IMG/VR virus record: IMGVR_UViG_2740892429_000003
Strand: one strand, 5' to 3'
DNA length: 42,039 bases
DNA from: a virus
Lineage: Duplodnaviria; Heunggongvirae; Uroviricota; Caudoviricetes
Part shown: positions 1 through 42,039 of the stretch, one piece after another
Layout of the letters: each line of letters begins with the position of its first letter
How positions within the stretch are numbered: position 1 is the stretch's first letter
Position numbers and translations under genes: made by a program
The notes under the pieces: model-generated
Told to the model about the DNA's origin: nothing
Databases searched by the model: none
Seen by the model: only the letters and a program-made list of their open reading frames with translations

Positions 1-267
1 ATGCGCAGAAAAGAGTCAAACGTTAGCAGTTTGCCGGAGCTCACCAATTTTGAGGTAAGCTATTCTCTGGTTACCAATGAAGTTTACTTGTCTGCATCCT
101 TCACTGATAACATGGCCAGTATACCAAACTGGCCCTTACAAGAATTTCCGGATCAACTAATATGCATTTCTCGAGCAAAAGCTGTTGCCCTAATCGAAGA
201 GCTCCAGAAGACCATCAACTATATGGATGCAGGAATAGATCGAAGTTCAGGTAGCCTTCTCCAGTAG
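1..267 (+). CDS. Hypothetical protein, possibly 5'-truncated by window edge
   Basis: ORF starts at window edge; low-GC; no motif recognised. Confidence 0.25.
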   Translation: MRRKESNVSSLPELTNFEVSYSLVTNEVYLSASFTDNMASIPNWPLQEFPDQLICISRAKAVALIEELQKTINYMDAGIDRSSGSLLQ

Positions 268-329
268 CTGACGAGTTTTATAATAATTTGATATATATAT
301 ATATCGTTCAATATTAGCGAGTACTTATA

Positions 330-977
330 ATGAGTGAATTTAGTAATTTTTTAAATAGCATTCCTGGATGGTTATCCTCCTCCCTCACAGCTCTAGTTGG
401 TACTCTTATTGGCGGATGGTTTACCCTAAAAGGAGTTACCCAACAAGCTAAGCTGTCTAAAGTAGAGACAGAAAGAGAATCCCTTGAATTGCAACTTTCA
501 GTATTAAAAGGTGTTAAGGGAGAAGTTTTCACCCTAATCAATTTATATAATAAAAGGATGAAAACACACATTGATAATATCAAACCCGGACAGATGTTAA
601 TTCTCACTTTCCCTGTAGGGGATGATAATTTCACATTCTATGAGCAAAATGCGAATGTCATTGCAAAACTAAATGATTCTGCCAGAGACTCAATAATTAA
701 TATCTACACATATTCACGGTCATTAATACAATCATTTAAAGGAAACAACAAACTCATTGAGGATTATGAAAAAATCCTTATTGGTATGGCTGACAATAAC
801 AAAGATAAAACCATGTATAAGAGATTACATGATGAAAAAATAGATGTAATGGTAGATTATGCTCAAGGGATAAAAAATATTGATGCAGAGCTAAGAGATG
901 CAGTCAATAAGGGATTCAACATTATCGACCAAGAAGTAAAGTCGCTACAAATGAAATTAAACAAATTAGCTTCATAG
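330..977 (+). CDS. Membrane-anchored hypothetical protein (cargo gene at tail-fiber end)
   Basis: 215 aa; hydrophobic N-terminal helix (LSSSLTALVGTLIGGWFTL) then K/E-rich coiled-coil-like region; low-GC versus tail genes. Confidence 0.5.
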   Translation: MSEFSNFLNSIPGWLSSSLTALVGTLIGGWFTLKGVTQQAKLSKVETERESLELQLSVLKGVKGEVFTLINLYNKRMKTHIDNIKPGQMLILTFPVGDDNFTFYEQNANVIAKLNDSARDSIINIYTYSRSLIQSFKGNNKLIEDYEKILIGMADNNKDKTMYKRLHDEKIDVMVDYAQGIKNIDAELRDAVNKGFNIIDQEVKSLQMKLNKLAS

Positions 978-1023
978 AAATGCTCCACTCCCTGTTCAAG
1001 ATTTTTACAAGCTTATCAGCCAG

Positions 1024-1056
1024 CCGTGGCACGTTCTTGCATACGACGTGCCACGG
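1024..1056 (+). terminator. Perfect 11-bp inverted repeat hairpin (ccgtggcacgt / acgtgccacgg), possible terminator
   Basis: Arms at 1024..1034 and 1046..1056 with 11-nt loop, followed by short T-rich stretch; lies between ORF 330..977 and the invertase remnant. Confidence 0.4.
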
Positions 1057-1061
1057 TTTCA

Positions 1062-1187
1062 TTCATCTCCGACCGGAAACTTCTTATACAAAGTCGATAC
1101 GCCAACATCATAGATGATCGCCACTTTCTGGCGAGAAACTCCTGATGCAATTTGTCGTCCAGCCTGCGCCCATTGCTCCGGCGTGAG
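1062..1187 (-). pseudogene. C-terminal remnant of a serine-recombinase DNA invertase (Gin/Pin/Hin type)
   Basis: Minus-strand translation LTPEQWAQAGRQIASGVSRQKVAIIYDVGVSTLYKKFPVGDE-stop matches the invertase C-terminal HTH (Gin ...EWEQAGRLLAQGIPRKQVALIYDVALSTLYKKHP); no start codon, N-terminal catalytic domain absent; upstream sequence is low-GC insert. Confidence 0.6.
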
Positions 1188-1271
1188 AGTAAGACAGTAA
1201 ACTGTAGAAAAATCTCATTAACCTTAATATAATAATAAGTTACAGAATTATCTTTACTGAATAATAGACAT

Positions 1272-1817
1272 ATGAATATTAGTGAACTTAAAAACTGTAT
1301 ACACTATGAAGTAATAGGTTATAAACGCCCTTTCTCCTGGCGAAAAGCAATTGTTCGCGCAATAAAACACAGAAGATTACGTTATTTATTTTGGTGGCGC
1401 ATAGCCAAATACCTTTTTGATAAAGGCGGATACTGTCGGAAGATTGCGAAAAAAATAGAACGTTTCATTCTTGATAAATATAATGTAACCGTTCCCTTAA
1501 CTGTAAATATTGGTAAAGGGTTCGACATATCTTATCTCAATGGCGTTGTTATCGGTCACAAAGTTACAATAGGTGAAAATTGTTCAATTAAGCCTGGAGT
1601 AACTATTGGACTTCGCGGTGAATTTAATGATATGGATATTGTCATAGGAAATAATGTAACCATTGGCTGTAACGCCACCATCCTTGGTGGCAAAGTGCAT
1701 ATAGGGAATAATGTAAAAATAGGAGCTCATGCATTGGTACTGCATGACATTCCTGATGACTCCACATTCATTACTAAATTTCACTCTGAAATTATTTATA
1801 ACTCATCTCACACATAA
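1272..1817 (+). CDS. Hexapeptide-repeat O-acetyltransferase (WcaB/CysE-like left-handed beta-helix)
   Basis: 181 aa with tandem hexapeptide repeats (VVIGHKVTIGENCSIKPGVTIG...IVIGNNVTIGCNATILGGKVHIGNNVKIGAHALV); very low GC; opposite orientation to flanking tail genes. Confidence 0.75.
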   Translation: MNISELKNCIHYEVIGYKRPFSWRKAIVRAIKHRRLRYLFWWRIAKYLFDKGGYCRKIAKKIERFILDKYNVTVPLTVNIGKGFDISYLNGVVIGHKVTIGENCSIKPGVTIGLRGEFNDMDIVIGNNVTIGCNATILGGKVHIGNNVKIGAHALVLHDIPDDSTFITKFHSEIIYNSSHT

Positions 1818-1827
1818 TTCCGTTTAA

Positions 1828-2400
1828 TCACAGCTCTGGCCATACGATATCCGGGGCTGTATTTATATCAATCCGACTCACTAATACCCGGTATTTTTTC
1901 CAGGAAGATAGCATCGATACTTCCTCATCAGTTGCCATTTCAAAATTAACAGCATCCTGCAGAATTGTTATGTTATCAGTCGCTTCCTGGATTAATCTTG
2001 CCTTTTTCTCTTCCGCCTCCCGGATCCGGAACAGTTTTTCTCCTTCTGCATCTTTCACCCAGGCTGTGCCGTTCCACTTCTGAAACTCCCCATCCGGCGA
2101 CAACCAGGTGACGTTTTCCGGTAACGGACCGAGTTCAGAAATAAATAATGCGTCCCCTGATGCCACGTCATAAACCGTTTTACCCCGATGATCTTCAACG
2201 AGATGCCACGATGACTCATCACTGTTGAAAACAGCCACGAAGCCAGCCGGAATATCTGGCGGTGCAATATAGGTACTGTTTGCAGGCAGACCTGTATGAG
2301 GTGGAATATATGCATCACCTTCACCAATAAATTCATTAGTTCCGGACAGCAGATTATAAATTTTTATGGTCCGTGATTGTTCACTCATTCTGAATGCCAT
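1828..2400 (-). CDS. Tail fiber assembly protein (Tfa, Mu U / P2 G-like)
   Basis: 190 aa; immediately downstream of tail fiber gene with overlapping stop/start; typical Tfa N-terminal sequence ([35 protein letters not shown]). Confidence 0.8.
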
Positions 2401-3515
2401 TATGCAAGCCTCACAATATAGTTAAATGCGATGTTTTTGACGGTGTTTTCCGCGTTACCAGCAGCGTTAACGGTGATGGTGTGTCCATGTGAACCAATCG
2501 CAACAGAGTGCGTATGTGCACCAATAGCGACAGTATGTGTATGCGCCCCAGCACTTGCTGCAGTACCTGATACTGAGTGGGTATGCGCGCCAGCAGAATT
2601 CGTTGCACCTAAGTGAGTTTGAGCAGAGTTCGACGAAGCTACTCTACCGGAGCTAACGTTAGCATTATCCCCCTGAGATATCGGATGCGTATGTGCACCT
2701 GCTGAAGCTGCTGTTCCGCTAACGCTATGGGTATGCGCACCAGTGTTATTCGTAGATTTAGTTCCATAATCAAACGATGATGTGTTTTTTGTCCCTAAAT
2801 CTGTATTTGAAGCACTGGCGCTGTGGGTGTGCGATTTAATGCCGTCTTGTTCCTGGCTAAGAACATCACGTCCACTTGCAGGCTTACCTTTGATTGTCCA
2901 GCCACGCATATCAGGGATCACGCCTGACGGATAAGCGGCTGCAAGTTTCGGGTATGCAGACTTATCAAAAGTCTGTCCCTGCATCAGAGCATAACCAGAT
3001 GGAACTGTATCTGATGGCCACGGGATCGGGGCACCTACAGGAAAGGTCGAATTATTTTCCAAACCAAGATATTTAAGGACATCAGCAACAGAGCTTTTTG
3101 CCAAAATATCTCGCCCAACCTGTGTCAGGTCAGCCAAATTAGCGGTATCTTGATTGGTAAAATACGGTAATTTGTTTTCGGATGCTGAAAGATTAGCAAG
3201 TGCGGTAAGTATGGCATTAATTCTCTGATAGTTCTTATCTAATGCAGACGACATTTTTGCGATAAAGCCGGCCTGATCGCCATCGTCCTGTACATCCAGT
3301 CCACTTTCATTTGCTGTATATTGTGCCATTGCAGATGCAATAAAGCTGGCCTGCCGAATAACCTTATTGACTTGCGCACTGGATGCTTTCCCTGCTGTAA
3401 ATCCGGATAAAAGCGCAGGCAACGCTTCCCATTCCTCCTGCGACATAACATTGGCATTTTTACCCGTTGCGAATGCTTTAAAGTCATTTTTTGCCATCAG
3501 AGTAATACTCCCCAT
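2400..3515 (-). CDS. Tail fiber protein with C-terminal His-X-His repeat tip
   Basis: 371 aa; C-terminus with repeated [19 protein letters not shown] units and terminal [12 protein letters not shown]; position after baseplate genes. Confidence 0.75.
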
Positions 3516-4177
3516 GCCCCTACATCAAAACCACTGATAAATTCGTTATCCATATCAAAACCAAAAAATTTTGAGCCTTCCGATGGGGTTTCCACCGAAG
3601 GTGTTTCAATGCCCCCCGCCCATACCCCGGCGGCTTTTACTGTGAGATACCCCTGTTTAATTGCCGCAATTAACTCACGCGATACATCTGAAATATCAGT
3701 ATCAGGAAAGACCCAGACCGATATCGTCATGTCCTGGTTATCGACTATCTGCATTCGCAGCCCGGATCCTGCTGTTGCCGCGTCAAGAATTGCCGGAAGC
3801 GAATCATTCCGTCCGTCCCAGTTATTAATCGCAATCTTCGCTTTAAGAATGACACGATAAGTTTCATCGCGGAGATACATGTATCCAGAATCAGGATCAT
3901 ATGGCCCCTGCCATACACCCTGATCATATCCAAGCCCGTCGGTATCCCAGCTGAAATAGACACCTGAGATAAGCTGGCTGACAACACGGCTACGTCCGAT
4001 CCACAATCCCAGAATGTCAAGTTGCACACCAACCGCAGAGTCAATATCAAATGCAGTAATCAGCCCTCTGGTGGCCGCCGCAACATCAATAAGCGGCCGG
4101 GTCATCAGATCAACATGTGCAAGAAATTTAGGTTTGGTGGCGTGGTAGTTCGTGATTAGTTCGGTGTATTTGCTCAT
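3497..4177 (-). CDS. Baseplate/tail protein (Mu gp48 / P2 gpI-like)
   Basis: 226 aa; gene order between baseplate J-like and tail fiber. Confidence 0.55.
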
Positions 4178-5373
4178 GACTCCACCGTTATAACGATATT
4201 TTCCGGGGTACAGGACGCAGATTCGTTGTATCTGATATCAACGTTTGATGACGACAAAGCCCCCGGGGATTTCCCAATCGTCAGTTCCTGAATATCGTAA
4301 TAGCGTGCATTCCCGCCACTCACCACGCTAAGATTCGCCGGTGAGTAAATGCGACTTAAAAGGACCGAATCACCAATCATCAGACTATTGATATAGTCGG
4401 AAATAGCCTGCTGGATCTGCTGCCCTATCTGTGAGGTATAACCCGTAAAAACTTTTAATTTGATCCGGGCATAAACAGGTACATCACTGGAACGCGAGAA
4501 CTTGATTACATGGGGATTGCCGTATTTATCCGGAACCGTAACGGATGTTGTACCGTGAGTGGCTGTCCCCTGACCTTTATTCCCTCTGATAGCCTGAGCA
4601 ATATCCGTCACATCACCGCCATCCACAATTACAGCAACAGAGTGTGGCGGTAACCCGTTACCGTCCTCCGAACCAGTATCGTTTTCATAGAGTTTGTGGC
4701 GGGTTACACCTGTAACATTAGAAACAGCACCATCCAGTGCTTCAAATGGGGTTATTGATGGCAACGCAACACTTTGCGACTGGCGGATACGTAACTCCGC
4801 ATCAGTTTCTGCCGGAGTGCCCACCGTAGCTGCAGCAGGATTGGTTACCGAAACCCAGCCACGGGTTGGCGTATTAATTTCAGTGATAGTTCCAGCCAGC
4901 GCCGCCACTGCACCACTGACAGAACATGTTGCGGTCGCCATCACTGTACCATCCACGCCGACCACCACTGAAGCAGGCAAACGCCATATCACATTATTAC
5001 TGTCTTTCACGCTGCCATTAATGATGGTTGTTCCGGCAGTTCCTGTAAGAAGCAAATCAACCGTAGAATTCGTCGCGCCTTTACGTGAAATACCATTTAT
5101 TTTCACGTTACTGGTCAGTGCGGCTCCATAGCCGGTTGCTGGTGAAAAACAGTTATAGACAGTTATCGCCATATTATTGGCATCATGAATCGCCAGCGCC
5201 ATCAGAGCCACCATCTGGCCGTCTTTACTGTCTGGTTCGAGGTAGGCATCACTGCCATAAATCTGCTGAAAATAGCTAATCAGGGTGCTGAGTATCGTCT
5301 GATAATCAGGCGCACTGATCCCCTCCGCGGTTACCTTTGCAGATAAACCGAGAGAATCAAGGTTCAGAGCCAT
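4174..5373 (-). CDS. Baseplate J-like protein
   Basis: 399 aa; size, composition and position typical of baseplate J (Mu gp47 / P2 gpJ). Confidence 0.6.
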   Translation of the reverse strand: MALNLDSLGLSAKVTAEGISAPDYQTILSTLISYFQQIYGSDAYLEPDSKDGQMVALMALAIHDANNMAITVYNCFSPATGYGAALTSNVKINGISRKGATNSTVDLLLTGTAGTTIINGSVKDSNNVIWRLPASVVVGVDGTVMATATCSVSGAVAALAGTITEINTPTRGWVSVTNPAAATVGTPAETDAELRIRQSQSVALPSITPFEALDGAVSNVTGVTRHKLYENDTGSEDGNGLPPHSVAVIVDGGDVTDIAQAIRGNKGQGTATHGTTSVTVPDKYGNPHVIKFSRSSDVPVYARIKLKVFTGYTSQIGQQIQQAISDYINSLMIGDSVLLSRIYSPANLSVVSGGNARYYDIQELTIGKSPGALSSSNVDIRYNESASCTPENIVITVES

Positions 5374-5726
5374 TACGCCTCCGATGTAACAGTCGTTATT
5401 CCATAGAGAGTGTCGATTTCAGTGGAAAACCTGACACGTCGGGTCGTGGTATCCACCGTAGTATTGAAAGAGAGGATTGATTTAACGCCCCGCGTTTCGA
5501 GGATGCGCTTACGGATCGCCAGGTTGTAGGTTTCCGGCTTCTGCTTACCGAGTACGGACTGGATCCACGGAGTCCCCTCGGTGGTGTCGAGAAACCATTG
5601 CCCATACCACAATTCGAATCGCGTTTTTACCGCCTGCGCCACGGCCTCCGGTAAGTTAATCAGCCAGGTGTCATCACCGCTGCCAAAGGTGTAATCGCCA
5701 TCGGCGTCTTCACGTCTGTATCGCAT
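5373..5726 (-). CDS. Baseplate wedge protein (gpW/gp25-like)
   Basis: 117 aa; translationally coupled between spike-like and J-like genes. Confidence 0.5.
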   Translation of the reverse strand: MRYRREDADGDYTFGSGDDTWLINLPEAVAQAVKTRFELWYGQWFLDTTEGTPWIQSVLGKQKPETYNLAIRKRILETRGVKSILSFNTTVDTTTRRVRFSTEIDTLYGITTVTSEA

Positions 5727-6478
5727 CAGTTTACTCCGTCGGTATTGCTTCCACCGCGCTGAACACCACCATGAGTGTGCGTATCATCGATTGGCTTGCC
5801 GTTAGCCTTCACGCTACCCAAAAACTCAACAGCACCAGTGATTTTTGAAGCCACACCAGAAACAACAGCCCCCACCATGCCACCCATCCAGGTTAACAGT
5901 CCATGAATGGTTACTTTCTCAGAAAAATCAGCCAGAGGGGCAACCACATCAAGACCACCCGGAGCGACAATTTTAATTTTCCTGGTATCAGGATTAAGCT
6001 CAAAATAGGTGCTGCCGTCATCACTACGCAACTGTGTGGCACTGGTATTAATACCGCTAATCTTCCTTGCCTGCGACTGGGGACCGACAATACAAAACGC
6101 ATCCGATAAATCATGCATTCTGTCATCGACCGGCTCCTGTATCCCGCCGCTCTGCCACCAGAAATCAATACAACGATCGGCAAAAATCACCAAACACTCA
6201 TCACCGGCTTTTACCGGAAAAGTCAACGTACATCCTCCGCCGCGCGGGAATACCACTGGCACATCCACCAGCAATGGGTAATTTTGGGTAATGCGGTTGC
6301 CGTCATTATCCTTTTCAACCGAACGGATAGCAGGCTGCACAACTGCCGTCACCGCATCAGGATCGAATGACTGAATAATGCCAGGCAAGGCGACACGGAT
6401 CTGGTTCTTTGTTGTTTCCCGTTCAGATTTGAATGTTTCGGCAAGGTCGCCGCTGCGGGTCTGGTCAGATACGGCCAT
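5726..6478 (-). CDS. Baseplate spike / assembly protein V-like
   Basis: 250 aa; position and size consistent with Mu gp45 / P2 gpV. Confidence 0.5.
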   Translation of the reverse strand: MAVSDQTRSGDLAETFKSERETTKNQIRVALPGIIQSFDPDAVTAVVQPAIRSVEKDNDGNRITQNYPLLVDVPVVFPRGGGCTLTFPVKAGDECLVIFADRCIDFWWQSGGIQEPVDDRMHDLSDAFCIVGPQSQARKISGINTSATQLRSDDGSTYFELNPDTRKIKIVAPGGLDVVAPLADFSEKVTIHGLLTWMGGMVGAVVSGVASKITGAVEFLGSVKANGKPIDDTHTHGGVQRGGSNTDGVN

Positions 6479-6496
6479 TTAGTAGGCTCCAGAAAG

Positions 6497-6520
6497 CAAA
6501 AAACCCGCCGAAGCGGGTTT
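6497..6520 (-). terminator. Rho-independent terminator (minus strand)
   Basis: Minus-strand stem ACCCGC-ttcg-GCGGGT followed by TTTTTTGCTTT; sits directly downstream of the inserted cassette 6536..7784. Confidence 0.6.
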
Positions 6521-6535
6521 GAAAGGATGTATGGA

Positions 6536-7108
6536 TTATTTAGGTTTCTTCCTACCATAAACAAACACTGTAGTTAATCCTACGAGATCTAAAGTAGCAA
6601 GAGTACCTGCGAACCAAGTGTTACCGCGATTAGCAAAAAACGCAGCCATTATAAGCACTACCATTGCAATGCAAAATCCCATCCATTGCCCACGTTTGTC
6701 GCGTGAAACCGCACCAAGTAATGCATCACTTTGCGTCTTATGCCTATGCTCTTGCTCTTTTTCGGTTAGCCTGAAAATTCTCTCAGCGCCGCCGGGTAAT
6801 ATTTGATTATATTGTAAGAGCATAGCAGGAGGTGGGAGTGGTCCCTGAAAAGACTCCTGCTGAAACATGGCAATAACCTTCGGGTTCTTAGAAACTCTCT
6901 CAAGAAGTTCAGGTGTTAACTTCGATTTTAGCTCAGGATCAAGGTTGGCAACTGCAGACAGCTTTTCCACTACTTCCTGAGACTCATCATATTCCGAGGA
7001 ATCAATATCTTCGTCGATACCATCCGAATCAGGAACGGCTTTTTGCGACGCTTTGTTTTCCTGATGCTTTTTGAGAACGGCCGCCTGCTTGCGGGGTTTT
7101 GAACTCAT
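6536..7108 (-). CDS. Cargo gene: inner-membrane protein with acidic N-terminal region and two C-terminal TM helices
   Basis: 190 aa; D/E/S-rich N-terminal half, C-terminal GFCIAMVVLIMAAFFA and LATLDLVGLTTVFVYG; lower GC than tail genes; start may lie further downstream. Confidence 0.45.
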   Translation of the reverse strand: MSSKPRKQAAVLKKHQENKASQKAVPDSDGIDEDIDSSEYDESQEVVEKLSAVANLDPELKSKLTPELLERVSKNPKVIAMFQQESFQGPLPPPAMLLQYNQILPGGAERIFRLTEKEQEHRHKTQSDALLGAVSRDKRGQWMGFCIAMVVLIMAAFFANRGNTWFAGTLATLDLVGLTTVFVYGRKKPK

Positions 7109-7268
7109 ACCTGATAACTCTGTTCATGTCACTTGCAATGACTTTAACATCACTTCTTATTGCCCGACAATCAGATCCAGAAGCAGCATATTGCCAGTAA
7201 TCTGTAGTCGGCATAATGTCCATAACACTACCGGCAGCGGCTAAGTAACGATTAACGATTTTCCTCAT
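7029..7268 (-). CDS. Cargo gene: small hypothetical protein
   Basis: 79 aa from ATG preceded by GGGAGGGG SD (MRKIVNRYLAAAG...); 3' end overlaps next ORF by about 80 nt, so real extent is uncertain. Confidence 0.35.
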   Translation of the reverse strand: MRKIVNRYLAAAGSVMDIMPTTDYWQYAASGSDCRAIRSDVKVIASDMNRVIRYEFKTPQAGGRSQKASGKQSVAKSRS

Positions 7269-7433
7269 ATCCCCTCCCATAGTGAACATCAGTGGAGCGC
7301 AGAGTTTACCTTTAAGGTAAAGTATAGACAACTACTGTGTACAGATGGTTCAAAAAATGCGTTAACCAGTATTATTTTGTTAAAATTAGCGCAATTGGCA
7401 ACAGTTCATCCATAATATTATGGGCGTCAAAAA

Positions 7434-7784
7434 TCATCGCCCAGCCACTTTTTTACAAGGGAATGATCCGATGATTTTCGGCGCATCCATGCTGTTTTGC
7501 AGAAGCTGGACACTCAGGAGTCGCGTTTCGGTGCCCGGTCGATGGATATACTCGAACCCATAATTGTGGCCATCTTTGGCAGGCATCAGCCCCATTTTGA
7601 TCTGCATGCCTGTACCGTCTTTACCCAACATTTTTACTTTTTGGGACGTTACTGTTTCGCCATTGATTTTAAATAATGAGTCAGGGATCGCATCCATACG
7701 AAAGTTACCGCATTGCATCGTTATGGTGTTTGCACTTACACCAACAGACACTAACGCCAGCAATGAAAATATCCATCGTTTCAT
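7434..7784 (-). CDS. Cargo gene: secreted/periplasmic protein with cleavable signal peptide
   Basis: 116 aa from MKRWIFSLLALVSVGVSA-NT (signal peptide, AXA-type site); two Cys in mature part; SD GAGAGG upstream; starts 3 nt after the stop of tail gene 7787..8851. Confidence 0.55.
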   Translation of the reverse strand: MKRWIFSLLALVSVGVSANTITMQCGNFRMDAIPDSLFKINGETVTSQKVKMLGKDGTGMQIKMGLMPAKDGHNYGFEYIHRPGTETRLLSVQLLQNSMDAPKIIGSFPCKKVAGR

Positions 7785-7786
7785 TT

Positions 7787-8851
7787 CTATAATCCTCTCT
7801 GCAAAGCAGTGCTGGATGGCATATCCTGCGCACCGCGCGCTTCGCACATCATATCCATGTACCACGCCTGGCCCCTTGTGTCACCAGTGTACATAATCCC
7901 GCGCACAATATAAACGCCATCCGTTGCGATGCTGGCAGGCTGCGATGTGGTGCCGCTGAGCGTGATATTTCCGTCTGTGTTCTGGTCGGTGATCTGCCCA
8001 CCGGCCATCGCGATATCGTTGTTCGACAACGCGGTACGATACACGGAAGCCTGATCCAGCTGAATGAGCCCGTTAACCCGGATGTTCGGATTAATAAGCG
8101 CACGGACGTTTACGCCGTTACCGATGGTCTGCTGAGGCATACCAATAAGCCCCGTGGCACTGTTGAGCACAATCGCTTCGTGAACATATTCGTTATTCGC
8201 CACCATCTGGCGCTGACCGTCCACGAATTGCCATGTTGCGCCACATTGCCCGGCTACGTTATCCATTAGATGCCGCGTCATGCCAAAGAGCACCCGTCCC
8301 CGGGGGAATACAGTAGCAGGCATTTCAGGCGTCAGGCCTTCGGTCGCGCCTTTGGCTTCGAAGTCTTTCATCAGCGCACGGTTCACATCAGCGACCGTGT
8401 AACCGGCAGCCAGCGTCTGTGAGGTTATACTGGTGGCAAAAGCCAGATCAGTATCTGCTGCCTGAATCAGGACGTAGGAATCAACCGGACTGTCTTTTCC
8501 TGTGACCGAGTAGCGAATTTCACCGCTGAAAATTAGTCCGTAGTTGCGGCCATCACTCTGGCCCACGTCCGCCGCGTCAACTTCCCGCACAGTCCCGACG
8601 TCACTTGCCGACACCTCCGGCGCGATACCGTCGTAACCCGCAATCAGACGCACTTTCGAAAACTCCTGCCCGGTGATTCGGTTCACAGTATCTGCCGAGA
8701 GGTTATAAATTTTGATAGTCCCTACCCGGGACGCGCTGCTGATGTTGAACCAGTCGATCGTAAAGGTGACTTTAAAATCACTTAGCTCAATTCCCTGACC
8801 GTTCTCGTCCACAAGCTGCAGCTCGAAATGTCTCATCCAGTTCTGTGACAT
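7787..8851 (-). CDS. Tail protein, gpD-like (late control D / baseplate hub family)
   Basis: 354 aa; position downstream of tape measure and small tail proteins; inference from synteny. Confidence 0.5.
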   Translation of the reverse strand: MSQNWMRHFELQLVDENGQGIELSDFKVTFTIDWFNISSASRVGTIKIYNLSADTVNRITGQEFSKVRLIAGYDGIAPEVSASDVGTVREVDAADVGQSDGRNYGLIFSGEIRYSVTGKDSPVDSYVLIQAADTDLAFATSITSQTLAAGYTVADVNRALMKDFEAKGATEGLTPEMPATVFPRGRVLFGMTRHLMDNVAGQCGATWQFVDGQRQMVANNEYVHEAIVLNSATGLIGMPQQTIGNGVNVRALINPNIRVNGLIQLDQASVYRTALSNNDIAMAGGQITDQNTDGNITLSGTTSQPASIATDGVYIVRGIMYTGDTRGQAWYMDMMCEARGAQDMPSSTALQRGL

Positions 8852-8853
8852 GC

Positions 8854-9156
8854 TTACTCCGTTGATACCAGTAAATGGCTGCGACCGCCCAGGTCAGTTT
8901 TTGTGGGGTAATCCTGTGTGTTGTCATCACAGACCACCACCAGCTTAAAACCAAGCCCCATACAGGCGTACTGCGCCAGCAGGTCGGCACCAGTGACGAG
9001 AGGAATACCGGAGATTACCGGCTCCCCTCTGTCGTTCTGCAGGTCCATAATCCAGTACAGATCGCGCCATATGATGCTAATCCGCCAGGTAACACCACCT
9101 AAGACGATGCTGAACTGCTGGTTGTCCGCTGTCAGCGGAATTTCCTGAATTGTCAT
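8854..9156 (-). CDS. Tail-associated protein
   Basis: 100 aa; translationally coupled in tail cluster. Confidence 0.4.
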   Translation of the reverse strand: MTIQEIPLTADNQQFSIVLGGVTWRISIIWRDLYWIMDLQNDRGEPVISGIPLVTGADLLAQYACMGLGFKLVVVCDDNTQDYPTKTDLGGRSHLLVSTE

Positions 9157-9743
9157 TAGCCGCCTCCCAGTAATGACGCCACGTTACCCGTAATGCTTTT
9201 CAGCAGTGAAGTATCTGGAGGCTTTGTGGTTTTGTTGCCGCTGTTCTGTACCGCCGACGTGCTGGCCCCTTCCTTCATGTTGGTTTTATCCGCGACGGTA
9301 ATCTGCTGTGTCCGGGAGATAAGGACCTCCCTCAGGGTAAGGACGGCGGACAGGACGTTTTCGGTTGTCTTGTCCGTCGTCACTTCCAGCGCCCGGATCA
9401 ACATGTTGCTGTACAGCCGTTTACCGGTTACCACATCGAAGGGGATACGGCTTTCCTGCAGATCCAGTAGCTCCTGATACGTCTGCTGAGGACTCAGGCC
9501 GAGCAGGCTGGTAGCCGTCAGGTTACTGGCAAAATCCAGCAATGTGCCGCCACCGGCGAAACCAACCTCCATCACCACTTCTGACGGTTTTTTATAGGCA
9601 TGATCAGCGACAGCAGCCCCGACCTCTACCGGATGCTCGGTTATTTCAAGCATATCTGTATGCTTCTCTGAAATAACAACACTGGGAACAATCATTCCTA
9701 TTTTTCTGCTCTGCTGATGAAAAAGTGTAGAGAGAATATCCAC
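9156..9743 (-). CDS. Tail-associated protein
   Basis: 195 aa; directly downstream of tape measure gene. Confidence 0.4.
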   Translation of the reverse strand: MDILSTLFHQQSRKIGMIVPSVVISEKHTDMLEITEHPVEVGAAVADHAYKKPSEVVMEVGFAGGGTLLDFASNLTATSLLGLSPQQTYQELLDLQESRIPFDVVTGKRLYSNMLIRALEVTTDKTTENVLSAVLTLREVLISRTQQITVADKTNMKEGASTSAVQNSGNKTTKPPDTSLLKSITGNVASLLGGG

Positions 9744-11752
9744 TAACCCACCCTCACCTGATTACTTCGCATGACCTGAGCATTTGCAGACTGTTGCCGA
9801 CGTGCAACCTCATTACCGACAGCGTGCGGATCTCCGCCACCGTAAATGTGGTAGGTATTTTGCTGGTTAACCTCTGTCACTTTGCCACTAATTCCCGCCA
9901 CGGCAGCCTTATTAATCAGCTCTCGAGAATAGATATTTCTTCCATTTTCATGCTGGATAATGCTGCTCATCAATGCTGACATGGTTTTCGGATCGCTCAT
10001 ATTCAGGGCAGCCCGGGGATCCACTCCCAGTCGTTGCGATACAGCCCTGATATACGCAGTTGTGTTGTTATTATCAGAGGCAGGTGCCCAGGTAGAGATA
10101 ATTTTTTCCACACTGTTTATTCCTCGCCCGGCGTACAACATTAACTGACGAGCAAGAGCCCGTAATCCATCAAAGGCAGTTTCAAATCTGGCAAATCGCC
10201 CGCCCGGGTGTTCAAGAGAAGCCCCCGCCTGACCAGCAAAATTAAGGTTTCCCGGATTGTTATTCCGCTCTCCTCGTTTCGTAGCCTGTGTATGTTGTTC
10301 CGGCTCATCATCACCAAACCAGCCGCGTACCGTCCGGCCCACACTGCGGGGATCGAATCCCCAGTGCTCTTTAATCCAGTCGGCAGTACTGTTAGCGCTG
10401 TCTGTAACCATCGGCATCGCTGACGGATTTTCGCTGCCCTGATTAAGTATCTGTTTGCCGATGCTGACGGCATCAGCCCAGCGTCCATCTTTGATAGCGT
10501 TGAGCAGGTCGGCGATCATGTTCAGCATTTTGCTGAATTCGCCCATCTGGTCGATGAAGTTGCTGAAATCCCACTTCAGGGACCATGATTTGGGGTCAAT
10601 ATTGAGTAGTTTCGCCAGCGCTTTCGCCAGATCGTTAACGGTCGTTTTAAGGTCACGAACCATCTTCAGCGCGGCATCGACCTCCGGTTTCCACTTGCCC
10701 CAGTCAATCAGGCTGTCGCCGCCTTCCTTCCAGGTCTGATAGTCCTCCCACAGGAGGGCAATCCCCGCCGCCAGCGCGGTAATGAGGCCAACCGGCGACA
10801 TCCAGAACGTACTGTTCAGAATGCGCAGCGCAATCGTCAGTGCGCCAAACAGCGAGATCAACTCCCGCGTTTGCTTATCCAGCGATTGCCACCAGGTGAT
10901 AAGGCCTGATGTCCCCTCAATCAGTCTGAAGAACAGCCGCCCGATAATATCCCCGAGCGCCAGAATGCCTTTTATGGCTTTCGTCAGGGTCTGCTCGATA
11001 CGAGGGAAGTTGTCCAGGATATGGCGGCGCAGGGTGTCCAGCGAACCTGCAAGCCCACCCGCAAGATTAGAGCCGATTTTGTCACGGGCCATGCCTGCCA
11101 TCGCGCTAAACTCACGCAGAGAGGTCATAAATTTGTTGGAGCTTCTGGCCGCCTCGTCAGCATTGAAGCCGATAGCTTTCGCCATTGCGCTGTACTGCCC
11201 GGAGAAGCCACCTACACCCCGGCGCATCGCCATAAGGGTATTTTCGTCAATGCCCAGCATCTGCGCATACTGGTTAGCCCGGTAATACGGCATGCTGCTG
11301 AGTTTCTGTCCAACGCCCGTAAAGATAGCGGCCATGTCACGCATGTTACCGCTGGCATCACGGGTCTGTACGCCCAGGCGATTCAGAAATCCCTCCGCCC
11401 CGGGATTATTACGAATAAACCGGGAGAGTTTTTCCAGAGAAGATCGCGCAGCGTCCACGCTGCCGCCAACCTGCGAAACCGCATAGCCAATAGACTGAAT
11501 TCCCTGGACTGTCGCGCCGGTGCGCTGTGACGCCCAGTAAAGATTATCCAGACCAGAGGCGATCCTAGCCGTGAAGGCCACCACGGACAGCGCCGCTCCT
11601 TCGACGGCCAGCCCCATTTTGATGACATTTGCAGTTGTACCGGCGAGGACAGAACCGAATTTTTTCGCTCCTGCATCATCCACACTGAAGCCAAGCGAGA
11701 CGAGGAAATCTTTAATAGTCTCGGCGTTCATTATCCTCTCTCCATTTCTCAA
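9743..11752 (-). CDS. Tail tape measure protein
   Basis: 669 aa; alanine/glycine-rich helical protein downstream of sheath/tube/chaperone; start may be the internal MNAETIK (11731). Confidence 0.8.
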   Translation of the reverse strand: MRNGERIMNAETIKDFLVSLGFSVDDAGAKKFGSVLAGTTANVIKMGLAVEGAALSVVAFTARIASGLDNLYWASQRTGATVQGIQSIGYAVSQVGGSVDAARSSLEKLSRFIRNNPGAEGFLNRLGVQTRDASGNMRDMAAIFTGVGQKLSSMPYYRANQYAQMLGIDENTLMAMRRGVGGFSGQYSAMAKAIGFNADEAARSSNKFMTSLREFSAMAGMARDKIGSNLAGGLAGSLDTLRRHILDNFPRIEQTLTKAIKGILALGDIIGRLFFRLIEGTSGLITWWQSLDKQTRELISLFGALTIALRILNSTFWMSPVGLITALAAGIALLWEDYQTWKEGGDSLIDWGKWKPEVDAALKMVRDLKTTVNDLAKALAKLLNIDPKSWSLKWDFSNFIDQMGEFSKMLNMIADLLNAIKDGRWADAVSIGKQILNQGSENPSAMPMVTDSANSTADWIKEHWGFDPRSVGRTVRGWFGDDEPEQHTQATKRGERNNNPGNLNFAGQAGASLEHPGGRFARFETAFDGLRALARQLMLYAGRGINSVEKIISTWAPASDNNNTTAYIRAVSQRLGVDPRAALNMSDPKTMSALMSSIIQHENGRNIYSRELINKAAVAGISGKVTEVNQQNTYHIYGGGDPHAVGNEVARRQQSANAQVMRSNQVRVG

Positions 11753-11908
11753 TGCGCCGCTGGTTATCCGCTTTTACCGCCAGATGGTCATTCAAGAGAG
11801 CAATGTCGTACAAATCGACAGAGCCATCTTTAAGTGCTGTATAAGGAATTAACCCGGCATCAATCGGATTGAGAAGGTAGGACAGCCCGTCCGGCAGGCT
11901 GTTAAACG

Positions 11909-12361
11909 TCAGTCCTGTTGCAGGCTCTGCGTCGTGCTGGTAAGGGATGTAGGCAAAAAATTTCCCAGCGAATCGGCGACCACCCGCGCCACCATCTGCA
12001 GCATGACCAGCAGGTCAATATCATCAAACATCAGTTCGCCCTGGGTAAATACCGGCACCCATCCGTCCATATGACGCCGCGACACCACCGCAAGACAGGG
12101 ATGAATAATCGCATCGGTGTCATCTTCGGTCAGGGAAGACAGTTCCTCAGCGATACGCGGGAGCATGGTTTCAAACACCGGTTTTAACTGCTCGAATTTC
12201 ACGGTGTCGATTTTGCCATCAGCAGGCAAACGGGAGCGAATGCTCCCGAAATCTGACATCATTCCCGCCAGTACCGGCAGAAGTTTGCGGGTCACTTTCA
12301 GCTGGTCAAAAACGCTGAGTTTTGCCGTGCGATATTTTACACCTTTGATTTCGAATTCCAT
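11909..12361 (-). CDS. Tail assembly chaperone, with -1 frameshift extension to about 11712
   Basis: 150 aa between tube and tape measure; slippery T_TTT_TTG in register near 3' end opens an 80-codon -1 frame across the gap. Confidence 0.6.
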   Translation of the reverse strand: MEFEIKGVKYRTAKLSVFDQLKVTRKLLPVLAGMMSDFGSIRSRLPADGKIDTVKFEQLKPVFETMLPRIAEELSSLTEDDTDAIIHPCLAVVSRRHMDGWVPVFTQGELMFDDIDLLVMLQMVARVVADSLGNFLPTSLTSTTQSLQQD

Positions 12362-12364
12362 GTA

Positions 12365-12805
12365 TTAAAACTCCCCGAGAACCTGGTCAATCTTGCCGCA
12401 GTCAAACACCCACGGCATCGTATTACCGGTTTTAGCGTTGGCGTTGTCCGGTTGTTTCTGGAACGCAACACTGCGTGCCGTGATGATGTCGCCACTGACC
12501 TTGTTGCGGATCACGATAACGTTATTCCCCCATGTGGCAGAAGACTGGCTCTGTGCGTTATACGCCAGCGACAATTTTTTATTTGTCGGTGATGTCTTCA
12601 GAAGGTTAACGGTAATCGTCCCGCTTTTATCTGCATGGAGACTGTGCATCACATCGCCATCAGCACCGATGGTCATGGTGTTTTTAGGACCGCCCATCGC
12701 AACCACAATCCCCTCCTCAGAACTTGCCGAACCGTACCCGAGGTCAATCGAACCGGTCGGCCCGGTCAGCGTCGCAGTGACATCCATAAAAGAATAGGTA
12801 GACAT
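12365..12805 (-). CDS. Tail tube protein
   Basis: 146 aa immediately downstream of sheath gene. Confidence 0.65.
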   Translation of the reverse strand: MSTYSFMDVTATLTGPTGSIDLGYGSASSEEGIVVAMGGPKNTMTIGADGDVMHSLHADKSGTITVNLLKTSPTNKKLSLAYNAQSQSSATWGNNVIVIRNKVSGDIITARSVAFQKQPDNANAKTGNTMPWVFDCGKIDQVLGEF

Positions 12806-12816
12806 TCACTTCCCCC

Positions 12817-13962
12817 TTAGCGAACAACGTTAATCTGTACGTCAGCGTAATGAACCGCGCCTGCAAGTTTTATTGCAGCCTGAATCACCGGGGCCTTACG
12901 GGCTTCACGTTCTGATTGTGCCTGTTCATCCAGCGGCTGGGCGTATACGTAATAACCTTTGGGCAGCGTGTCACCTGATGACAACTGCCCAAGGTCGCCA
13001 CCGTTCCATACGCCCGGAGCAATCAGTCCATTCTGAACGGCCTGATCCAGTGATTTTTCTACATTTGATAACAGTCGGGTAATACCGGCTTCAGTCTGGG
13101 GAACTTTCGTGGTGCTGGTATAAAGCAGGTTATAGAGGTTGGTCTGCACATAATTCTGTAACCAGTCCAGGCCGTGGCGTTCATCAAAGAAATCGCCGTT
13201 AGCCATCACTCCCTGCTGGAGGATAGCCGTATCATTCTGGTAGTACACGAACACATTGCAGTTTTTTGCATCAAGTGCCGATGCCTGGCTGACTGTCAGT
13301 GTTTCATACCCGACACCCGGCTCCTGCTTAAACTTGAGCGTAATCGCGGTATTACTGCCATTGAAATTAACCGTGAATGCCCGGCCAAATGCAGATAACG
13401 CAGCGTATTTATTACCCGATGAATACTGAATAAAACTGCGTGAATATCCGGCGGTTTTCAGTTTTGATGACAAATCATCGCTGGATGCAGTCTGCAGGCA
13501 TTTCTCATCGCTTGTCGTAATCGCCAGAATACGGCTTACAGAAGAGGATTCGATCGCCGCAGCCACTTTCAGCCAGTCTGCATCCGGAATATCTTCATCG
13601 TCTGCAATCACCAGCCCATACCATGAAGTATAATCGAGCATGGCATTCACAGCCTGCTCCAGCGTCTCAGGCGTGGCCTGTTCGCTGTCACCCTTCGTTT
13701 TCACCCAACGACCAACAAAAACCTCCTGAGGTTTCGGTGATTGTGAGAAAAACACCTGCGCAGCCTTATATTCTGGTGATTCCACGCCAAAATCTTTTCC
13801 AATATCTTCCGCGGCAGAATAACGGCGAATGCGCTCACTTACCGGAATGATTGTGGACGGGCCGAGAATGAGTAATGCACCAAAATTTCGCCCTGATGCT
13901 GCACGCGGCGACATGATCACATCAACATTAACAACGTTTGATACAGGCAAGCCCTGTGCCAT
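12817..13962 (-). CDS. Tail sheath protein
   Basis: 381 aa upstream of tube gene in a contractile-tail cluster. Confidence 0.7.
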
Positions 13963-13965
13963 AGC

Positions 13966-14574
13966 TTAATCTCCGAAAAAGATGACTGGTGCTTCCACCA
14001 GCGATTTAATACCGTACTCGCGCACAACCTTCCGGCGCAGACGCACCGTCATATCGTAGCGGCGGACCCATTGCTGATTAATAAGTTCAGGGAAGGGAGT
14101 CAGACCTGTGTAATCGCCAAGAGACAGCCCCAGCGCATTCAGTGCTGCGTTGTTCTGCGCCACAGATATACCGTCACGAAACCGGGACGCATACACCATC
14201 CCCGACGGACCATAAAACGAAGCCATACACTCAATCGTTTCATGCCGCCAGAGCTGAGAGCCATCATCGGTCTGTCTGGTGAATGCCGGACTGTCATCAC
14301 CTGACCATCCGATAACCCCAAACGCACACCAGTTCGTTTCAGCCGGTAACAGTGGCGGCTGCTCTTTCTGCCAGCGCGGACGAACCATCCCGGCAGACAG
14401 ACCGGAAACGTTACGCATCCACTGGCTTAACAGCCTGTCGAGCGCTTCGTCATAATCCGGATCGCCACTGGTTGGTATCAGCCATCCGCGCTCTGTGCTG
14501 GTGTTATTGCTCAACAGGAATTCCCCCATCAAACGGCAGCAACTCACAATGCGCCTGAACGAATCCGGCACCAT
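13966..14574 (-). CDS. Head-tail joining / tail completion protein
   Basis: 202 aa; position between head and sheath genes; function from synteny only. Confidence 0.35.
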   Translation of the reverse strand: MVPDSFRRIVSCCRLMGEFLLSNNTSTERGWLIPTSGDPDYDEALDRLLSQWMRNVSGLSAGMVRPRWQKEQPPLLPAETNWCAFGVIGWSGDDSPAFTRQTDDGSQLWRHETIECMASFYGPSGMVYASRFRDGISVAQNNAALNALGLSLGDYTGLTPFPELINQQWVRRYDMTVRLRRKVVREYGIKSLVEAPVIFFGD

Positions 14575-14893
14575 AAGCTGTATACGGGTCGACGAAGGTC
14601 ACACGATAATCACGGCCCTGATACGTCACGATATCGGCATCACGGCCAGTCTGTCCCTGCGTCAGTCGCTCAGTCGTCACAATCAGAATTGCACCGCTGA
14701 TTACCTGCCCTGCCTGCATACGGCGGTTTTCCAGAGAGCGATCAACAGTTACGACTCCGGCAAACTGCTTTTTAACTTCACTGTCGCTGCCGATCCCGTC
14801 CTCATCCACCGTTTGCACTCGGCGTGTTACCCACAAATTGAAGTCGCAAAAATCGGGGTCAAAAAGCACATCAGTTACATCAAGAGTCGGCAT
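14504..14893 (-). CDS. Head-tail joining protein
   Basis: 129 aa; synteny only. Confidence 0.35.
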   Translation of the reverse strand: MPTLDVTDVLFDPDFCDFNLWVTRRVQTVDEDGIGSDSEVKKQFAGVVTVDRSLENRRMQAGQVISGAILIVTTERLTQGQTGRDADIVTYQGRDYRVTFVDPYTAYGAGFVQAHCELLPFDGGIPVEQ

Positions 14894-15434
14894 CTTTATC
14901 CCTCACAACATGGGTAATGGCTCTGCGATATTGCCCGGTATCAATTAATGGTTTCGCCAGATCGGTTCCCGGAGATTCGCCAGCAGCACGCCGGGCAAGT
15001 TCCAGTGTTGCCCCCTTGCGCCCCCGACGAGCCCGGGCTTCAACAGTACTGTCAGCAAGCGGCGTAAAGCCGGTAATGGTCATGTAACGCCTGACGCCAT
15101 TAGCGGCCAGCGTTCCGGCACGGTTGAGTGCGCTTTCTGCTCCCGCAGCATTACCATCAAGAGCAGCCTGCGCCGCGGCTTTGAGCTGCGGCACCGTCTG
15201 CTCTTCTGCCGATTTAACGCCGGGGACCAGGTGAGGTCGTGGCGGGATGTTCTGCTCTGGTGAGCCGTATTCGTTGAGGTAACCGATACCCGCATTACCA
15301 AACGGAACATCATCCCGCCCGCTGTCTTCCGAAGGGATGCCGACCAGCACATCTTTTTTGGTTAACGACCTGAGCGCATCCAGAATGGCCTTAGCGTTAT
15401 CCACCCTCGTTGTTACACCGCTTTTGAAACTCAT
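14880..15434 (-). CDS. Head-tail joining protein
   Basis: 184 aa; synteny only. Confidence 0.35.
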
Positions 15435-15838
15435 AGCTGGCGACCGCCTGCACCGAACATCGTGATCAACTGATAAAATTCAGCGCCATATCGGGTGTTA
15501 TTCCAGAAACCTGCATCAGGATTCAGCGTCGCGCTGGTGTCATAACTGACGCTTACCTTATCCACGGACTTTGAGGACTGAACACCATTGGTTGAACCGC
15601 CCGGACCACCAGCCAGCATCGCCCGGCTGTCTGCCGCCCAGAGCGTCATGTAGTGCGCAACGAACAACCCGGCAAAGTACGGAAACAACTTTTTGCCGGT
15701 GACGTTTTCGCTCAGCAGTTCATCGGCCAGATTCAGACGAAACTGGATTTGCGCTTCGGGATATTTGGCAGGGTCAGCAAACTGCGGGAAGTCGCGGCGA
15801 AAATCACTTACCGCTGGCAGACTTTGATTCTTTGGCAT
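15431..15838 (-). CDS. Head completion protein
   Basis: 135 aa; synteny only. Confidence 0.35.
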
Positions 15839-16025
15839 TTTTTACCTCGTTACGCGCGTCTGTGGCTTTGCCAACGGATACTTCCGCGTGCGCACGAGTG
15901 AACCAGTGCGTGGCAACGTCTTCCTCCACAGCATGACGGCCTTTAACAAACTCGCGCCGAGAACCGTCGGGAAGCGTGAGCACAAACGGGGTATGTACGT
16001 GTATTACTGCATCATTTTTTGCCAT
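15804..16025 (-). CDS. Small phage structural-module protein
   Basis: 73 aa immediately downstream of capsid gene. Confidence 0.3.
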
Positions 16026-16066
16026 CGGGTCATCCTTAATGGCCCCGCCAGGGGGCCATGTGGCTG

Positions 16067-17008
16067 TTAAATGCCATCAACGTACGAAATGGTTTCTTTG
16101 TACACTGGCTCGACTGCACCCAGCTTGCCGTAGTAAGTGACGATCTGATACAGACCGCGATACTGCACCGGCACGCTCTGAAGCGGAACCAGCGGGTAGC
16201 GGACGTATTTTTTATCGTTGGTGTACGCAACCATGCGATCCTTTTTCCCCACACCACGGCCTTTCAGCCATTTAACCGCGCGGATATTCAGCGGAACACC
16301 GTTCTGGTGATAGCTGATGGTGTTGGTCTGAAGGTACGTCAACAGGGACTGGTTACCCGCAGATGAAACGATGATGCTGGACAACAGAGCAAACTGCTCA
16401 GGCGGGATCAGCAAATCACGCGGAACCACAGAGTAACCGGAAGCGGCCCACGCATCAGACAGCACCTGATTAATGCTTGCGCGGATTTCGTCCGGCGTTG
16501 AGGTTGCCCACGTTTTGGCAGCGTTGTTGACAGGCACGCCGTCCAGGGTAATAAAGCCTTTCAGGTTTAATGCGGAATCGCCAACATACACCTGTTCATC
16601 GTTATCCATCTGCCATTTCAGTTGCATACCGTCATACTTCTGCGTATCAATCGGGCGGCCGACCTGCTGAGCAGCCTGCAATTCTATGACCGTCCAGCCA
16701 AGTTCCATCCCCCACAGGTTCAGCGGGTTACCGGATTTGCCGATATCCACGTTTACGCCAGCAATAGCGGTTGAGTCTTTGCCTACCCAGTTTTTGCCAT
16801 TCGGATTTGCACCAGTACCCGCAGCGGCGAAGCTGGTATTCGTCCAGCTGGAAATGTCATCTGCGATAGAGACATCTTCACGCAACTGAATATCGCGGGT
16901 CCAGGTGTACCCCACCAGTGGCAGGTTCAGCGTCTGGTCGAGTCGCTCCAGCTCCCCGATGAGAAAGGCACCAGAGCTGTCAACGGTTGCCTGATCAAAA
17001 GTAATCAT
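16067..17008 (-). CDS. Major capsid protein
   Basis: 313 aa; position after scaffold/decoration genes. Confidence 0.6.
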   Translation of the reverse strand: MITFDQATVDSSGAFLIGELERLDQTLNLPLVGYTWTRDIQLREDVSIADDISSWTNTSFAAAGTGANPNGKNWVGKDSTAIAGVNVDIGKSGNPLNLWGMELGWTVIELQAAQQVGRPIDTQKYDGMQLKWQMDNDEQVYVGDSALNLKGFITLDGVPVNNAAKTWATSTPDEIRASINQVLSDAWAASGYSVVPRDLLIPPEQFALLSSIIVSSAGNQSLLTYLQTNTISYHQNGVPLNIRAVKWLKGRGVGKKDRMVAYTNDKKYVRYPLVPLQSVPVQYRGLYQIVTYYGKLGAVEPVYKETISYVDGI

Positions 17009-17019
17009 TCGTCTGTTCC

Positions 17020-17526
17020 TTAAATCTTCCAGGAAATTTCTGCATTGCCGTCAGCATCACCGGCACCTGTGAATTCAGCGTTGGTCAGCACCACATTTTT
17101 GCCACTGACTGACGTGGACATGAATCCCCCCAGCGGCACTTTGATGGATTCATCAGTGGAGACGACAACGTATACCGGGTCGCCTTTTTTGATGGTGCTG
17201 GCATCAAAATCAGAACCGAGATTAACAGTCACGTAGCCACGCTTCATGGCGTCGCCCGGGAAGTTCTTGCCTGTTCCCACCTGGCGAACCATGTCCGGCT
17301 GCGACGTGGTCGGATAAGGGCGCACGTAGACCCCCTTCACCTTGTCTGCGGTATCACCATCTGCCAGCGGCACGAAAAAACCGTCATCATCGTATTTACC
17401 AGCCAGGCCATAGGCAGCGAAGGCGTTATCGGATTTAAGGACCACCGGTTCGACGGTTAAGTCCTGCGGGCGAGAGACAGCCCCGGCAATGCCAACAGGC
17501 ATCCGGTACAGAAATACATTATTCAT
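17020..17526 (-). CDS. Head decoration / structural protein
   Basis: 168 aa between scaffold-like and capsid genes. Confidence 0.4.
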   Translation of the reverse strand: MNNVFLYRMPVGIAGAVSRPQDLTVEPVVLKSDNAFAAYGLAGKYDDDGFFVPLADGDTADKVKGVYVRPYPTTSQPDMVRQVGTGKNFPGDAMKRGYVTVNLGSDFDASTIKKGDPVYVVVSTDESIKVPLGGFMSTSVSGKNVVLTNAEFTGAGDADGNAEISWKI

Positions 17527-17529
17527 TTT

Positions 17530-18750
17530 TTACCCTTTACAGTTTGCCCAGAATTCAGCGTTTTGTTTGTTCAGGGAAGCGATACTGGTCATGCCCATGT
17601 TTAGGCGCTGTGCATCGCCGGTGGTGGCGCGGGTGTTTCGCCCTTTGGCAATCTCAGACACGGCATTAAACACCATGTCGACCGATTGTTTCGGCAATTT
17701 GCGGATATCCGCATCACCGACGATCTGGCGAACCAGCGTTTTATCTGCGGAAGCCAGAACCTCGCGTTTGAACTCGGTCGGTTTCATCTTACGGCTCAGA
17801 TCGATACCCGGAACGATAACTTCGGCACGCCAGGCTGAGTCACCAGTAATCGTGGTTTCCTCTTCATCGTCCTCGCCGTCACCGATCGGATTATCGTCAG
17901 GCTTATTATCGTTATCTCCCGTGGCATTTCCTTCCAGCTTAGCCAGCAGGGCTTTCAGTAATGTTTTGAGGTCATCATCACTGTCGCCGGTTGGACCTCC
18001 GCCCATCTCTGGTGCTTTGTCCGGTAGCGGTTGCTGCGGGGACAGGTTGATGTTGAGATTAACGCCCTGCGGCAAATCCCCCTCATCTCCTGTAACCGAT
18101 GCGGGAGCCGACTCCACCAGTTCGTTCATGGTGTCGGCATCTCCTGTCTTGATGGCTGCACGCATGCGGTTCCACCAGTTTTTCTTTTGATTTGCCATTG
18201 TGTCTCTGTCTCCAATTGCACAACGATTTCCGGCTCTGCCTTTGGGGACAAGAGCCACATGGTTTCCGGTAATATCGACCTGCTCGGCTTTACCTGGCTC
18301 GGTCTGCTCGTACTCCGCGTCATAGCCGCACGACACTTCACGCAGGCCATCTTCGATAAGCTGAATGGCTTTTTCGTCTTTGACGATAAGGTCAGCCAGC
18401 ATCAAATCAGACTGCTCACCCGTCCCGCGCCGGACATTCTGGAGGTGCCCGACAGCAAGCTCTTTCCAGTTCTCGGGATTTACCAGCCGCACATTCCCGT
18501 TTTCATCTTCAGGATGCAGGATCGTGATGCTCATCCCTTCGAATGAGGCAAGCGTGGCCGGATGGAATACCTGCTCAGGAGAACGCGTGACGACTATTTC
18601 ACCGAACTTATCGGGTTTCAGTTTTGGCAGGTCATCAGCACCATAGAGCTGCTTACCTGTTCGTCCTATCGGCACGTCTCTGCACAGCAACGAGCCGTCA
18701 GCCAGCTGGTAGCGGGTTTCTCCCAGCCGGGTATTGAAAAAATATTTCAT
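17530..18750 (-). CDS. Prohead scaffold/protease-like protein
   Basis: 406 aa with long acidic low-complexity linker (GDSDDDLK...DGEDDEEE); position after head morphogenesis gene. Confidence 0.4.
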   Translation of the reverse strand: MKYFFNTRLGETRYQLADGSLLCRDVPIGRTGKQLYGADDLPKLKPDKFGEIVVTRSPEQVFHPATLASFEGMSITILHPEDENGNVRLVNPENWKELAVGHLQNVRRGTGEQSDLMLADLIVKDEKAIQLIEDGLREVSCGYDAEYEQTEPGKAEQVDITGNHVALVPKGRAGNRCAIGDRDTMANQKKNWWNRMRAAIKTGDADTMNELVESAPASVTGDEGDLPQGVNLNINLSPQQPLPDKAPEMGGGPTGDSDDDLKTLLKALLAKLEGNATGDNDNKPDDNPIGDGEDDEEETTITGDSAWRAEVIVPGIDLSRKMKPTEFKREVLASADKTLVRQIVGDADIRKLPKQSVDMVFNAVSEIAKGRNTRATTGDAQRLNMGMTSIASLNKQNAEFWANCKG

Positions 18751-18764
18751 GGGTTACCTGCGAT

Positions 18765-19538
18765 TCAGGCGGGATAAGATTGGGAGGTGGGAAAAACGAT
18801 TTCTTTATAACAGCGACAATTCGGGAGCTCGCCAGCGTGACCTGTCATGCCGTCAAGCGTTGGAGGTTTGCCCCATTCGACAAATTTACCTTCCATTTCC
18901 CGATGAGAATGCCTGACGTCACCATCTTCGGCTGTACGCCAGATATAACCATTCGAACCAATTGACAGCGCACGCGCCTGATCCAGCGCGCCGGTTGCAC
19001 GTCCAAGTTCAGTACGGGCAATCAGGTCAGCTCTGGACTTTGCTATATCACCCGATGCGGCTATTTCTTTAGCAAAATGTTCTGCTCTCCCACCGGTCAC
19101 AACAGCTTCTATCGCCCGATTCTGGATGTCGTACACCCTGTCAGCCGCCTCGAGGGGTAGCGATTTGATGTACTTGACCTGTTCGGCGATGATGGATTGC
19201 ATCACCTGGCCCACAGGAGCGCTTTCCACAAGATTGCGGAGCTCGCGACTGATGTTCTTGCTGTGTTGCCGCCAAACTTTCTCGTTCTGCCGGGTTAGGT
19301 CCGCAGTAAAGTTTTCCGCGACCTTTGTCGCCCAGGGGGTGATGATTTCACTGTAGCGCTCCAGCGCCGCAATAATTTCCGTGATACTGTCATTTGAACC
19401 ATCGTAGTGACCATTTACGATGTCTCCGACCGCCCGCGCTATCCTGCGTAGGCTGGTTCGATAGCGGATTTCCGCCTGACGGTTCCTGCGGTTCGTCATC
19501 AGGTTCGCCGATGCCGGGCGGCGCTTCGTCTTCGGCAT
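18765..19538 (-). CDS. Head morphogenesis protein (Mu F-like)
   Basis: 257 aa; C-terminal YIWRTAEDGDVRHSHREMEGK region typical of the F family; 5' end overlaps portal ORF. Confidence 0.65.
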   Translation of the reverse strand: MPKTKRRPASANLMTNRRNRQAEIRYRTSLRRIARAVGDIVNGHYDGSNDSITEIIAALERYSEIITPWATKVAENFTADLTRQNEKVWRQHSKNISRELRNLVESAPVGQVMQSIIAEQVKYIKSLPLEAADRVYDIQNRAIEAVVTGGRAEHFAKEIAASGDIAKSRADLIARTELGRATGALDQARALSIGSNGYIWRTAEDGDVRHSHREMEGKFVEWGKPPTLDGMTGHAGELPNCRCYKEIVFPTSQSYPA

Positions 19539-20856
19539 TCTCTATGTCCTCGTCGGTAATGGATGCCCCGATGCCGGTTACGTCAGAATTTTCGCGCAAA
19601 TCAGTCATAGCGGCTTTCAGTGTCATCAGACCATCACCCAGCGCCGTACTGATTGCGTTGGTGGTGTTTAACGCCACCGTTGAGCGATCGACATCAGACA
19701 TTTGCCAGAGCGGGTTAAACTCAAACGTGAAATCATCCGGGAGCGGCTTGCCAAGTTCCGAACGATGCATGATGTCCAGTATCCGCCGCACCGGAAGACG
19801 TAAACGCCTCTCCTGCAACGAGCTTACCCGGTCGTAATAGTTGGCAAGGTCTGCATCGCCGGTAGAAAATCCCTTCGGGGACTGTCCGAACAACCGCACC
19901 AGTGGGATACCAACAGCGCCACTAATCTGTTCTGCAAACTGTGAAAGGATGTCATCCAGACCACTGAAGCTGTACTGATGGGTTTCAAACTTATCCCGCG
20001 AGTCCATGAGAGTCATGCCTTCATTGCTCTGGAACTGTCGAATCAGGTCAATATTCTTCAGCAACGCTTCATACGCAGGACCACCAAGTGCGATAAGCTC
20101 GCGTAGCTTCTCCACGCTGTAGGTACGCAAATGCGCTTTGTAGACCAGCTGCGCCGCGCCGACAGTAGCGCTGTCGAACGCGGTAAGACGATCCCAGATA
20201 CGCTCTACAACCGACATTCCCCATTCGTTCTCGGTCATCTTCTGCTGAAATGGCAGCGTGACGCCATCAAAGCGAATCAGGCGACTGTGATGAATGCGCC
20301 AGGCAGGAATTCCCGTTGCTGTGGTCACCACATCGTAAAACTCAGGTTTACCCAGGTCCGGCCCCATATCTTTAATGCGGCGGGTCAGTACCGGGTCGGT
20401 CATCCAGCGGTCGAGCGGGAGAATCCCCTTAAACTTGCCCTTACCGATTGTTTCGGGTCGCAGCGGGGTCATTGGTGCCTGCCCCTCAATCATGATGAAA
20501 CCCACCGCGCCGCCGTAGAGGCGCGACCATTTCAGCACGTCATTCAGCGCATCCCAGATTTGCAACTCATCCAGTTGTGATTCGAGAATGCCACGATCTT
20601 TTGCATCAATTTCCGAAGTGATGCGAATGCCTTTGCGGGTCATATCATCCGGGATAGCATCGACTGCTTCGCCGATGATCCAGGATGAACGATAGGACCA
20701 TTCCACCAACATGCGGTTACGACTGGTGAAATTAGCCCGGTAGGTGGATGCTGAGTGCTGGTTAGGTGTCTGCATCCCTACGCGGGCAATAAAATTCTCA
20801 TAACCATCAGCTGTGGCCTGCGCAGTTCGCCGCAGGGCTTGTTTGTTTCGTGCCAT
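19390..20856 (-). CDS. Portal protein
   Basis: 488 aa directly downstream of large terminase. Confidence 0.65.
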   Translation of the reverse strand: MARNKQALRRTAQATADGYENFIARVGMQTPNQHSASTYRANFTSRNRMLVEWSYRSSWIIGEAVDAIPDDMTRKGIRITSEIDAKDRGILESQLDELQIWDALNDVLKWSRLYGGAVGFIMIEGQAPMTPLRPETIGKGKFKGILPLDRWMTDPVLTRRIKDMGPDLGKPEFYDVVTTATGIPAWRIHHSRLIRFDGVTLPFQQKMTENEWGMSVVERIWDRLTAFDSATVGAAQLVYKAHLRTYSVEKLRELIALGGPAYEALLKNIDLIRQFQSNEGMTLMDSRDKFETHQYSFSGLDDILSQFAEQISGAVGIPLVRLFGQSPKGFSTGDADLANYYDRVSSLQERRLRLPVRRILDIMHRSELGKPLPDDFTFEFNPLWQMSDVDRSTVALNTTNAISTALGDGLMTLKAAMTDLRENSDVTGIGASITDEDIENAEDEAPPGIGEPDDEPQEPSGGNPLSNQPTQDSAGGRRHRKWSLRWFK

Positions 20857-22478
20857 CAGGCCTGTCTCCCTAGCAGCTCCCAGATGTTCAGGGCTGAATT
20901 CATTGGGGCATAGTTGATCATCACCGAGTCGGCAAGGTTTGGCGATCGGGTTCCATCAGGCTGTTTATCAATAACGATTTTTCCCACACCATTAATGGAA
21001 TAGGTCGGCTGCGAAAGCTCGATGATGAGTTTATCTTTGAGTGCCATGCTACTGCTGATTGAGATGATTTCGTCCGGGTTGTAAGCCATACCTTCAACCA
21101 CGGCGCGCCAGGTATTCTGAAAAAGTTTACGTAACCGCCACCAGCTCTGGGCTTTGGCGTTAGCGAAGAAGTCCTTGTTCAGACGTGCGGCTTGCCCGTT
21201 GTCCCCGCGAACAGCTTCATCATCCTGATCAAATACCGCGCCACTACCTCGAAACGGTGTGGCAAGTATTGACGGTCGACGCGCAGCGTTACGCAGTTCG
21301 TTGATAGCGCGTGCATCGCCGCGAACGCCAGCGCCCAGCCCGTCCTCGTCAAAGCGAAACTCTTCGAGGTTGTCCTGTTCGCAAAAGCCGAAAACCTTCT
21401 CGACGGACTGATAAATGTCGCTGCCCACACCGGACCATTCCCGCACATTTTCCAGGAGGAAGCCATGACGGGTGGAAAAGGCATTTTTGTCCCTGCCTTC
21501 GTCGGCGACATCCATCGCGCCAAGTCGTTTGCCTGTTGGCTGGATACCCAGTTTGATATGCGCATCAACGGCAGCCTGTACCCATTCGGATGGAATCAGA
21601 ACGCCTTCCGCTGATGCGCTGTAGTTCAGATCAAGTTCCTGTGCCACCACCACCGGATTATCGATTTTCTCGCATTCCCTGCGATACCACTCTTCATCCT
21701 TGCGAGGATCATCCCGCCAGTGGAATGTGAATACCGGTATCTTCCCGCCATGACGCTTCTGAGCGAACGGGTTAGCCATGCCGTTAACTGAACTCAGGTC
21801 GATACGGCAACGCGTCGTTTGTGACAACGCCGCATCAATCAGCAGAGGACGCTGAAGGAATGCAGCCTCATCAACCAGATAAAGCGTGGTACGGTCACCA
21901 CGACCAATATTATCGCCAGCCTCGCCTTTGATAACGGCACCAGTTTCAGGAAACTCAACACGCATATATGGCGCGTGCTTCTTCTCACTCCACGAACCGC
22001 GAAACTCTACAGGTAGCGTTTCCACGAACTTGCGTGCCTTCCAGAACAATGCTTTCGGGTCACCAGTGCTGTCGACGTATTCCTCTTTACGGGAGCCGAA
22101 ACCGATAACCATTTCTTTGTTGAAGAGACAAAGCGAGCAGGCCAGTCCGATCGCGGTCCAACTGAGCCCCATTTCACGGGATTTTTCGGTAATACCATTC
22201 TCCCGATTGCCCCAGCGTTCCATAATCCAGTGGATCCACTCCTCCTGCTTAGGGAAGAGTAAAAACGGAATGGTCACCGGCAGGCCATAATCAATATTAC
22301 GCGGGTCCGTTGTCATGCCCCAGTCGATGATGAACTGAGCCGGATTGGTTCGGTAAAACTGCTTCAATACGGGCAATATTTCAGGATTCTGGCGAATGCG
22401 CTGTAGGCGTTCCATCCGCCATTCAAAAACCATCTGGTAATCAGGATGTTTAAAATCGAAGGGGAATGGTAACGGCAT
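20856..22478 (-). CDS. Terminase large subunit
   Basis: 540 aa; position after small terminase, ATPase/nuclease-like composition (LYLVDEAAF Walker B-like). Confidence 0.8.
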
Positions 22479-22480
22479 AC

Positions 22481-23053
22481 TTAGCCCATCATTTTTCTAT
22501 ACGCCTCTGCAGCCTGCTCCGGCGTTAAGTTGGTAATTTCTGTTCTGACGGGTCCTCCATCAGCGCCAGTCACTTCATTTTTGACGTTGTCTTTAAACGC
22601 CTGAACAGAAACATGACGCCCAAGCAACTCAAGGTTTTTAACCTTATCAGGCCACTTAATCTTTTTAAGGATCCCGACCATTTCTCTGTCATCTCCTCGC
22701 CCCTCAAACATTTCAGCGAGGTTAAATCCACTCAGGTACCGACGCCACGATTCCGGCCACGCAGACAGAGGCTTAATACTTAAATCGTCCTCCAGGATGT
22801 CAGCCACATCGAGCCTGTCGATCTCAACCAGTCGCATCAGCACATAATTCGCATCAATGCCCAGTTGATCAATACGCTCCTGCTTTAGCTCGTTAATACG
22901 GGCGCGTATCTCAGGTTTACCGTATAGTTCAGCCCCCGTAACATGTGCTCGCCTGGAGACGTAGCCTGCGCGAATAGCTGCTTGTGTAGCATTCAGATCG
23001 ACAAGAAACTCGCGACAAAACACCTCGTGTTTTGCTTTCAGCTTCTTAGTCAT
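22481..23053 (-). CDS. Terminase small subunit
   Basis: 190 aa; N-terminal HTH-like motif ([20 protein letters not shown]) typical of small terminase. Confidence 0.75.
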
Positions 23054-23114
23054 TTTATTTTCCAGTTATCAGGTCATTATCGAAGCCCCTCCTGGAAGAG
23101 CTTCTGTAATGCTA

Positions 23115-23639
23115 TTACCGGGACTGTTCTATTTGTCGGACACCAGCCAACTGGTTATTCGCCTTCTCGATGGCTGCCAACAGTGGGTTAATCCACAGAA
23201 CAGCCTGGCAATATGTCAACGTTCTGGTGGTAGTGGCACGATCACCGGCTGGGTCAATGTACCCGGAATCGGCGTGCACTGAGCTGGCGCGTAAACGGTT
23301 CGCGTAGTTGAGCAACCCGACAGCAATATCAGCAGGAACAGGGAAATCACAGTTCTTTTCACGGAGCAGAACCTCACGGTATTTGATGACTGTCTTCTCG
23401 TGACCGATGTCGACCAGAGAATTTAATCGGCTTGCGTTTTCTGCTATCTGGTTAAAACGATTGAAGTTGAATGCCTGATTAGCTATCACTTTCCCTTGAT
23501 ATTCAGCTTCACCTTCCGCTTTATCAGCCCGCAACTTTTCTGCCTGATACTTGCTGTAGTAATGGTTTGCAAACCAGACGAGCGCCCCAAAGGCAGTGAA
23601 GAAAAATGCCGCGATGACAATCTTATAAGTCAGCTTCAT
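23115..23639 (-). CDS. Rz: Rz-type i-spanin
   Basis: 174 aa; N-terminal TM helix plus WFANHY motif (lambda Rz WAVNHY) and coiled-coil; overlaps endolysin 3' end. Confidence 0.7.
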   Translation of the reverse strand: MKLTYKIVIAAFFFTAFGALVWFANHYYSKYQAEKLRADKAEGEAEYQGKVIANQAFNFNRFNQIAENASRLNSLVDIGHEKTVIKYREVLLREKNCDFPVPADIAVGLLNYANRLRASSVHADSGYIDPAGDRATTTRTLTYCQAVLWINPLLAAIEKANNQLAGVRQIEQSR

Positions 23640-24099
23640 TTACCACCCCACCAGCATCTTTAAACCTGGAAATCAGGTCACCGATTTTATGTTCATACTG
23701 ACCGTAACCTGCACCAGGTAACGACGCCCAGATATTGCTGCAACGGTCGATTGCCTGACGAATATCGCCACGGTCAATCATCGGTAAAGCGCCACGCTCT
23801 TTAATCTGCTGCAGCGCCACAGCGTCCTGACTTTCTGGCGAAAAATCTTTCAGGCCAAGCTGCTTGCGGTAGGCATCCCACCAGCGTGAAAGAAGCTGAT
23901 ACCGGCCTGCGGCTGTTGATTTAAGCTTCGGGTTTAGCGTGACAAGTTTGCAAGGGTGATCGGAGTAATCAGTGAACAACTCACCTCCGACGATAACGTC
24001 ATAACCGTGATTACGTGTCGGTTGTCGCCCGTTATCCGTTCCTTCTGACCATGCCACCATATCCAGGAAAGCTTTACGTTGGGAATTTAGTGTCTGCAT
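23623..24099 (-). CDS. R: Endolysin, lambda R-type lytic transglycosylase
   Basis: 158 aa nearly colinear with lambda R (QRKAFLDM-AWSEGTDNGRQ-TRNHGYDVIVGGELFTDYSDHP-KLVTLNPKLKST-AGRYQLLSRWWDAYRKQLGLKDFSP). Confidence 0.9.
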   Translation of the reverse strand: MQTLNSQRKAFLDMVAWSEGTDNGRQPTRNHGYDVIVGGELFTDYSDHPCKLVTLNPKLKSTAAGRYQLLSRWWDAYRKQLGLKDFSPESQDAVALQQIKERGALPMIDRGDIRQAIDRCSNIWASLPGAGYGQYEHKIGDLISRFKDAGGVVNEADL

Positions 24100-24102
24100 G
24101 AA

Positions 24103-24462
24103 TTACTCCTTAGAGCCACCAAACTTGTTACCGATTACTCGCATTGCAGCCCCACGAATAGCATCGACACCGATCAGCCCAACACCACCACCAATGGCAA
24201 CAGAAAGAGATTTAGGCCATCCAACATACTCAAGAGCGGATGCAAAGGTCAGCGTCAGAGCACCACAGAGCAAAATCTCAAGCGTTTTTCGTTTCCAGCC
24301 GCCGCCACCGCCAAAATAGGCAATGCGCAAGCCAGCCATAACAATTGACATAACCACTGCGCCCAACGGCGTATCTCCACGCCACCAACTTTGTAAGAGT
24401 TCCAGTAAGTCAGGCCAGGAATGAGGAGCATTGTGCATTTTCATACTTCCCACCTCCGCCAT
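24103..24462 (-). CDS. Holin (possible dual-start)
   Basis: 119 aa with hydrophobic helices, directly upstream of endolysin; N-terminus contains an MKM motif reminiscent of lambda S dual start; true start may be the internal MKM. Confidence 0.6.
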   Translation of the reverse strand: MAEVGSMKMHNAPHSWPDLLELLQSWWRGDTPLGAVVMSIVMAGLRIAYFGGGGGWKRKTLEILLCGALTLTFASALEYVGWPKSLSVAIGGGVGLIGVDAIRGAAMRVIGNKFGGSKE

Positions 24463-24543
24463 TACGGGGTGTTGTTGAAAGGCGGGCCCTGCGTATACGC
24501 CCGTAGGATTGGGTTATGAGCCGTCCTTCGGTGGGCCCTGAAT

Positions 24544-24568
24544 ACAAAAAAAGTTCGCCATAGCGAAC
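24544..24568 (-). terminator. tR'-like rho-independent terminator in late leader (minus strand)
   Basis: Stem GTTCGC-tatg-GCGAAC followed on minus strand by TTTTTTT; lies between Q-like gene and holin as in lambda pR'/tR'. Confidence 0.5.
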
Positions 24569-24847
24569 CTTGTTAAATTTGTTAAAAAAGGAAGTTATTT
24601 AACATAATGTATGTTATAGGAACCACACGATCACCGCTCGCAATAGATTTGCGATGAAAGGCCTATTTAATCAACTTAAGTGGTCCAGAATGACGAAATT
24701 CGAGTGAATAAGAGGTGCATAAAAAAGGGCAAAAACTGCATAGCGTTTTTTCGCGACGAAAACCCTGTTTTATTAACTTTTACTGAGAATAGAGCATTAA
24801 AAAAGCCCCAATGATTTGGAGCTCTTCGTTGAGGTCAGAAATTCAAC

Positions 24848-25282
24848 TCATACCAGCGTAGCGCAGTTTTTGCGTAGCGCACTAATACTTTTTTCATCCC
24901 TTTGAATTTCGACCTCAGGATCCATCTGAAGGCTCACACCCAGCATGCAGAGACACCCCTCAATGAATCCCTCTGCTACCTGCAACTGCTGGCGGATAAA
25001 TCCTTCAGAACAGCGACGCCGCCGCCCTATCTCACGTTTGCTTAACCCGTAGACGTAGTACAGCATAATGACGTCCAGTTCCTCAGGCTTACGGACCTGC
25101 TGCAGCCGACAGACGCAAGCATCGATAATCAGGCCATCGTCGTCACAGCAACTCAGCCTGCCAGGCGAGCTGCTGACTACCAGCCCTTTAAATCCCGCCG
25201 CTATTGGAGCCCAGCTCACTGTGGTGTTGCTATCGGCAGCCCATCCACCCCAGCGCTCTAAAACCTGTTGAATATTACGCAT
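24848..25282 (-). CDS. Late-gene antiterminator Q-like protein
   Basis: 144 aa, Cys-rich (CCDDDGLIIDACVC), located immediately upstream of lysis cassette and its leader terminator. Confidence 0.6.
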   Translation of the reverse strand: MRNIQQVLERWGGWAADSNTTVSWAPIAAGFKGLVVSSSPGRLSCCDDDGLIIDACVCRLQQVRKPEELDVIMLYYVYGLSKREIGRRRRCSEGFIRQQLQVAEGFIEGCLCMLGVSLQMDPEVEIQRDEKSISALRKNCATLV

Positions 25283-25410
25283 AGCTCTGACCTCTACGTT
25301 TTGCTACGAAAAATTTTTCTGAGAACTACGTCTGTTTATCCGTGGGTGTGGATAACGCAGTTCCGATTCGCTTATTACACGCTGTTATGTGCAAAAAATT
25401 CCTTGTTCGG

Positions 25411-25593
25411 CCTGTACCAGCCTGTACCCACCTGTACCAGCTCTTTTCAAACCTTTTCCCCAAGCGACTTATATATATATATGGGGTTCTTAGTAATTAG
25501 GTTGGTACAGTTGGTACAGTTGGTACTGACCTTTAAATTCAATTAGTTAAAATGTACCAACCTCTATTTTGAAGCTGGTACAGGTTGGGACAC
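25411..25593. repeat. Iteron cluster / putative replication origin
   Basis: CCTGTACC x3 direct at 25411, 25421, 25431; (AT)6 at 25471..25482; inverted TTGGTACAG x3 at 25502..25528 plus degenerate and further copies to 25593. Confidence 0.65.
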
Positions 25594-27756
25594 CGCCTCA
25601 AAAATTCGAGTCATTTTTCCGTCAACACGACGTTGAACGCGCTTATACCCGCAATTTTGCAAAACATTACTAATTCGCATTTCTTCGCGTTTTCCGATGC
25701 GGTCAGGATTTAGCCCAATCGCATCACGCAAAACATCACTTGCGCGTAAAAATTCGCAATTTCGCGGAAGTTCATTAGTCATCAGGTCGGGCGTGTCGAG
25801 CCATTTCTCTACCGTTTCAAGCCAAGCATCCTTGATGGTGTACTGTTCATGGACACTCGCTGCCAGTTGTTCAGCCTCACGGAACTGGATACCCCCCAGA
25901 CGCTGAAACACCTCACGAGCCTCAGCCCAAAGTAAAAGGAGATCTCTTTTTATCGCTTTCACGTCGACTTTCGACACTTCCACGGGGAGCCAGCGACGGT
26001 TACCAGTCTTGTCCGCAAGGAATTCGTCCTCATTGGTGGTACCAACGAACACCAGGCGACGAGGAAACTGGGTGGCAAACTCCCGGTATTTCGGGATCCA
26101 GTTTTCGTGAGTACGCGTCACAAACGCTTTGATTGACTCCAGCTCTTTGGTATTAAGTCCGCGCAGTTCACCAATCTCTGCCACCAGCCGACCACGCATT
26201 TTTCGAGCGAGATCATCGTCTTTTTCGGCAAAAGAGATTTCAGTAAAAAACGCAGGATCAGGGCTCAGTGCCTCCACTCCGGAAGACTTACCGCAGCCCT
26301 GCGGACCAACGAGGATAGGCACCATATCCGCTTTGATGCCTGGCTCCAGTACTCGCCCCGCCAACGCGGTCCACATGTACATAGACACCGCACGGGTATA
26401 AGGCGTGTCGGCGGTACCGAAGTGCGTATGGTAGAAACATTCGATGCGCGGCACGCCATCCCACTCCAGTCCGTTCAGCCAGGTGATCGCTGAATCGAAT
26501 GGTTGTTCATCGGCTGCAAGTAACACCACATCGCGAATAAGTTCACGACCAACAGGTTTAAATCCCCGCTTTTCCATCGTGATGCGCAGGCGCGAATAAT
26601 CCGCATCGGTGAATGCCCGCCATTGTCCGGATCCTGCAGGGGCAAACATGATTTCGTCACGGAACTGGTCAAAGCGAATATCGATGTCCACAAAATCAGG
26701 GCGTACTACTGCTTTGGCTGCGTTGCTGATGGTTGCCTCGATACGCCCCCATTTATCACGCTCGAAAGCCGGCAGCGGTAAAGGTTCCGCCACTTCGGTG
26801 CAGGTCAGATCTTCGAAATCGTCGTTGCGGATCCCGATGGCATTAAGGAAATCTCCGTCATCACGATGCGCACAACTGGCATGCAGGCATTTAAAATGCC
26901 CCTGCTCAAAACCCGCGGTCCCCGCAGGAAAATAAACTGTGCTTGTCGGATCGCCCCCGCTACTGTGGCCGTCTTCAAACGGGCAGCGGATATATCGTTC
27001 ACCGTTTGCACCATCCAGCAGCGTCCAGCCATTGGCATCAAGATATTCAGCTGTATCATCCGTCGCGCCGGGCGTGAATGCTGAACGGTCGCGCATCTTC
27101 GTGTTGCCCGCTTCGGTGGTTACCGACACAGGGAGTTGTTCAGCCAGGCGCTGCCACAGCGTTTCAAGCTGCTCACCTGTAATAGCCGGAGGTTCATCCG
27201 GCAAACCACCGTCCCATTTAATACGCGCGCCGCTGCTGTGCGTACCACAGGCAACGAACTGCTGCCCGTTCGCCAGCAACTCGATAATGCCCATATCCCC
27301 CGCCAAGCGATGGATACGCTTACGGAAATCACCATCAACGGCCAGCAGATACAGACACTTATTACTGTTTGCTCGCCAGCGTCGCGGCGGCAACTCACCC
27401 AGAAGTTGCACAAGTGTTTTGCGAATATCTGCCTGAATGTCTTCATCTTCGCTATCGCAGTCCAGCGCCAGCCAGCCATGGCCTGTACGCACGCAGATGC
27501 CATAATCCGGTTCATTCGACCAGCGGGCAAAATCATGCTCAGTAACAACATGCCCGGTCCATTGAGCAATACCGGTGACCTGGCGGTCCCGGTTATAGCG
27601 ACTCGGCGTCTTACCCAGCGCTTTCAGTTTACTATCAGGGGATATGGTCGCACCGGGGTTACATACAACTGGCAGAAGATGATCAGTTCTCCCCAATACC
27701 AGGTCGAAATGAAACCACTCATCAGGCGTAGCTCCCCATGGTTTGCTATCGGACAT
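25564..27756 (-). CDS. Primase-helicase (PrimPol-like N-terminus, zinc motif, P4/VirE-type P-loop NTPase C-terminus)
   Basis: 730 aa; Walker A GPQGCGKSS; Cys/His cluster CPFEDGHSSGG...HFKCLHASCAH; ATG verified at 27754..27756. Confidence 0.8.
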   Translation of the reverse strand: MSDSKPWGATPDEWFHFDLVLGRTDHLLPVVCNPGATISPDSKLKALGKTPSRYNRDRQVTGIAQWTGHVVTEHDFARWSNEPDYGICVRTGHGWLALDCDSEDEDIQADIRKTLVQLLGELPPRRWRANSNKCLYLLAVDGDFRKRIHRLAGDMGIIELLANGQQFVACGTHSSGARIKWDGGLPDEPPAITGEQLETLWQRLAEQLPVSVTTEAGNTKMRDRSAFTPGATDDTAEYLDANGWTLLDGANGERYIRCPFEDGHSSGGDPTSTVYFPAGTAGFEQGHFKCLHASCAHRDDGDFLNAIGIRNDDFEDLTCTEVAEPLPLPAFERDKWGRIEATISNAAKAVVRPDFVDIDIRFDQFRDEIMFAPAGSGQWRAFTDADYSRLRITMEKRGFKPVGRELIRDVVLLAADEQPFDSAITWLNGLEWDGVPRIECFYHTHFGTADTPYTRAVSMYMWTALAGRVLEPGIKADMVPILVGPQGCGKSSGVEALSPDPAFFTEISFAEKDDDLARKMRGRLVAEIGELRGLNTKELESIKAFVTRTHENWIPKYREFATQFPRRLVFVGTTNEDEFLADKTGNRRWLPVEVSKVDVKAIKRDLLLLWAEAREVFQRLGGIQFREAEQLAASVHEQYTIKDAWLETVEKWLDTPDLMTNELPRNCEFLRASDVLRDAIGLNPDRIGKREEMRISNVLQNCGYKRVQRRVDGKMTRIFEAVSQPVPASK

Positions 27757-27759
27757 GGG

Positions 27760-27972
27760 TTAAGCCTTTTTATCGTTTTGTGAGCCATACAACAGCCAAT
27801 TAGGGTCGCAATCCAATGCGATAGACATTTCAAGAAGATAACGTGGCCGAGCAATAACACCACTTTCAATTCTGTTTATTGCCTGCTGGCTCACTCCTGT
27901 GAGCTCAGCCAACGTAACTTGCGTCATTTTGAGTTCTTTACGTCGTTCTTTTACTCGGGTCGCTAAGGTCAT
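27760..27972 (-). CDS. Cro-like HTH (XRE family) regulator
   Basis: 70 aa from ATG with GAGGTG SD (longest ORF begins at TTG 27990); HTH QVTLAELTGVSQQAINRIESG; divergent from CI-like gene. Confidence 0.7.
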   Translation of the reverse strand: MTLATRVKERRKELKMTQVTLAELTGVSQQAINRIESGVIARPRYLLEMSIALDCDPNWLLYGSQNDKKA

Positions 27973-28092
27973 TGCTTTCACCTCATACAATTTTAGTGGT
28001 ATTTAGCAACAACAAATGAGGTTTGTCAAATACAACAAAAATTGTTTTTAATGTGGGTATACACATTAATACAACCCAGAAGGACTAATCCC
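27973..28092. promoter_or_regulatory. Divergent promoter/operator region of the immunity switch
   Basis: AT-rich 120-bp spacer between divergently transcribed Cro-like and CI-like genes; individual operators not resolved. Confidence 0.5.
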
Positions 28093-28716
28093 ATGTCTCT
28101 CGCAGCCCGTTTTAAAGCACGTCGTTTGGAATTAGGAATGACTCAAGTGGAAGTAGCGAATTCTGCAGGGGTTAGCCAACAATCCATAGAATCCATCGAA
28201 AGTGGACGAACCAGAAAGCCACGCAATCTTCTGGATTTGGCTAAGGCCTTGAAATGTAGCCCAGACTGGCTACTGAACGGTAAAAATATTATGCCTCTCA
28301 CAGAGATAAGTACCAGACGCATACCTATATTAAGTTACGTTCAGGCAGGAGAGCTTACAGAAGCAAGAGACATAACAGATCTGACAGGGGAATTTGAATA
28401 TATTTTGGCAGACTCTGACATTCCAGAAACATGCTTCGCATTACGTATTGATGGCGACAGCATGCAACCAGAGTTTAAAGAAGGAGACATTGTTATCATC
28501 GATCCTGATCTATGTCCTGCACCAGGGGAGTTTGTTGTCGCCAAAAACGACGGTCACGAAGCTACATTTAAAAAATACCGTCCATTAGGAATCGGCATCG
28601 ACGACTTTGAATTAATCCCCCTAAATCCTGATTACCCTATTTTTCGTAGTGCAGATATGAACTTACAGATCATAGGTGTAATGATCGAACACCGTATTTA
28701 CCGCCGTAAACGTTAG
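28093..28716 (+). CDS. CI-like repressor (HTH + S24 LexA-type autopeptidase)
   Basis: 207 aa from ATG with AAGGA SD; HTH QVEVANSAGVSQQSIESIESG; Ala-Gly cleavage site (VQAGEL); catalytic Ser in GDSMQP and Lys in VVAK. Confidence 0.85.
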   Translation: MSLAARFKARRLELGMTQVEVANSAGVSQQSIESIESGRTRKPRNLLDLAKALKCSPDWLLNGKNIMPLTEISTRRIPILSYVQAGELTEARDITDLTGEFEYILADSDIPETCFALRIDGDSMQPEFKEGDIVIIDPDLCPAPGEFVVAKNDGHEATFKKYRPLGIGIDDFELIPLNPDYPIFRSADMNLQIIGVMIEHRIYRRKR

Positions 28717-29041
28717 TATTCCCACCGTAAATATCGGGAGGCGTAACAGCCTCCCTTACCCCATTTGTAAAGTCTTACAAATTAAATTCACTTAAATATC
28801 AATAAAGTAGTATTCACACCCCACAAAATACCACATTTGTGGTTTACACGATACAACTCAAATTGTATCTTTAACCACAAGTCGAACGGCGCGACTCTAA
28901 ACCATGCGTCGGGACCGTGGCGGGACAGGATGTCGGCAATACAGGTCAGTAAGTTCCCTTTGGGGTGCGGCGAAGCACTGTCTAATTAATACAAGTCGAA
29001 GCCGCCGAACCACCAAAGTGAACTGAATGAGGAATCACAAG

Positions 29042-29236
29042 ATGCCTAAATATAAACTGGTTAATGACCTGGCTATCGGCGACAAAATTGAATTCAGTGG
29101 AAAACGGATAATGGAGATTACCCAAAAAACTGATCGCGACCAGCATAACGTTAACCTGACTCTAGTTAACAAACATACAGGTTCTGCGACCAATACTTGT
29201 TTTAACCGAATGGATACCGTCGTCCTTCACCCATAA
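29042..29236 (+). CDS. Small hypothetical protein downstream of repressor (lysogeny-locus cargo position)
   Basis: 64 aa (MPKYKLVNDLAIGDK...), GAGGA SD; followed by terminator; occupies the rexAB-like position relative to cI. Confidence 0.45.
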   Translation: MPKYKLVNDLAIGDKIEFSGKRIMEITQKTDRDQHNVNLTLVNKHTGSATNTCFNRMDTVVLHP

Positions 29237-29278
29237 CAATCCTCTGAATCCTCCATGTAATTGCTGTGTGTAGCCTTT

Positions 29279-29305
29279 GCCCGCCTCAAGTGACGGGCTT
29301 TTTTA
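29279..29305 (+). terminator. Rho-independent terminator
   Basis: GCCCG-cctcaagtga-CGGGC followed by TTTTTTA. Confidence 0.7.
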
Positions 29306-29363
29306 TGTCTGAAAGCGCACTCGCAACAGCGCGCTCCCCGATATGAAAAAAGGAATACAACCG

Positions 29364-29513
29364 ATGAAACCTGAACACATCCATCGACTGACGGGGCGCG
29401 ATGTTCTCCGTTATCGCCGTAAAAACTTCGATTTGATGACCGGTCTGGCCGTTGCCACTGCGCTCGGTCTGATCATCACTTTCATTCTCCTTGTAGCGAG
29501 GACCACAGTATGA
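29364..29513 (+). CDS. Small tail-anchored membrane protein
   Basis: 49 aa ([49 protein letters not shown]); AAGGA SD; stop overlaps start of next gene (ATGA); below ORF-track size cutoff. Confidence 0.4.
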   Translation: MKPEHIHRLTGRDVLRYRRKNFDLMTGLAVATALGLIITFILLVARTTV

Positions 29514-30412
29514 GTTTAGAAACCAGTCTCGAACTTAATAATCAACTTCTGGCACAACATAATGCGCTGCTTGAACGTCTTATCCGCACAATGGCATCAG
29601 GTATTGTTATGCATCCTGACACGATTTCACGAGTGCAGGAATGTCGGGATACAGCAACTGAAGCTGAAAACATGTCAGCGGCAATGACACTGGATGATCT
29701 GGAGTTCAGCGACGTTATCGCACTGGCTGGTTTCTACCCGGTAGCCACCCCTATCACAGAAGACATGCTGCAACGTGCTGTTGCCTACCGTGATGCTGAA
29801 GGCGATAAACGAGTAGTTCAGATTGATGCTCTCGACAGCGCATTACAGGGCGTCAAACGAGCCAGGGCGCTGCTTAAACCTGCTCTCCTGGACCTGTCCC
29901 GTAACATTCTTAAGTTCTGGGACGACCTGCCAACCATCGGCGAGCGACGTGCTTTTGCCGAGCAGCTACTTGATGCACCTGCAGATGGGCGTGATGAAGT
30001 TAAGCCGAAAAAGGCCAGTAACAAAGATGGAGAACGCACGGGGCCGTTTTACGTCAAAAATGTATCCGGCACAGCAGCCAGTGAACTCCACACCTTACGC
30101 AAGTTGAACGAGATGCTTAAAAAAGGCCATATCGAGATCAACCGTGTTGAGTACCTTCAGCTGCAGGAAGAATTTGCACGCAGAGACGCAGCAAATTCCA
30201 GCCAGAATAATGACGCCAAAGATGACCATACAATTGATTTCGCGGCACTACGCAAACAAGCTGAAGGGTTGATCCTCCAGTTAGCAAAAGGGGGTTACCG
30301 GGCAGAAGCTATTGCAATTCTGGAAAAACAGGGAGCCAGGAAACTTGGTGAAGTAACGGATGAAAATCTCGCTGAAGTAATCACCCTGGCTGAAAAAGCA
30401 CTGGAGGGTTAA
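29510..30412 (+). CDS. Hypothetical early protein
   Basis: 300 aa, first large gene of the plus-strand early operon; no motif recognised. Confidence 0.5.
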
Positions 30413-30414
30413 TC

Positions 30415-31716
30415 ATGCCAGACGTTCACGCACAACTTTCTCCATCATCAGCGCATCGATGGATGCGCTGCCCAGGAAGTCTGGCGCTGGAGGCCACACA
30501 ACCGGATAAAGAAACAACTTTTGCAATCGAGGGCACTGCAGCGCACGCGCTTGCTGAAAAAGTTCTACGAAACAGGCAAAGCCACCCGGAACACTACGCC
30601 GGATGCAATGTTTCTATGTTTCTCGGCTCATACCCCCTTCGCGAAAATCCTGATGATAAATCTGGCCCACAGGTGGATGATGAAATGGTCGAAGCCGTCG
30701 GCCGGTATGTTGATACGGTCTGGACTCTTGCAAAGAATAATGAACTATTGGTTGAACAACGTGTTGATTTCTCACATATAACGGGTGTGGAAGAATCTTT
30801 CGGAACTGCCGACGGCATAATCATCGCTGGTAACGAATTACAAATCCACGACCTGAAATATGGCAAAGGCGTCCGCATTGATGCAGAACAAAATGAGCAA
30901 CTACAACTGTATGCTCTGGGTGCGCTTGAACAATTCAGCATGCTGTATGACTTTGAAACTGTAAGATTATTTATTCACCAACCAAGGCTCAACCACGTTT
31001 CAGAATGGTCGTTAACCGTACAGGAACTTCAGTCTTTCGGTGAACGGGCGCTGGAGGCCGCAACCAGTGCGATCCTTGTTCTCAATATTGCTGAATGCGA
31101 AGGCATTGAGACACTACCGCTGGAAAACTTCATACCTGGAGAAAAACAGTGCCGCTTCTGTAAAGCAAAAGCTATTTGCACTGCCCAGAAAATGCAGCAT
31201 TTACAAACAGCGGCCAGCGATTTTGAAGATCTGACAAAGCCTGTCAGCGAAATAATCACCAATGCCAGCGCACGTGTACCTCTGTTAACCATTGAGCAGC
31301 TTGCAGAGATCTATAGCCAGGCCGACTTTATTGAATCCTGGCTAAAGGCAGTACGGGACCGGGTTCACAATGAACTCAATGCCGGACATCCGGTACCGGG
31401 GTTTAAACTGGTAACAGGAAAACAAGGTAACCGGGCCTGGAGTGACGAAGAGGCAGCTCGCGCACTTCTGAAGGACCAGTTCAGGTACAAAACTGAAGAA
31501 GTATTCGACTTTAAACTTATTAGTCCCACAAAAGCCGAAAAACTTATCAAAAAGGCCAGTCCGCGCCGTTGGTCAAAAGTCGAGGCACTGATAACACGAG
31601 CTGATGGTAAACCCACCGTCGTTCCCGAGTCAGACCCACGCCCCGCACTCAATATCAACCCTGTAAATGATTTCGACGACGTATCCGACGATACGCTAAC
31701 CGCAGACCTCATCTGA
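30415..31716 (+). CDS. PD-(D/E)xK nuclease, Cas4/RecB-like with Fe-S cysteine cluster (DUF2800-type)
   Basis: 433 aa; N-terminal [15 protein letters not shown]; C-terminal C-x2-C-x5-C ([10 protein letters not shown]) completing a 4-Cys set. Confidence 0.7.
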
Positions 31717-31731
31717 TTTAAGGAAATCCCC

Positions 31732-32280
31732 ATGAAACTGAAGCTGAACAATGTTCGTCTGGCCTTCCCGTCTCTGTTTGAAGCTAAAACTGTAAACGGC
31801 GAAGGCGATCCGCGTTTCTCCGCAGTATTTTTAATGTCTCCCAAACACCCACAACTGGAAGAAATCCGTAAAGCTATGAAGCAGGTAGCGAAGGAAAAAT
31901 GGGGGGAGAAGTGGGAGTCCATTTATAACCAGCTGGAGAAAAAACTCAATCTGTGCCTGCATGATGGTGATGAAAAAGCAGAGTATGAAGGCTTTCCCGG
32001 CAATTTCTTCCTGAACGCTGCTAACAAAGCGCGCCCAGCTGTTCTTGATCGCGATCGTTCGCCACTAATTCAGGCTGATGGACGTCCCTATGCAGGGTGC
32101 TATGTAAACGCCATTATCGATATCTGGGCACAGGACAATAATTTCGGTAAACGCATTAATGCCTCACTCGGCGGAGTCCAGTTCCTGCGAGACGGCGATG
32201 CATTCGCTGGCGGCGGAGTGGCAAGCGCTGACGATTTCGACGATATCAGCGAAGGTGCTGATGCTGAAGCACTGATTTAA
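31732..32280 (+). CDS. Phage ssDNA-binding protein-like (DUF2815-type) with acidic C-terminal tail
   Basis: 182 aa; C-terminus ADDFDDISEGADAEALI; conserved partner of the preceding nuclease and the polymerase. Confidence 0.6.
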   Translation: MKLKLNNVRLAFPSLFEAKTVNGEGDPRFSAVFLMSPKHPQLEEIRKAMKQVAKEKWGEKWESIYNQLEKKLNLCLHDGDEKAEYEGFPGNFFLNAANKARPAVLDRDRSPLIQADGRPYAGCYVNAIIDIWAQDNNFGKRINASLGGVQFLRDGDAFAGGGVASADDFDDISEGADAEALI

Positions 32281-32370
32281 CCCTTCTTCATAGACGCCCG
32301 GTTACACGCCGGGCGAAATCCAAAAAGCTATTGGAATTTTTACGGCTATTTGTTTTTATAGAGGTATTAC

Positions 32371-33873
32371 GTGTCAACTTTGAGAATCGGTATGGAAATC
32401 CAAGAGTTTGTAAGTCACTATAAAAACCACCCTGTTCTATTCATTGGAACAGGATTTAGCCTACGGTATCTAGAAAACTCATTTAGCTGGGATGGTCTTC
32501 TTTTGAGTGTCGCAATGGAACTAACCGGTAATGCTGAGTTTTACTACGATTTGAAAGCTGAAAGCCTAGAAGGTGACGACTATCGATATGATATCTTAGC
32601 TACAAAACTTGAAGATATTTTTAATAAAAAGCTGGCAGAAGATCGTAACGGTAAGTTCAAAGACATCAATGATGTTTTCTATGAGCACATGAAAAAAGGG
32701 AAAAAACTAAGTCGATTCAAAATTTATTTAACTTCAATACTTAAAGACCTAAAGATAAAAGAGTCAATGATGGAGGAAATAAACAGCTTAATAAAAACAA
32801 GAAAAAACATAGGCTCCATCATTACAACAAACTACGACCAACTCGTAGAGAACATCTTCGAATTTAACCCACTGATTGGTAACAACATTCTTTTAAGTAA
32901 CCCATACGGTTCAGTTTACAAAATACATGGCTGTGTTAGTGATCCTAACAACATAATTATCACAGGTGAAGACTACGCAAACTTCGACAATAAATATGAG
33001 TTAATTCGCGCTCAATTACTCTCAATATTCATACACAACCCTATCATATTTATAGGGTATAGTATTAGCGATAAAAACATTAAGTACTTATTAAAAACCA
33101 TATTCTCATACGTTGACTTAAATACCGAACTTGCAAAAAGGATAAAAGATAATTTTCTTTTGGTTGAATACGAAAAAGACAGCATGTCAACTGAAATTAC
33201 GGAGCATGACATAGATATAGAAGGCATGTCTATCATAAGAATAAACAAAATAAAAACAAACAATTACAAAGCTGTATATGATGCCATCTCGGGACTAGTT
33301 TTGCCAGTATCCGCAATGGACATAAGAAAGGTTCAAAAAGTTTGGAGTACCATCAAAAGTGGTGGTGAGATAAAGGTTAAAATTACAGAAAATTTAGATG
33401 AACTTCGCAATGATGAAATGGTCATTGCTGTTGGTTCAGAAAGAACCGTACAATATGTTTATCAAACAAAATCTGAAATGATACAGAACTATTTTAAAAT
33501 AGTTGACGAAGCAAACTCTCAGCTTATCGCATTACTGAATAAGCAAACTATAGCTAATAGCGAACACTTTCCAATATACGCTTTTAGTTCTATCTGCCCT
33601 GAACTAGAAAATACCGAGACATACAGAAAACGGCAGCTAGATAAAATCATTGGTAACCTTTCTCGAATTAAAACATGTAAGAGTGATGCTGTGTCTATTG
33701 ATGAAATACTAAAAGAAACGAAAGAGTATAAAGTTGCTAACACGATTATGTATTGCGTACTAAACGATACTATTTCATTGAAACAACTACGAGATTATTT
33801 AACAAAACCAGGGCATAAAATTGATACCCAATACAGGCGACTTTTATGCTTGTATGATTATTTATCATATTAA
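32371..33873 (+). CDS. SIR2-family (SIR2_2 / ThsA-like NADase motif) protein with uncharacterised C-terminal domain; candidate single-gene defence cargo
   Basis: 500 aa; GTG start with GAGG SD; motifs GTGFS (26-30), TTNYD (152-156), KIHG (184-187), FIGYS (227-231); very low GC; flanked by hairpins 32295..32315 and 33899..33921. Confidence 0.8.
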   Translation: MSTLRIGMEIQEFVSHYKNHPVLFIGTGFSLRYLENSFSWDGLLLSVAMELTGNAEFYYDLKAESLEGDDYRYDILATKLEDIFNKKLAEDRNGKFKDINDVFYEHMKKGKKLSRFKIYLTSILKDLKIKESMMEEINSLIKTRKNIGSIITTNYDQLVENIFEFNPLIGNNILLSNPYGSVYKIHGCVSDPNNIIITGEDYANFDNKYELIRAQLLSIFIHNPIIFIGYSISDKNIKYLLKTIFSYVDLNTELAKRIKDNFLLVEYEKDSMSTEITEHDIDIEGMSIIRINKIKTNNYKAVYDAISGLVLPVSAMDIRKVQKVWSTIKSGGEIKVKITENLDELRNDEMVIAVGSERTVQYVYQTKSEMIQNYFKIVDEANSQLIALLNKQTIANSEHFPIYAFSSICPELENTETYRKRQLDKIIGNLSRIKTCKSDAVSIDEILKETKEYKVANTIMYCVLNDTISLKQLRDYLTKPGHKIDTQYRRLLCLYDYLSY

Positions 33874-33898
33874 GCATTCTTAACTTCGGTTATAAAAA

Positions 33899-33921
33899 GC
33901 CGCCATTTTGGCGGCTTTTTA
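33899..33921 (+). terminator. Rho-independent terminator after SIR2-like gene
   Basis: GCCGCC-attttg-GGCGGC followed by TTTTTA; preceded by an A-run (potentially bidirectional). Confidence 0.65.
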
Positions 33922-33949
33922 TTTATTAAATCCAACGGGTCCTTACTTG

Positions 33950-36025
33950 ATGCAAAAACTTTGGTTAGACCTCGAAACTTTCAGCGAAATCCCAATAAAA
34001 AACGGCACCCATGTCTATGCAGAAGGAGTCGAAATCATGTTATTCGCATGGGCAATCGACGAAGACCCCGTCAGCGTACACGATTTAACCACAGACTATA
34101 ACTTGCCGACACGACTACTGACAGCTCTCAGCGATGAGAGCGTACTAATATATGCACACAACAGCCATTTCGATCGCACCATGTTGCGCCATGCATTGCT
34201 GCACACTCCCCAATGCGTTGTTGCAGGTAGTGCCAAACGCTGGCGAGACACAATGGTGCAGGCGCTGGCGCACGGTCTCCCGGGGTCTCTGGGGGAACTC
34301 TGCGAAATACTCGGCGTCCCGCAAGACAAAGCGAAGGACAAAGAAGGTAAAGCGCTGATCCAGCTGTTCTGTAAGCCCCGCCCGAAAAACAGCAAACTGC
34401 GCCGTGCCACCAGCAAAACCCACCCGGAAGAATGGCGGCGCTTTGTTGCTTACGCCGGACTGGATATCGAGGCAATGCGCGAAGTCTATAAACGTCTGCC
34501 GAAGTGGAATTATCAGGGGACAGAGCTGGCGCTCTGGCATCGTGATCAGCAGATCAACGACCGGGGCGTCTGCATGGACATGCAACTCGCGCGCGCTGCG
34601 ATCGAAGCGGTAGACCAGGAGCAAAAGCGCCTGGCAAAGCGTACACAGGAAATGACTGATGGCGAAGTGCAGGCAGCCACACAACGGGACGCGTTGATTA
34701 AGCACATTGTTGAATCCTACAGTGTGGAGCTACCAGACATGCAACGCAGTACTCTGGAACGTCGTATTGCCGACCCCGATTTACCATCTGCCGTGAAAGA
34801 ACTGCTGGCTATCCGCCTGCAAGCCAGTACTACCAGCACCAGTAAATACAAGGCACTGATGAAAGGCGTAAGCCACGACGGGCGCTTACGCGGTACGCTA
34901 CAGTTCTGCGGGGCGTCACGTACCGGTCGTTGGGCCGGACGGCTATTCCAGCCCCAGAACCTTCCCCGCCCTTCACTAAAACAGGAACAAATAGACGAAG
35001 GCATCGAAGCACTGAAAGCCGGATGTGCAGACCTGCTGTTTGACAATATCATGGAACTAACCAGTTCAGCGTTACGTGGCTGCATTATCGCGCCAACAGG
35101 CAAAAAACTGGTGGTAAGTGACTTGTCAAACATTGAAGGCCGTATGCTGGCATGGCTGGCGGGAGAAGAATGGAAACTGAATGCATTCAGAGAGTACGAC
35201 GCCGGAACGGGTCCGGACTTATATAAACTGGCGTATGCAAAAGCTTTCGATATTGCACCAGATGATGTTGATAAACACATGCGTCAGATCGGTAAAGTCA
35301 TGGAACTCGGTCTGGGTTATGGAGGTGGTGTATCGGCTTTCATCACTTTTGCTCTGGTTTACGGTCTCGATCTCGACGAGCTGGCGAACGCCGCACTGCC
35401 AAACATTCCCCGCGATGTTATCCGCGAGGCGAAAAGCTGGTACGACGAATCGGTTAAACGTAAGTCGACCTTTGGCCTTTCCGAGCGTGTATTCATCGCA
35501 TGTGACTCGCTCAAGCGCCTGTGGCGCAGGGCGCACCCGGCGACCTGCGATTTCTGGTACGAGCTGGAGCGCACTGTCCGCACAGCAATCGCCACACCGC
35601 AAAAAACATTGTATTGCGGTTATCTTAAAATCCGCCGCGATGGCGCGTGGCTGCGCATACAGCTACCATCCGGACGCGCTGTATGCTACCCGTCTCCGGT
35701 TATCGAACAAGGGAATATCACCTACATGGGTGTTAACTCTTATTCGCGTAAATGGCAACGACTCAAAACCTACGGCGGAAAGCTGGTGGAGAACGTCACC
35801 CAGGCGGCCGCCCGCGACGTTCTGGCCGGAAATATGCCGCTTATCGAAGATGCCGGTTACAGCATTGTGCTGACGGTACACGACGAGGTGATCACCGAAT
35901 CACCTGACACAGAAGATTTCAACGATAAAGAGCTTTCCGCGCTTCTCTCCAATAACCCCGAATGGGCGCCCGATATCCCACTGAACGCTGGCGGTTTTGA
36001 GGCGTACCACTACCGTAAGGATTAA
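33950..36025 (+). CDS. DNA polymerase A family with N-terminal 3'-5' exonuclease domain
   Basis: Exo I motif LWLDLETFS; pol motifs [28 protein letters not shown]; start placed at ATG 33950 because the longer ORF (33908) would include the upstream terminator hairpin. Confidence 0.85.
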
Positions 36026-36030
36026 TCGCT

Positions 36031-36234
36031 ATGACTGTAATCAAAACGCATACCGGAACGGTTATTACGCGCACCGGTGAAAAGCAGGTGCAATTGCATC
36101 AAAACGCGACAACGTGGGTGGCTGGCCCAAAAGAGTATTACTACAAAGACACTGGCCGCCGCGGTGGTGCTGTCGGTGTCCGCACTCGTCTGGTGCTGAG
36201 CAGCATCCGCCCAATCGAAGCAAAGCAGGAGTAA
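36031..36234 (+). CDS. Small hypothetical protein
   Basis: 67 aa directly after polymerase gene. Confidence 0.4.
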   Translation: MTVIKTHTGTVITRTGEKQVQLHQNATTWVAGPKEYYYKDTGRRGGAVGVRTRLVLSSIRPIEAKQE

Positions 36235-36239
36235 CCCCT

Positions 36240-36461
36240 ATGTCATTTAAATATCGGGACAGTCCGCTTTATTACCGGGCTGCGAGGGAGGCCTTGCGCC
36301 TTGAGCAGTCCGGCGAATATGACCGGGCAGCGAAGGTCTGGGCCAAGGCTAACCGCCAGTCACGTAACGAACTGAATCAGGACTGGAGCGAACGCCGGTC
36401 TGATTTTTGTCTGATGCAGAACATGCGCGAAAAGCGTAAGGCGGTGAGCGATGACTTGTGA
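36240..36461 (+). CDS. Small hypothetical protein
   Basis: 73 aa (MSFKYRDSPLYYRAAREALR...), AGGAG SD 8 nt upstream of ATG. Confidence 0.4.
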   Translation: MSFKYRDSPLYYRAAREALRLEQSGEYDRAAKVWAKANRQSRNELNQDWSERRSDFCLMQNMREKRKAVSDDL

Positions 36462-36933
36462 GCAGACCATTCTTGACATGTGCTGCGGCTCTCGTATGTT
36501 TTGGTTCGACAAGGAGGACAAGCGCGCCGTGTTCAGTGATATCCGCGCCGAGCAGCATGAGCTTTGCGACGGTCGCCAGTTGGTTATAAGTCCGGACCTT
36601 ATAGCTGATTTCCGCGCCCTTCCCTTTGCCGATAACACTTTCCCTGTCGTCGTTTTCGATCCGCCGCACCTCGAGCGCGTCGGCGATAACGCGTGGATGA
36701 GGAAAAAGTACGGGCGGCTCAACAAAGAAACATGGCGCGATGATCTTCGCGACGGCTTCGCCGAAGCATTCAGGGTATTGCGGACCCACGGTGTACTCAT
36801 ATTCAAATGGAACGAAACGCAGATCCCGGTAAGCAATATCTTGGCGCTGACCGACGAGAAGCCGGCCATATGGCAACGAACCGGAAAAGCCGACAAAACC
36901 CACTGGGTTATTTTCGTCAAAGGTGTGGAATGA
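36451..36933 (+). CDS. Small DNA amino-methyltransferase (probable N6-adenine)
   Basis: 160 aa; motif I-like LDMCCGS followed by motif IV-like DPPH. Confidence 0.55.
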   Translation: MTCEQTILDMCCGSRMFWFDKEDKRAVFSDIRAEQHELCDGRQLVISPDLIADFRALPFADNTFPVVVFDPPHLERVGDNAWMRKKYGRLNKETWRDDLRDGFAEAFRVLRTHGVLIFKWNETQIPVSNILALTDEKPAIWQRTGKADKTHWVIFVKGVE

Positions 36934-37226
36934 TGGCCTACGAACGTGAAAGCCTTATCGAAAAGCACCTCGTCGCCGAAGTGAAAAAGGCTGGCGGGGT
37001 CGCCTTTAAGTTCGTGTCACCCGGTCGCCGCTCGGTACCGGATCGCATTGTCCTGCTACCCGGCGGTCGCATCGTCTTTGTCGAATGCAAAGCGCCAGGC
37101 AAACCACCACGGCCTGACCAGTTACGCGAGCACGAACGGCTGCGTGCGCTGGGCTTTACCGTGGTGGTATTAGATAGCAAAAATCTGGAGGGGATATTGT
37201 GCGGGGAGCCTATTACAACGAAATAG
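36930..37226 (+). CDS. VRR-NUC domain nuclease
   Basis: 98 aa from tandem ATG; PD...E-x-K signature (VPDRIVLLPGGRIVFVECK). Confidence 0.7.
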   Translation: MMAYERESLIEKHLVAEVKKAGGVAFKFVSPGRRSVPDRIVLLPGGRIVFVECKAPGKPPRPDQLREHERLRALGFTVVVLDSKNLEGILCGEPITTK

Positions 37227-38227
37227 ACCCTAACGCAGCACAATGGCTGCGTAACCTTATTGCTGCAGGTCATATCGCCCCGGGTGAAGTTGATGAAAGG
37301 AGTATCGAAGATGTCGCACCAGACGACTTGCGCGGATTCACACAGTGCCATTTCTTCGCCGGGATCGGCGTCTGGTCTTATGCTCTGCGTCTGGCCGGAT
37401 GGCCGGATAACAAACCGGTCTGGACAGGAAGTTGCCCGTGCCAGCCTTTCAGCTCGGCTGGTAAAGGCGCTGGGTTTGATGACGAGCGGCACCTATGGCC
37501 AGCACTATTCCACCTCATCAGCGAGCGACGCCCTAAGCTGGTATTTGGCGAACAGGTTGCGGGAGTCAATGCCTGGTTCGATCTTGTACAAACTGACGTG
37601 GAAGCAGTGGACTACGCCTTTGGGCTTGTCCCGTTTCCGGCTGCGGGCGTCGGTGCCCCGCATATCCGAGATAGAGCGTATTGGGTGGCCGACGCCAGCG
37701 GCGAGCGATCACAGCGGTGGCGAAAGCGCCTCAATAGCATTGAGGAAGATGTCTGGAGATCGTCGACCGTCCGGCAACACGCTACACAGCTCCCTGCGGA
37801 ATTTTGCTCACCTGGCGGGGTGGTACACCCCAACCTGCAACACAAACCCACAGCCGGAGACAAAACGCGGTCTAGAAACCTTAGCGGGACTATCCAGATT
37901 AGCGGGATGGCCGACAGTGACGACGATCGACAACAACCAAGTTCGTGCCGAGGGCGCAGCGGCCAATCATACCGAACGGGGAACGACCCTCGGCGGCGCT
38001 GCGAGAATCTGCGGCCCAATACGATTAACGGCTGCTGGGATGGTGCTGACTGGCTCCTCTGCCGGGATGGTCGCTGGCGGCCAGTTGAATCCGGCACATG
38101 CCCGTTGGCTAATGGGATTACCTCCAGAGTGGGACGACTGCGCGCCTACGGCAACGCGATAGTCGCACCAGCTGCCGCAACATTCATCCGCTCGTTTATG
38201 GAATGCGCAGGATACGACCTTATTTAA
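37199..38227 (+). CDS. DNA cytosine-5 methyltransferase (possible frameshifts in target-recognition region)
   Basis: Motif [10 protein letters not shown], motif [18 protein letters not shown], motif [12 protein letters not shown], motif X-like YGNAIVAP in this frame; middle segment is Arg/Ser-rich while overlapping frame 37260..38162 looks more protein-like. Confidence 0.65.
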
Positions 38228-38544
38228 TGCCACTCACATCTGGCATGATACCGTCCAGAAGGTAATTGCTTATATACAACGGAGCCGCCCATGGCATAAG
38301 TATAAGCATGAAGTTTTGTCCAGAAGTCCCCATAAACTAGTATTGGGGCTAAAAATTTTGGATCGCTAACCATAGATGTAGCAGGAAGCTCGAAACCTTT
38401 AGAAAGAATGTTTACCAGTGAAGGGTAATTTTCAAAATCAGTGCTATTCCCGCCCACCTCTAAAGCATCCAGTTCAAAGTCGAGCACTCCACCATTTTTG
38501 TAATACTCCGGAACAGTTAACCCTGATGTTAACAAAGTAGCCAT
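38224..38544 (-). CDS. Antisense low-GC hypothetical protein (cargo gene inside early operon)
   Basis: 106 aa; perfect AGGAGG SD 6-7 nt upstream of ATG; low GC; opposite strand to all neighbours. Confidence 0.5.
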   Translation of the reverse strand: MATLLTSGLTVPEYYKNGGVLDFELDALEVGGNSTDFENYPSLVNILSKGFELPATSMVSDPKFLAPILVYGDFWTKLHAYTYAMGGSVVYKQLPSGRYHARCEWH

Positions 38545-38578
38545 TAAACAATCCTCCTGAATTTTAAAGGGTTACATT

Positions 38579-39973
38579 ATGCCCAAAGTTTTCACGCCTC
38601 GCCCCTACCAAGATCTAATTATCAACCACGAAATCGACATTCACCGCTGCAACATCTGGGCAGGGATGGGGATGGGTAAAACCGTAGCGACACTCACCAC
38701 GCTGGAAGATCTTTTCATGGCGGGCTCAGAGACACAGCCCGCGCTGGTCCTCGCGCCGCTACGCGTTGCAGCAAGCACATGGCCGGATGAAGCGCTGAAA
38801 TGGGGGCATCTGCGCAATATCGAGGTGCAGCCGATTGTTGGTAACGCCAAAGCGCGCTCTGCAGCGCTGGCGAACAGCAACGCGAGCGTGTTCACCATCA
38901 ACTACGATAACCTTGTCTGGCTGGTTGAGGAATTGGGAGAACGATGGCCGTTCGGTACTGTCATTCCAGATGAAAGCACCCGGCTAAAATCCTTCCGGCT
39001 GCGAGGTGGTGGTAAGCGCGCGGCGGCGCTGGGCAAAGTGGCGCATAAGTATGTCCAGCGCTGGATAAACCTCACCGGTACGCCAGCACCGAACGGCCTG
39101 GTAGATTTGTGGGGACAATTGTGGTTTGTGGACCAGGGGCAACGTCTCGGGCGCACTTACGGCACGTTTACCTCACGCTGGTTCAACTCGATACAGTTTC
39201 CGGGGCAGAGCTGGACCAAACTGGAGCCGTTTGCTCACTCACAGGCTGAAATACAGCGAGCGTTAGCCGATGTGACCCTCTCGCTGGATGCGGCCGACTG
39301 GTTCGATATCAAAGCCCCCATCCATAACGTAATCCGCGTGGATATGCCGCCGAAGGCCCGTCAGCAGTATCGTGAAATGGAAAAGGAAATGTTCCTCGAG
39401 CTGAATGGCGAAGGCATCGAAGCACCAAACGCCGCGGCAAAGACACTGAAGTGTCTGCAAATCGCCAGTGGCGCAGTATACACAGACGACACCGGAAGTT
39501 GGTCAGAACTGCATGACACCAAACTGCAGGCGCTGGACAGCATACTGACCGAAGCAGCTGGCGCACCTGTGCTGGTTGCTTATCACTGGAAACACGATCT
39601 TGAACGCTTGCTTAAAGCATTCCCTCGCGGTCGTCACCTCGACCAAGATCCACAGACACTGCGCGACTGGAATTCCGGAAAGATTCCTGTTCTCTTTGCA
39701 CACCCAGCCAGCGCGGGCCACGGTCTGAACATGCAGGACGGCGGAAACATACTGGTATTTTTCTCACACTGGTGGGACCTGGAGCAGTATCAGCAAATTA
39801 TTGAACGTATCGGCCCCACCAGGCAGATACAGGCCGGACACAATCGTCCGGTATTTATTCACCACATTATTGCGGCCGACACTATGGACGAAATGGTGAT
39901 GGATCGGCGCAACTCAAAACGAACAGTGCAGGACATCCTGCTCAATGCCATGAAAAAGAGAGGTATAGCATGA
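38579..39973 (+). CDS. SNF2-family helicase
   Basis: 464 aa; Walker A AGMGMGKT, DEST (motif II), LTGTP. Confidence 0.8.
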   Translation: MPKVFTPRPYQDLIINHEIDIHRCNIWAGMGMGKTVATLTTLEDLFMAGSETQPALVLAPLRVAASTWPDEALKWGHLRNIEVQPIVGNAKARSAALANSNASVFTINYDNLVWLVEELGERWPFGTVIPDESTRLKSFRLRGGGKRAAALGKVAHKYVQRWINLTGTPAPNGLVDLWGQLWFVDQGQRLGRTYGTFTSRWFNSIQFPGQSWTKLEPFAHSQAEIQRALADVTLSLDAADWFDIKAPIHNVIRVDMPPKARQQYREMEKEMFLELNGEGIEAPNAAAKTLKCLQIASGAVYTDDTGSWSELHDTKLQALDSILTEAAGAPVLVAYHWKHDLERLLKAFPRGRHLDQDPQTLRDWNSGKIPVLFAHPASAGHGLNMQDGGNILVFFSHWWDLEQYQQIIERIGPTRQIQAGHNRPVFIHHIIAADTMDEMVMDRRNSKRTVQDILLNAMKKRGIA

Positions 39974-40170
39974 GCGAGAAACCCGACGATTTACTCACCC
40001 CAGATGAAGTATGCCAAAAGTTAGGTATTACACCGAAAACGCTATGTGAGTGGAATATTAAGCATCGTCATCGGGCTATCCTGGCACCAATTCGTTTCAG
40101 TGCAAAAGTAGTTCGTTATGAGCGCCGAAATGTCGACGCTTTTATTCAAAAGTGTCGCAGCCAGTATTAA
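39970..40170 (+). CDS. AlpA-like HTH regulator / putative excisionase
   Basis: 66 aa; LLTPDEVCQKLGITPKTLCEW...VVRYERRNVDAFI pattern; adjacent and convergent to integrase. Confidence 0.6.
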   Translation: MSEKPDDLLTPDEVCQKLGITPKTLCEWNIKHRHRAILAPIRFSAKVVRYERRNVDAFIQKCRSQY

Positions 40171-41570
40171 CCTCGCCGCCGTAGCAATGCAACCTGCGCA
40201 AGTATGCTCCGCTCGTGAGCCTCGAAAGCTTCGCGCTTTAACGCAATCTCTTCCTGTAAAATCTCATCAGAAAAGTCGTAATGTTCTGCCATCGGGTCAT
40301 CTGACTTGCTGGAGTGGTGAAGGCAAAGGAGGCTGATTTCCCTTCGGTCTGATCGGGAATAGCCTCTTTCCTTCATCAAGGCAATAACATTGCTCTTAAG
40401 GAATTTACGGCACATCGTATTAAATGCACCGTCTTTCCCTTTAACAGTCCCATCATGTTTTATTCCTTTTACAGCCCCGTCCGGGCTGTATGTTTTCACC
40501 AGCTTATCCAGTGATCGTTTTGAAAATGGCTGCATTGGATCACGTGGCTGCAAAAATACATAATCCCTGTTGCACTCAGGAACTGAATCACGCCAGGCTT
40601 TCTGCTCGTCGATAATCCGCCGGATCTCAGGCGTTATCGGCAGGCGGAAAGCCTTTTGTGTTTTCATAGCCCCTCGCATGCCGATAACCCCTTCCGGATA
40701 AACAATTTCACCAGCCTCCTCGTGAACGTAGTCCCAGCGCAGGTTATGGACATTAATCGGACGAACGCCAGTGATGATCATGAAGCGAACAGCATTCTTC
40801 TGGTGTACAGAGGTGCAGGCAGCAACATTGAGCCAGAGTCGGGCGATTGATTCAATATCGGTAAAAAGCCGTGTGGGGGTAGGTTTCTGTACGCGGGAGG
40901 AAACATAATCATCTGGCAGATTGGCGGCAACATTGCGGCCGTTGCAAAGAATAGGTGCGCAGAACTTCCAGAACCGACGGAGCTCGGCAAACAACTCCAG
41001 GGCGTTATTGTTCGAGCGAGTGGCGATCCACTCGTCCAGCACTTCCACCAGCCGATTGTATGTTACGTCGCTGAACACCTCACGCTCGCCGAACGTTGCT
41101 TTAATCCGGTCGATACGCACCCCGTAGGTTGTGAAACTGTCCGGGCTCAGCTTCTGCCGGGCGACTTTGGCTTTGAGGTCATCCCGGTACATTTCCAGCG
41201 CTGCATGTACTGACTCTGCCCGCAAGCCACAGTCAGCCATACCTAGCGCTTTTTCGCGCGCCAGCTGGATAGCGAGCTCCGGCCACTCGCCGAGCTTTTT
41301 ACCTTTGAGGCCCATCTTTTTTGGAAACTCGGCGTAAAATGTAACCTTACCGGCTTTGCTGAAATCGATACGGAGATAGTTCTCTTTTTCGTATTTGGAA
41401 CGGCGAGCCACGCCGGAAGCAGCGAGGATGATTTTGGCGGCAGCAACACAGATTTTCATGTGTGCGCTGGTATAGGGGGGTTTACAGGCGTCCCATTTTT
41501 CAGATGCGGCTAAAACATCGTCATTATTGGGGCTATCCGGATTATGTGTTACAGTGCGCGGCATTCTCAA
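40167..41570 (-). CDS. Tyrosine integrase
   Basis: Up to 467 aa; C-terminal catalytic region with HxxR-like and Tyr motifs (LCLHHS...AEHY); true start probably an internal Met (e.g. MKICVAAAK). Confidence 0.75.
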   Translation of the reverse strand: MRMPRTVTHNPDSPNNDDVLAASEKWDACKPPYTSAHMKICVAAAKIILAASGVARRSKYEKENYLRIDFSKAGKVTFYAEFPKKMGLKGKKLGEWPELAIQLAREKALGMADCGLRAESVHAALEMYRDDLKAKVARQKLSPDSFTTYGVRIDRIKATFGEREVFSDVTYNRLVEVLDEWIATRSNNNALELFAELRRFWKFCAPILCNGRNVAANLPDDYVSSRVQKPTPTRLFTDIESIARLWLNVAACTSVHQKNAVRFMIITGVRPINVHNLRWDYVHEEAGEIVYPEGVIGMRGAMKTQKAFRLPITPEIRRIIDEQKAWRDSVPECNRDYVFLQPRDPMQPFSKRSLDKLVKTYSPDGAVKGIKHDGTVKGKDGAFNTMCRKFLKSNVIALMKERGYSRSDRREISLLCLHHSSKSDDPMAEHYDFSDEILQEEIALKREAFEAHERSILAQVALLRRRG

Positions 41571-41769
41571 TCCTTATCTGCGTAGGCGCAGAAAACAAGC
41601 TCACACATACAAGTCTTTTCTACGGGACAAAATGCAATGTGTTGCGGTTTTGTGTTGCTGGACTGAGTTTATCAAGGTTAAATACACTGGATCAACATAC
41701 AGTAAGTTAATGACAGTAAAGCATACAAACTCGATACAACTTACTGATTTTAAAATGATTTAACGGTAA

Positions 41770-42039
<270 letters not shown>

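What the first reader, a model, noticed from the sequence alone, without database searches (positions are those of the whole stretch)
270..1000. Membrane-anchored coiled-coil protein at the prophage tail-fiber end
ORF 330..977 (215 aa) has one N-terminal transmembrane helix followed by a long K/E/N-rich, probably coiled-coil, domain, in very low-GC DNA preceded by an (AT)7 tract (291..304). It occupies the position beyond the former inversion module where Mu-like phages carry accessory genes such as mom. The architecture fits a membrane-tethered exclusion or abortive-infection factor, but nothing is recognisable by motif.
Basis: inference. Interest (0 to 1): 0.4.

Follow-up and report, generated by a model that had tools for sequence, protein, structure and literature searches.

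The report
Orphan membrane protein in prophage cargo slot
A real, strongly conserved gene for a small inner-membrane protein of an unnamed family sits in a swappable cargo slot at the end of an E. coli prophage; it looks like an anti-phage gene, but an allele from this same locus protected against none of 24 phages in a published test, so its function is still open.

Summary
ORF 330..977 is a genuine gene (dN/dS 0.04-0.15). It encodes a 215-aa protein with one N-terminal transmembrane helix (N-out/C-in) and a cytoplasmic three-helix bundle, not an extended coiled coil. It belongs to a large unnamed family: 684 clusters at 50% identity, spread over several bacterial phyla, with no match in Pfam, NCBIfam, PHROG, PADLOC or solved structures.

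The prophage is not Mu-like. It has a tyrosine integrase and is inserted into the 5' end of yfhL. The gene fills a variable cargo slot between an 88-aa terminal ORF and a decayed pin invertase gene. Sister prophages carry an unrelated 281-aa gene in the same slot.

Homologs are always solo genes. They sit in typical accessory or defence positions: the P4-satellite int-psu hotspot, just downstream of a cI-like repressor, and next to PifA-like, Mrr, TIR, HigBA or CcdAB genes.

DefensePredictor (Science 2026) scored an allele as defensive (log-odds 7.5). That allele was cloned from this locus (forward primer = window 126-149) and protected against none of 24 phages.

Best reading (about 0.45): a narrow-spectrum, membrane-anchored exclusion or abortive-infection factor. 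The mechanism is inferred.

Side finding: a conserved hairpin "boundary element" (core GTGCCAGAAGCGGAWGTT) flanks homologs and other hotspot cargo.

The parts
1..267 (+). 88-aa ORF, the terminal gene of the prophage. It is the conserved left flank of the cargo slot.
   Evidence: It matches phrog_17793 (unknown function) at E 1.3e-44. Its DNA is present in 124 of 5426 E. coli genomes, against 80 for the 215-aa gene. It lies inside the prophage: the att core is 223 nt to the left of window position 1.
284..329 (+). Leader and putative promoter region of the gene, including the (AT)7 tract at 291..304. The left junction of the cargo slot is at about 283/284.
   Evidence: Homology with sister prophages that carry a different cargo stops at about 283. 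About 55 nt of leader (TTTGATATAT...TTATAATG) is shared with homologs in other genera, where the AT tract position holds extended -10-like motifs. The promoter-like hits are not above the shuffle expectation. The (AT)n length varies from 5 to 7 among alleles.
330..977 (+). The gene: a 215-aa single-pass membrane protein of an unnamed family (WP_001288815.1).
   Evidence: The ORF is listed and annotated 'hypothetical protein' in RefSeq. It has 216 close homologs and 684 family clusters. dN/dS is 0.04-0.15.
360..428 (+). Transmembrane helix, residues about 11-33, with small-residue (glycine-zipper-like) spacing: A21, G24, G28, G29.
   Evidence: Hydropathy and flanking charges were computed. G24, G28 and G29 are invariant in close homologs, and G24 is at least 90% conserved in the superfamily.
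429..974 (+). Predicted cytoplasmic domain: a three-helix bundle (residues 25-82, 116-154, 160-214) with a conserved loop at 83-115 (FPVGDDNFTFYEQNA).
   Evidence: The AlphaFold2 model has pLDDT 81 and pTM 0.72. Superfamily-conserved residues are E65, Y73, F101, Y126, N139, N140 and Y177. Topology rests on K+R counts of 0.15-0.33 before the helix against 3.2-4.0 after it, and on distant members that have a signal peptide ahead of the helix.
1022..1058 (.). Strong hairpin between the convergent gene and the pin remnant. It is a likely bidirectional terminator and the right edge of the cargo slot.
   Evidence: Folding energy is -24.8 kcal/mol, z = -4.3, and 0 of 200 shuffles fold as well. The simple terminator scan missed it because its 9-nt loop exceeds the scan's 8-nt limit.
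1059..1187 (-). Remnant (C-terminal HTH part) of the pin/Gin-type DNA invertase gene.
   Evidence: RefSeq annotates it as a partial pseudogene. An intact pinE sits at the same place in MINF_1D. It is frameshifted in ETEC H10407.
1272..1817 (+). Neighbouring low-GC accessory gene: a hexapeptide-repeat acetyltransferase.
   Evidence: It matches Pfam Hexapep at 1.1e-13, phrog_2154 at 1.3e-78 and NCBIfam EpsC/CysE-like models below their cutoffs. Its G+C is 35%.
41809..41825 (.). 17-nt attachment-site core (AATTGTGATATGTGTGA) inside the start of yfhL. The second copy lies just outside the window, 223 nt to the left of position 1.
   Evidence: The direct repeat was found between L001 position 7778 and window position 41809. 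The left copy heads a short duplicated yfhL' start.
40167..41570 (-). Tyrosine integrase at the opposite prophage end.
   Evidence: The ORF is listed and annotated 'tyrosine-type recombinase/integrase'.

Best explanation
ORF 330..977 is an independently mobile, single-gene prophage cargo gene (a moron). Its product is anchored in the inner membrane by one N-terminal helix. About 10 residues lie outside, and a roughly 180-residue three-helix bundle lies in the cytoplasm.

Most likely it is a narrow-spectrum anti-phage factor made in the lysogen. In this reading the cytoplasmic bundle recognises a component of one particular incoming or developing phage. Two conserved patches could do this: a membrane-distal aromatic/acidic tip (Y73, F101-N107, Y126-R130), and a mid-bundle polar cluster (K60, E65, N139, N140, Y177, Q179). 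The glycine-zipper transmembrane helices then assemble and disturb the membrane (abortive infection) or the genome-entry site (exclusion).

Shown:
- The gene is real and under strong purifying selection.
- The architecture.
- The solo organisation.
- Residence in a swappable cargo slot.
- Recurrent placement of homologs in defence or accessory hotspots of unrelated mobile elements.

Inferred:
- The topology.
- Oligomerisation.
- Sensing.
- The anti-phage function itself.
For: - Real gene: dN/dS is 0.04-0.10 among most E. coli allele pairs and 0.09-0.19 between genera. It is intact and single-copy in all 80 E. coli genomes that carry it.
- Cargo slot: sister prophages at the same yfhH/yfhL site hold an unrelated 281-aa gene between the same flanks. 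G+C is 33% against 50% for the window.
- Solo gene: no shared neighbour in 21 contexts.
- Contexts of homologs:
  - P4-like satellite, between int and Mrr/Ogr-Delta, which is the published P4 defence hotspot (Rousset 2022, PMC9122126).
  - Lambdoid prophage, directly after the cI-like repressor and an HSDR_N gene.
  - Next to a PifA-like KAP NTPase, E 1.7e-65.
  - Next to a TIR/ThsB-like protein.
  - Next to HigBA.
  - Next to CcdAB in an ICE.
  - Next to an integrase in a small capsid-encoding element.
  - In SSU5-like phage-plasmids, on the strand opposite its neighbours.
- Independent prediction: DefensePredictor log-odds 7.52 for allele WP_001288814.1, category 'structural defense homolog'.
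- Architecture: AlphaFold2 model; invariant G24/G28/G29 in the helix; positive-inside charge bias, and signal-peptide-bearing relatives.
Against: - The same locus (forward primer = window 126-149) was cloned with 204 nt of upstream DNA on a pSC101 plasmid in MG1655. It was scored 'defensive = FALSE' against 24 diverse E. coli phages, in a screen where 45% of candidates validated.
- tblastn found no homolog (E <= 1e-3) in 50,697 deposited phage records.
- Alphaproteobacterial family members sit among ABC-transporter and alcohol-dehydrogenase genes. The superfamily is therefore not confined to mobile or defence contexts.
- The transmembrane segment of this allele is only moderately hydrophobic.
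- Promoter motifs are not above chance.
Confidence: 0.45

Rival explanations
1. It is a lysogenic-conversion or membrane-physiology factor unrelated to phage defence. It could be a membrane-anchored adaptor or sensor affecting envelope stress, transport or another host trait, carried as cargo because it benefits the host.
For: - The published phage challenge was negative.
- The superfamily occurs in several phyla.
- Alphaproteobacterial MAG copies lie between oligopeptide ABC-transporter and Zn-dehydrogenase genes.
- In Enterobacter the gene is fixed at one chromosomal site, between panE and budR, in many genomes (P0016 on 700 contigs).
- The best fold resemblances are to sensor-type four-helix bundles such as the Tsr/Tar ligand-binding domain and DUF3829.
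Against: - In Enterobacterales the gene is overwhelmingly on mobile elements and in hotspot positions beside restriction, toxin-antitoxin, PifA-like and TIR genes.
- Its distribution is patchy: 1.5% of E. coli genomes.
- No metabolic or regulatory partner is conserved.
Confidence: 0.3
2. It serves the prophage's own life cycle at the membrane, for example lysis timing (antiholin-like), control of DNA entry or exit, or immunity against its own kind only (homotypic superinfection exclusion).
For: - It is a single-pass inner-membrane protein encoded by a prophage.
- In a Providencia prophage it sits immediately downstream of the repressor, where sieB/rex-type genes lie in lambdoid phages.
- The 24-phage panel would not have detected exclusion of the prophage's own relatives.
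Against: - It is far from, and on the strand opposite to, the lysis cassette (holin/endolysin at about 23.1-24.5 kb, on the - strand).
- It occurs in ICEs, satellites and chromosomal islets that have no phage lysis or morphogenesis genes.
- It is replaceable by an unrelated gene in sister prophages.
Confidence: 0.12
3. It is a membrane toxin or addiction-type stabilisation gene (or an entry-exclusion factor against conjugative elements) that helps the carrying element persist.
For: - It neighbours toxin-antitoxin pairs (HigBA, CcdAB, PemK/MazE) in several contexts.
- It is carried by an ICE and by phage-plasmids.
- The helix has glycine-zipper-like spacing, a pattern described in the literature for oligomerising, channel-forming transmembrane helices (own knowledge, not tested here).
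Against: - No cognate antitoxin or partner is conserved.
- The gene was clonable and maintained alone on a plasmid in MG1655.
- At 215 aa with a large folded domain, it is unlike small hydrophobic type I toxins.
Confidence: 0.1
4. It is not a functional gene, only a chance ORF in AT-rich DNA.
For: It lies in low-GC DNA. An overlapping antisense ORF (314..634) also exists.
Against: - dN/dS is 0.04-0.15.
- There are hundreds of full-length homologs at 60-75% identity with conserved motifs and a confident fold.
- The antisense ORF is conserved only where it overlaps the gene.
Confidence: 0.01

Closest known systems
Prophage morons / hotspot cargo genes (P2 Z/fun and tin-old loci; the P4 int-psu hotspot; Rousset et al. 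2022, PMC9122126)
   Same: It is a low-GC, single-gene insert in a fixed slot, with alternative cargo in sister prophages. It is transcribed against the flow of the neighbouring structural genes and is bounded by a hairpin. A homolog sits in the P4 hotspot itself.
   Different: This prophage is neither P2- nor P4-like. The slot lies between a terminal 88-aa ORF and a decayed invertase. No function has been shown for the cargo.
Membrane-anchored superinfection-exclusion proteins (T4 Imm, P22 SieA, lambda/P22 SieB, lactococcal Sie2009, HK97 gp15). Comparison from own knowledge.
   Same: It is a small prophage-encoded inner-membrane protein in an accessory position. One homolog lies right after the repressor gene, as sieB and rex do.
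   Different: There is no sequence similarity: Pfam and PHROG give no hit, SieB included. The bulk of the protein is predicted to be cytoplasmic. The family extends far beyond phages. No exclusion phenotype was seen in the one published test.
Transmembrane abortive-infection effectors with an N-terminal helix and a cytoplasmic helical domain (Cas13b-associated Csx28; CBASS/Pycsar TM effectors)
Four-helix-bundle sensor domains (Tsr/Tar ligand-binding domain, DUF3829)
   Different: Sequence identity is only 10-11%, with no profile match. Those domains are periplasmic, lying between two helices or on lipoproteins. This one follows a single helix and is predicted to be cytoplasmic. It has three long helices plus a structured loop rather than four helices.
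DefensePredictor candidate 'NADH' (WP_001288814.1; PMC13092281, Table S6)
   Same: It is the same locus. The gene is 648 nt, the WP numbers are adjacent (814, against 815, 820 and 821 found here), and the forward cloning primer is identical to window 126-149.
   Different: It is an allele from another E. coli strain. The reverse primer does not match any locus held here, so the downstream flank differs.

Membership tests
Prophage moron / variable cargo slot | The same flanks hold different genes in related prophages. | tested here: met
   124 genomes share the left flank and 80 have this gene. In L137 and L138 an unrelated 281-aa ORF fills the slot. Homology breaks at window position about 283.
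Prophage moron / variable cargo slot | Atypical base composition and its own transcription signals. | tested here: inconclusive
   G+C is 33% against 50% for the window. There is a strong hairpin downstream. Promoter-like motifs are not above the shuffle expectation. Expression could not be tested.
Known anti-phage defence families (PADLOC-DB 2.0) | A profile match to a protein of a described or candidate defence system. | tested here: not met
   The window protein gives 0 families. Among 58 distant relatives there is no recurrent hit.
Anti-phage defence gene (functional definition) | It reduces plating or plaque size of at least one phage when expressed in a sensitive host. | not testable with these tools
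   Published test of an allele from this locus: pCV1-NADH in MG1655, 24 phages, 'defensive = FALSE' (PMC13092281 Table S6 and S11).
Anti-phage defence gene (genomic definition) | Recurrent co-location with known defence genes or hotspots. | tested here: met
   Contexts include the P4 hotspot with Mrr, a PifA-like gene, ThsB-like TIR and the position after cI with an HSDR_N gene. Among 119 neighbours from 32 contexts there are hits to REase_I, PifA, SoFic, ThsB, PbeA, AbiLi and PD-Lambda-2_B. The assessment is qualitative, with no background control.
Superinfection exclusion proteins (SieB, Imm and others) | Sequence membership in the family. | tested here: not met
   There is no Pfam, PHROG or NCBIfam hit at or above any curated cutoff, and none in PHROG below E 0.05.
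Superinfection exclusion proteins (SieB, Imm and others) | Blocks genome entry or early development of a superinfecting phage. | not testable with these tools
   This needs infection assays.
   AlphaFold2 predicts a compact antiparallel three-helix bundle with a 33-residue structured loop, with pLDDT above 90 over most of residues 40-215. The monomer model cannot exclude additional inter-chain packing.
Mu-like transposable phage accessory region (mom position) | The host phage is Mu-like (transposase genes, random insertion). | tested here: not met
   The prophage has a tyrosine integrase, a LexA/CI-type repressor, a Q antiterminator, its own DNA polymerase and a VapE domain protein. It occupies the same yfhH/yfhL site in every locus inspected and has a 17-nt att core.
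Csx28-like TM pore effectors | Specific structural similarity and an associated sensor system. | tested here: not met
Integron gene cassette (for the homolog loci and their flanking hairpin element) | An attC site with R'' (RYYYAAC) and R' (GTTRRRY) boxes, and an integron integrase. | tested here: inconclusive
   Hairpins are present and homology often ends at ...GTT. R' fits in some copies (GTTAAAC) but not in others (GTTGCTA, GTTACTC). R'' does not fit. No IntI gene was seen in any locus. The attC covariance model could not be run. The window copy lacks the element.

The most novel reading that the evidence does not exclude
The 215-aa protein founds a new, widespread class of one-gene, membrane-anchored phage-exclusion factors whose targets were simply absent from the 24-phage panel.

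In addition, genes of this kind are shuffled between P2, P4, lambdoid and other prophages, ICEs and islands as cassettes delimited by a conserved hairpin element with the core GTGCCAGAAGCGGAWGTT. That would amount to an unrecognised, integron-like, site-directed exchange system for defence cargo. Published hotspot studies leave the exchange mechanism open (PMC9122126, PMC13586616).
Probability: 0.15. Interest if true: 0.75.

Novelty: new member of a known kind. Interest (0 to 1): 0.38.

Why it matters
If the protein is an exclusion or abortive-infection factor, it adds a very compact (215 aa, one gene) membrane-based mechanism. It would also give a name and a function to a family of at least 684 sequence clusters that currently has no annotation at all.

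The negative published screen makes it a useful test case for how many 'failed' defence predictions are narrow-spectrum rather than wrong.

The flanking boundary element, if it marks exchange points, would bear on an open question: how defence cargo is swapped so quickly and cleanly in phage and satellite hotspots.

If the protein is not defensive, it is an ordinary prophage accessory gene of unknown role.

Tried and rejected
Searches that found nothing:
- Pfam, NCBIfam, PHROGs and PADLOC on the protein and on 58 distant relatives gave nothing recurrent.
- PDB sequence and profile searches found nothing.
- Foldseek against the PDB and against viral BFVD gave nothing at E below 0.03.
- The afdb50 library was unavailable.
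- tblastn against 50,697 phage records gave no hit.
- A literature search for WP_001288815 and WP_001288820 gave no hit. The related accession WP_001288814 was found only in a supplement.

Partner gene:
- A conserved partner was looked for in 21 contexts and none was found.
- A 215-aa ORF next to a boundary element in L134 turned out not to be a homolog.

Boundary element:
- Integron attC reading: partly fitting, not accepted.
- Known RNA family: no Rfam hit.
- Single conserved secondary structure: rejected, because the predicted folds differ between copies.
- No paper holds the core 16-mers.
- Nilsson et al. 2004 and Odegrip et al. 2006 are not held.

Technical failures:
- The search for related loci with the distant alignments failed because no stretch was conserved enough. 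It was replaced by a degenerate DNA pattern for QDYFTVY..N.

Rejected on evidence:
- The Mu-like reading.
- The spurious-ORF reading.

Full report
**What is in the sequence**

ORF 330..977 (+) is present as described: ATG start, 215 aa. (AT)7 lies at 291..304. The ORF has 33.3% G+C, against 49.7% for the window and 51% for the structural genes.

The window is a 100% match to E. coli 21KM1392 (NZ_CP151067.1). There the ORF is annotated 'hypothetical protein' WP_001288815.1.

To its right lie:
- a 129-nt remnant of a pin-type invertase gene (1059..1187, -). This gene is intact as pinE in strain MINF_1D and frameshifted in ETEC H10407;
- a hexapeptide acetyltransferase gene;
- the tail-fibre assembly and tail-fibre genes.

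**The prophage is not Mu-like**

The window is essentially one whole prophage. It carries a tyrosine integrase (40167..41570, -), a LexA/CI-type repressor, a Q antiterminator, a lambda-type holin, its own DNA polymerase and a VapE domain protein.

It is inserted into the 5' end of yfhL. A 17-nt core (AATTGTGATATGTGTGA) occurs at window 41809-41825 and again 223 nt to the left of window position 1. That left copy heads a short duplicated yfhL' start. ORF 330..977 is therefore inside the prophage, as the second gene from its end. In every E. coli locus inspected it lies next to yfhH.

**The gene is real**

- It is intact and single-copy in 80 of 5426 complete E. coli genomes.
- Close homologs number 216. 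They share 60-75% identity, are 215-223 aa long, come from many Enterobacterales genera, and are all unnamed.
- Nei-Gojobori dN/dS is 0.04-0.10 among most E. coli allele pairs and 0.09-0.19 between genera.
- The overlapping antisense ORF (314..634) is conserved only where it overlaps the gene.

**The protein**

A profile search of 1.84 billion representative proteins found 684 clusters at E <= 1e-3 and 261 at E <= 1e-10. Nearly all are 185-230 aa with the same layout. A degenerate-pattern scan plus a family HMM placed members in MAGs of Nitrospirota, Planctomycetota, Verrucomicrobiota, Alphaproteobacteria and Burkholderiaceae.

Across the superfamily the conserved positions are G24, E65, Y73, F101, Y126, N139, N140 and Y177. 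The conserved motifs are YPxxQDYFTVYxxNA and TYxxAKxLIDSxxxNN.

*Transmembrane helix.* The N-terminal hydrophobic segment scores only 1.35 (Kyte-Doolittle, 19 aa) in this allele. The family medians are 1.76 and 1.99, and 45/48 and 51/58 members reach 1.6 or more. There is no second such segment, except in members that have an added signal peptide.

*Topology.* K+R counts are 0.15-0.33 before the helix and 3.2-4.0 after it. Several distant members carry a signal peptide or lipobox plus 40-100 residues ahead of the helix. Both points indicate N-out/C-in, so the conserved domain is cytoplasmic. This is inference, not measurement.

*Fold.* AlphaFold2 on 48 homologs gave pLDDT 81 and pTM 0.72. It predicts one long helix running out of the membrane (residues 25-82), a structured conserved loop (83-115), and two further long helices (116-154, 160-214). 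This is a compact three-helix bundle rather than a coiled-coil stalk.

*Conserved patches.* From helix register alone I infer two:
- a membrane-distal tip: Y73, F101-N107, Y126-R130;
- a mid-bundle polar cluster: K60, E65, N139, N140, Y177, Q179.

*No named relative.* None of the following gave a specific match:
- Pfam, NCBIfam, PHROGs and PADLOC, for the protein or for 58 distant members;
- PDB by sequence or by profile;
- Foldseek against the PDB and against viral structures.

**Cargo slot**

The 88-aa ORF region (window 1..282) occurs in 124 E. coli genomes, but the 215-aa gene occurs in only 80. In sister prophages at the same site (L137, L138) an unrelated 281-aa ORF with no family match lies between the same 88-aa ORF and the pin remnant. 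Homology with the window stops at about 283/284.

On the right, a strong hairpin (1022-1058; -24.8 kcal/mol, z -4.3) separates the gene from the convergent pin remnant.

The (AT)n tract is length-polymorphic, with n = 5-7. It occupies the place where homologs in other genera have extended -10-like motifs. Promoter-like matches are not above chance.

**Contexts elsewhere**

No neighbour is shared across 21 contexts. The contexts are:
- Enterobacter: a chromosomal islet beside HigBA.
- Dickeya: an ICE, beside CcdAB and IS110.
- Providencia: a lambdoid prophage, directly after the cI-like repressor and an HSDR_N gene.
- Citrobacter: a prophage end, after tail fibre, acetyltransferase, DinI, UmuDC and SRAP genes.
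- Serratia: a P4-like satellite, confirmed by tmRNA att, isrK/C4, Ogr-Delta and a primase gene. The homolog lies between int and an Mrr-type nuclease, which is the P4 defence hotspot of Rousset et al. 2022.
- Klebsiella: next to an integrase in a small capsid-encoding element.
- A metagenomic relative lies beside a TIR/ThsB-like gene and a DUF5677 gene.
- An IMG/VR prophage carries it beside a PifA-like KAP NTPase, E 1.7e-65.
- SSU5-like phage-plasmids carry 31%-identical relatives on the strand opposite their neighbours.
- Alphaproteobacterial copies lie among ABC-transporter and dehydrogenase genes instead.

**Published evidence**

Table S6 of the DefensePredictor paper (PMC13092281) lists candidate 'NADH'. 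It is a 648-nt 'hypothetical protein', WP_001288814.1, with log-odds 7.52 and category 'structural defense homolog', scored 'defensive = FALSE'.

Three things show that this candidate is the same locus:
- the WP number is adjacent to those of alleles found here: 815, 820 and 821;
- the gene length is the same;
- the forward cloning primer is identical to window 126-149.

The transcription unit was cloned with its upstream region on a promoterless pSC101 vector in MG1655. It was challenged with 24 phages, and 42 of the 94 candidates in that screen validated. The authors note that failures may reflect panel breadth, expression or system boundaries.

**Interpretation**

The evidence firmly supports a mobile, single-gene cargo encoding a conserved single-pass membrane protein.

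Function is open. Context and the independent prediction favour a narrow-spectrum exclusion or abortive-infection factor. I put that at about 0.45. In the mechanism sketched, the cytoplasmic bundle acts as sensor and the glycine-zipper helix as effector. That mechanism is inferred and untested.

A non-defence membrane role (0.30) is kept alive by the negative screen and by the housekeeping contexts in other phyla. Smaller weights go to a role in the phage's own life cycle and to an addiction or toxin role. The chance-ORF reading is refuted.

**Side finding**

Homologs in Dickeya, Enterobacter, Citrobacter and Providencia are preceded by an 80-100-nt imperfect palindrome. It ends in an invariant core, GTGCCAGAAGCGGA[A/T]GTT, and lies either about 170 nt or about 30 nt upstream. 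The first roughly 25 nt of another copy follow directly after the stop codon.

- The exact 18-mer occurs in 56 IMG/VR contigs. Identical left parts continue into different sequences right after ...GTT.
- The element is in 482 of 5426 E. coli genomes, at 1-3 copies per genome, and is never annotated.
- It lies in the P2 Z/fun-type hotspot beside a DUF6650 gene.
- It lies between an HNH gene and a restriction endonuclease next to an integrase.
- It lies beside a type I restriction-modification system.
- It lies on the cos/psu side of the P4 hotspot.
- The cloning primers of two validated systems, DS-3 and DS-33, lie within it.
- It has no Rfam match.
- It has no single conserved fold.
- The core sequence is in no held paper.
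- It fits the integron attC consensus only partly.

The window copy of the gene has lost the element.

Noticed in passing
L009 7775-7848; L014 ~6905-6975; L020 8905-8960; L136 4501-4579; L134 4501-4614; 56 IMG/VR loci L078-L133. Absent from the window.: A conserved 80-100-nt imperfect-palindrome 'boundary element' with the invariant core GTGCCAGAAGCGGA[A/T]GTT flanks homologs of the gene and other cargo. Much of that cargo is defence genes, in P2, P4 and lambdoid prophage hotspots and in genomic islands. Homology between loci often ends exactly after ...GTT. The element is in 482 of 5426 E. coli genomes and is never annotated. It has no Rfam match and its core sequence appears in no held paper. 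Cloning primers of the validated systems DS-3 and DS-33 lie in it.
   Followed up: partly
window 32371..33873 (+): A SIR2-family gene sits in a second low-GC island (31-34% G+C at 32.5-34 kb), between the replication genes. It matches the PADLOC candidate PDC-S25 at E 5e-158 and ThsA-type SIR2 models. It is a second likely defence cargo of the same prophage.
   Followed up: partly
window 1272..1817 (+); also L017 2756..3265: A low-GC hexapeptide-repeat acetyltransferase (phrog_2154; EpsC/CysE/WcaB-like, below family cutoffs) lies right after the tail-fibre assembly gene. A similar gene sits at the equivalent position in the Citrobacter prophage that carries a homolog. It may be a surface-polysaccharide (serotype-converting) acetyltransferase.
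   Followed up: no
window 41779..42039 and L001 7745..7800: The prophage integrates into the 5' end of the ferredoxin gene yfhL. A 17-nt core is duplicated, and a short yfhL' start ([18 protein letters not shown]) is left at the other junction.
   Followed up: yes
window 291..304: The (AT)n tract 26 nt upstream of the start codon is length-polymorphic among E. coli alleles: n = 5, 6 or 7 in nine loci. Since it lies in the putative promoter or leader, this could modulate expression.
   Followed up: partly
L137 3069..3914; L138 3069..3914: The alternative cargo in the same slot of sister prophages is a 281-aa protein (WP_001039127.1) with no Pfam or PADLOC match.
   Followed up: partly
window 6536..7108 (-): A DUF2335 'predicted membrane protein' gene is inserted between the baseplate spike gene and the upstream tail genes, in a dip of G+C (42-44% at 6.5-7.5 kb). 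It is another possible moron inside the tail module.
   Followed up: no
window 2400..3515 (-): The tail-fibre ORF is intact in the window (371 aa, with Collar domain and His-rich GAHTHS fibre repeats). RefSeq nevertheless annotates only a partial pseudogene there.
   Followed up: no

Follow-up and report, generated by a model that had tools for sequence, protein, structure and literature searches.

The 42,039-nucleotide stretch of DNA analysed here, hereafter the window, is a complete prophage of Escherichia coli 21KM1392, an integrase-type myovirus inserted between yfhH and yfhL. It encodes a tyrosine integrase, a LexA-like repressor, a Q antiterminator and its own DNA polymerase, and the phage is temperate and integrase-type, neither Mu-type nor transposable. 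The features that bear on the present analysis lie at or near the end adjoining yfhH:

1–267, plus strand: low-GC open reading frame of 88 amino acids at the prophage end adjoining yfhH; matches phrog_17793 (function unknown; E = 1.3e-44) and is a hypothetical protein in RefSeq.
330–977, plus strand: low-GC open reading frame of 215 amino acids, taken from the list of open reading frames, hydrophobic near the N-terminus and coiled-coil-like over the rest.
1015–3042: portable cassette made up of the truncated pin gene, the acyltransferase gene, tfa and a Stf-type fibre tip; 92.6% identical over 2,035 bp to prophage L002.
1024–1056: strong stem-loop directly 3′ of the pin stop codon (RNA fold of −24.8 kcal/mol, z = −4.3).
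1059–1187, minus strand: 3′ end of a Pin-type serine invertase gene, of which 42 codons and the stop are left (Pfam HTH_7; RefSeq pseudogene).
1179–1204: left junction, from mismatch maps and alignments.
1179–3336: 2,158-bp segment in place of the 2,544-bp module of prophage L003, which comprises Sv, tfa, tfa′, Sv′, two pix sites and most of pinE.
1205–1233, plus strand: sigma-70 promoter-like site TAGAAA-17-TATAAT, 39 nt upstream of the acyltransferase start (a consensus match only).
1272–1817, plus strand: intact gene for a hexapeptide-repeat (left-handed beta-helix) acyltransferase of 181 amino acids, termed AT (Pfam Hexapep, PHROG 2154).
1828–2400, minus strand: tail-fibre assembly chaperone Tfa, 190 amino acids (Pfam Caudo_TAP, E = 2.4e-37; phrog_105, E = 1.4e-91).
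2400–3497, minus strand: intact chimeric tail-fibre gene (open frame 2400–3515; Pfam Collar and Phage_fiber).

The invertase remnant translates from the minus strand of 1062–1187 as LTPEQWAQAGRQIASGVSRQKVAIIYDVGVSTLYKKFPVGDE, with its stop codon at 1059–1061, in-frame stops upstream and no start codon. Its DNA is 94% identical to the 3′ ends of pinE genes, and its product matches the resolvase helix-turn-helix family HTH_7 (PF02796) at E = 8.6e-10 and 39 bits, above the cut-off of 23.8, a significant similarity to serine recombinases. The catalytic domain with its active-site serine is absent: a tblastn search of the whole window with a P1-type Cin matched only residues 146–180. An earlier, sequence-only reading of this DNA had described exactly such a fragment, the last 42 residues of an invertase with neither start codon nor catalytic domain, and its resemblance to serine recombinases, which that reading had left to be checked, is now established. 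RefSeq lists 1059–1187 as a pseudogene 'missing N-terminus', and both this remnant and the acyltransferase are already annotated there.

The stem 3′ of the remnant is kept in prophages L002, L003 and L005, with compensatory changes in L005 (CCGCAGCACG...CGTGCTGCGG). This hairpin is probably the pin terminator, and it possibly also terminates the plus-strand frame at 330–977. The latter frame recurs in the sister prophage described below and matched nothing in Pfam, NCBIfam, PHROGs or PADLOC except a sub-threshold DUF7201; PADLOC likewise returned nothing for either of the two low-GC frames within 1–977. Upstream of the remnant, at about position 1200, the composition changes abruptly, as the sequence-only reading had noted, with GC falling from 0.49 at 1001–1200 to 0.30 at 1201–1400 and lying at 0.35–0.38 across the AT gene, compared with 0.45–0.53 in the tail genes.

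The identification of the gene at 1272–1817 as a hexapeptide-repeat acetyltransferase agrees with its intact frame and its match to Pfam Hexapep (E = 1.1e-13; 50.6 bits, cut-off 27). Residues 1–180 align with positions 4–184 of the 185-position phrog_2154 profile (E = 1.3e-78), essentially the full length of the family. Among curated families AT scores best against EpsC, CysE, WcaB and NeuD, with weak NCBIfam matches to Vat and CatB; a leaning towards polysaccharide enzymes is seen in these best families and in one relative that stands beside two GT4 glycosyltransferases. The AT gene lies on the plus strand and the tfa and fibre genes on the minus strand, the inverted orientation already described, so that AT and tfa converge, with stop codons 10 nt apart.

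The promoter-like site has the best score in 1–2500 (10 of 12 matches), and both hexamers are kept in lambdoid, P1-like and P2-like copies, the −10 element being TATAAT or TACAAT. Against these copies the dN/dS of AT is 0.08–0.18, a substitution pattern indicating that AT is a real gene under strong purifying selection, and the gene is present in 315 of 5,426 complete E. coli genomes (~6%). No intrinsic terminator was detected after it. When AT is set against the marks of a moron, its GC content (0.30–0.38 versus 0.45–0.53) and the conserved promoter-like site are found and a terminator-like site is not. Morons and hotspot cargo downstream of fibre genes, such as Z/fun of P2 and lom/bor of lambda, share with AT the low GC, the promoter-like site of their own, the orientation opposite to the late operon and the placement where the tail-fibre genes end. 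AT differs from them in the missing terminator and in that a single gene family recurs, rather than variable cargo.

This recurrence is seen across diverse phages. An opposite-strand Tfa gene ends within −30 to +100 nt of the AT stop in 65 of 80 IMG/VR loci, and a fibre or Tfa gene is close by in three more of the 80. The pairing occurs in lambdoid, P2-like, P2-like plasmid and P1-like genomes as well as in Hafnia yong2 and Citrobacter phiNP. The AT relatives of phages vB_EcoM-613R2 (92% identical to the AT of the window), yong2, phiNP and JL22 (sacF) are convergent beside tfa, as in the window, whereas that of the ESSI2 phage adjoins the integrase. Fibres sampled from linked loci share a Stf-type tip in 14 of 21 cases. 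The identities of AT and Tfa are weakly correlated (Spearman 0.18), with combinations such as AT 38–41% with Tfa 78–79% and AT 53–54% with Tfa 42%, and the adjacency is therefore not simply one diverging cassette.

Relatives of AT are also found next to inversion systems and away from fibres altogether. The P1-like phage JL22 carries its homologue within an intact invertible segment, and the P1-like contig L074 has an N-terminal cin fragment of 79 amino acids directly upstream of AT. Stand-alone chromosomal copies with no fibre gene occur in E. coli O145:H28 (ybjL/rcdA) and in Citrobacter (copA/cueR). Non-phage relatives stand in mixed contexts: one belongs to a glycosyltransferase cluster, another is a true CysE next to cysteine synthase, and several stand alone. 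These contexts do not fix the substrate of AT.

Morons and other hotspot cargo are commonly located just after tfa, Z/fun of P2 being an example, and recombination at the conserved 3′ end of tfa, rather than function, could therefore account for the adjacency of AT and tfa. On such an account the position would be no more than a permissive site and AT its cargo, serving a role away from the surface, in defence or counter-defence or in small-molecule acylation of the Vat, CatB, LacA or Maa kind. The Z/fun-equivalent position of AT in P2-like elements, the presence of hicAB and dinI among neighbouring cargo, the weak Vat and CatB matches, the stand-alone chromosomal copies and the reassortment of AT and Tfa lineages are all consistent with this. 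However, PADLOC has no match for AT, the top families are of polysaccharide-locus or SAT type rather than xenobiotic acetyltransferases, and a single gene family, not varied cargo, is found next to tfa across at least five phage architectures and those 65 of 80 viral contigs. We consider a non-surface role as hotspot cargo possible but unlikely.

Comparison with a sister prophage shows what the window has lost. The prophage of E. coli 2000-3039 (L003) occupies the same yfhH site and carries a fibre gene, tfa, an inverted tfa′ (tfaE) with Sv′, two pix sites with 20-nt arms (6675–6694 and 8532–8551) and pinE; as this pinE is itself annotated as frameshifted, L003 displays the full architecture of the module and does not prove an active switch. 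By blastn, window 1–1178 corresponds to L003 5006–6178 (96.8%) and window 3337–6509 to L003 8723–11895 (96.4%). This comparison with an intact inversion region, which the sequence-only reading had proposed for locating the junction, places the boundaries of the replacement at 1178/1179 and 3336/3337. At the left junction, homology to intact pinE stops at about 1179–1189 and homology to P1-like and P2-like AT cassettes starts at about 1198–1204, with some 15–20 nt between them. A search of the window for the pix 19-mer at up to three mismatches found no crossover site, and the core AAACCNNGGTTT is matched no more often than expected by chance, at places distant from the fibre gene. Having lost the catalytic domain, Sv′/tfa′ and both crossover sites, the module is unable to invert.

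These losses separate the locus from the Din-family modules, namely the Mu G segment with Gin, the P1 C segment with Cin and the e14 P segment with Pin, all of which it resembles in lying where the tail operon ends and in the type of its fibre and Tfa genes. Its stub is the helix-turn-helix domain of a Pin-type invertase, and the complete system stands in the sister prophage. Mu is a host of such a module, and the phage of the window, unlike Mu, is not transposable. The earlier statement that this is where Mu-type phages carry alternative fibres and gin is therefore right about the position, given the sister prophage at the yfhH site, and wrong about the phage type, given the tyrosine integrase.

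The replacement extends well beyond the switch. The N-terminal ~53 codons of the fibre gene (3337–3497) are the adaptor of this phage family, whereas the distal part, with its Stf-type His-rich tip, is imported; RefSeq marks only 2400–3044, as a 'partial' fibre. Whereas 505 E. coli genomes contain the adaptor (3337–3520), only 22 have this chimeric fibre, and alignments across prophages of this family indicate that the adaptor is constant and everything distal to it is exchanged. The DNA of window 2003–2400, which takes in the distal part of tfa and one final base of the fibre gene, matches lambda at orf-194 (tfa) and the end of orf-314 with 92.7% identity.

The cassette at 1015–3042 has its counterpart in L002, a lambdoid prophage at att-lambda whose pin junction is identical to that of the window. 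Nine IMG/VR contigs in which AT is 97–99% identical also have, on the minus strand, a Cin-like stub equally far upstream of AT. Because the same cassette and pin junction recur in a lambdoid prophage, the cassette must have moved as a unit. The comparisons indicate that it was pre-formed and arrived by module exchange, the fibre tip and its chaperone being replaced as well. The sequence-only reading held that the cargo had replaced the host-range switch; the switch is indeed gone, but AT was not inserted locally, the whole cassette from truncated pin through AT and tfa to the fibre tip having been exchanged. Across ~170 nt, the pin stub differs from the lambdoid copy at 5 positions and from the sister prophage at 10, numbers too small to tell a lambdoid donor from a myovirus donor. 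Fibre-module swapping and invertase decay are commonplace among E. coli prophages, and the locus is ordinary phage mosaicism.

Local insertion would require the low-GC AT gene to have entered the phage's own inversion module in situ, deleting the alternative fibres and most of the invertase. It agrees with the contiguity of the pin stub with its native downstream flank, seen in the 96.8% identity of window 1–1178 to the sister prophage. Invertases have been truncated beside AT at least twice independently, as a C-terminal stub here and as N-terminal cin in L074, and a simple deletion from an arrangement like that of JL22, with AT inside the invertible segment, could yield the order truncated pin, AT, tfa. 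Yet the att-lambda prophage shares this junction, AT, tfa and the fibre tip at 92.6% identity, nine other viral contigs have a similarly placed pin stub upstream of AT, and the fibre tip and tfa are foreign to the phage family of the window. From the shared cassette and the foreign tip and tfa it follows that more than the switch was exchanged and that the truncation is older than at least one of the two contexts, myovirus and lambdoid. Among the matches inspected, none was an intermediate with intact pin directly beside an AT of the ≥95% class. We judge an in situ origin improbable and favour transfer of the pre-formed cassette.

The class of enzyme to which AT belongs is defined less by its nearest families than by its departures from them. 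The sequence-only reading had called it WcaB/CysE-like, which holds at the superfamily level only. AT shares with the short SAT-like enzymes CysE, EpsC and WcaB a fold in which four helices at the N-terminus lead into a hexapeptide beta-helix, but falls below every curated cut-off, scoring 79.9 bits against TIGR01172 cysE (cut-off 210.65), 51.4 against NF008349 (397; both NCBIfam), 88.5 against EpsC (150) and 60.2–60.5 against WcaB (194.65–196). The N-terminal SAT domain is absent from AT. In CysE (E. coli numbering), Asp143 and His158 form the catalytic dyad, and Asp157, Arg192 and His193 bind the substrate. All five are replaced in AT: D143, D157, H158, R192 and H193 correspond to T73, S87, Y88, M121 and D122, and HMMER alignments to PDB 6wye and 4n69 give the same replacements, so that both the serine-binding and the catalytic residues differ.

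The loss of the dyad is a property of the clade represented by the window. Every relative at 35–52% identity has Asp or Glu together with His, whereas the window clade has T73 and Y88. The His is kept by phiNP, ESSI2 and JL22, and the Asp also by phiNP and ESSI2; yong2 has Tyr at the His position, like the window clade. Since both dyad residues are missing, it is doubtful that this clade transfers O-acetyl groups in the usual SAT-type manner, and with Thr–Tyr in place of the dyad its members must use other chemistry or act non-catalytically. The replacements D/E73 to T and H88 to Y, the strong purifying selection on AT and the well-conserved beta-helix coils of CoA-binding type would all suit a catalytically dead protein kept for binding or regulation, for example to sequester an acyl-CoA or a sugar nucleotide or to bind a fibre or Tfa partner. 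On the other hand, His96, conserved in the clade of proteins at least 87% identical to AT, might substitute for the lost residue, and some left-handed beta-helix N-acetyltransferases (QdtC, WlbB) function without a catalytic base. We give the pseudo-enzyme a low probability. That AT is a genuine serine O-acetyltransferase boosting cysteine synthesis in the lysogen, in keeping with its RefSeq product name 'serine acetyltransferase' and with its closest solved structures by sequence (serine acetyltransferases, E = 2.6e-13), is effectively refuted by the 79.9 bits against a cut-off of 210.65, the absent SAT domain and the change of D, D, H, R and H to T, S, Y, M and D.

Acetylation of a surface polysaccharide by AT is plausible by analogy with NeuO, whose gene is located near a receptor-binding gene at the prophage end. 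NeuO, the polysialic-acid O-acetyltransferase of CUS-3, is like AT a single prophage-encoded left-handed beta-helix acyltransferase; it acetylates the K1 capsule and provides a model for a cytoplasmic enzyme that modifies a receptor or capsule (PMC3046976). For the window clade the analogy is weakened by the loss of the Asp/Glu–His dyad. It also speaks against such a function that lambda Stf-type tips bind OmpC or the LPS core, an O-acetylated core not being known in E. coli. The literature yielded no tested function for genes of the AT family: the authors describing JL22 regard the role of the homologue as unknown (PMC9603915), and the phiNP gene is merely entered as 'fitness' cargo (PMC6456863). 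Putative prophage acetyltransferases are among the predictors of capsule type in a study of Klebsiella prophages, and these belong to a different family from AT.

Taken as a whole, the locus is probably best explained by transfer of a fixed fibre cassette that replaced the inversion switch, with AT as a candidate envelope-modifying moron. The transfer would most probably have proceeded by homologous recombination, with one crossover within the fibre gene and the other in or beside the conserved 3′ end of pin, which would provide a portable arm of homology. The outcome would be a phage with one fixed host range whose switch is lost. AT would then be a putative lysogen-expressed moron of PHROG 2154. 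We tentatively suggest that members of this family acylate a cytoplasmic precursor of an envelope glycan, for example of LPS core, O-unit, ECA or colanic acid, and thereby mask the receptor of Tfa-dependent fibres; this may well prove wrong for the family and is less probable still for the window clade. Such masking would lead to exclusion of the phage itself and of related phages, as NeuO does for the K1 capsule in CUS-3 lysogens. More speculatively, tfa and the convergent acyltransferase could form an unrecognised functional unit common to many enterobacterial temperate phages, in which AT would condition the envelope against Tfa-dependent (Stf/'IVRLA'-tip) fibres and the common E. coli clade with Thr–Tyr would have a new chemistry or a non-catalytic role, a generalisation that we think unlikely to hold in full.

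The locus alone carries little weight, and its interest lies in what recurs elsewhere. The RefSeq name 'serine acetyltransferase' is wrong in substance for the AT family. The tie between this family and tail-fibre chaperone genes across phages makes it a testable candidate for receptor masking or superinfection exclusion. The pin stub suggests that a conserved gene end could serve as a homology arm by which fibre cassettes move between unrelated phages, and fibre exchange of this kind would be relevant both to the prediction of host range from prophages and to the engineering of phage fibres.

The tail-fibre end of the window carries the terminal fragment of a Pin-type invertase gene (pin), an acyltransferase gene (AT), a fibre-assembly chaperone gene and a chimeric fibre gene, arranged as follows:

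1024..1056, stem-loop with a perfect 14-bp stem, just 3' of the pin stop
1059..1187, minus strand, pin stub, labelled in RefSeq as a pseudogene lacking its N-terminus
1205..1233, promoter-like site TAGAAA-17-TATAAT
1272..1817, plus strand, hexapeptide-repeat acyltransferase (AT), 181 codons
1828..2400, minus strand, tail-fibre assembly chaperone (tfa)
2400 to 3497/3515, open fibre reading frame of 365-371 codons

The minus strand at 1062..1187 translates as LTPEQWAQAGRQIASGVSRQKVAIIYDVGVSTLYKKFPVGDE followed by a stop; it has no start codon, and in-frame stops lie directly upstream. The fragment matches Pfam HTH_7 (E=8.6e-10), its DNA shares ~94% identity with pinE genes at their 3' end, and a P1-type Cin query against the entire window found its sole match at residues 146-180. 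The sequence-only reading of a C-terminal invertase remnant without a start codon therefore stands. The stem-loop (-24.8 kcal/mol, z -4.3) is kept wherever the pin 3' end is present, with two compensatory base-pair changes in E. coli IR53017; this is a probable terminator for pin that may work in both directions. At a prophage end in IR53017 (locus L005, 5043..6832), another, longer pin C-terminal stub adjoins a GH55-family tailspike-like gene, and invertase stubs flanking exchanged receptor-binding modules thus seem to be recurrent.

The window extends from immediately past yfhH up to yfhL and contains the whole prophage, and its positions 900-2000 match the E. coli 21KM1392 chromosome (NZ_CP151067.1) at 100%. 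The locus had been likened to that of Mu-type phages, but the phage is a temperate, integrase-type myovirus that is not transposable. Its genes encode a tyrosine integrase, LexA-like repressor and Q antiterminator, a DEAD-box helicase, DNA polymerase and VapE primase, a lambda-type holin, terminase, a DUF1073 portal, a DUF2184 capsid protein, a DUF3383 sheath, a DUF3277 tube, baseplate J and DUF2612.

Two low-GC plus-strand ORFs of 88 aa (phrog_17793) and 215 aa lie within 1..977 at the yfhH-side end, the latter hydrophobic at its N-terminus and coiled-coil-like thereafter. Neither matched a described family or PADLOC model; both could be additional lysogen-expressed cargo. Their DNA aligns in the sister prophage described below, where the 215-aa ORF is annotated. 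A SIR2-family gene (L006 11293..12774, the region matching window ~29.3-30.7 kb) separates the DNA polymerase gene from that of DUF2815 in the replication module; a class I SAM methyltransferase gene and one for a DNA cytosine methyltransferase are close by, and the SIR2-family gene is possibly a prophage-borne defence gene.

What the segment replaced is visible in L003, the E. coli 2000-3039 prophage, which belongs to this phage family and also sits at the yfhH site. Its module comprises a gp53-like fibre, tfa, an inverted tfaE, an alternative fibre tip and pinE, and its invertible segment is bounded by 20-nt inverted arms of the pix crossover site (AAACGTTGGTTTGGGAGAAG / CTTCTCCCAAACCAAGGTTT); a search of the window for a pix-like site found none. 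Comparison with an intact inversion region had been proposed as a way to find the junctions; that with L003 places the breaks at 1178/1179 and 3336/3337: window 1..1178 aligns at 96.8% and 3337..6509 at 96.4%, and the 2158 bp between them (1179..3336) occupy the place of 2544 bp in L003. The right break is the general constant/variable boundary of the fibre gene in this phage family; 505 complete E. coli genomes have the adaptor (3337..3520), and only 22 have this chimeric fibre. RefSeq annotates the fibre (2400..3044) as a partial pseudogene, a flag that appears to stem from the chimeric N-terminus and not from damage. Within the fibre tip (2509..2741), a 14-nt repeat present five times encodes His-rich GAHTHS repeats, a type typical of lambda Stf and T4 gp37-type tips.

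The incoming segment is a ready-made cassette. Window 1015..3042, comprising the pin stub, AT, tfa and an Stf-type fibre tip, is 92.6% identical to the bioA-ybhB-side end of a lambdoid prophage at att-lambda in strain WP8-S17-ESBL-05, and the pin breakpoint is identical in both. In nine IMG/VR contigs whose AT is 97-99% identical, a Cin-like stub on the minus strand precedes AT at an equal distance, and window 2003..2400 (distal tfa plus the last fibre-gene base) is 92.7% identical to phage lambda orf-194/orf-314. Taken together, these sequence comparisons argue that the switch was lost through module exchange, which brought a new fibre tip and chaperone as well. The proposal that cargo had replaced the host-range switch survives in that the module is absent at the place equivalent to L003; insertion of cargo into the phage's own switch is unlikely, since the complete cassette with the same breakpoint resides in the lambdoid prophage. 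On the left, the conserved 3' end of pin and its hairpin could plausibly have served as homology arm.

The AT reading frame is intact and, as first described, a low-GC hexapeptide-repeat gene: Pfam Hexapep scores above threshold, and around position 1200 GC falls from 0.49 to 0.30. The protein matches PHROG 2154, a family of unknown function, over its full length (E=1.3e-78). It is neither a CysE nor a WcaB, the suggested likeness holding at superfamily level, and its scores lie under every curated NCBIfam cut-off (EpsC 88.5 versus 150; cysE 79.9 versus 210.65; WcaB ~60 versus ~195). Aligned to an E. coli CysE sequence numbered so that D92, D143, D157, H158, R192 and H193 fall in place, AT has T73, S87, Y88, M121 and D122 in place of D143, D157, H158, R192 and H193, and HMMER alignments to solved serine acetyltransferase structures show the same replacements. 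Among 80 viral-contig relatives, the Asp/Glu73-His88 dyad is kept in every one at 35-52% identity, whereas the window's clade (at least 87% identity) has Thr73 and Tyr88 with a conserved His96 in 40/40 proteins. AT is present in 315 of 5426 complete E. coli genomes. The promoter-like site is kept in lambdoid, P1-like and P2-like copies, whose common sequence starts just upstream of it.

AT is convergent with tfa in the lambdoid prophage, P2-like prophages, a 47-kb P2-like plasmid, a P1-like phage-plasmid, phage vB_EcoM-613R2, Hafnia phage yong2 and Citrobacter phage phiNP. A Tfa homologue on the opposite strand ends -30 to +100 nt from the AT stop in 65 of 80 IMG/VR loci, with a fibre or Tfa gene nearby in 3 more, and 14 of 21 sampled AT-linked fibres end in an Stf-type tip. 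AT and Tfa identities correlate weakly (Spearman 0.18), with discordant pairs in both directions (AT 38-41% with Tfa 78-79%; AT 53-54% with Tfa 42%), so the pairing has survived reassortment. In P1-like phage JL22 (L026 2327..7790), a 37% AT homologue, sacF, lies between two tfa genes inside the invertible C segment, which has 602-nt inverted repeats at its bounds, and cin is intact. In the other orientation, transcription of sacF could follow that of the alternative fibre genes, and its expression might therefore depend on switch state. A P1-like contig (L074 5525..6543) has cin cut to its N-terminal 79 codons, with an AT homologue (44% identity) directly downstream and then, on the other strand, a duplicated S fibre N-terminus fragment; this is a second, independent invertase truncation beside the AT family.

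NeuO of prophage CUS-3 (PMC3046976) offers an analogy for the function. With it and the family's closest curated neighbours as guides, our tentative best guess for the family, at rather less than an even chance, is a lysogen-expressed cytoplasmic acyltransferase acting on an envelope glycan precursor, which would mask the receptor of Tfa-dependent fibres; for the window's dyad-less clade the same function is less probable still. A rival reading makes AT hotspot cargo with another target. Stand-alone copies lie between ybjL and rcdA in E. coli O145:H28 RM12761 (L027 4941..5492; dyad-less clade, 75% aa identity), with phage genes absent nearby, and between copA and cueR in a metagenome contig whose protein is named from the Citrobacter freundii complex. 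The O145:H28 copy shares its 60-80% DNA identity band with 71 E. coli records, and the acetyltransferase is annotated alone in the nine sampled. AT might instead be a pseudo-enzyme, the dyad being lost; strong purifying selection persists despite that loss (dN/dS = 0.08-0.18). A true serine acetyltransferase is effectively excluded by the cysE score and the replaced CysE residues. Structure prediction with a fold search of AT gave nothing specific, and a PADLOC search gave no match.

The finding is real and the structural reading essentially right, corrected as to phage type, cassette exchange and enzyme identity. Both parts of the locus are of known kinds: a degenerate inversion locus of the Din type and a probable moron encoding a prophage beta-helix acyltransferase. 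Modest follow-up is merited only by the recurrence of the tfa-AT pairing and by the loss of the catalytic dyad.

What the first reader, a model, noticed from the sequence alone, without database searches (positions are those of the whole stretch)
6490..7790. Three-gene periplasmic/membrane cargo cassette inside the baseplate gene cluster
Between the gpD-like tail gene and the spike-like gene lies a lower-GC block that Mu-type tail clusters do not contain. It encodes a signal-peptide protein (7434..7784, cleavage after VSA, two Cys), a small protein (7029..7268, strong SD) and an inner-membrane protein with an acidic N-terminal half and two C-terminal TM helices (6536..7108). It ends with its own terminator (6497..6520). 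A periplasmic protein plus an inner-membrane protein resembles superinfection-exclusion pairs such as T4 Imm/Sp, which block incoming phage DNA or tail lysozymes. None of the three has a motif I can assign.
Basis: partly seen in the sequence, partly recalled or inferred. Interest (0 to 1): 0.6.

Follow-up and report, generated by a model that had tools for sequence, protein, structure and literature searches.

The report
Accessory gene slot in prophage tail operon
Between two baseplate genes of an E. coli prophage lies an "extra DNA" slot holding a conserved secreted protein and a swappable two-gene unit that looks like a membrane toxin with its small antidote, probably a prophage weapon against other phages rather than a tail part.

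Summary
All three ORFs, the lower G+C and the terminator are real, but they are not one three-gene cassette. The window is a complete SEN34-like temperate myophage prophage. In related virulent phages (Rosemountvirus birk) and in Pam3, the hub and spike genes abut. In the temperate enterobacterial lineage a slot of 321-2355 nt always lies between them.

The slot has three layers:
- **Secreted protein (7434-7784).** A two-cysteine beta-barrel protein starting 2 nt after the hub stop codon. It is conserved across the lineage whatever follows it.
- **Variable cargo.** At least 21 architectures occur, including PD-lambda-1/SNIPE, a YafO toxin pair and antirepressors. Here the cargo is a small ORF (7029-7268, unannotated in RefSeq) overlapping a DUF2335 membrane protein (6536-7108).
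- **Terminator (6496-6520).** It belongs to the backbone: 72 of 76 loci have one regardless of cargo.

The small-ORF/DUF2335 pair is a conserved mobile module in many temperate phages, found after cI, beside int, or at prophage ends. The partner domain is stand-alone, fused to DUF2335 (Xenorhabdus), or fused to a Panacea antitoxin domain in distant bacteria. The best reading is a toxin-antitoxin or abortive-infection type moron. Function is inferred, not shown. Interest is moderate.

The parts
7787..8851 (-). Baseplate hub gene; upstream boundary of the accessory slot
   Evidence: Weak Pfam E217_GP41 hit (6e-5) and NCBIfam orf58_phage_fam. tblastn finds the hub proteins of SEN34, Mulock, Rosemountvirus and Pam3.
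7434..7784 (-). Lineage-conserved secreted two-Cys protein (116 aa; mature about 97 aa). The ATG lies 2 nt after the hub stop codon.
   Evidence: phrog_3443, E 4e-49. 268 homologous clusters, with the signal peptide variable but always present and C25/C110 invariant. AlphaFold2 pLDDT 85, a 7-8-strand up-down beta-barrel. Found right after the hub in SEN34, YP3, Mulock and 606R2. Absent in yong1.
7269..7433 (-). AT-rich leader of the cargo operon (GC 0.37). Promoter-like TTGTCT (7326-7331), a 17-nt spacer, then TAAACT (7303-7308). Perfect palindrome TTTACCTT-A-AAGGTAAA (7305-7321). Shine-Dalgarno GGGAGGGG (7271-7278).
   Evidence: The 89 nt upstream of the small-ORF ATG are 84/89 identical to the diverged copy in L184, where the DUF2335 coding sequence is only 80% identical. 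The consensus scan found only a different 9/12 site at 7374-7401, and the total number of promoter-like sites did not exceed chance. Promoter function is inferred.
7029..7268 (-). Small partner gene (79 aa; conserved part is residues 1-52). It overlaps the DUF2335 start by 80 nt. Proposed antitoxin/adaptor.
   Evidence: phrog_26284, E 2e-12. Homologous 64-aa genes lie upstream of DUF2335 in Citrobacter, Proteus, phage RAH1 and MD8. 24 of 24 viral loci carry it. Fused to DUF2335 in Xenorhabdus, and forms the C-terminus of Panacea proteins in three distant loci. Not annotated in RefSeq.
6536..7108 (-). DUF2335 inner-membrane protein (190 aa). It has a basic then acidic variable N-terminus, a conserved cytoplasmic domain (about residues 87-142) and a C-terminal helical hairpin. 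Proposed membrane toxin/effector.
   Evidence: Pfam PF10097, E 1.8e-18. phrog_3996, 'moron ... membrane protein'. AlphaFold2 shows a long helix 107-160 running into TM1 and a second helix 164-186.
6496..6520 (-). Intrinsic terminator immediately upstream of the spike ribosome-binding site. A conserved backbone element that closes the slot.
   Evidence: The same hairpin plus T-run is present, with loop variation and some compensatory stem changes, in 72 of 76 related loci whatever the cargo. It is also present in 606R2, MINF_1D, P4, SEN34, Mulock, yong1 and phi15.1.
5726..6478 (-). Central spike gene; downstream boundary of the slot
   Evidence: Pfam PF18352 N-terminal spike domain, E 9e-45, plus the Apex motif. 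RefSeq annotates it as a 'membrane-puncturing spike protein'.

Best explanation
The region is the accessory ('moron') slot of a SEN34-like temperate myophage. It lies between the baseplate hub and spike genes, which abut in the core version of this tail module. The slot holds two independent units.

Unit 1 is a lineage-conserved, Sec-exported, disulfide-bonded small beta-barrel protein. It is read off the late tail operon straight after the hub gene. It is not part of the virion and most plausibly acts in the periplasm.

Unit 2 is a horizontally exchanged bicistronic operon with its own conserved leader. It encodes a small cytoplasmic protein and, overlapping it, a DUF2335 protein anchored in the inner membrane by a C-terminal helical hairpin.

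I propose that unit 2 works like a type II toxin-antitoxin or abortive-infection module. The DUF2335 protein would be a membrane-acting effector, causing depolarisation or permeabilisation by oligomerised hairpins. The small protein would bind its cytoplasmic domain and keep it inactive, perhaps also repressing the operon through the palindrome in the promoter. Infection by another phage, or loss of the prophage, would release the effector.

The conserved terminator in front of the spike gene stops slot transcription in the lysogen. The prophage's Q antiterminator would let late transcripts read through it.

What is shown: gene reality; the independence of the two units; the conservation, fusions and contexts of the module; and the slot's diversity.

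What is inferred: export, topology, promoter activity, toxicity, neutralisation and the defence role.
For: Slot:
- Hub and spike abut in Rosemountvirus birk and Pam3.
- 76 related IMG/VR loci always have 321-2355 nt between the secreted-protein gene and the spike, in at least 21 architectures.
- Cargo families include PD-lambda-1/SNIPE (E 4e-84), a YafO toxin, and Bro-N/P22 antirepressors.

Recent exchange:
- The 913-bp cargo is at least 99.7% identical in 16 of 5426 E. coli genomes, whereas the whole 5700-8900 query, flanks included, ranges from 91.6 to 100% identity in those genomes.
- The identical cargo sits beside secreted-protein variants that are only 66-69% identical.
- Breakpoints lie at about 7441-7447 and about 6509-6533.

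Module:
- The partner gene is directly upstream in 24 of 24 viral loci and in Enterobacterales and Pseudomonas genomes.
- The two genes usually overlap.
- Contexts are typical lysogeny or moron positions: after cI in Proteus, beside gtrAB in Citrobacter, beside int in MD8, after the lysin in Streptococcus Javan phages, and inside the tail operon of Klebsiella phage RAH1.

Link to toxin-antitoxin systems:
- The partner domain forms the C-terminal 60 aa of proteins with a SocA_Panacea antitoxin domain (E 4e-19, 3e-21 and 6e-20), encoded directly upstream of DUF2335 in Tatlockia and two cyanobacterial loci.
- Published work shows that Panacea antitoxins often neutralise through appended domains that also exist stand-alone. 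It also shows that several PanT toxins are membrane depolarisers with a charged N-terminus and C-terminal TM helices (PMC8832971; PMC10440598).
- Fusion of the partner motif to DUF2335 in about 33 Xenorhabdus species indicates physical interaction.

Regulation:
- The leader is 94% conserved against 80% for the coding sequence.
- A palindrome lies in the promoter spacer, and palindromes occur at the promoters of other copies.

Late read-through:
- The prophage encodes an antiterminator Q family protein.
Against: - There are no experimental data, and the literature searches found none.
- No hit in PADLOC 2.0, NCBIfam or the PDB.
- The window's small protein itself has no Panacea domain. The Panacea link rests on three strong and two weak distant loci out of about 80.
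- The DUF2335 cytoplasmic domain is well conserved (GPLPPP...EKEQxHRH...RGQWMG). That is more than a simple pore-forming peptide needs and could indicate another activity or a specific target.
- A toxin fused to its antidote across a whole genus (Xenorhabdus) fits a sensor-effector or plain membrane protein as well as it fits a toxin-antitoxin system.
- The promoter-like hexamers are weak (8/12), and the consensus scan is not above chance.
- The AlphaFold2 model of DUF2335 is only moderate (pLDDT 76, pTM 0.43), and fold search returned only generic helices.
Confidence: 0.5

Rival explanations
1. The small-ORF/DUF2335 module is a non-toxic superinfection-exclusion device. It sits in the inner membrane and blocks or attacks incoming phage DNA or tail proteins at the injection site, in the manner of HK97 gp15, P22 SieA or SNIPE. 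The small protein would be a cofactor rather than an antidote.
For: - It is an inner-membrane protein encoded by a moron inside a tail operon, like HK97 gp15 (PMC3594210).
- The same slot in a sister prophage carries SNIPE, a membrane-bound injection-site nuclease (PMC13190303).
- The variable acidic N-terminal half of DUF2335 could be a rapidly evolving specificity region.
- The position after cI in Proteus implies expression in the lysogen.
Against: - There is no sequence relation to gp15/YebO, SieA, SieB or Imm.
- The bicistronic overlapping layout, the Panacea-fused partners and the promoter palindromes fit a toxin-antitoxin logic better.
- The bulk of the protein is predicted to be cytoplasmic, with almost nothing exposed to the periplasm.
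Confidence: 0.2
2. The secreted protein, the small protein and the membrane protein form one three-gene exclusion cassette, in which a periplasmic and an inner-membrane component cooperate as T4 Sp and Imm do.
For: - All three genes are real, adjacent, co-oriented and lower in G+C than the tail genes.
- The tape measure protein carries an endolysin-like C-terminal domain (E 2e-13 to 7q47), which a periplasmic inhibitor could target.
Against: - The secreted protein is found with many other cargos, and the DUF2335 pair is found without it in most contexts.
- The recombination breakpoint falls between them, at about 7441-7447.
- The secreted-protein gene is coupled to the hub gene, whereas the pair has its own leader.
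- There are no Imm, Sp or MliC profile hits even at E up to 10.
Confidence: 0.07
3. The cargo serves the phage's own lytic cycle or the host's physiology, not defence. Examples would be membrane remodelling, lysis timing, a stress response or plain post-segregational addiction. The secreted protein could be an assembly or structural factor of the tail.
For: - The function of DUF2335 is unknown.
- The fused form is vertically conserved across Xenorhabdus next to a degraded cI/Cro remnant, which suggests a host-beneficial role independent of an active phage.
- The secreted-protein gene is embedded in the late operon and conserved in most relatives: 287 E. coli genomes against 353 with a match to the hub-to-spike query 5700-8900.
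Against: - A cleavable signal peptide and an invariant Cys pair argue against a cytoplasmically assembled tail component.
- The secreted protein is absent from yong1 (hub 77% identical) and from every distant phage with this baseplate, including Pam3, whose genome record names each baseplate gene with nothing between hub and spike.
- The pair sits at classic lysogenic-conversion positions, among defence and toxin-antitoxin cargo.
Confidence: 0.15

Closest known systems
HK97 gp15 moron (superinfection exclusion protein encoded inside the tail operon)
   Same: Extra DNA between two tail genes of a temperate phage, with deviant G+C and transcription signals for prophage expression. It encodes an inner-membrane protein and belongs to a phage with Q-dependent late transcription (PMC3594210; window data).
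   Different: There is no sequence similarity: no YebO or other Pfam hit. Here there are two genes with an overlapping small partner. The slot is a multi-cargo hotspot with a resident secreted-protein gene and a backbone terminator. The proposed mechanism is toxin-like rather than an entry block.
PanAT toxin-antitoxin systems with membrane-depolarising PanT toxins (Panacea/DUF4065 antitoxins)
   Same: A bicistronic, often overlapping operon with the antidote gene first. The toxin has a charged N-terminal part and C-terminal TM helices. In three distant DUF2335 loci the upstream protein really carries a Panacea domain plus the partner domain. Appended neutralising domains are known to exist stand-alone as well (PMC10440598).
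   Different: The window's small protein has no Panacea domain. DUF2335 is not named among the PanT clusters in the text and stored supplements I could search. Toxicity is untested.
   Same: The 116-aa protein is a small exported two-Cys beta-barrel. The phage's tape measure protein has a muralytic (endolysin-like) domain that such a protein could inhibit.
P22 SieB/Esc and lambda RexAB (prophage membrane-based abortive systems; from my own knowledge)
   Same: Prophage-expressed two-component systems in which a membrane protein aborts infection and a second product restrains or triggers it. In Proteus the DUF2335 pair occupies the position right after cI, as rexAB does in lambda.
   Different: No homology. 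The sizes and topologies differ.
Defence hotspots of temperate phages and satellites (P2/P4 type; from my own knowledge) and SNIPE/PD-lambda-1
   Same: A fixed position in a conserved phage backbone where unrelated small systems replace each other. One sister prophage carries PD-lambda-1/SNIPE in this very slot.
   Different: The position lies inside the baseplate operon, between hub and spike, and is closed by a conserved terminator. Most cargo families here have no known function.

Membership tests
Pfam DUF2335 (PF10097) | Profile match above the curated gathering score | tested here: met
   66.6 bits against a cut-off of 25, E 1.8e-18, residues 92-141.
Moron (Hendrix/Juhala sense) | Extra DNA between genes that are adjacent in related phages | tested here: met
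   Hub and spike abut in Rosemountvirus birk and Pam3. The content differs among close relatives.
Moron (Hendrix/Juhala sense) | Base composition different from the neighbouring genes | tested here: met
   GC3 is 0.36-0.39 in the cargo and 0.59-0.63 in the tail genes.
Moron (Hendrix/Juhala sense) | Own promoter and own terminator allowing expression from the repressed prophage | tested here: inconclusive
   The leader is highly conserved and carries TTGTCT-17-TAAACT and a palindrome, but the hexamers match only 8/12 and the scan is not above chance. The terminator exists but belongs to the backbone. Expression was not measurable here.
Type II toxin-antitoxin module | Two adjacent, co-oriented, usually overlapping genes conserved as a pair across unrelated contexts | tested here: met
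   80-nt overlap in the window. The pair is present in 24 of 24 viral loci, and an abutting upstream ORF is present in nearly all of 79 genome loci.
Type II toxin-antitoxin module | Toxicity of one product and neutralisation by direct binding of the other | not testable with these tools
   Only indirect evidence: natural fusions of the partner motif to DUF2335.
PanAT (Panacea antitoxin) systems | The antitoxin carries the SocA_Panacea (PF13274) domain | tested here: not met
   The window's 79-aa protein has no Pfam hit even at E up to 10. The domain is present only in distant relatives' upstream proteins (L243, L248, L249).
T4 Imm / Sp superinfection exclusion | Sequence membership in the Imm or Sp families | tested here: not met
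   No Pfam, PHROG-function or PADLOC match for any of the three proteins to these families.
T4 Imm / Sp superinfection exclusion | The periplasmic and membrane components act together | tested here: not met
   The two genes are inherited independently.
MliC/PliC lysozyme inhibitors (for the 116-aa protein) | Profile match or clear fold match, with an N-to-C disulfide-closed 8-strand barrel | tested here: inconclusive
Known anti-phage defence systems (PADLOC-DB 2.0) | Match to any model | tested here: not met
   No hits for the three window proteins at E up to 0.1.
Structural tail protein (for the 116-aa protein) | Present in all phages sharing this baseplate and lacking export signals | tested here: not met
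   Absent from yong1, Rosemountvirus, PY100 and Pam3. A signal peptide is conserved in all 38 aligned homologues.

The most novel reading that the evidence does not exclude
DUF2335 and its small partner may form a previously unrecognised, very widespread family of membrane-acting toxin-antitoxin or abortive-infection defence modules. It occurs in Proteobacteria, Bacteroidota and Cyanobacteria, and in Firmicutes prophages. Its neutralising domain is modular: stand-alone in phages, fused to Panacea sensors in some bacteria, and fused to the effector itself in Xenorhabdus. The hub-spike junction of SEN34-like prophages would then be a dedicated defence hotspot that also carries SNIPE. The resident secreted barrel protein would be a second, envelope-level exclusion factor, possibly an inhibitor of the tape measure protein's muralytic domain.
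Probability: 0.35. Interest if true: 0.65.

Novelty: new member of a known kind. Interest (0 to 1): 0.45.

Why it matters
- **A testable function for DUF2335.** It would give a first hypothesis for a Pfam domain of unknown function that is common in temperate phages of both Gram-negative and Gram-positive bacteria.
- **A missed partner gene.** The partner gene is absent from the RefSeq annotation and from the annotation of at least two phage records examined.
- **An addition to the Panacea network.** DUF2335 would become a new membrane-toxin partner, and the small protein a new stand-alone neutralising domain.
- **A hotspot for discovery.** About 5-6% of complete E. coli genomes carry this prophage lineage. 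The position between hub and spike is a bounded, easily recognisable slot where more than 30 mostly unknown small gene families alternate with SNIPE and toxin-antitoxin genes. That makes it a convenient place to look for new defence or exclusion genes.
- **Limits.** If the module proves non-toxic and has no phage phenotype, the finding reduces to an ordinary moron.

Tried and rejected
- **Word-indexed search with the 79-aa protein.** It found nothing. The exhaustive search found only 10 stand-alone relatives plus three long repetitive proteins (P0168, P0175, P0177) whose matches are low-complexity coincidences. Such small genes seem often not to be called: the window's copy and two phage copies are unannotated.
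- **Fold searches.**
  - The secreted protein gave generic small barrels against the PDB and nothing useful against BFVD.
  - The AFDB library was unavailable.
- **Literature.** The only 'DUF2335' mentions with a function ('DUF2335 phospholipase' in two T6SS papers) refer to T6SS effector toxin domains. They look like a mislabel of another DUF, probably DUF2235. I judged them irrelevant. PF10097 gave nothing. The Brenes & Laub 2025 paper on E. coli prophage defence is not held.
- **Pfam, NCBIfam and PDB sequence searches.** They gave no hit for the secreted and small proteins, even at E up to 10.
- **Rfam on 6300-8000.** Only a sub-threshold rsmX hit on the terminator.
- **5'UTR structure.** The leader shows no unusual RNA structure, z = +1.1.
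- **Consensus promoter scan.** Its best site (7374-7401) lies in a stretch that is deleted in the diverged copy L184, so I did not rely on it.
- **Pattern-based locus search.** The 36-sequence alignment A5 was too diverse for it, so A3 was used instead.
- **Is E. coli PanT (WP_000019185.1) a DUF2335 protein?** I could not obtain its sequence. The supplement lists it without any CDD domain, which argues against it.
Full report
**1. Observation**

On the minus strand, three ORFs lie between the baseplate hub gene (7787-8851) and the spike gene (5726-6478):
- 7434-7784, 116 aa;
- 7029-7268, 79 aa;
- 6536-7108, 190 aa.

The first has a classical signal-peptide-like N-terminus and two cysteines. 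The second is preceded by GGGAGGGG. The third has a basic then strongly acidic N-terminal half, and a C-terminal pair of hydrophobic helices flanked by positive charges. The block is lower in G+C than the tail genes: GC3 is 0.36-0.39 for the last two genes against 0.59-0.63 for the hub, plug and Dit genes. A terminator-like hairpin lies at 6501-6520.

None of the ORFs is a chance ORF:
- The 116-aa protein matches phrog_3443 (E 4e-49) and has 268 homologous clusters.
- The 79-aa protein matches phrog_26284 (E 2e-12).
- The 190-aa protein is a Pfam DUF2335 member (E 1.8e-18) and matches phrog_3996.

RefSeq annotates the first and third but not the 79-aa gene.

**2. What the window is**

The window is 100% identical to a region of the E. 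coli 21KM1392 chromosome. It spans a complete prophage between yfhL and yfhH. The prophage has an integrase, a LexA-like repressor, an antiterminator Q family gene, a lambda-type holin, and a contractile tail.

The tail module runs in this order:
- tape measure protein;
- Dit-like protein;
- Pam3_gp18-type plug;
- hub;
- the block under study;
- spike;
- sheath-initiator-like protein;
- Baseplate_J;
- DUF2612.

The nearest named phages are Salmonella phage SEN34 (Brunovirus), Escherichia phage vB_EcoM-606R2, Yersinia phage YP3 and Klebsiella phage Mulock. In total, 353 of 5426 complete E. coli genomes match the hub-to-spike query 5700-8900.

**3. The block is extra DNA, and the position is a hotspot**

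In more distant phages with the same baseplate type, the hub and spike genes abut with nothing between them. This holds for Rosemountvirus birk and for Pam3. In the temperate enterobacterial lineage there is always something in between. Across 76 IMG/VR loci that have the secreted-protein gene and a downstream spike gene, the intervening stretch is 321-2355 nt. It falls into at least 21 architectures built from 35 ORF families.

Representatives of these families include:
- PD-lambda-1 (PADLOC E 4e-84), renamed SNIPE, a membrane-bound nuclease that cuts DNA during injection (PMC13190303);
- a YafO-type toxin with an upstream partner;
- Bro-N/P22-type antirepressors;
- a ClpX zinc-finger protein;
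- a phage zinc-binding domain protein;
- a PycTM-like membrane protein;
- many unknowns.

Homology between the window and relatives with other cargo ends at about 7441-7447 and resumes at about 6509-6533.

**4. The terminator belongs to the backbone**

Just upstream of the spike ribosome-binding site, 72 of 76 loci carry a perfect hairpin plus a T-run, whatever their cargo. The loops vary and some stems show compensatory changes, such as CCCGCC/GGCGGG, CCCTC/GAGGG, CCTCGC/GCGAGG and CCAGC/GCTGG.

Because the prophage encodes a Q-type antiterminator, I infer two things. The hairpin stops transcripts that start inside the slot in the lysogen, and late transcription reads through it.

**5. The secreted protein**

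Its ATG lies 2 nt after the hub stop codon, so it is read as part of the late operon. No promoter-like site was found upstream of it.

Distribution:
- It sits right after the hub gene in relatives that carry quite different cargo: 95-96% identical in E. coli MINF_1D and P4, 61% in phage 606R2, and also present in SEN34, YP3 and Mulock.
- It persists at 30% identity in Klebsiella prophages whose hub is only 51% identical.
- Its DNA is detectable in 287 E. coli genomes.
- It is missing from Hafnia phage yong1 (hub 77% identical), where an unrelated non-secreted ORF takes its place, and from all distant phages with this baseplate.

In 38 aligned homologues the signal peptide varies but is always present. 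Both Cys residues are invariant, and the mature part is highly conserved.

The tape measure protein's last 195 residues are homologous to an endolysin (7q47, E 2e-13). A periplasmic inhibitor of an incoming tail's muralytic domain, working like T4 Sp, is therefore conceivable but unsupported beyond this. I conclude that it is a lineage-specific accessory exported protein and not a virion part. Its function is open, and an envelope-level exclusion role is the best guess (about 0.35).

**6. The two-gene module**

The small ORF and DUF2335 form a unit that is independent of the secreted protein.

*Contexts.* DUF2335 genes with a homologous 64-aa upstream gene occur:
- next to gtrAB in Citrobacter koseri;
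- immediately after the cI-type repressor, on the same strand, in Proteus mirabilis prophages;
- between the major tail and tape-measure chaperone genes of Klebsiella phage RAH1, where the small ORF is unannotated;
- in a Uetakevirus;
- beside the integrase of Pseudomonas phage MD8;
- after the lysin at the end of Streptococcus Javan prophages.

*Pairing.* A profile of the small protein hits directly upstream of DUF2335 in 24 of 24 representative IMG/VR loci that have upstream sequence. Only 13 of 80 viral DUF2335 loci lie in a hub-spike slot. The small ORF typically overlaps the DUF2335 start, by 80 nt in the window.

*Partner domain.* It has a bipartite signature, GS[VI][LM]D[IL]xP..DY followed by SD[WF]xx[VI]GxD.

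*Forms of the partner domain across genomes*:
- a separate gene in Enterobacterales and Pseudomonas;
- fused to the N-terminus of DUF2335 in about 33 Xenorhabdus species and one MAG;
- the C-terminal 60 residues of a 242-247-aa upstream protein in Tatlockia and two cyanobacterial loci, where the N-terminal domain is SocA_Panacea (E 4e-19, 3e-21, 6e-20), with two further weak cases.

Nearly every one of 79 genome loci has a co-oriented ORF abutting or overlapping the DUF2335 start.

**7. Why a toxin-antitoxin-like reading**

Published work bears on this in four ways:
- Panacea is a hyperpromiscuous antitoxin domain.
- Several validated PanT toxins are membrane depolarisers with a charged N-terminal region and C-terminal TM helices (PMC8832971).
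- In multidomain PanA proteins, neutralisation is done by appended domains that also exist as stand-alone antitoxins.
- Fused toxin-antitoxin proteins are known (PMC10440598).

The DUF2335 module fits this pattern. Its antidote-like partner domain is stand-alone, Panacea-linked, or effector-fused. Its gene layout is small-gene-first and overlapping. Its product is a membrane hairpin protein.

The AlphaFold2 model of DUF2335 (pLDDT 76) shows a long helix, 107-160, that runs from the conserved cytoplasmic domain into the first TM segment. A second helix contains a conserved Asp. This suits oligomerisation in the membrane, but the fold search was uninformative.

**8. Regulation and mobility**

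A diverged copy of the same cargo occupies the same slot in a metagenomic contig, L184. There, the DUF2335 coding sequence is 80% identical at the nucleotide level, the secreted-protein gene 73% and the spike 80%. By contrast, the 89 nt upstream of the small-ORF ATG are 84/89 identical.

This leader contains:
- TTGTCT, a 17-nt spacer, then TAAACT;
- a perfect 8+1+8 palindrome (7305-7321) across the spacer and the -10 element;
- the strong Shine-Dalgarno sequence.

Other copies of the module also bring about 100-170 nt of non-coding leader with promoter-like hexamers. They often have an upstream terminator and a palindrome at the promoter, including a recurring TTACC/GGTAA half-site. This suggests an autonomous, repressible transcription unit, but promoter activity is inferred.

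The 913-bp cargo is at least 99.7% identical in all 16 E. coli genomes that carry it, while the whole 5700-8900 query, flanks included, ranges from 91.6 to 100% identity in those genomes. The identical cargo also sits beside secreted-protein variants that are only 66-69% identical. This indicates recent exchange between diverged prophages.

**9. Mechanism and rivals**

- **Best explanation (about 0.5).** The slot holds two independent accessory units, and the DUF2335 pair is a toxin-antitoxin or abortive-infection type moron. A membrane-acting effector is held in check by the small protein and released on phage attack or element loss.
- **Main rival (about 0.2).** A non-toxic entry-blocking exclusion protein in the manner of HK97 gp15, SieA or SNIPE.
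- **Non-defence roles, or a structural or assembly role for the secreted protein (about 0.15).**
The comparative data contradict it.

The structural statements carry much higher confidence, about 0.85-0.9. These are: real genes, an extra-DNA slot, independence of the units, a conserved pair with fusions, and a backbone terminator.

**10. Comparison and novelty**

The architecture is a textbook moron or hotspot; HK97 gp15 is the classic tail-operon case. New here:
- DUF2335 and its mostly unannotated partner emerge as a coherent, widespread two-gene family with a link to the Panacea antitoxin world.
- The hub-spike junction is recognised as a bounded cargo hotspot in a common E. coli prophage lineage.

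I found no paper that assigns a function to DUF2335. I rate it a new member of a known kind, of moderate interest.

**11. Dead ends**

These are listed under Tried and rejected. They include uninformative fold searches, no PADLOC, NCBIfam or PDB hits, a misleading 'DUF2335 phospholipase' label in two T6SS papers, spurious repetitive hits in the exhaustive search, and no Rfam family in the intergenic region.

Noticed in passing
window about 32392-33873 (+ strand): A SIR2 family protein gene sits in a sharply low-G+C island (GC 0.31-0.34 at 32501-34000) between the DNA polymerase and DUF2815 genes of the replication module. It is probably a second, independent defence-type moron in this prophage.
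   Followed up: no
window about 2400-3044 and the gap 3045-3496: RefSeq marks the tail fibre gene as a pseudogene missing its N-terminus. About 450 nt of unannotated sequence separate it from the DUF2612 gene. The prophage may be unable to make infectious particles.
   Followed up: no
window about 1272-1817: A serine acetyltransferase gene on the opposite strand lies just beyond the tail fibre assembly gene, in a low-G+C end region of the prophage (GC 0.32-0.39). It is a possible surface-modification or lysogenic-conversion gene.
   Followed up: no
window 9743-10330 (- strand): The C-terminal 195 aa of the tape measure protein are homologous to a solved endolysin (7q47, E 2e-13) and to a 1295-aa phage protein Gp29 (9vvp, E 2e-20). 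Pfam sees no muralytic domain there.
   Followed up: partly
L172 (IMG/VR 3300047656_000063), slot downstream of position 4018: A sister prophage carries a 409-aa PD-lambda-1/SNIPE homologue in the same hub-spike slot. It has an N-terminal TM segment, a coiled coil, and T5orf172/MUG113 domains (PADLOC E 4e-84).
   Followed up: partly
L104 and 7 similar loci (families F6-F7); L105 (F17-F18): The slot in other relatives holds a 192-aa protein followed by a YafO-type toxin (Pfam E 2e-16), and another two-gene pair of unknown families. Both look like further toxin-antitoxin-like cargo.
   Followed up: partly
L004:2346-2711 (E. coli P4) and L102: A second, unrelated signal-peptide protein of 121 aa follows the resident secreted protein in some prophages. 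It has the same design, with one Cys near the mature N-terminus and one near the C-terminus.
   Followed up: no
L011-L013 and L196-L226 (Xenorhabdus spp.): The fused partner-DUF2335 gene was found in about 33 Xenorhabdus species. In the three X. szentirmaii-related loci examined it lies next to a cI/Cro pair and a NADAR gene, with no obvious intact prophage. It looks like a long-retained, domesticated remnant.
   Followed up: partly
L017:3284-3481 (Klebsiella phage RAH1) and L018:3137-3487 (phage BUCT711): The small partner gene upstream of DUF2335 is unannotated in these deposited phage genomes too, as it is in the E. coli RefSeq record.
   Followed up: yes
window 7410-7423 (- strand): A second perfect palindrome, CCATAATATTATGG, lies just after the stop codon of the secreted-protein gene. 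It falls in the part of the intergenic region that is absent from the diverged copy L184.
   Followed up: no
L033 and L051 (IMG/VR): DUF2335 modules only 47-49% identical to the window's also sit in a hub/secreted-protein-spike slot. The same kind of cargo has therefore entered this position more than once, or has been there a long time.
   Followed up: partly

Follow-up and report, generated by a model that had tools for sequence, protein, structure and literature searches.

Frameshifted tail assembly chaperones of the G/GT type (Xu, Hendrix and Duda 2004, as cited in PMC5009743) are represented by gpG/gpGT in phage lambda and by gpE/gpE+E' in phage P2. In lambda, whose tail is non-contractile, the chaperone gene follows that of the major tail protein and precedes the tape-measure gene; the slippery heptamer G_GGA_AAG is of the efficient Lys-tRNA type, and the T extension (about 140 aa) ends inside the tape-measure gene, 8 nt into gene H. 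In the contractile-tailed P2, the gene for the 91-aa chaperone is flanked by FII (tube) and T (tape measure), with one heptamer only, annotated as a -1 site at GGT TTT TTG (T_TTT_TTG) a few codons before the stop, and an E' extension that lacks its own start, carries a short conserved C-terminal module of about 37-40 residues, and ends 8 nt inside the tape-measure gene. The P2 frameshift is experimentally supported (review PMC5009743), whereas the E. coli prophage site considered here is predicted from sequence. True homologues of both halves of the prophage chaperone occur in Klebsiella phage Mulock (CPT_Mulock_014/015) and Burkholderia phage Magia (CPT_Magia_015/016), the extension being 62% and 41% identical, respectively (tblastn). 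Their GenBank records hold a curated joined CDS, a 'tape measure chaperone' plus a 'frameshift product'; this annotation is bioinformatic only, and the word 'frameshift' is absent from the Mulock genome announcement.

The locus, analysed in a window of 42,039 nt (the whole stretch of DNA), is a complete SEN34-like, contractile-tailed prophage of E. coli, present in 315 of 5,426 complete E. coli genomes. Pfam and PHROG matches give the order sheath, tube, chaperone, tape measure (Table 1), so that the chaperone gene lies between tube and tape measure as in both reference systems, with 3 nt separating the end of the tail tube gene from the chaperone ATG. The chaperone is longer than that of P2 (150 against 91 aa), and its family also differs: Phage_TAC_15 (105 bits, E = 5.1e-30 over residues 6-138, a whole-protein score, for a gathering cutoff of 22 bits) followed by DUF6889, instead of Phage_TAC_7 and Phage_P2_GpE. 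RefSeq starts the tape-measure gene at ATG 11731, with GAGAGG just 5'; from this start, the -1 ORF overlaps the tape-measure gene by 20 nt and the gap between annotated genes is 177 bp, the gene-less gap of 156 bp given in the preliminary description holding with a start at TTG 11752.

Table 1. Features of the tail chaperone region, with positions counted in the window.
Feature	Position	Strand	Evidence or remark
Tail sheath gene, 381 aa	12817..13962	-	Pfam DUF3383/E217_gp31_N, E = 2.5e-101; phrog_205 tail sheath, E = 2e-135
Tail tube gene, 146 aa	12365..12805	-	Pfam PF11681 (KPP10_Orf10 / Phage_Tube_PhiTE), E = 1.4e-60
Tail assembly chaperone, 0-frame product, 150 aa (gpG / gpE equivalent)	11909..12361	-	Pfam PF21822 Phage_TAC_15
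Slippery run G_GGA_AAT_TTT_TTG, 13 nt, three overlapping in-register heptamers	11954..11966	-	read from sequence
Heptamer G_GGA_AAT	11966..11960	-	read from sequence
Heptamer A_AAT_TTT (tRNA-Phe on UUU in the A site)	11957..11963	-	favoured by comparative data
Heptamer T_TTT_TTG (choice of the preliminary description)	11954..11960	-	in register; identical to the annotated P2 E/E+E' site
-1 frame extension, 80 codons + TAA (chaperone to putative 216-aa fusion)	11712..11954	-	translation; coding signature in relatives; no start of its own
DUF6889 domain (extension residues 37-75), candidate T-domain equivalent	11730..11846	-	Pfam PF21829
RefSeq 'DUF6889 family protein' CDS, 57 aa	11712..11885	-	CTG start, no Shine-Dalgarno
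Tape measure protein gene, 662 aa from ATG 11731, C-terminal lytic transglycosylase	9743..11731	-	phrog_2276 tail length tape measure protein, E = 1e-281

The reading that we favour, with a probability of roughly 0.9, is that the chaperone gene undergoes programmed -1 ribosomal frameshifting of the G/GT type. A likeness to lambda G/GT and P2 E/E+E' had been proposed beforehand, and every sequence-level prediction of it that could be tested was borne out. The 0-frame around the site reads CTG GGA AAT TTT TTG CCT; with TTT at 11959..11957 and TTG at 11956..11954, T_TTT_TTG is correctly in register, with 14 sense codons between it and the chaperone stop (TGA 11911..11909). The preliminary description had singled out this heptamer: its position and register stand, but the run holds three overlapping heptamers, against one in P2. 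The second ORF overlaps the 3' end of the chaperone gene in the -1 frame, without initiation signals of its own, and the in-register heptamers lie within this overlap. From GCC (11954), the -1 frame yields exactly the 80 residues quoted earlier for a stop-free stretch of about 80 codons, and it ends, as had been foreseen, just inside the tape-measure start (TAA 11714..11712). As a control for chance, the 49 annotated genes of the window hold 33 in-register X_XXY_YYZ heptamers, after which the -1 frame stays open for a median of 6 codons; four of these 33 open past the stop of their own gene, three of them being the chaperone site (80-82 codons). A heptamer combined with so long an open -1 frame exceeds chance.

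This two-frame layout is conserved in divergent relatives: in each of about 30 loci (30-99% protein identity), a -1 ORF of some 77-82 codons begins at the slippery run. Across about 25 distinct relatives, the -1 frame contains zero stops, its entropy by codon position is 0.48/0.40/1.08, and the ratio of synonymous to non-synonymous codon differences is 4854:5039, versus 1022:9182 and 822:9383 in the other frames; where it overlaps the tail of the 0-frame, the -1 frame is again the constrained one. These substitution patterns indicate that the -1 frame is the coding frame and is under purifying selection. A stop in the -1 linker was found in a decayed relative from Arsenophonus. Nucleotide conservation upstream of the site was considered as a signal and set aside: 54 nt are invariant in four phages, and this is lost in farther loci except for the slippery codons. 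An in-frame fusion at 97% identity was likewise discarded; it comes from a single Logan assembly, one of 81 close relatives, with T7 for T6, and was taken to be a mutant or a homopolymer error rather than evidence for fusion.

Within the run, all 24 TTG-type relatives have the codons GGA AAT TTT TTG unchanged, Mulock having the identical run, whereas synonymous codons for Phe, Asp, Gly and Asn vary freely elsewhere in the chaperone gene. All relatives keep an in-register X_XXT_TTT, in the form of A_AAT_TTT, T_TTT_TTT, G_GGT_TTT or C_CCT_TTT (the last in Magia), and T_TTT_TT[G/T] is present in all but Magia and one other locus, L120. As every relative keeps X_XXT_TTT, A_AAT_TTT may be the operative site, instead of or beside T_TTT_TTG (3 nt downstream of it), and the comparative data support it at least as strongly.

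The translated -1 frame matches DUF6889 (PF21829) with E = 1.1e-20 and 73.5 bits, against a cutoff of 23.9, as well as phrog_4364, so that the extension has homologues, the lack of which had been named in advance among the grounds for rejecting the frameshift. In an AlphaFold model of the fusion, a helical C-terminal domain (pLDDT 86-92) follows a disordered linker (residues 138-155); searches of solved structures and NCBIfam gave no matches. Could the gap instead hold a small gene of its own, for a 57-aa DUF6889 protein initiated alone, at the RefSeq CTG (11885) or, in relatives, at an internal Met or Val? RefSeq has it this way, under the name 'DUF6889 family protein', for the majority of the 315 E. 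coli genomes with the locus; ORFs of 49-58 aa have also been called in three relatives, and phrog_4364 spans 54 positions. Yet the RefSeq start is a CTG without a Shine-Dalgarno sequence, no candidate start is conserved among relatives, and the starts that have been called differ in position between lineages. No ATG, GTG or TTG with a Shine-Dalgarno sequence was found ahead of the conserved region of the -1 frame, whose first ATG/GTG/TTG in the window is codon 47, within the DUF6889 domain. Protein conservation and third-position wobble set in with the slippery run, over 20 codons 5' of any called start (the RefSeq CDS lacks 23 codons that are conserved further upstream in that frame), and DUF6889 sits behind a TAC_15 domain in every natural single-ORF case examined. 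An independent gene is therefore highly improbable on these grounds, and the CTG-start CDS is judged to be a mis-annotation. A mechanism that would leave the fusion intact is transcriptional slippage, in which RNA polymerase adds one U on the T6 and a minority of +1-nt mRNAs are translated in frame. The site does contain a T6 homopolymer, which is T7 in several relatives, one assembly (L112) has T7 in its DNA, and an added U would yield the identical GNFF-AY junction. Efficient slippage by E. coli RNA polymerase, however, generally needs runs of about 8-9 or more. Moreover, L120 (GGG GGT TTT ACG) and Magia (GGC CCT TTT ATC) have only T4 and still keep an in-register X_XXT_TTT, which is the signature of tandem tRNA slippage and not of a need for a homopolymer, and GGA AAT just upstream shows no variation at the very positions that complete a heptamer; we regard slippage during transcription as very unlikely.

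It could also be argued that the layout is a fossil, i.e., that a 1-nt deletion once split an ancestral fused chaperone gene, whose downstream frame is now a decaying, unexpressed pseudogene remnant. Fused single-ORF relatives do exist, and four copies of the locus, the Arsenophonus one included, are clearly decayed; but some 30 lineages, with identity as low as 30%, retain the split layout with the same stop-free -1 frame; it is carried by functional phage isolates (SEN34, YP3, Mulock, Magia) and by at least 300 E. coli genomes, and the purifying selection on the -1 frame, with its zero stops, leaves this explanation with hardly any credibility. The fused relatives are seven distant single-ORF proteins combining TAC_15 and DUF6889 (29-34% identity), colinear and gap-free across the junction, where their codons are non-slippery (TTC CTG, TTC TTC). 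Five fused loci were examined, and in three of them a short TAC_15 gene stands separately, directly upstream; judging from gene content, such short-plus-long pairs give both chaperone forms without recoding, and they lend independent, if indirect, support to the idea that tail assembly needs both forms.

Published reporters give frameshifting rates for these heptamers. In E. coli constructs with the IS3 pseudoknot, AAAUUUU gives 11.4% frameshifting versus 0.77% for UUUUUUG (PMC4066793 Table S3), and without a stimulator the three heptamers of the run each give 0.07-0.12%, for a background of about 0.055%; the GGGAAAG of lambda gives 0.28% unstimulated and 43% with a pseudoknot (PMC4066793). 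None of the three heptamers, which are of the Asn/Phe/Leu kind and not, as in lambda, of the efficient Lys type, is by itself an efficient site in E. coli if no stimulator is present. Folded singly, the sequences on the 3' and 5' sides of the site do no better than shuffles (z = -0.99 and +0.34). For 14 diverse loci, RNAalifold finds no conserved stem (weak consensus energy of about -6 kcal/mol, for a mean single-sequence MFE of -35), and an Rfam search of the window found nothing. The lambda frameshift is not known to need a stimulatory structure, and none is evident at the prophage site either. A Shine-Dalgarno-like GGGUG, read from the letters upstream of the site, can only be mentioned as speculation: Arg/Gln-Val codons force these bases, which makes the motif inseparable from coding constraint.

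Under programmed ribosomal frameshifting, most ribosomes would read 12361..11909 and release the 150-aa chaperone, while a minority would slip back by 1 nt on G_GGA_AAU_UUU_UUG, most probably on A_AAU_UUU with P-site tRNA-Asn and A-site tRNA-Phe, a slip on U_UUU_UUG being possible too. The slipped ribosomes would go on for 80 codons to the TAA, producing a 216-aa fusion made of the chaperone domain, a flexible linker of about 20 residues and the helical DUF6889 domain. By analogy with lambda gpG/gpGT (PMC5009743), the shared N-terminal domain is expected to coat the tape-measure protein, and both chaperone products to be absent from the virion; the rare C-terminal domain, again by analogy with lambda, may recruit the tube protein or the baseplate hub, thus starting tail-tube polymerisation.

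The resemblance to the reference systems is one of arrangement. The extension (80 aa, against about 140 in lambda) has no sequence similarity to lambda gpGT. A deep homology between DUF6889 and P2 E', both of which end in ...WRE..., was also considered and rejected: the BLASTP alignment spans 9 residues at E = 0.32, and P2 E' scores against an HMM of the extension no better than 2,000 shuffles. No Pfam cross-match exists between the P2 gpE/E' families and this chaperone or its extension, even at E <= 10. The chaperone would work like P2 E/E+E', yet it lies outside the P2 gpE/E' family.

In the E. coli prophage, SEN34, YP3 and vB_EcoM phages, the frameshift annotation is missing. A literature search found no mention of DUF6889, no pairing of DUF3383 with 'frameshift', and nothing specific for SEN34 together with 'frameshift'; a text search for the heptamer returned unrelated papers only. 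A ribosomal-slippage CDS should replace the RefSeq CTG-start 'DUF6889 family protein'; in the prophage, the predicted 216-aa fusion is mis-called or absent.

The mechanism is already known from lambda G/GT and P2 E/E+E', and the homologues in Mulock and Magia are already annotated; the understanding of frameshifting or of tail assembly is unchanged by the finding. Tentatively, the Phage_TAC_15/DUF6889 family might nevertheless offer a natural three-way comparison of how the ratio of short to long chaperone is set: by a weak, stimulator-free composite run with an X_XXU_UUU core (tRNA-Phe in the A site), by tandem short and long paralogues in high-GC relatives, or, in others, by an apparently fused form only. 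If the three heptamers do act additively, at the percent level and without an RNA stimulator, the run would be unusual among the programmed frameshift sites of bacteria. For DUF6889 and phrog_4364, the locus provides a functional hypothesis, that of a frameshift-dependent C-terminal domain of Phage_TAC_15 chaperones, and if this is true, DUF6889 would fulfil the function of the T domain in these contractile-tailed phages.

The window is identical to positions 1357126..1399164 of E. coli 21KM1392 (NZ_CP151067), a complete prophage of the SEN34 group (genus Brunovirus) that runs from integrase through tail fibres and adjoins yfhL; its chaperone region is carried by 315 of 5,426 complete E. coli genomes, and shares 97.5% identity with the vB_EcoM-606R2 group, 83% with Yersinia phage YP3 and 74% with SEN34. 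Sheath and tube genes are followed by a 150-aa ORF, a gap, the gene of the tape-measure protein (phrog_2276, E = 1e-281) and baseplate genes, the ORF matching both Pfam Phage_TAC_15 (E = 5e-30) and phrog_1688, 'tail assembly chaperone' (E = 9e-65). The tail region further includes a DUF2335 gene (6536..7108, minus) placed inside the baseplate module, a serine acetyltransferase gene (1272..1817, plus) beyond the tail-fibre genes and on the opposite strand, and a tail-fibre gene (2400..3044, minus) that RefSeq marks partial (N-terminus missing), although a 371-aa ORF is open over 2400..3515. In the replication module, a SIR2-family protein gene (32392..33873, plus), flanked by the DNA polymerase gene on one side and the DUF2815/DUF2800 genes on the other, could be a prophage-borne defence gene.

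The chaperone frame (0-frame) reads ...GCC GAT TCG CTG GGA AAT TTT TTG CCT ACA... near its 3' end, with 14 sense codons between the TTG and TGA, and contains, in the correct register, the T_TTT_TTG heptamer at which the preliminary description had placed a programmed -1 frameshift. This is not the single slippery heptamer of that account, as three heptamers overlap in register within the run. The -1 frame, read from 11954, encodes 80 residues, exactly those quoted originally, up to TAA 11714..11712. It does end just inside the tape-measure gene, but the 156-bp gap that it was said to fill rests on a TTG start at 11752; with the RefSeq start, ATG 11731, the gap is 177 bp and the -1 ORF overlaps by 20 nt. 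Compared with most relatives (…NER), the window has three extra codons in this ORF (…NERRDY); the usual TGA, overlapping the tape-measure start region, is CGA in the window (11721..11723, minus).

Features of the chaperone region in the window and in related loci
Feature	Position	Strand	Remarks
Chaperone 0-frame ORF	12361..11909	minus	150 aa; Phage_TAC_15
G_GGA_AAT heptamer	11966..11960	minus	in register, read from sequence
A_AAT_TTT heptamer	11963..11957	minus	in register, read from sequence
T_TTT_TTG heptamer	11960..11954	minus	X_XXY_YYZ register; site first proposed
Sheath		minus	DUF3383/E217_gp31, phrog_205
Tube		minus	PF11681
Short + long gene pair, high-GC metagenomic relatives	L114 2489..3630; L124 2499..3630; L125 231..1285		no frameshift

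Homologues of the extension exist, as it matches Pfam DUF6889 (E = 1.1e-20, 73.5 bits vs a cutoff of 23.9) and phrog_4364. Loci were compared in phage and E. coli records (L001-L006), reference genomes (L007-L030, 40-86% identity), metagenomic contigs chosen for distant chaperones (L117-L120, 30-46% identity), and phages Mulock and Magia, and in every intact locus the -1 frame is open for about 75-82 codons, from the slippery run to at or just inside the tape-measure start. Among 25 distinct sequences, the entropy of this frame past the 0-frame stop is 0.48/0.40/1.08 by codon position, synonymous to non-synonymous codon differences number 4854:5039 (vs 1022:9182 and 822:9383 in the other frames), and there are no stops (vs 2-8 in the other frames): this is the pattern that purifying selection leaves on protein-coding sequence. 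Inside the overlap too, the variable position is the second of the 0-frame codons, so that the 14-residue tail of the chaperone drifts while the -1 frame is constrained. Decayed copies occur in symbiont or other genomes, with a stop in the -1 linker (L028, an Arsenophonus MAG), a deletion joining the extension to a downstream gene (L026), or disrupted chaperone ORFs (L013, L029).

Could the gap instead hold an independent small gene? RefSeq/PGAP has it so, calling a 57-aa 'DUF6889 family protein' (11885..11712, minus) here and in most prophage-bearing E. coli genomes under the match. However, its CTG start has no Shine-Dalgarno sequence ahead of it, the first ATG, GTG or TTG of the frame in the window is codon 47, within the DUF6889 domain, and among the candidate starts of relatives none is conserved, a lone GAGG in L023 being the only Shine-Dalgarno sequence. 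In distant relatives, gene callers report fragments of 49-58 aa whose starts, at Met or Val codons inside the frame, differ from one relative to another and are each preceded by more than 20 conserved codons. A separate gene is thus improbable and the RefSeq model looks wrong; the gap is left empty in the GenBank records of SEN34, YP3 and vB_EcoM-606R2, and both treatments miss the frameshift product. Marginally less improbable is transcriptional slippage on the T6 run, against which stand the frozen codons completing the heptamer, and an in-register heptamer with only four Ts in L120 and Magia. A fossil frameshift mutation is scarcely credible given the purifying selection on the -1 frame and its conservation in viable phages.

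As a control for chance, all 49 annotated genes of the window were scanned for in-register heptamers and an open -1 stretch: 33 heptamers were found, with a median of 6 open codons after them, and only four open past the stop of their own gene, three of these being at the chaperone site (80-82 codons). A C_CCA_AAA heptamer, of a shift-prone type in E. coli, lies in register at 36126..36132 (plus), in a 67-aa hypothetical gene (36031..36234) that stops 33 codons later. Its -1 frame continues without a stop into the following gene (36240..36461), which encodes an ANR-family regulator; this arrangement is probably due to chance, since the regulator gene has its own AGGAG Shine-Dalgarno sequence.

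Which heptamer slips? The codons GGA AAT TTT TTG are fixed in 24/24 relatives with TTG after TTT, Mulock included; other Phe positions of that alignment mix TTT with TTC (15:10 and 13:7), and codon choice also varies for Gly, Asp and Asn. What the whole family shares is an in-register X_XXT_TTT, with UUU in the A site. It takes the form A_AAT_TTT if TTG follows, T_TTT_TTT if TTT follows, with upstream codons then varying freely (GGT AGT, GGT AAT, GGC AAT, GCT AGT), G_GGT_TTT in L120 and C_CCT_TTT in Magia. This pattern, confounded by phylogeny, points to A_AAT_TTT as the probable operative heptamer of the window. In E. coli reporters with no stimulator, IS911 stimulators or the IS3 pseudoknot, frameshifting was 0.070%, 0.355% and 11.4% for AAAUUUU, 0.118%, 0.247% and 0.765% for UUUUUUG, and 0.069%, 0.112% and 1.05% for GGGAAAU (PMC4066793 Table S3), which agrees with A_AAT_TTT, but only with a stimulator present. 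T_TTT_TTG remains viable, as it is the sole heptamer available at the annotated P2 site (GGT TTT TTG) and P2-type frameshifting is reported to be 2- to 3-fold more efficient than that of lambda (PMC5009743). The two products differ by one residue (GNFF-AY or GNFL-AY). RNA folds of 94 nt downstream and 77 nt upstream of the site were no better than shuffles, alignment folding of 14 diverse loci (about -6 kcal/mol vs a single-sequence mean of -35 kcal/mol) revealed no stimulator, and an Rfam search of the window gave no match. The weakness of all three heptamers in unstimulated reporters is what chiefly speaks against a high shift rate, though not against frameshifting itself.

Among 1.84 billion representatives, a full HMMER scan recovered seven proteins (191-210 aa, 29-34% identity) aligning end-to-end with the predicted fusion, gapless at the junction (for example ...SLARFLAYEPIEF... 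vs ...SLGNFLAYIPYQH... in the window). Their DNA is truly in frame, with non-slippery junction codons (CGC TTC CTG GCC in L114, CCG TTC TTC TCC in L116) that could partly reflect high-GC codon bias. In three of five loci (L114, L124, L125), a separate short TAC_15 gene (159-167 aa) lies directly upstream of the long TAC_15+DUF6889 gene, and L116 and L123 have the long form only, within the stretch seen. The former lineages would thus make both forms from two genes, without recoding, which is independent evidence that DUF6889 acts as a C-terminal addition to the chaperone and that the short and the long form are both important. One of 81 close relatives (L112, Logan SRR23924998, gene 1501..2142) has T7 for T6, so that the extension is in frame with the chaperone (protein P0001, junction GNFF-AY), either through a homopolymer sequencing error or as a mutant making the long form only.

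Taken together, a frameshifted chaperone with a -1 extension is supported at the sequence level. The arrangement is functionally that of lambda G/GT and P2 E/E+E', and no sequence relationship to the lambda or P2 chaperones was found; true homologues of the chaperone are found in Klebsiella phage Mulock and Burkholderia phage Magia, whose GenBank records join the two frames, bioinformatically, as 'tape measure chaperone frameshift product'. Frameshifting goes unmentioned in the Mulock genome announcement, as does DUF6889 in the literature library searched. The arrangement belongs to a well-known class and is unremarkable within it, though unannotated or mis-annotated, and the additions are modest: a functional hypothesis is now available for DUF6889, the likely operative heptamer is refined, and the frameshift is replaced by a gene pair in related lineages.

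Follow-up and report, generated by a model that had tools for sequence, protein, structure and literature searches.

The stretch of DNA analysed here (the window, 42,039 nucleotides) holds an E. coli prophage inserted beside yfhL, with its integrase and attachment site at the far prophage end, next to yfhL. It encodes a terminase, portal, capsid, sheath, tube, baseplate, holin, endolysin and a family-A DNA polymerase, the latter lying with accessory proteins in the rightward operon of the prophage. It therefore falls outside the PICI-type satellites, which lack virion and lysis genes and depend on a helper. On the minus strand, a gene for a 730-residue primase-helicase, the candidate initiator, is followed by a cluster of short repeats and then by the gene for a Q antiterminator (Table 1), and the terminase genes lie 2.3 kb downstream of the cluster. 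An Rfam scan of 24700-26000 gave a single sub-threshold sRNA match inside or near Q, which is irrelevant here.

Table 1 Features of the primase-helicase gene, the repeat cluster and the downstream neighbourhood
Feature	Coordinates	Strand	Remarks
Q antiterminator gene	24848..25282	-	Pfam PF06530, E 1e-50; downstream neighbour
Leader upstream of Q	25283..25410	-	outside the variable cassette
Far iteron array (farthest from the primase gene)	25411..25440	+	three units, 10-bp spacing
AT-rich centre between the arrays	25441..25501	.	61 bp, GC 34%, holds (AT)6 at 25471-25482
Near iteron array (nearest the primase gene)	25502..25528	-	three 9-bp units, TTGGTACAG, TTGGTACAG, TTGGTACTG
Stop-codon iteron group	25553..25592	.	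TGTACC 25553, GGTACA 25577, degenerate GGGACA 25587
Candidate initiator gene (730 aa)	25564..27756	-	ORF; Prim-Pol, VapE and winged-helix-like domain
Predicted winged-helix codons	25594..25827	-	residues 644-721, full-length AlphaFold2 model
Predicted wing strand beta3, M715-T-R-I-F719	25600..25614	-	five residues after the GK turn

The 730-residue protein is composed, in order, of an N-terminal Prim-Pol primase of the archaeo-eukaryotic type (PF09250, E 3.6e-10, residues 53-185), a zinc-binding linker, a VapE-type superfamily-3 helicase (PF05272, E 2e-60) with the Walker-A motif GPQGCGKS, and a winged-helix-like domain at the C-terminus. Among solved structures it is closest to SaPI1 Rep (PDB 7PDS; phmmer E 7.5e-34, residues 386-657), and Foldseek aligned the full model with the 451-residue 7PDS chain over 447 columns, with an E-value of about 2e-22. 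When the PDB was searched with a profile of the C-terminal alignment, the match to 7PDS ended where the winged helix starts. Since residues 643-730 have no Pfam or PDB sequence match and an AlphaFold2 model of the C-terminal domain by itself is of low confidence (pLDDT 58), the winged helix is assigned from the full-length model, in which 10-residue blocks have a mean pLDDT of 74-86 over residues 651-720. This model predicts helices at residues 644-653, 672-680 and 689-701 and a wing hairpin formed by residues 704-711 and 714-721. Foldseek with the low-confidence domain-only model returned no significant match (best E 0.5), and several of the top matches were winged-helix proteins.

The repeats following this gene constitute the densest 6-mer cluster of the window, with nine copies of TGTACC (seven exact and two with one mismatch) in 25413-25592. 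Seven of the 25 exact TGTACC/GGTACA matches in the window fall within 170 nt, a clustering with a Poisson probability of ~7e-11 after correction for all 170-nt windows. Among 6-mers other than those made of A and T only, no other exceeded four copies per 170-nt span anywhere in the window, and no second iteron cluster was found in the 42 kb. The first-pass annotation had described CCTGTACC copies at 25411, 25421 and 25431 with 10-bp spacing and an (AT)6 tract beyond them, and both are borne out; the far units read CCTGTACCAG, CCTGTACCCA and CCTGTACCAG and are inverted relative to the nearer array. Among the three inverted copies that it placed at 9-bp spacing, those at 25502 and 25511 are indeed TTGGTACAG, whereas the one at 25520 reads TTGGTACTG and has a single mismatch. 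Two further stretches that it had counted, a supposed degenerate copy at 25529-25537 (ACCTTTAAA) and a copy at 25562-25569 (CTCTATTT), are not iterons. Copies around the stop codon do exist, at 25553-25558, 25577-25582 and 25587-25592, so that some of the first-pass coordinates are wrong.

The cluster lies directly after the rep-like ORF, whose TAG stop codon occupies 25564-25566, and iterons run from 25592 down to 25411. Two sets of three iterons in opposite orientation flank the 61-bp AT-rich centre, in which (AT)6 is bordered by CCCC (25458-25461) and GGGG (25483-25486). The least stable 40-nt span of the scanned interval 25400-25560 is 25468-25508, which ranks in the top 0.6% of the window, and we propose the AT-rich centre as a candidate strand-opening site. 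In the third group, TGTACC on the plus strand and GGTACA form a 12-bp inverted repeat around the stop codon, which sits between them; GGTACA and the one-mismatch GGGACA both lie inside the final 10 codons of the primase gene. As minus-strand RNA, this inverted repeat is predicted to form a hairpin followed by UUUUAAC (-20.8 kcal/mol, z -3.4). The only perfect DnaA box of the window (25347-25355) lies in the leader, 56 nt from the candidate origin; it was rejected as a defining origin part, the box being degraded in A34, RIVM and other relatives. GC and AT skew track the direction of transcription and are uninformative on the origin.

The comparison covered 86 sequences: the window, prophages from E. 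coli and from IMG/VR, and YeP4, a phage of Yersinia. All 86 share one fixed layout: the near array keeps its position and spacing in every iteron family, the stop-codon group positions are always occupied, and the sequence of the AT-rich centre is conserved across families. The iteron core falls into eight families, each of which pairs with one wing class right after the GK turn (Table 2). In the 78 sequences tabulated, eleven wing spellings map onto the eight families without exception (AMI 0.90), with GTATCC and GTAACC mixed at the VLKVW loci; eight further loci, which add QQRVF as a twelfth spelling, also fit. No segment of the protein other than wing strand beta3 co-varies with iteron sequence; the residues that immediately precede GK occur in free combination with different iteron families.

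Table 2 Pairing of wing sequence and iteron core in the eight families
Wing	Iteron core
MTRIF	TGTACC
KMRIF	TGTCCC
K[CS]K[VI]W	GGAACC
[LS]MKVW	GTTACC
VQRVW	GTAACC
VLKVW	GTATCC
QIRVW	AGACCAC
QQR[IV]F	AGACAAC

A homologue search with the C-terminal 148 residues yielded only 26 fragmentary proteins, which helped little with modelling but were the source of the new wing variants tested. As predicted, the iterons are TGTACCCAC for the wing MTRIW, GGAACCACC for KAKVW (Sodalis) and TGTCCCAAC for KMRVF. In the five loci used as tests, iteron base 7 is A where wing position +5 is F or Y, and C where it is W. Hamiltonella phage APSE-1, with wing VCRVW and iterons TGTAACAAC, is an exception in which W is paired with CAAC, and the rule linking F/W to A/C was therefore rejected as a universal code.

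The same origin layout follows the homologous gene in APSE-1, in Caulobacter phage Jess A and in YeP4, a GenBank Yersinia phage with a named propagation host and a relative of the window prophage. A functionless repeat generated by chance or slippage, for which the shortness of the core motif is the sole argument, is scarcely credible: besides the corrected probability given above, the positions, spacing and orientation of the iterons are conserved across eight families and in hosts ranging from Enterobacterales to Caulobacter, and the iteron copies all vary in concert between conserved spacers. These comparative data already contradict chance.

Part of the co-variation is due to physical linkage, the iterons being no more than 8-300 nt away from the wing codons. 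However, breakpoints immediately on both sides of the cassette speak against linkage alone. Measured against prophage MS20659, the primase gene is 94-100% identical at the DNA level to about nt 2100; identity then falls to 57-69% over ~300 nt that comprise the last ~17 primase codons and the candidate origin, and is 100% for ~500 nt beyond it (98% in the last bin compared); the leader is 100% identical although the MS20659 iterons differ, and the proteins are 95-99% identical except in the tail. Comparison of the whole prophages revealed many differing genes and no clean near-isogenic pair, and was replaced by an association scan of 73 loci over ±10 kb, in which 25320-25640 is the sole peak of association with iteron family. 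As judged from this co-variation, the C-terminus and the iterons appear to form cognate pairs that differ between elements.

These comparisons also bear on regulatory and packaging functions. The first-pass annotation had also placed the promoter region of Q here and, as a fallback, had read the repeats as operators coupling replication to late expression. Operators for Cro, CI or Q, controlling read-through or initiation into the Q/late operon, would suit a cluster located between the early operon and Q on the same strand, with one inverted iteron pair that resembles a terminator hairpin, but several observations make such a role very unlikely. A promoter scan found no sigma-70-like site on the minus strand of the intergenic region and hence lends no support to a Q promoter within the repeats. 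An identical Q protein (WP_001244503) is encoded by prophages whose iterons are TGTACC and by others whose iterons are GGAACC, and in YeP4 and Jess A the origin accompanies the primase gene although the gene downstream is not Q; the Q gene is functionally unconnected to the repeats. Cro is likewise shuffled relative to the iterons: one Cro C-terminal type spans all eight iteron families (9 of the 10 wing spellings tabulated), MTRIF is found with several unrelated Cro types, and OkiPb01688 and MS20659 differ in Cro and CI but share the same iterons. Association of the immunity region with iteron family is just 0.02-0.19. Some pac sites contain repeated short motifs, and the proximity of the terminase genes might point to a pac site recognised by the small terminase. 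Yet the same small terminase (WP_000162796) is present in prophages of three iteron families and tiles of the TerS gene show an association of only 0.14-0.29, so that a pac site, or a recombination site for an integrase encoded at the opposite prophage end, is extremely unlikely.

The closest counterparts of the locus are the replication modules of staphylococcal and E. coli satellites. SaPI Reps are self-loading initiator helicases whose C-terminal winged helix binds 5-6-nt iterons; these lie directly after rep, in two oppositely oriented halves separated by an AT-rich centre (PMC9371898, PMC7581432). E. coli PICIs have the same origin layout, and the pri-rep-ori fragment of one of them replicates autonomously (PMC6092414). 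The window shares with these systems (SaPI1 Rep, SaPI5 PriRep, EcCICFT073 pri-rep-ori) a homologous helicase core, an origin position directly after the gene and two opposed sets of short iterons around an AT-rich centre, and with SaPI5 the fusion of primase and helicase. In the satellites, iteron specificity resides in the C-terminal domain and differs between elements (PMC9371898, PMC6092414, PMC7581432), and the same would apply here. The window differs in several respects: its host is a temperate tailed phage, complete at ~40 kb, which encodes a DNA polymerase and structural proteins of its own; the iterons are 9-10 bp long with constant and variable halves, and an extra group of three lies over the stop codon; specificity appears, from sequence comparison, to map to five wing-strand residues; and at least eight types occur in phages otherwise near-identical over the primase gene.

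The SaPI1 Rep homology, the identical layout and the wing co-variation support the first-pass proposal of an iteron origin served by the neighbouring primase-helicase. We consider it likely that 25411-25592 is the replication origin of the prophage, with the upstream minus-strand primase-helicase (27756..25564) as its initiator. The cluster is very probably an origin of the SaPI/PICI Rep-ori type, a known kind here situated in a complete phage. Alternatively, the primase-helicase might bind the iterons solely to regulate its own gene, or as a roadblock that controls transcription into Q, with replication starting elsewhere. In favour of this, the co-variation points to a cognate pair and not to origin activity, the stop-codon hairpin resembles a terminator, and P4 provides a case in which the repeats bound by alpha just behind its gene (crr) can be separate from ori. 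We regard this alternative as unlikely: the 42-kb window holds a single iteron cluster, unlike P4, the inverted arrays around a conserved, easily melted AT-rich centre are the signature of the homologous SaPI/PICI origins, and no T-run follows the hairpin in the GGAACC and AGACCAC families.

The P4 alpha/ori system, which the first-pass annotation had cited as precedent, is an analogy only. P4 alpha also unites primase, helicase and a C-terminal origin-binding function in one polypeptide, and 8-bp repeats in both orientations lie directly after its gene. However, BLASTP gives an E-value of 0.7, alpha consists of zinc ribbon, Toprim, D5_N and Pox_D5 domains whereas the window protein has Prim-Pol and VapE, and it is crr, not ori, that follows alpha. 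P4 requires two separated cis sites, ori and crr, with a common type I repeat, TGTTCACC, whereas the window has a single cluster of another motif. A further parallel is the SCCmec helicase Cch2, of the self-loading type, which binds direct repeats just after its own gene, the preferred priming site (PMC7581432); it differs in being of the D5_N/Primase_Cterm type with a separate primase-polymerase and only three iterons, and its cellular replication is yet to be demonstrated. According to published descriptions, ORF904 of the archaeal plasmid pRN1 likewise joins a Prim-Pol domain, a superfamily-3 helicase and a winged helix in a single polypeptide, and replication depends on sequence downstream of its gene; the pRN1 origin is described as a stem-loop region rather than inverted iteron arrays. 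Among lambda-type phages, the specificity of the initiator O co-varies with iteron sequence between relatives as a swappable module, as appears to be the case here. Lambda iterons are ~19 bp long and lie inside gene O; O is not a helicase and needs P and host DnaB. No homologues of lambda O/P were found in the window prophage.

We propose that, following induction, early transcription would produce the Prim-Pol/VapE-helicase fusion protein, whose C-terminal winged-helix domain would bind the iterons of 9-10 bp. Within an iteron, the constant half (CCAAC) is probably read by the conserved helix 689-701 and the variable half (TGTA) probably by beta3. The inverted three-iteron arrays would position two oppositely oriented oligomers, one on each side of the AT-rich centre; (AT)6 would then melt, the helicase would load itself, the Prim-Pol domain would prime, and the phage family-A DNA polymerase and its accessory proteins would extend the primers. 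The three stop-codon iterons may serve as auxiliary binding sites and, as RNA, as a weak terminator-like hairpin.

It is conceivable, although we advance this only tentatively, that the last ~17 codons and the origin constitute a swappable specificity cassette of ~300 bp with a simple recognition code readable from sequence. If so, the first two beta3 residues would set the variable five bases of the iteron and the fifth would set base 7 (F/Y for A, W for C). With F719W, the preferred iteron would change from TGTACCAAC to TGTACCCAC, the iteron that accompanies MTRIW, and M715K/T716C together with F719W would switch preference towards the GGAACC-type iteron TGGAACCAC. At least 8-10 orthogonal initiator-origin pairs would then circulate in phages near-identical over the primase gene, implying diversifying selection on origin identity, for example against cross-activation by co-resident relatives, satellite hijacking or origin-directed nucleases, which have been described for ICP1 and PLE (PMC8263062).

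In the literature library searched, no paper described an origin for these phages, although one may exist. Our analysis places a likely origin and its initiator in a widespread, uncharacterised group of temperate phages, which includes prophages of E. coli, Salmonella and Enterobacter, Yersinia phages YeP4-6, the APSE phages of aphid symbionts and Caulobacter phages. The presence of the Rep-ori type in complete phages indicates that it is not confined to satellites. The phages also provide a natural series of initiators that are near-identical over their first ~705 residues, with differences confined to a few wing residues and to the iterons, and this series is a ready-made system for studying how the wing of a winged helix reads DNA, and a possible source of mutually orthogonal E. 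coli replicons.

We infer, with good support, that the repeat region beside the primase-helicase gene is very probably the replication origin of the prophage. Nearly the whole window is a single E. coli prophage (100% identity to strain 21KM1392, NZ_CP151067) with an insertion site adjoining yfhL. The three direct copies and the (AT)6 tract described in the first-pass annotation lie exactly where it placed them, and its three inverted copies are present with one mismatch in the third. Its degenerate copy at 25529-25537 proved to be no copy; of the pair it placed by the primase stop codon, 25562-25569 is no copy either; the true sites there are given in the table. Nine iteron sites are present in total, seven of them exact. 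The window contains 25 exact matches, seven of which fall inside 170 nt (corrected Poisson probability ~7e-11), and no other 6-mer (A/T-only ones excluded) exceeds four copies per 170-nt span across the whole window. The 61-bp centre has a GC content of 34%. Within the 25400-25560 scan, stability is lowest over the 40-nt span 25468-25508, which takes in the (AT)6 tract together with the array edge and ranks in the lowest 0.6% of the window for stability.

Genes and sequence elements of the prophage, in window positions
Feature	Position	Strand	Remark
Cro-like HTH gene	27990..27760	-	
'VapE domain' protein, 730 aa	27756..25564	-	after Cro-like gene
Stop-codon iteron TGTACC	25553		
Stop-codon iteron GGTACA	25577		
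Stop-codon iteron GGGACA	25587		degenerate
Inverted iterons TTGGTACAG	25502, 25511, 25520	-	25520 has one mismatch
(AT)6 tract	25471-25482		
Direct iterons CCTGTACC	25411, 25421, 25431		
DnaA box TGTGGATAA	25347-25355		Q leader
Intergenic region, 281 bp			between primase gene and Q
Q antiterminator	25282..24848	-	
Lysis, terminase, head, contractile-tail genes		-	beyond Q
LexA-like CI repressor gene		rightward	precedes replication operon
Replication operon: DUF2800, DUF2815, inserted SIR2 gene, family-A DNA polymerase, VRR-NUC, DEAD-box helicase		rightward	
SIR2-family gene	32371-33873		between DUF2815 and DNA polymerase
Low-GC left end	1-2000		ORFs 330-977, 1272-1817

Several elements accompany the arrays. 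As RNA, the inverted iteron pair at the stop codon forms a 12-bp hairpin (-20.8 kcal/mol, z -3.4) followed by UUUUAAC, which may weakly terminate primase transcripts; because the T-run is absent in two families, we assign it an auxiliary role at most. The last nine primase codons (VSQPVPASK, 25567-25593) are spelled by the iterons themselves, which are non-coding in those families whose stop codon comes earlier; this makes the C-terminal peptide a by-product of the origin. Just one DnaA box in the window is perfect. It belongs to a TTATCC..GGATAA inverted pair, lies 56 nt away from the distal iteron array and, being degraded in A34- and RIVM-type relatives, is probably no core origin element. 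Elsewhere in the prophage, the low-GC SIR2-family segment (0.33-0.40) was found in just 4 of the 73 related loci, another gene filling the slot in MS20659, and is likely defence cargo. The left end (GC 0.36-0.38) is probably at or past the tail-fibre end of the prophage.

The 730-aa primase-helicase carries a VapE domain (Pfam, E 2e-60) and, in its N-terminal 330 residues, Prim-Pol (E 3.6e-10, exceeding the curated cut-off). The DNA-bound SaPI1 Rep structure 7PDS (PMC9371898) is its sole solved relative by sequence (E 7.5e-34, residues 386-657) and also the structure that its full-length AlphaFold2 model matches best (E 1.9e-22 over 447 aligned columns). In that model, helices 644-653, 672-680 and 689-701 precede a hairpin (704-711 / 714-721), a predicted winged-helix topology, with mean pLDDT of 74-86 for 10-residue blocks across residues 651-720. 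SaPI Reps are self-loading initiator helicases whose C-terminal winged-helix domain reads 5-6-nt iterons directly 3' of rep, divided equally into two oppositely oriented sets that flank an AT-rich centre, and in SaPI5 Rep is fused to a primase (PMC9371898, PMC7581432). E. coli PICIs share this layout, and a pri-rep-ori fragment of one replicates autonomously (PMC6092414). Apart from the winged helix, which is a model prediction, the defining SaPI/PICI Rep-ori features are found here wherever testable. The window element, unlike a PICI, is a complete phage. The P4 precedent cited in the first-pass annotation holds as an analogue only: P4 alpha lacks similarity to the window primase and differs in its domains, and P4 has two cis sites whereas the window has one.

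Across related E. coli prophages the flanks and AT-rich centre are kept and all repeat copies change jointly, to TGTACC (window, FDAARGOS_144), GGAACC (MS20659, ECE170, OkiPb01688) or GTTACC (A34, RIVM_C036204). Over residues 1-705 the primases of these relatives share 95-99% identity with that of the window, and they differ only thereafter. MS20659 DNA matches the window at 94-100% along the primase gene to ~nt 2100, at 57-69% over the ~300 nt holding the last codons and origin, and at 100% for ~500 nt past the origin (98% in the last compared bin). All 86 sequences (80 IMG/VR loci, E. coli loci and Yersinia phage YeP4) share one layout: three iterons (two forward, one inverted) surround the stop codon, and next come three forward ones spaced 9 bp apart, then the conserved central stretch (..ACTAAgAACCCCATATATATATATAAGTCG..GGGAAAGGTTA..) and three inverted ones. 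The layout is also kept in Caulobacter phage Jess A (46% identical, iterons TGTAACCA) and beside a protein with wing SVWGF (only 45% identical to the window protein over the region compared, iterons GTTCCTCTT). In E. coli OkiPb01688 the core origin is tandemly duplicated (137 bp, approx. 2871-3007 of its locus), the unit of inverted array, AT centre and direct array giving two complete cores. The Hamiltonella phage APSE-1 (NC_000935, ~3290-3700) has the same layout after its P3 helicase, with iterons GTAACAACC, an (AT)n centre and an additional iteron group ~250 nt downstream; P4 and a Q-like gene come next.

The iteron cores of the 86 sequences form eight families, each with one class of the five wing residues after the GK turn: MTRIF with TGTACC, KMRIF with TGTCCC, K[CS]K[VI]W with GGAACC, [LS]MKVW with GTTACC, VQRVW with GTAACC, VLKVW with GTATCC, QIRVW with AGACCAC and QQR[IV]F with AGACAAC (AMI 0.90, 78 of the 86). 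VLKVW loci mix GTATCC and GTAACC. The eight pre-GK residues recombine freely, KRAQRRIG and KRVQRRVD each occurring with MTRIF and K[CS]KVW; the post-beta3 peptide is variable in length and partly iteron-encoded, and MTRIFEPV and MTRIFEAVSQPVPASK have identical iterons. In aligned 9-bp units, F-type wings pair with ..CAAC and W-type with ..CCAC. Three outcomes were forecast beforehand for fetched fragments with wings not met before, and all three held: MTRIW with TGTACCCAC, KAKVW (Sodalis) with GGAACCACC and KMRVF with TGTCCCAAC. The first, set against MTRIF/TGTACCAAC of the window, is a natural swap of one residue and one base. QQRVY (TGACAAC) and QTRVF (AAGACAACC), which were not forecast, fit the F/Y-with-A pattern. 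As a universal rule the F/W-to-A/C correspondence fails in APSE-1, whose wing is VCRVW yet whose iterons are TGTAACAAC; its recognition helix differs too.

That the repeats are instead sites for another binding protein (Cro, Q or TerS) is very unlikely: one Cro C-terminal type spans all eight iteron families (9 of 10 tabulated wing spellings) and MTRIF co-occurs with several unrelated Cro types. Identical Q proteins occur in prophages whose iterons differ, and an identical TerS spans three families. When association with iteron family was scanned tile by tile over ±10 kb in 73 loci, it peaked only at 25320-25640 (AMI 0.45-0.79), against 0.15-0.27 inside the primase gene, 0.01 and 0.16 at tiles 25200 and 25260 (Q 5' end and leader) and 0.02-0.19 in the immunity region. 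Two lone tiles (28860-28980, 0.43; 29520-29640, 0.53), covered by only 25-27 loci and with neighbours at background, probably reflect population structure. What this case adds to the reading of the region as a replication origin is a sharply bounded specificity cassette, together with an apparent wing-to-iteron code.

Follow-up and report, generated by a model that had tools for sequence, protein, structure and literature searches.

What is encoded between the CI-like repressor gene of a prophage and the early operon that follows it on the same strand, and from which promoter is it read? The question is raised by a block of about 600 bp (28,717-29,310) in the window, which is the whole stretch of 42,039 nucleotides analysed here. 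An earlier note had placed this block in the position and orientation of lambda rexAB, as cargo that is transcribed together with cI in lysogens and may serve in prophage defence. The features found in the block point to a different organization. It is likely that the block is the control region and the first gene of a rightward early operon, built like the pL-putL-nun-tL region of HK022.

Genomic setting

The window is an E. coli prophage with a 100% match to strain 21KM1392. The block is common in part to approximately 150 of 5426 complete E. coli genomes, and the entire block is present in 7. The CI-like repressor, labeled as a LexA family regulator in RefSeq, is encoded just outside the block and its gene ends with the stop codon TAG at 28714-28716. 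A Cro-like gene (PGAP start, 27972) is divergent from the repressor gene. A VapE-type primase-helicase is encoded behind cro, and every late gene is located on the minus strand. Past the terminator at the end of the block, the early operon runs on into genes for recombination and replication, with a 49-aa ORF and the genes for a DUF2800 nuclease, an Enc34-type SSB, and polymerase/replication proteins. The put RNA, the 64-aa gene, and the RprA-like terminator introduced below are unannotated in the RefSeq records inspected, and an Rfam scan of the whole window at the gathering threshold returned zero matches. The features are as follows.

27985-28002 and 28030-28047, no strand: two operator-like sites in the cro/cI intergenic region (repeats D1 and I3), defining a motif that is also found in the block
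28093-28716, + strand: CI-like repressor gene (HTH_3 and Peptidase_S24 by Pfam and PHROG matches), context outside the block
28736-28755, + strand: GC-rich hairpin GGGAGGC-GTAACA-GCCTCCC after cI (RNAfold, -16.1 kcal/mol; weak U tract)
28821-28842, no strand: inverted repeat CCACAAA-n8-TTTGTGG, overlapping OL2
28828-28845, no strand: operator-like site OL2 (ATACCACATTTGTGGTTT), overlapping the -35 hexamer
28843-28871, + strand: sigma-70-like promoter TTTACA-17-TATCTT, pL equivalent (promoter scan, consensus match)
28851-28868, no strand: operator-like site OL1, a perfect palindrome ATACAA-N6-TTGTAT, overlapping the spacer and the -10
28878-28949, + strand: put-type cis-acting antiterminator RNA of about 70 nt, as judged by sequence (H-type pseudoknot with stem I, and a bulged stem II)
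28952-29024, + strand: long imperfect leader hairpin between put and the Shine-Dalgarno sequence (RNAfold, -31.4 kcal/mol)
29042-29236, + strand: 64-aa gene, predicted stand-alone EF-P/IF5A domain-I-like (KOW-like) beta-barrel; Shine-Dalgarno GAGGA at 29031-29035
29210-29308, + strand: region matching Rfam RprA (RF00034) at 49.3 bits (gathering score, 70; E = 4.4e-5) in a permissive scan
29259-29278, + strand: single-stranded RprA core AAUUGCUGUGUGUAGCCUUU, the unpaired flank 5' of the terminator
29279-29304, + strand: intrinsic terminator GCCCG (29279-29283)/CGGGC (29294-29298) with T6 (29299-29304), tL1 equivalent and first terminator of the early operon
29314-29335, + strand: conserved hairpin AGCGC...GCGCU with CCCC behind it, in the stretch from the terminator to the next ORF

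End of cI, operators, and promoter

The hairpin at 28736-28755 starts 20 nt past the cI stop and is probably the end of the cI transcript. A similar terminator arrangement is found after cI in HK022 and O276, and canonical terminators separate the repressor gene from the equivalent promoter in relatives whose repressors are different. Since the U tract of the hairpin is poor, some read-through from PRM is possible. The stretch after cI had been described as 310 bp free of credible ORFs. Only ORFs of 50 aa or less, which overlap structured RNA, were found there, as claimed, and the gap measures 325 bp up to the next ATG at 29042.

An 18-bp palindromic motif, ATACMA-N6-TKGTAT, occurs twice in the cro/cI intergenic region and twice downstream of cI. 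The pattern ATACMANNNNNNTKGTAT, with one mismatch at most, has four sites in 42 kb against 0.38 expected, and none of 100 shuffles reached four, a count that is partly circular because the motif was derived from these same four sites. The inverted repeat that the earlier note had reported is exact, with CCACAAA at 28821-28827 and TTTGTGG at 28836-28842. By our estimate, about 0.8 such pairs of 7-nt arms are expected by chance in 600 bp, and this repeat matters because it overlaps one of the four operator-like sites.

The promoter at 28843-28871 is the sole promoter-like match in the region, and its predicted start lies at about 28877-28879. Its geometry is that of the annotated HK022 pL, in which the -10 end is 7 nt from +1 and +1 is located 2 nt before A3 of put. 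The immunity module of strain C10 is a different one, and it is joined at 28867 to identical downstream sequence. This junction coincides with the -10, as is expected of a module boundary. The arrangement of these motifs suggests that the CI-like repressor would bind OL1 and OL2 and shut the pL-equivalent promoter in the lysogen.

A put-type antiterminator RNA

The put RNAs are among the very few RNAs known to reprogram RNA polymerase alone. According to the cryo-EM structure, residues A3-G7 pair with C15-U19 and residues 10-14 with 30-34, forming an H-type pseudoknot with a loop triplex, and a bulged stem II follows (PMC9378689). Mutagenesis identified A9, U28, G35, G43-G47, and A64 as critical (Hwang 2022, PMC9378689), and antitermination in HK022 needs an unpaired bulge in lower stem II, U68 (PMC9378689).

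In blastn searches against phage records, positions 28880-28951 were approximately 82% identical to the putL of HK022, HK75, and O276 over 72-79 nt, and the put-like RNA of HK639 was also matched. The fold was scored with the pairing scheme of the cryo-EM structure over 11 put-like sequences taken from phage records and IMG/VR. The fraction of paired cells was 94.6%, against 83.5% in shuffles and 24-49% in slid controls, and eight pairs were changed on both sides; the observed values were reached by none of 500 shuffles. All 20 pairs of the window put are canonical (stem I 3-7/15-19, 10-14/30-34, and stem II). Compensatory changes relative to HK022 turn A5-U17 into U-A, G38-C70 into C-G, and C41-G66 into U-A, and the apical pairing GUUC/GAAC is replaced by GAC/GUC. 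Each of the critical residues listed above is kept. The unpaired bulge of stem II is A in the window and G in close relatives, where HK022 has U68. The -10-like segment UAAACCAU that is typical of putL is also kept. A covariance model of put-like RNAs gives 95 bits at this position, with the window being one of the 11 seed sequences of the model. When both strands of the window were searched with the filters off, no second put or putR was found, and the next best score was 13 bits.

By sequence and pairing, 28878-28949 is a put-type antiterminator RNA, a further member of the known family. Its placement at the motif level, downstream of the promoter-like site and operators and upstream of the terminator at 29279-29304, is as would be expected of such an element, with the predicted start two bases ahead of A3. 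By analogy with HK022, put would drive antitermination in the window phage. The annotated order in O276 is cI, the pL -35/-10, putL, the nun promoter, nun, terminators, and recombination genes.

The leader hairpin and an alternative RNA

A 10-mer, ACAAGTCGAA, is present twice, as the earlier note had observed, at 28877-28886 (9 bases from the 28868 given for it) and at 28991-29000. The put RNA has the first copy as its 5' end, and the second is located in the distal part of the leader hairpin, in its upper 3' arm and loop. A single repetition of a 10-mer in 600 bp has an estimated expectation of about 0.2 and is near chance.

We take the leader hairpin to resemble the RNase III-sensitive hairpin of lambda between nutL and N. 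In relatives, an unrelated hairpin (AGTGAATTAATCAAAGGC...GCCTTTTACTAATTCACT) occupies the same position. The RNA upstream of it is exchanged as well. In close relatives without put, precisely the same place is taken by a different structured RNA, which is also conserved, and both types of leader hairpin occur combined with either upstream RNA. One example of this alternative RNA is located at 2771-2945 of the Salmonella locus L014. This alternative RNA has no Rfam match and is not matched by the put covariance model; by that test it is not a diverged put. Together with the spread of the RprA core among phages, described below, it appears to point outside the known families, and it is a candidate second family of such antiterminator RNAs. 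The exchange of the two RNAs between close relatives provides a natural swap experiment.

The 64-aa gene

The small ORF at 29042-29236, proposed from the sequence in the earlier note, is preceded by GAGGA six bases ahead of its ATG. Relatives from Klebsiella, Salmonella, and metagenomes, several of which have different repressors, encode homologues with 67-97% identity at this position. The dN/dS values are 0.08-0.23 and dS ranges from about 0.5 to 2.3, being near saturation where the window is one of the pair. The ORF is thus a real gene under purifying selection. The family is narrow: in an exhaustive profile search of 1.84 billion representatives, no more than two further full-length relatives turned up. 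That search also matched four long repetitive proteins, each in 5 to 15 short stretches, which were set aside as probably spurious.

The protein has no matches in Pfam, PHROG, NCBIfam, or PADLOC. When its model was compared with the PDB by Foldseek, the best 50 matches were all EF-P or IF5A. By predicted fold, we are confident that it is an EF-P domain-I look-alike. At the sequence level the similarity is weak, although it agrees with the fold. The best PDB sequence match of the family profile is domain I of P. aeruginosa EF-P (E = 0.22), and hhalign with E. coli EF-P gives E = 0.022 with a probability of 2%. The loop between beta3 and beta4, K29-T-D-R32-D-Q-H35, has the canonical seven residues with Arg at the tip and is aligned to KGGR32SSA in the EF-P of P. 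aeruginosa and to KPGK34GQA in that of E. coli. All members of the family have R32, which falls on R32 of the former and, in the hhalign alignment, on K34 of the latter. In P. aeruginosa EF-P, R32 is the arginine that is rhamnosylated by EarP (PMC11611912). Our best guess, drawn from the modeled fold alone, is that the protein may interfere with the EF-P pathway or the E/P-site region of the ribosome. If functional, it would represent a new way of touching the polyproline-translation system of the host.

The slot occupied by this gene varies between relatives. CB9615-type prophages carry a 64-aa CxxC...CxxC ORF instead, phage 606R2 has two reversed genes in its place, and some IMG/VR relatives are without any ORF in the slot. 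The cargo-like character that had been ascribed to the position is therefore well founded.

The RprA-like terminator

A strong terminator ahead of the early operon had also been predicted, and it is confirmed as a stem with T6 at 29279-29304. It was missed by a pattern scanner, probably because of its long loop (10 nt when the five G-C pairs only are counted). This terminator aligns to that of RprA in the Rfam model. The core AAUUGCUGUGUGUAGCCUUU together with GCCC (29279-29282) equals nt 59-82 of E. coli RprA in 23 of 24 bases, and AAUCCUCUGA is located upstream at the same spacing as AAUCCCCUGA in RprA. Thus the 3' domain of RprA, the single-stranded AAUUGCUGUGUGUAGUCUUU and the terminator, is present in the window, and it is kept in relatives. 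RNase E generates processed RprA, which consists of the last 47 nt and has activity in vivo (PMC9262595; also PMC6202311). The match begins where processed RprA begins, and the 5' hairpin of RprA is largely deleted in the model alignment of the window region. The putative seed of the RprA-like RNA reads UGCUGUGUGUAG.

The duplex predicted between the window RNA and the rpoS leader has -11.5 kcal/mol, no better than shuffles, as compared with -23.1 for RprA. A search for phage self-targets of the seed gave only the trivial antisense site. Neither a promoter scan nor reading of the sequence revealed an internal promoter before the 64-aa ORF or the RprA-like core. The non-coding part of the block had been expected to hold early-operon operators, a small RNA, or both. 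It does contain operators (28828 and 28851) and structured RNA, put being cis-acting rather than a trans-acting small RNA. The sole candidate for a small RNA in the block is the terminator end.

Similar elements occur in other phages. The Rfam RprA model scores 43-62 bits in eight other phage loci. The core is found in N4-like Erwinia phages after thymidylate synthase, in an Erwinia jumbo phage, and in the lambdoid phage LLS, where it follows the repressor gene at a distance of 420 nt. At least 120 IMG/VR contigs contain the exact 22-mer. In the phage loci that were retrieved, lytic phages included, 132 instances with full flanks represent 27 upstream contexts. In relatives that were found via the protein and not via the motif, the core and terminator are invariant, while dS in the adjacent ORF is saturated. 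Two trivial origins were rejected. The instances might have been host rprA genes caught in prophage predictions, but none of the 132 has genuine rprA upstream sequence, and accordingly there is no instance that resembles the host gene; ATCCCCTGA was matched once, at a locus of the window family (L172). An att-site origin of the fragment is contradicted by the sequenced virion genome vB_EcoM-606R2, in which the element is internal and lies between early genes, not beside an integrase.

Weighing the alternatives

Four other readings of the block have to be considered. In lambda, rexAB occupies the interval from cI to pL and is expressed from PRM in lysogens, and the block could likewise be lysogenic cargo that is co-transcribed with cI from the maintenance promoter, with the small ORF as a defence gene. 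The exchangeable, moron-like slot and the lack of a strong U tract in the hairpin after cI would fit, and HK022 nun, at the same position, is an exclusion gene expressed in lysogens, with its own annotated promoter. We nevertheless consider this reading quite improbable. The hairpin terminator, two operators, the promoter, and put intervene between cI and the ORF, the relatives terminate canonically after their repressor genes, and there is no promoter-like site between put and the ORF. Read-through from cI would moreover transcribe put, and the whole early operon would be de-repressed. The proposal of a defence gene fares no better, since the databases named above have nothing for the ORF, and PADLOC models at E values up to 0.1 match neither it, the CB9615 replacement ORF, nor the next ORF. 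The position corresponds to that of N in lambda and of nun in HK022, within the early operon that is under repression. The main alternative to an EF-P-pathway role for the 64-aa protein is that of a KOW/Tudor-like factor in this N/Nun position which binds RNA polymerase and modulates elongation or excludes other phages; we judge it unlikely. It is highly improbable that put itself is no more than an inactive relic, with an early operon that does without antitermination. The window has one put and no putR, and close relatives do without put. On the other hand, every pair and each tested critical residue is intact, with compensatory changes among the pairs, many E. coli prophages whose immunity modules differ have put conserved at 97-100%, the put-less relatives fill exactly its place with a structured RNA, and a strong terminator follows.

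The early-operon reading leaves two accounts of its RprA-like end. The sequence may be only an efficient terminator and Hfq-binding cassette that is spread by recombination and does not act as a base-pairing regulator, which we regard as entirely possible, if not quite an even chance. In all 27 context representatives the core is followed by a hairpin and a U run, and in the window the element sits where the operon needs its first terminator. The score below the Rfam gathering value, the missing 5' hairpin of RprA, and the failure to predict rpoS pairing or a phage target agree with this. A mere terminator, however, needs no fixed single-stranded sequence. The hairpin sequences differ and their stems covary, and the bases upstream of the core are unconserved in the 132 instances, yet the 19-nt unpaired flank is identical across the 27 contexts, which include at least four unrelated phage types. 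A fixed single-stranded flank next to freely varying stems argues for a sequence-specific function beyond termination. Moreover, conservation starts at AUU, approximately at the RNase E site of processed, active RprA (PMC9262595). These features suggest a phage mimic of the RprA 3' domain. The further claim that 29259-29304 is a phage copy of the processed domain, which is released, bound by Hfq, and takes over or titrates the targets of the RprA 3' seed, is tentative, and on the sequence evidence we find it rather doubtful. Its release from early or 3'-UTR transcripts would occur by termination or by an RNase E cut at AUU. If the claim is true, such RNAs would form a widespread, undescribed class of host-sRNA mimic in at least four unrelated phage types, among them temperate lambdoid phages, N4-like lytic Erwinia phages, and a jumbo phage, and in the window the mimic would be paired with a second possible translation-directed hijack, the EF-P domain-I look-alike.

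A model for the early operon

The order of a hairpin at the end of cI, operators and promoter, and then a putL-like RNA matches the HK022 layout, and the following sequence of events can be proposed. The cI transcript would stop at the hairpin just past the gene. In the lysogen, the CI-like repressor on the two palindromic operators would keep the sigma-70 promoter off. Upon induction or infection, the promoter would fire, and the first 70 nt of the transcript would fold into put, a pseudoknot with a triplex and a bulged stem. By analogy with HK022, put would then bind the beta' zinc-binding domain of its own polymerase and confer resistance to pausing and termination. The polymerase would transcribe the leader hairpin and the EF-P domain-I-like gene in the exchangeable cargo slot. 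Polymerase modified by put would pass the terminator into the 49-aa ORF and the nuclease, SSB, and polymerase genes, and polymerase without put would stop at 29304. The last step is the least certain. As the 5' flank of the terminator corresponds to the 3' domain of host RprA, the prediction is that termination or RNase E cleavage would leave a 3' end that is an Hfq-type RNA similar to processed RprA. Since put-modified polymerase should mostly read through the terminator, the yield of the terminated sRNA may be low.

Comparison with known systems

Like lambda rexAB, the 64-aa ORF lies downstream of cI on the same strand, in a locus that varies between phages. rexAB is located upstream of oL/pL, whereas the window ORF is 170 nt downstream of the promoter and operators, behind put.

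The closest system is that of HK022 (also HK75, O276, and HK639). The order of elements, the fold and critical residues of put, and its start 2 nt after +1 are common to both. The differences are as follows. The window phage is non-lambdoid in its other modules, such as the VapE-type primase-helicase, the DUF2800 nuclease, the Enc34-type SSB, and the late genes on the cro strand. It has one put and lacks putR, and the hairpin of stem II is shorter by one pair. Put is followed by a gene other than nun, and the first terminator is RprA-like. Here an intact put is found at the head of the early operon in E. coli prophages of a family that does not belong to the classic lambdoid phages. The combination of put with a gene for an EF-P-like domain and with an RprA-like terminator, in a phage family whose other modules are non-lambdoid, is new to us and to the literature searched.

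As compared with the N-terminal KOW-like domain of EF-P, EfpL, and IF5A, the window protein of only 64 aa is all domain I, without the OB domains II and III. It has no Pfam EFP_N match, is phage-encoded, and is narrowly distributed. Its loop reads KTDRDQH, acidic around Arg, where EF-P has KPGKGQA. Phage EF-P-like proteins were not described in the literature searched, and the same holds for phage copies of the RprA core.

RprA and the window element share 23 of the 24 bases of nt 59-82 and a terminator of the same shape. The window element lacks the 5' stem-loop, an own promoter, and predicted rpoS pairing, and is embedded in a phage mRNA as its 3' end. The RprA 3' domain is carried by the first terminator that put would have to override, and if this is functional, phages would widely copy a host regulatory RNA. 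StxS (PMC7547250) arises from PR'/tR' in the late operon under Q antitermination, differs in sequence, and activates rpoS, whereas the window element belongs to the early operon, is located behind put, and its release as an sRNA is predicted only. The two cases share one concept: although phage antitermination overrides the terminator, those transcripts that do terminate yield, or in the window would yield, a regulatory RNA trimmed by RNase E (PMC7547250).

Exchange of the upstream RNAs and leader hairpins

In prophage relatives, the site of put, the cis-acting antiterminator RNA of the HK022 putL type at the head of the early operon, is occupied by a different multi-branch RNA of about 160 nt.

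Alternative structured RNA in the put position (fetched loci outside the window)
L014:2771-2945, L011:2772-2946, L002:1599-1773 and 28 other fetched loci

This RNA is highly conserved, and compensatory changes are found in 4 of its 47 predicted pairs. It has no match in Rfam, and a search with the put model gave none either. Since each of two leader hairpins is found joined to put in some loci and to the alternative RNA in others, comparison of the loci indicates that upstream RNAs and leader hairpins are exchanged as cassettes. The alternative RNA is a candidate for a second kind of cis-acting antiterminator RNA. Within the leader hairpin of the window, the second ACAAGTCGAA extends as AAGTCGAAGCCGCCGAAC (28991-29008), which is similar to the put 5' end, AAGTCGAACGGCGCGAC. 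From this similarity, the segment may be the remnant of a partial put duplication that has since been absorbed into the hairpin.

The slot between put and the terminator

The position of the EF-P-like ORF commonly carries an unrelated ORF of the same length.

Variant ORF in the slot
L009:3340-3534, prophage of E. coli O55:H7 CB9615, 64-aa ORF encoding two CxxC pairs

The product is zinc-ribbon-like through its CxxC pairs and has no annotation; a search for family matches returned none that were significant. The CB9615 prophage keeps put and the RprA-like terminator on either side of the replaced ORF.

Elements downstream of the terminator

Features of the window past the terminator
29314-29335, hairpin AGCGC...GCGCU with CCCC after it, in the stretch separating the terminator from the next ORF
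29364-29513, 49-aa ORF (PHROG 11981), first gene past the terminator

Relatives from E. coli, Klebsiella and Salmonella keep the hairpin unchanged; in one relative, 27 nt are inserted in the loop. The 49-aa ORF encodes a hydrophobic C-terminal segment, and the reading frame of a conserved 300-aa protein (PHROG 6784) starts in overlap with the stop codon of this ORF.

Cro-like gene and neighboring modules

In the mechanical ORF list, the Cro-like gene (27760-27990) begins at TTG 27990, and RefSeq places the start at ATG 27972, with an AGGTGA Shine-Dalgarno sequence. If the shorter form is used, the operator at 27985-28002 falls outside the gene. The replication and recombination modules (25564-27756; 30415-32280) are of a non-lambdoid kind. 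Directly behind cro is the gene for a VapE-type primase-helicase, and the put-controlled operon includes a DUF2800 PD-(D/E)XK nuclease and an Enc34/gp2.5-type SSB. In relatives, an Nmad5 nucleotide-modification gene is present just downstream.

The RprA core in other phages

Many unrelated phages carry the RprA core ATTGCTGTGTGTAGTCTTTGCC, which resembles the 3' domain of the host sRNA RprA, with a terminator of variable sequence (132 instances in 27 upstream contexts).

RprA core with terminator in fetched loci
L139:601-644, Erwinia phage Ea9-2
L140:1501-1545, phage LLS
L141:601-625, jumbo phage pEa_SNUABM_1
L143-L258, further fetched loci

The five representative phage loci tested scored 44-62 bits for RprA in Rfam, under threshold. 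Upstream of the core, some instances have a tRNA T-arm-like hairpin (GGTTCGATTCCGG, L230) and some others a GGCAGGTGGAGGCACCACCGCC hairpin.
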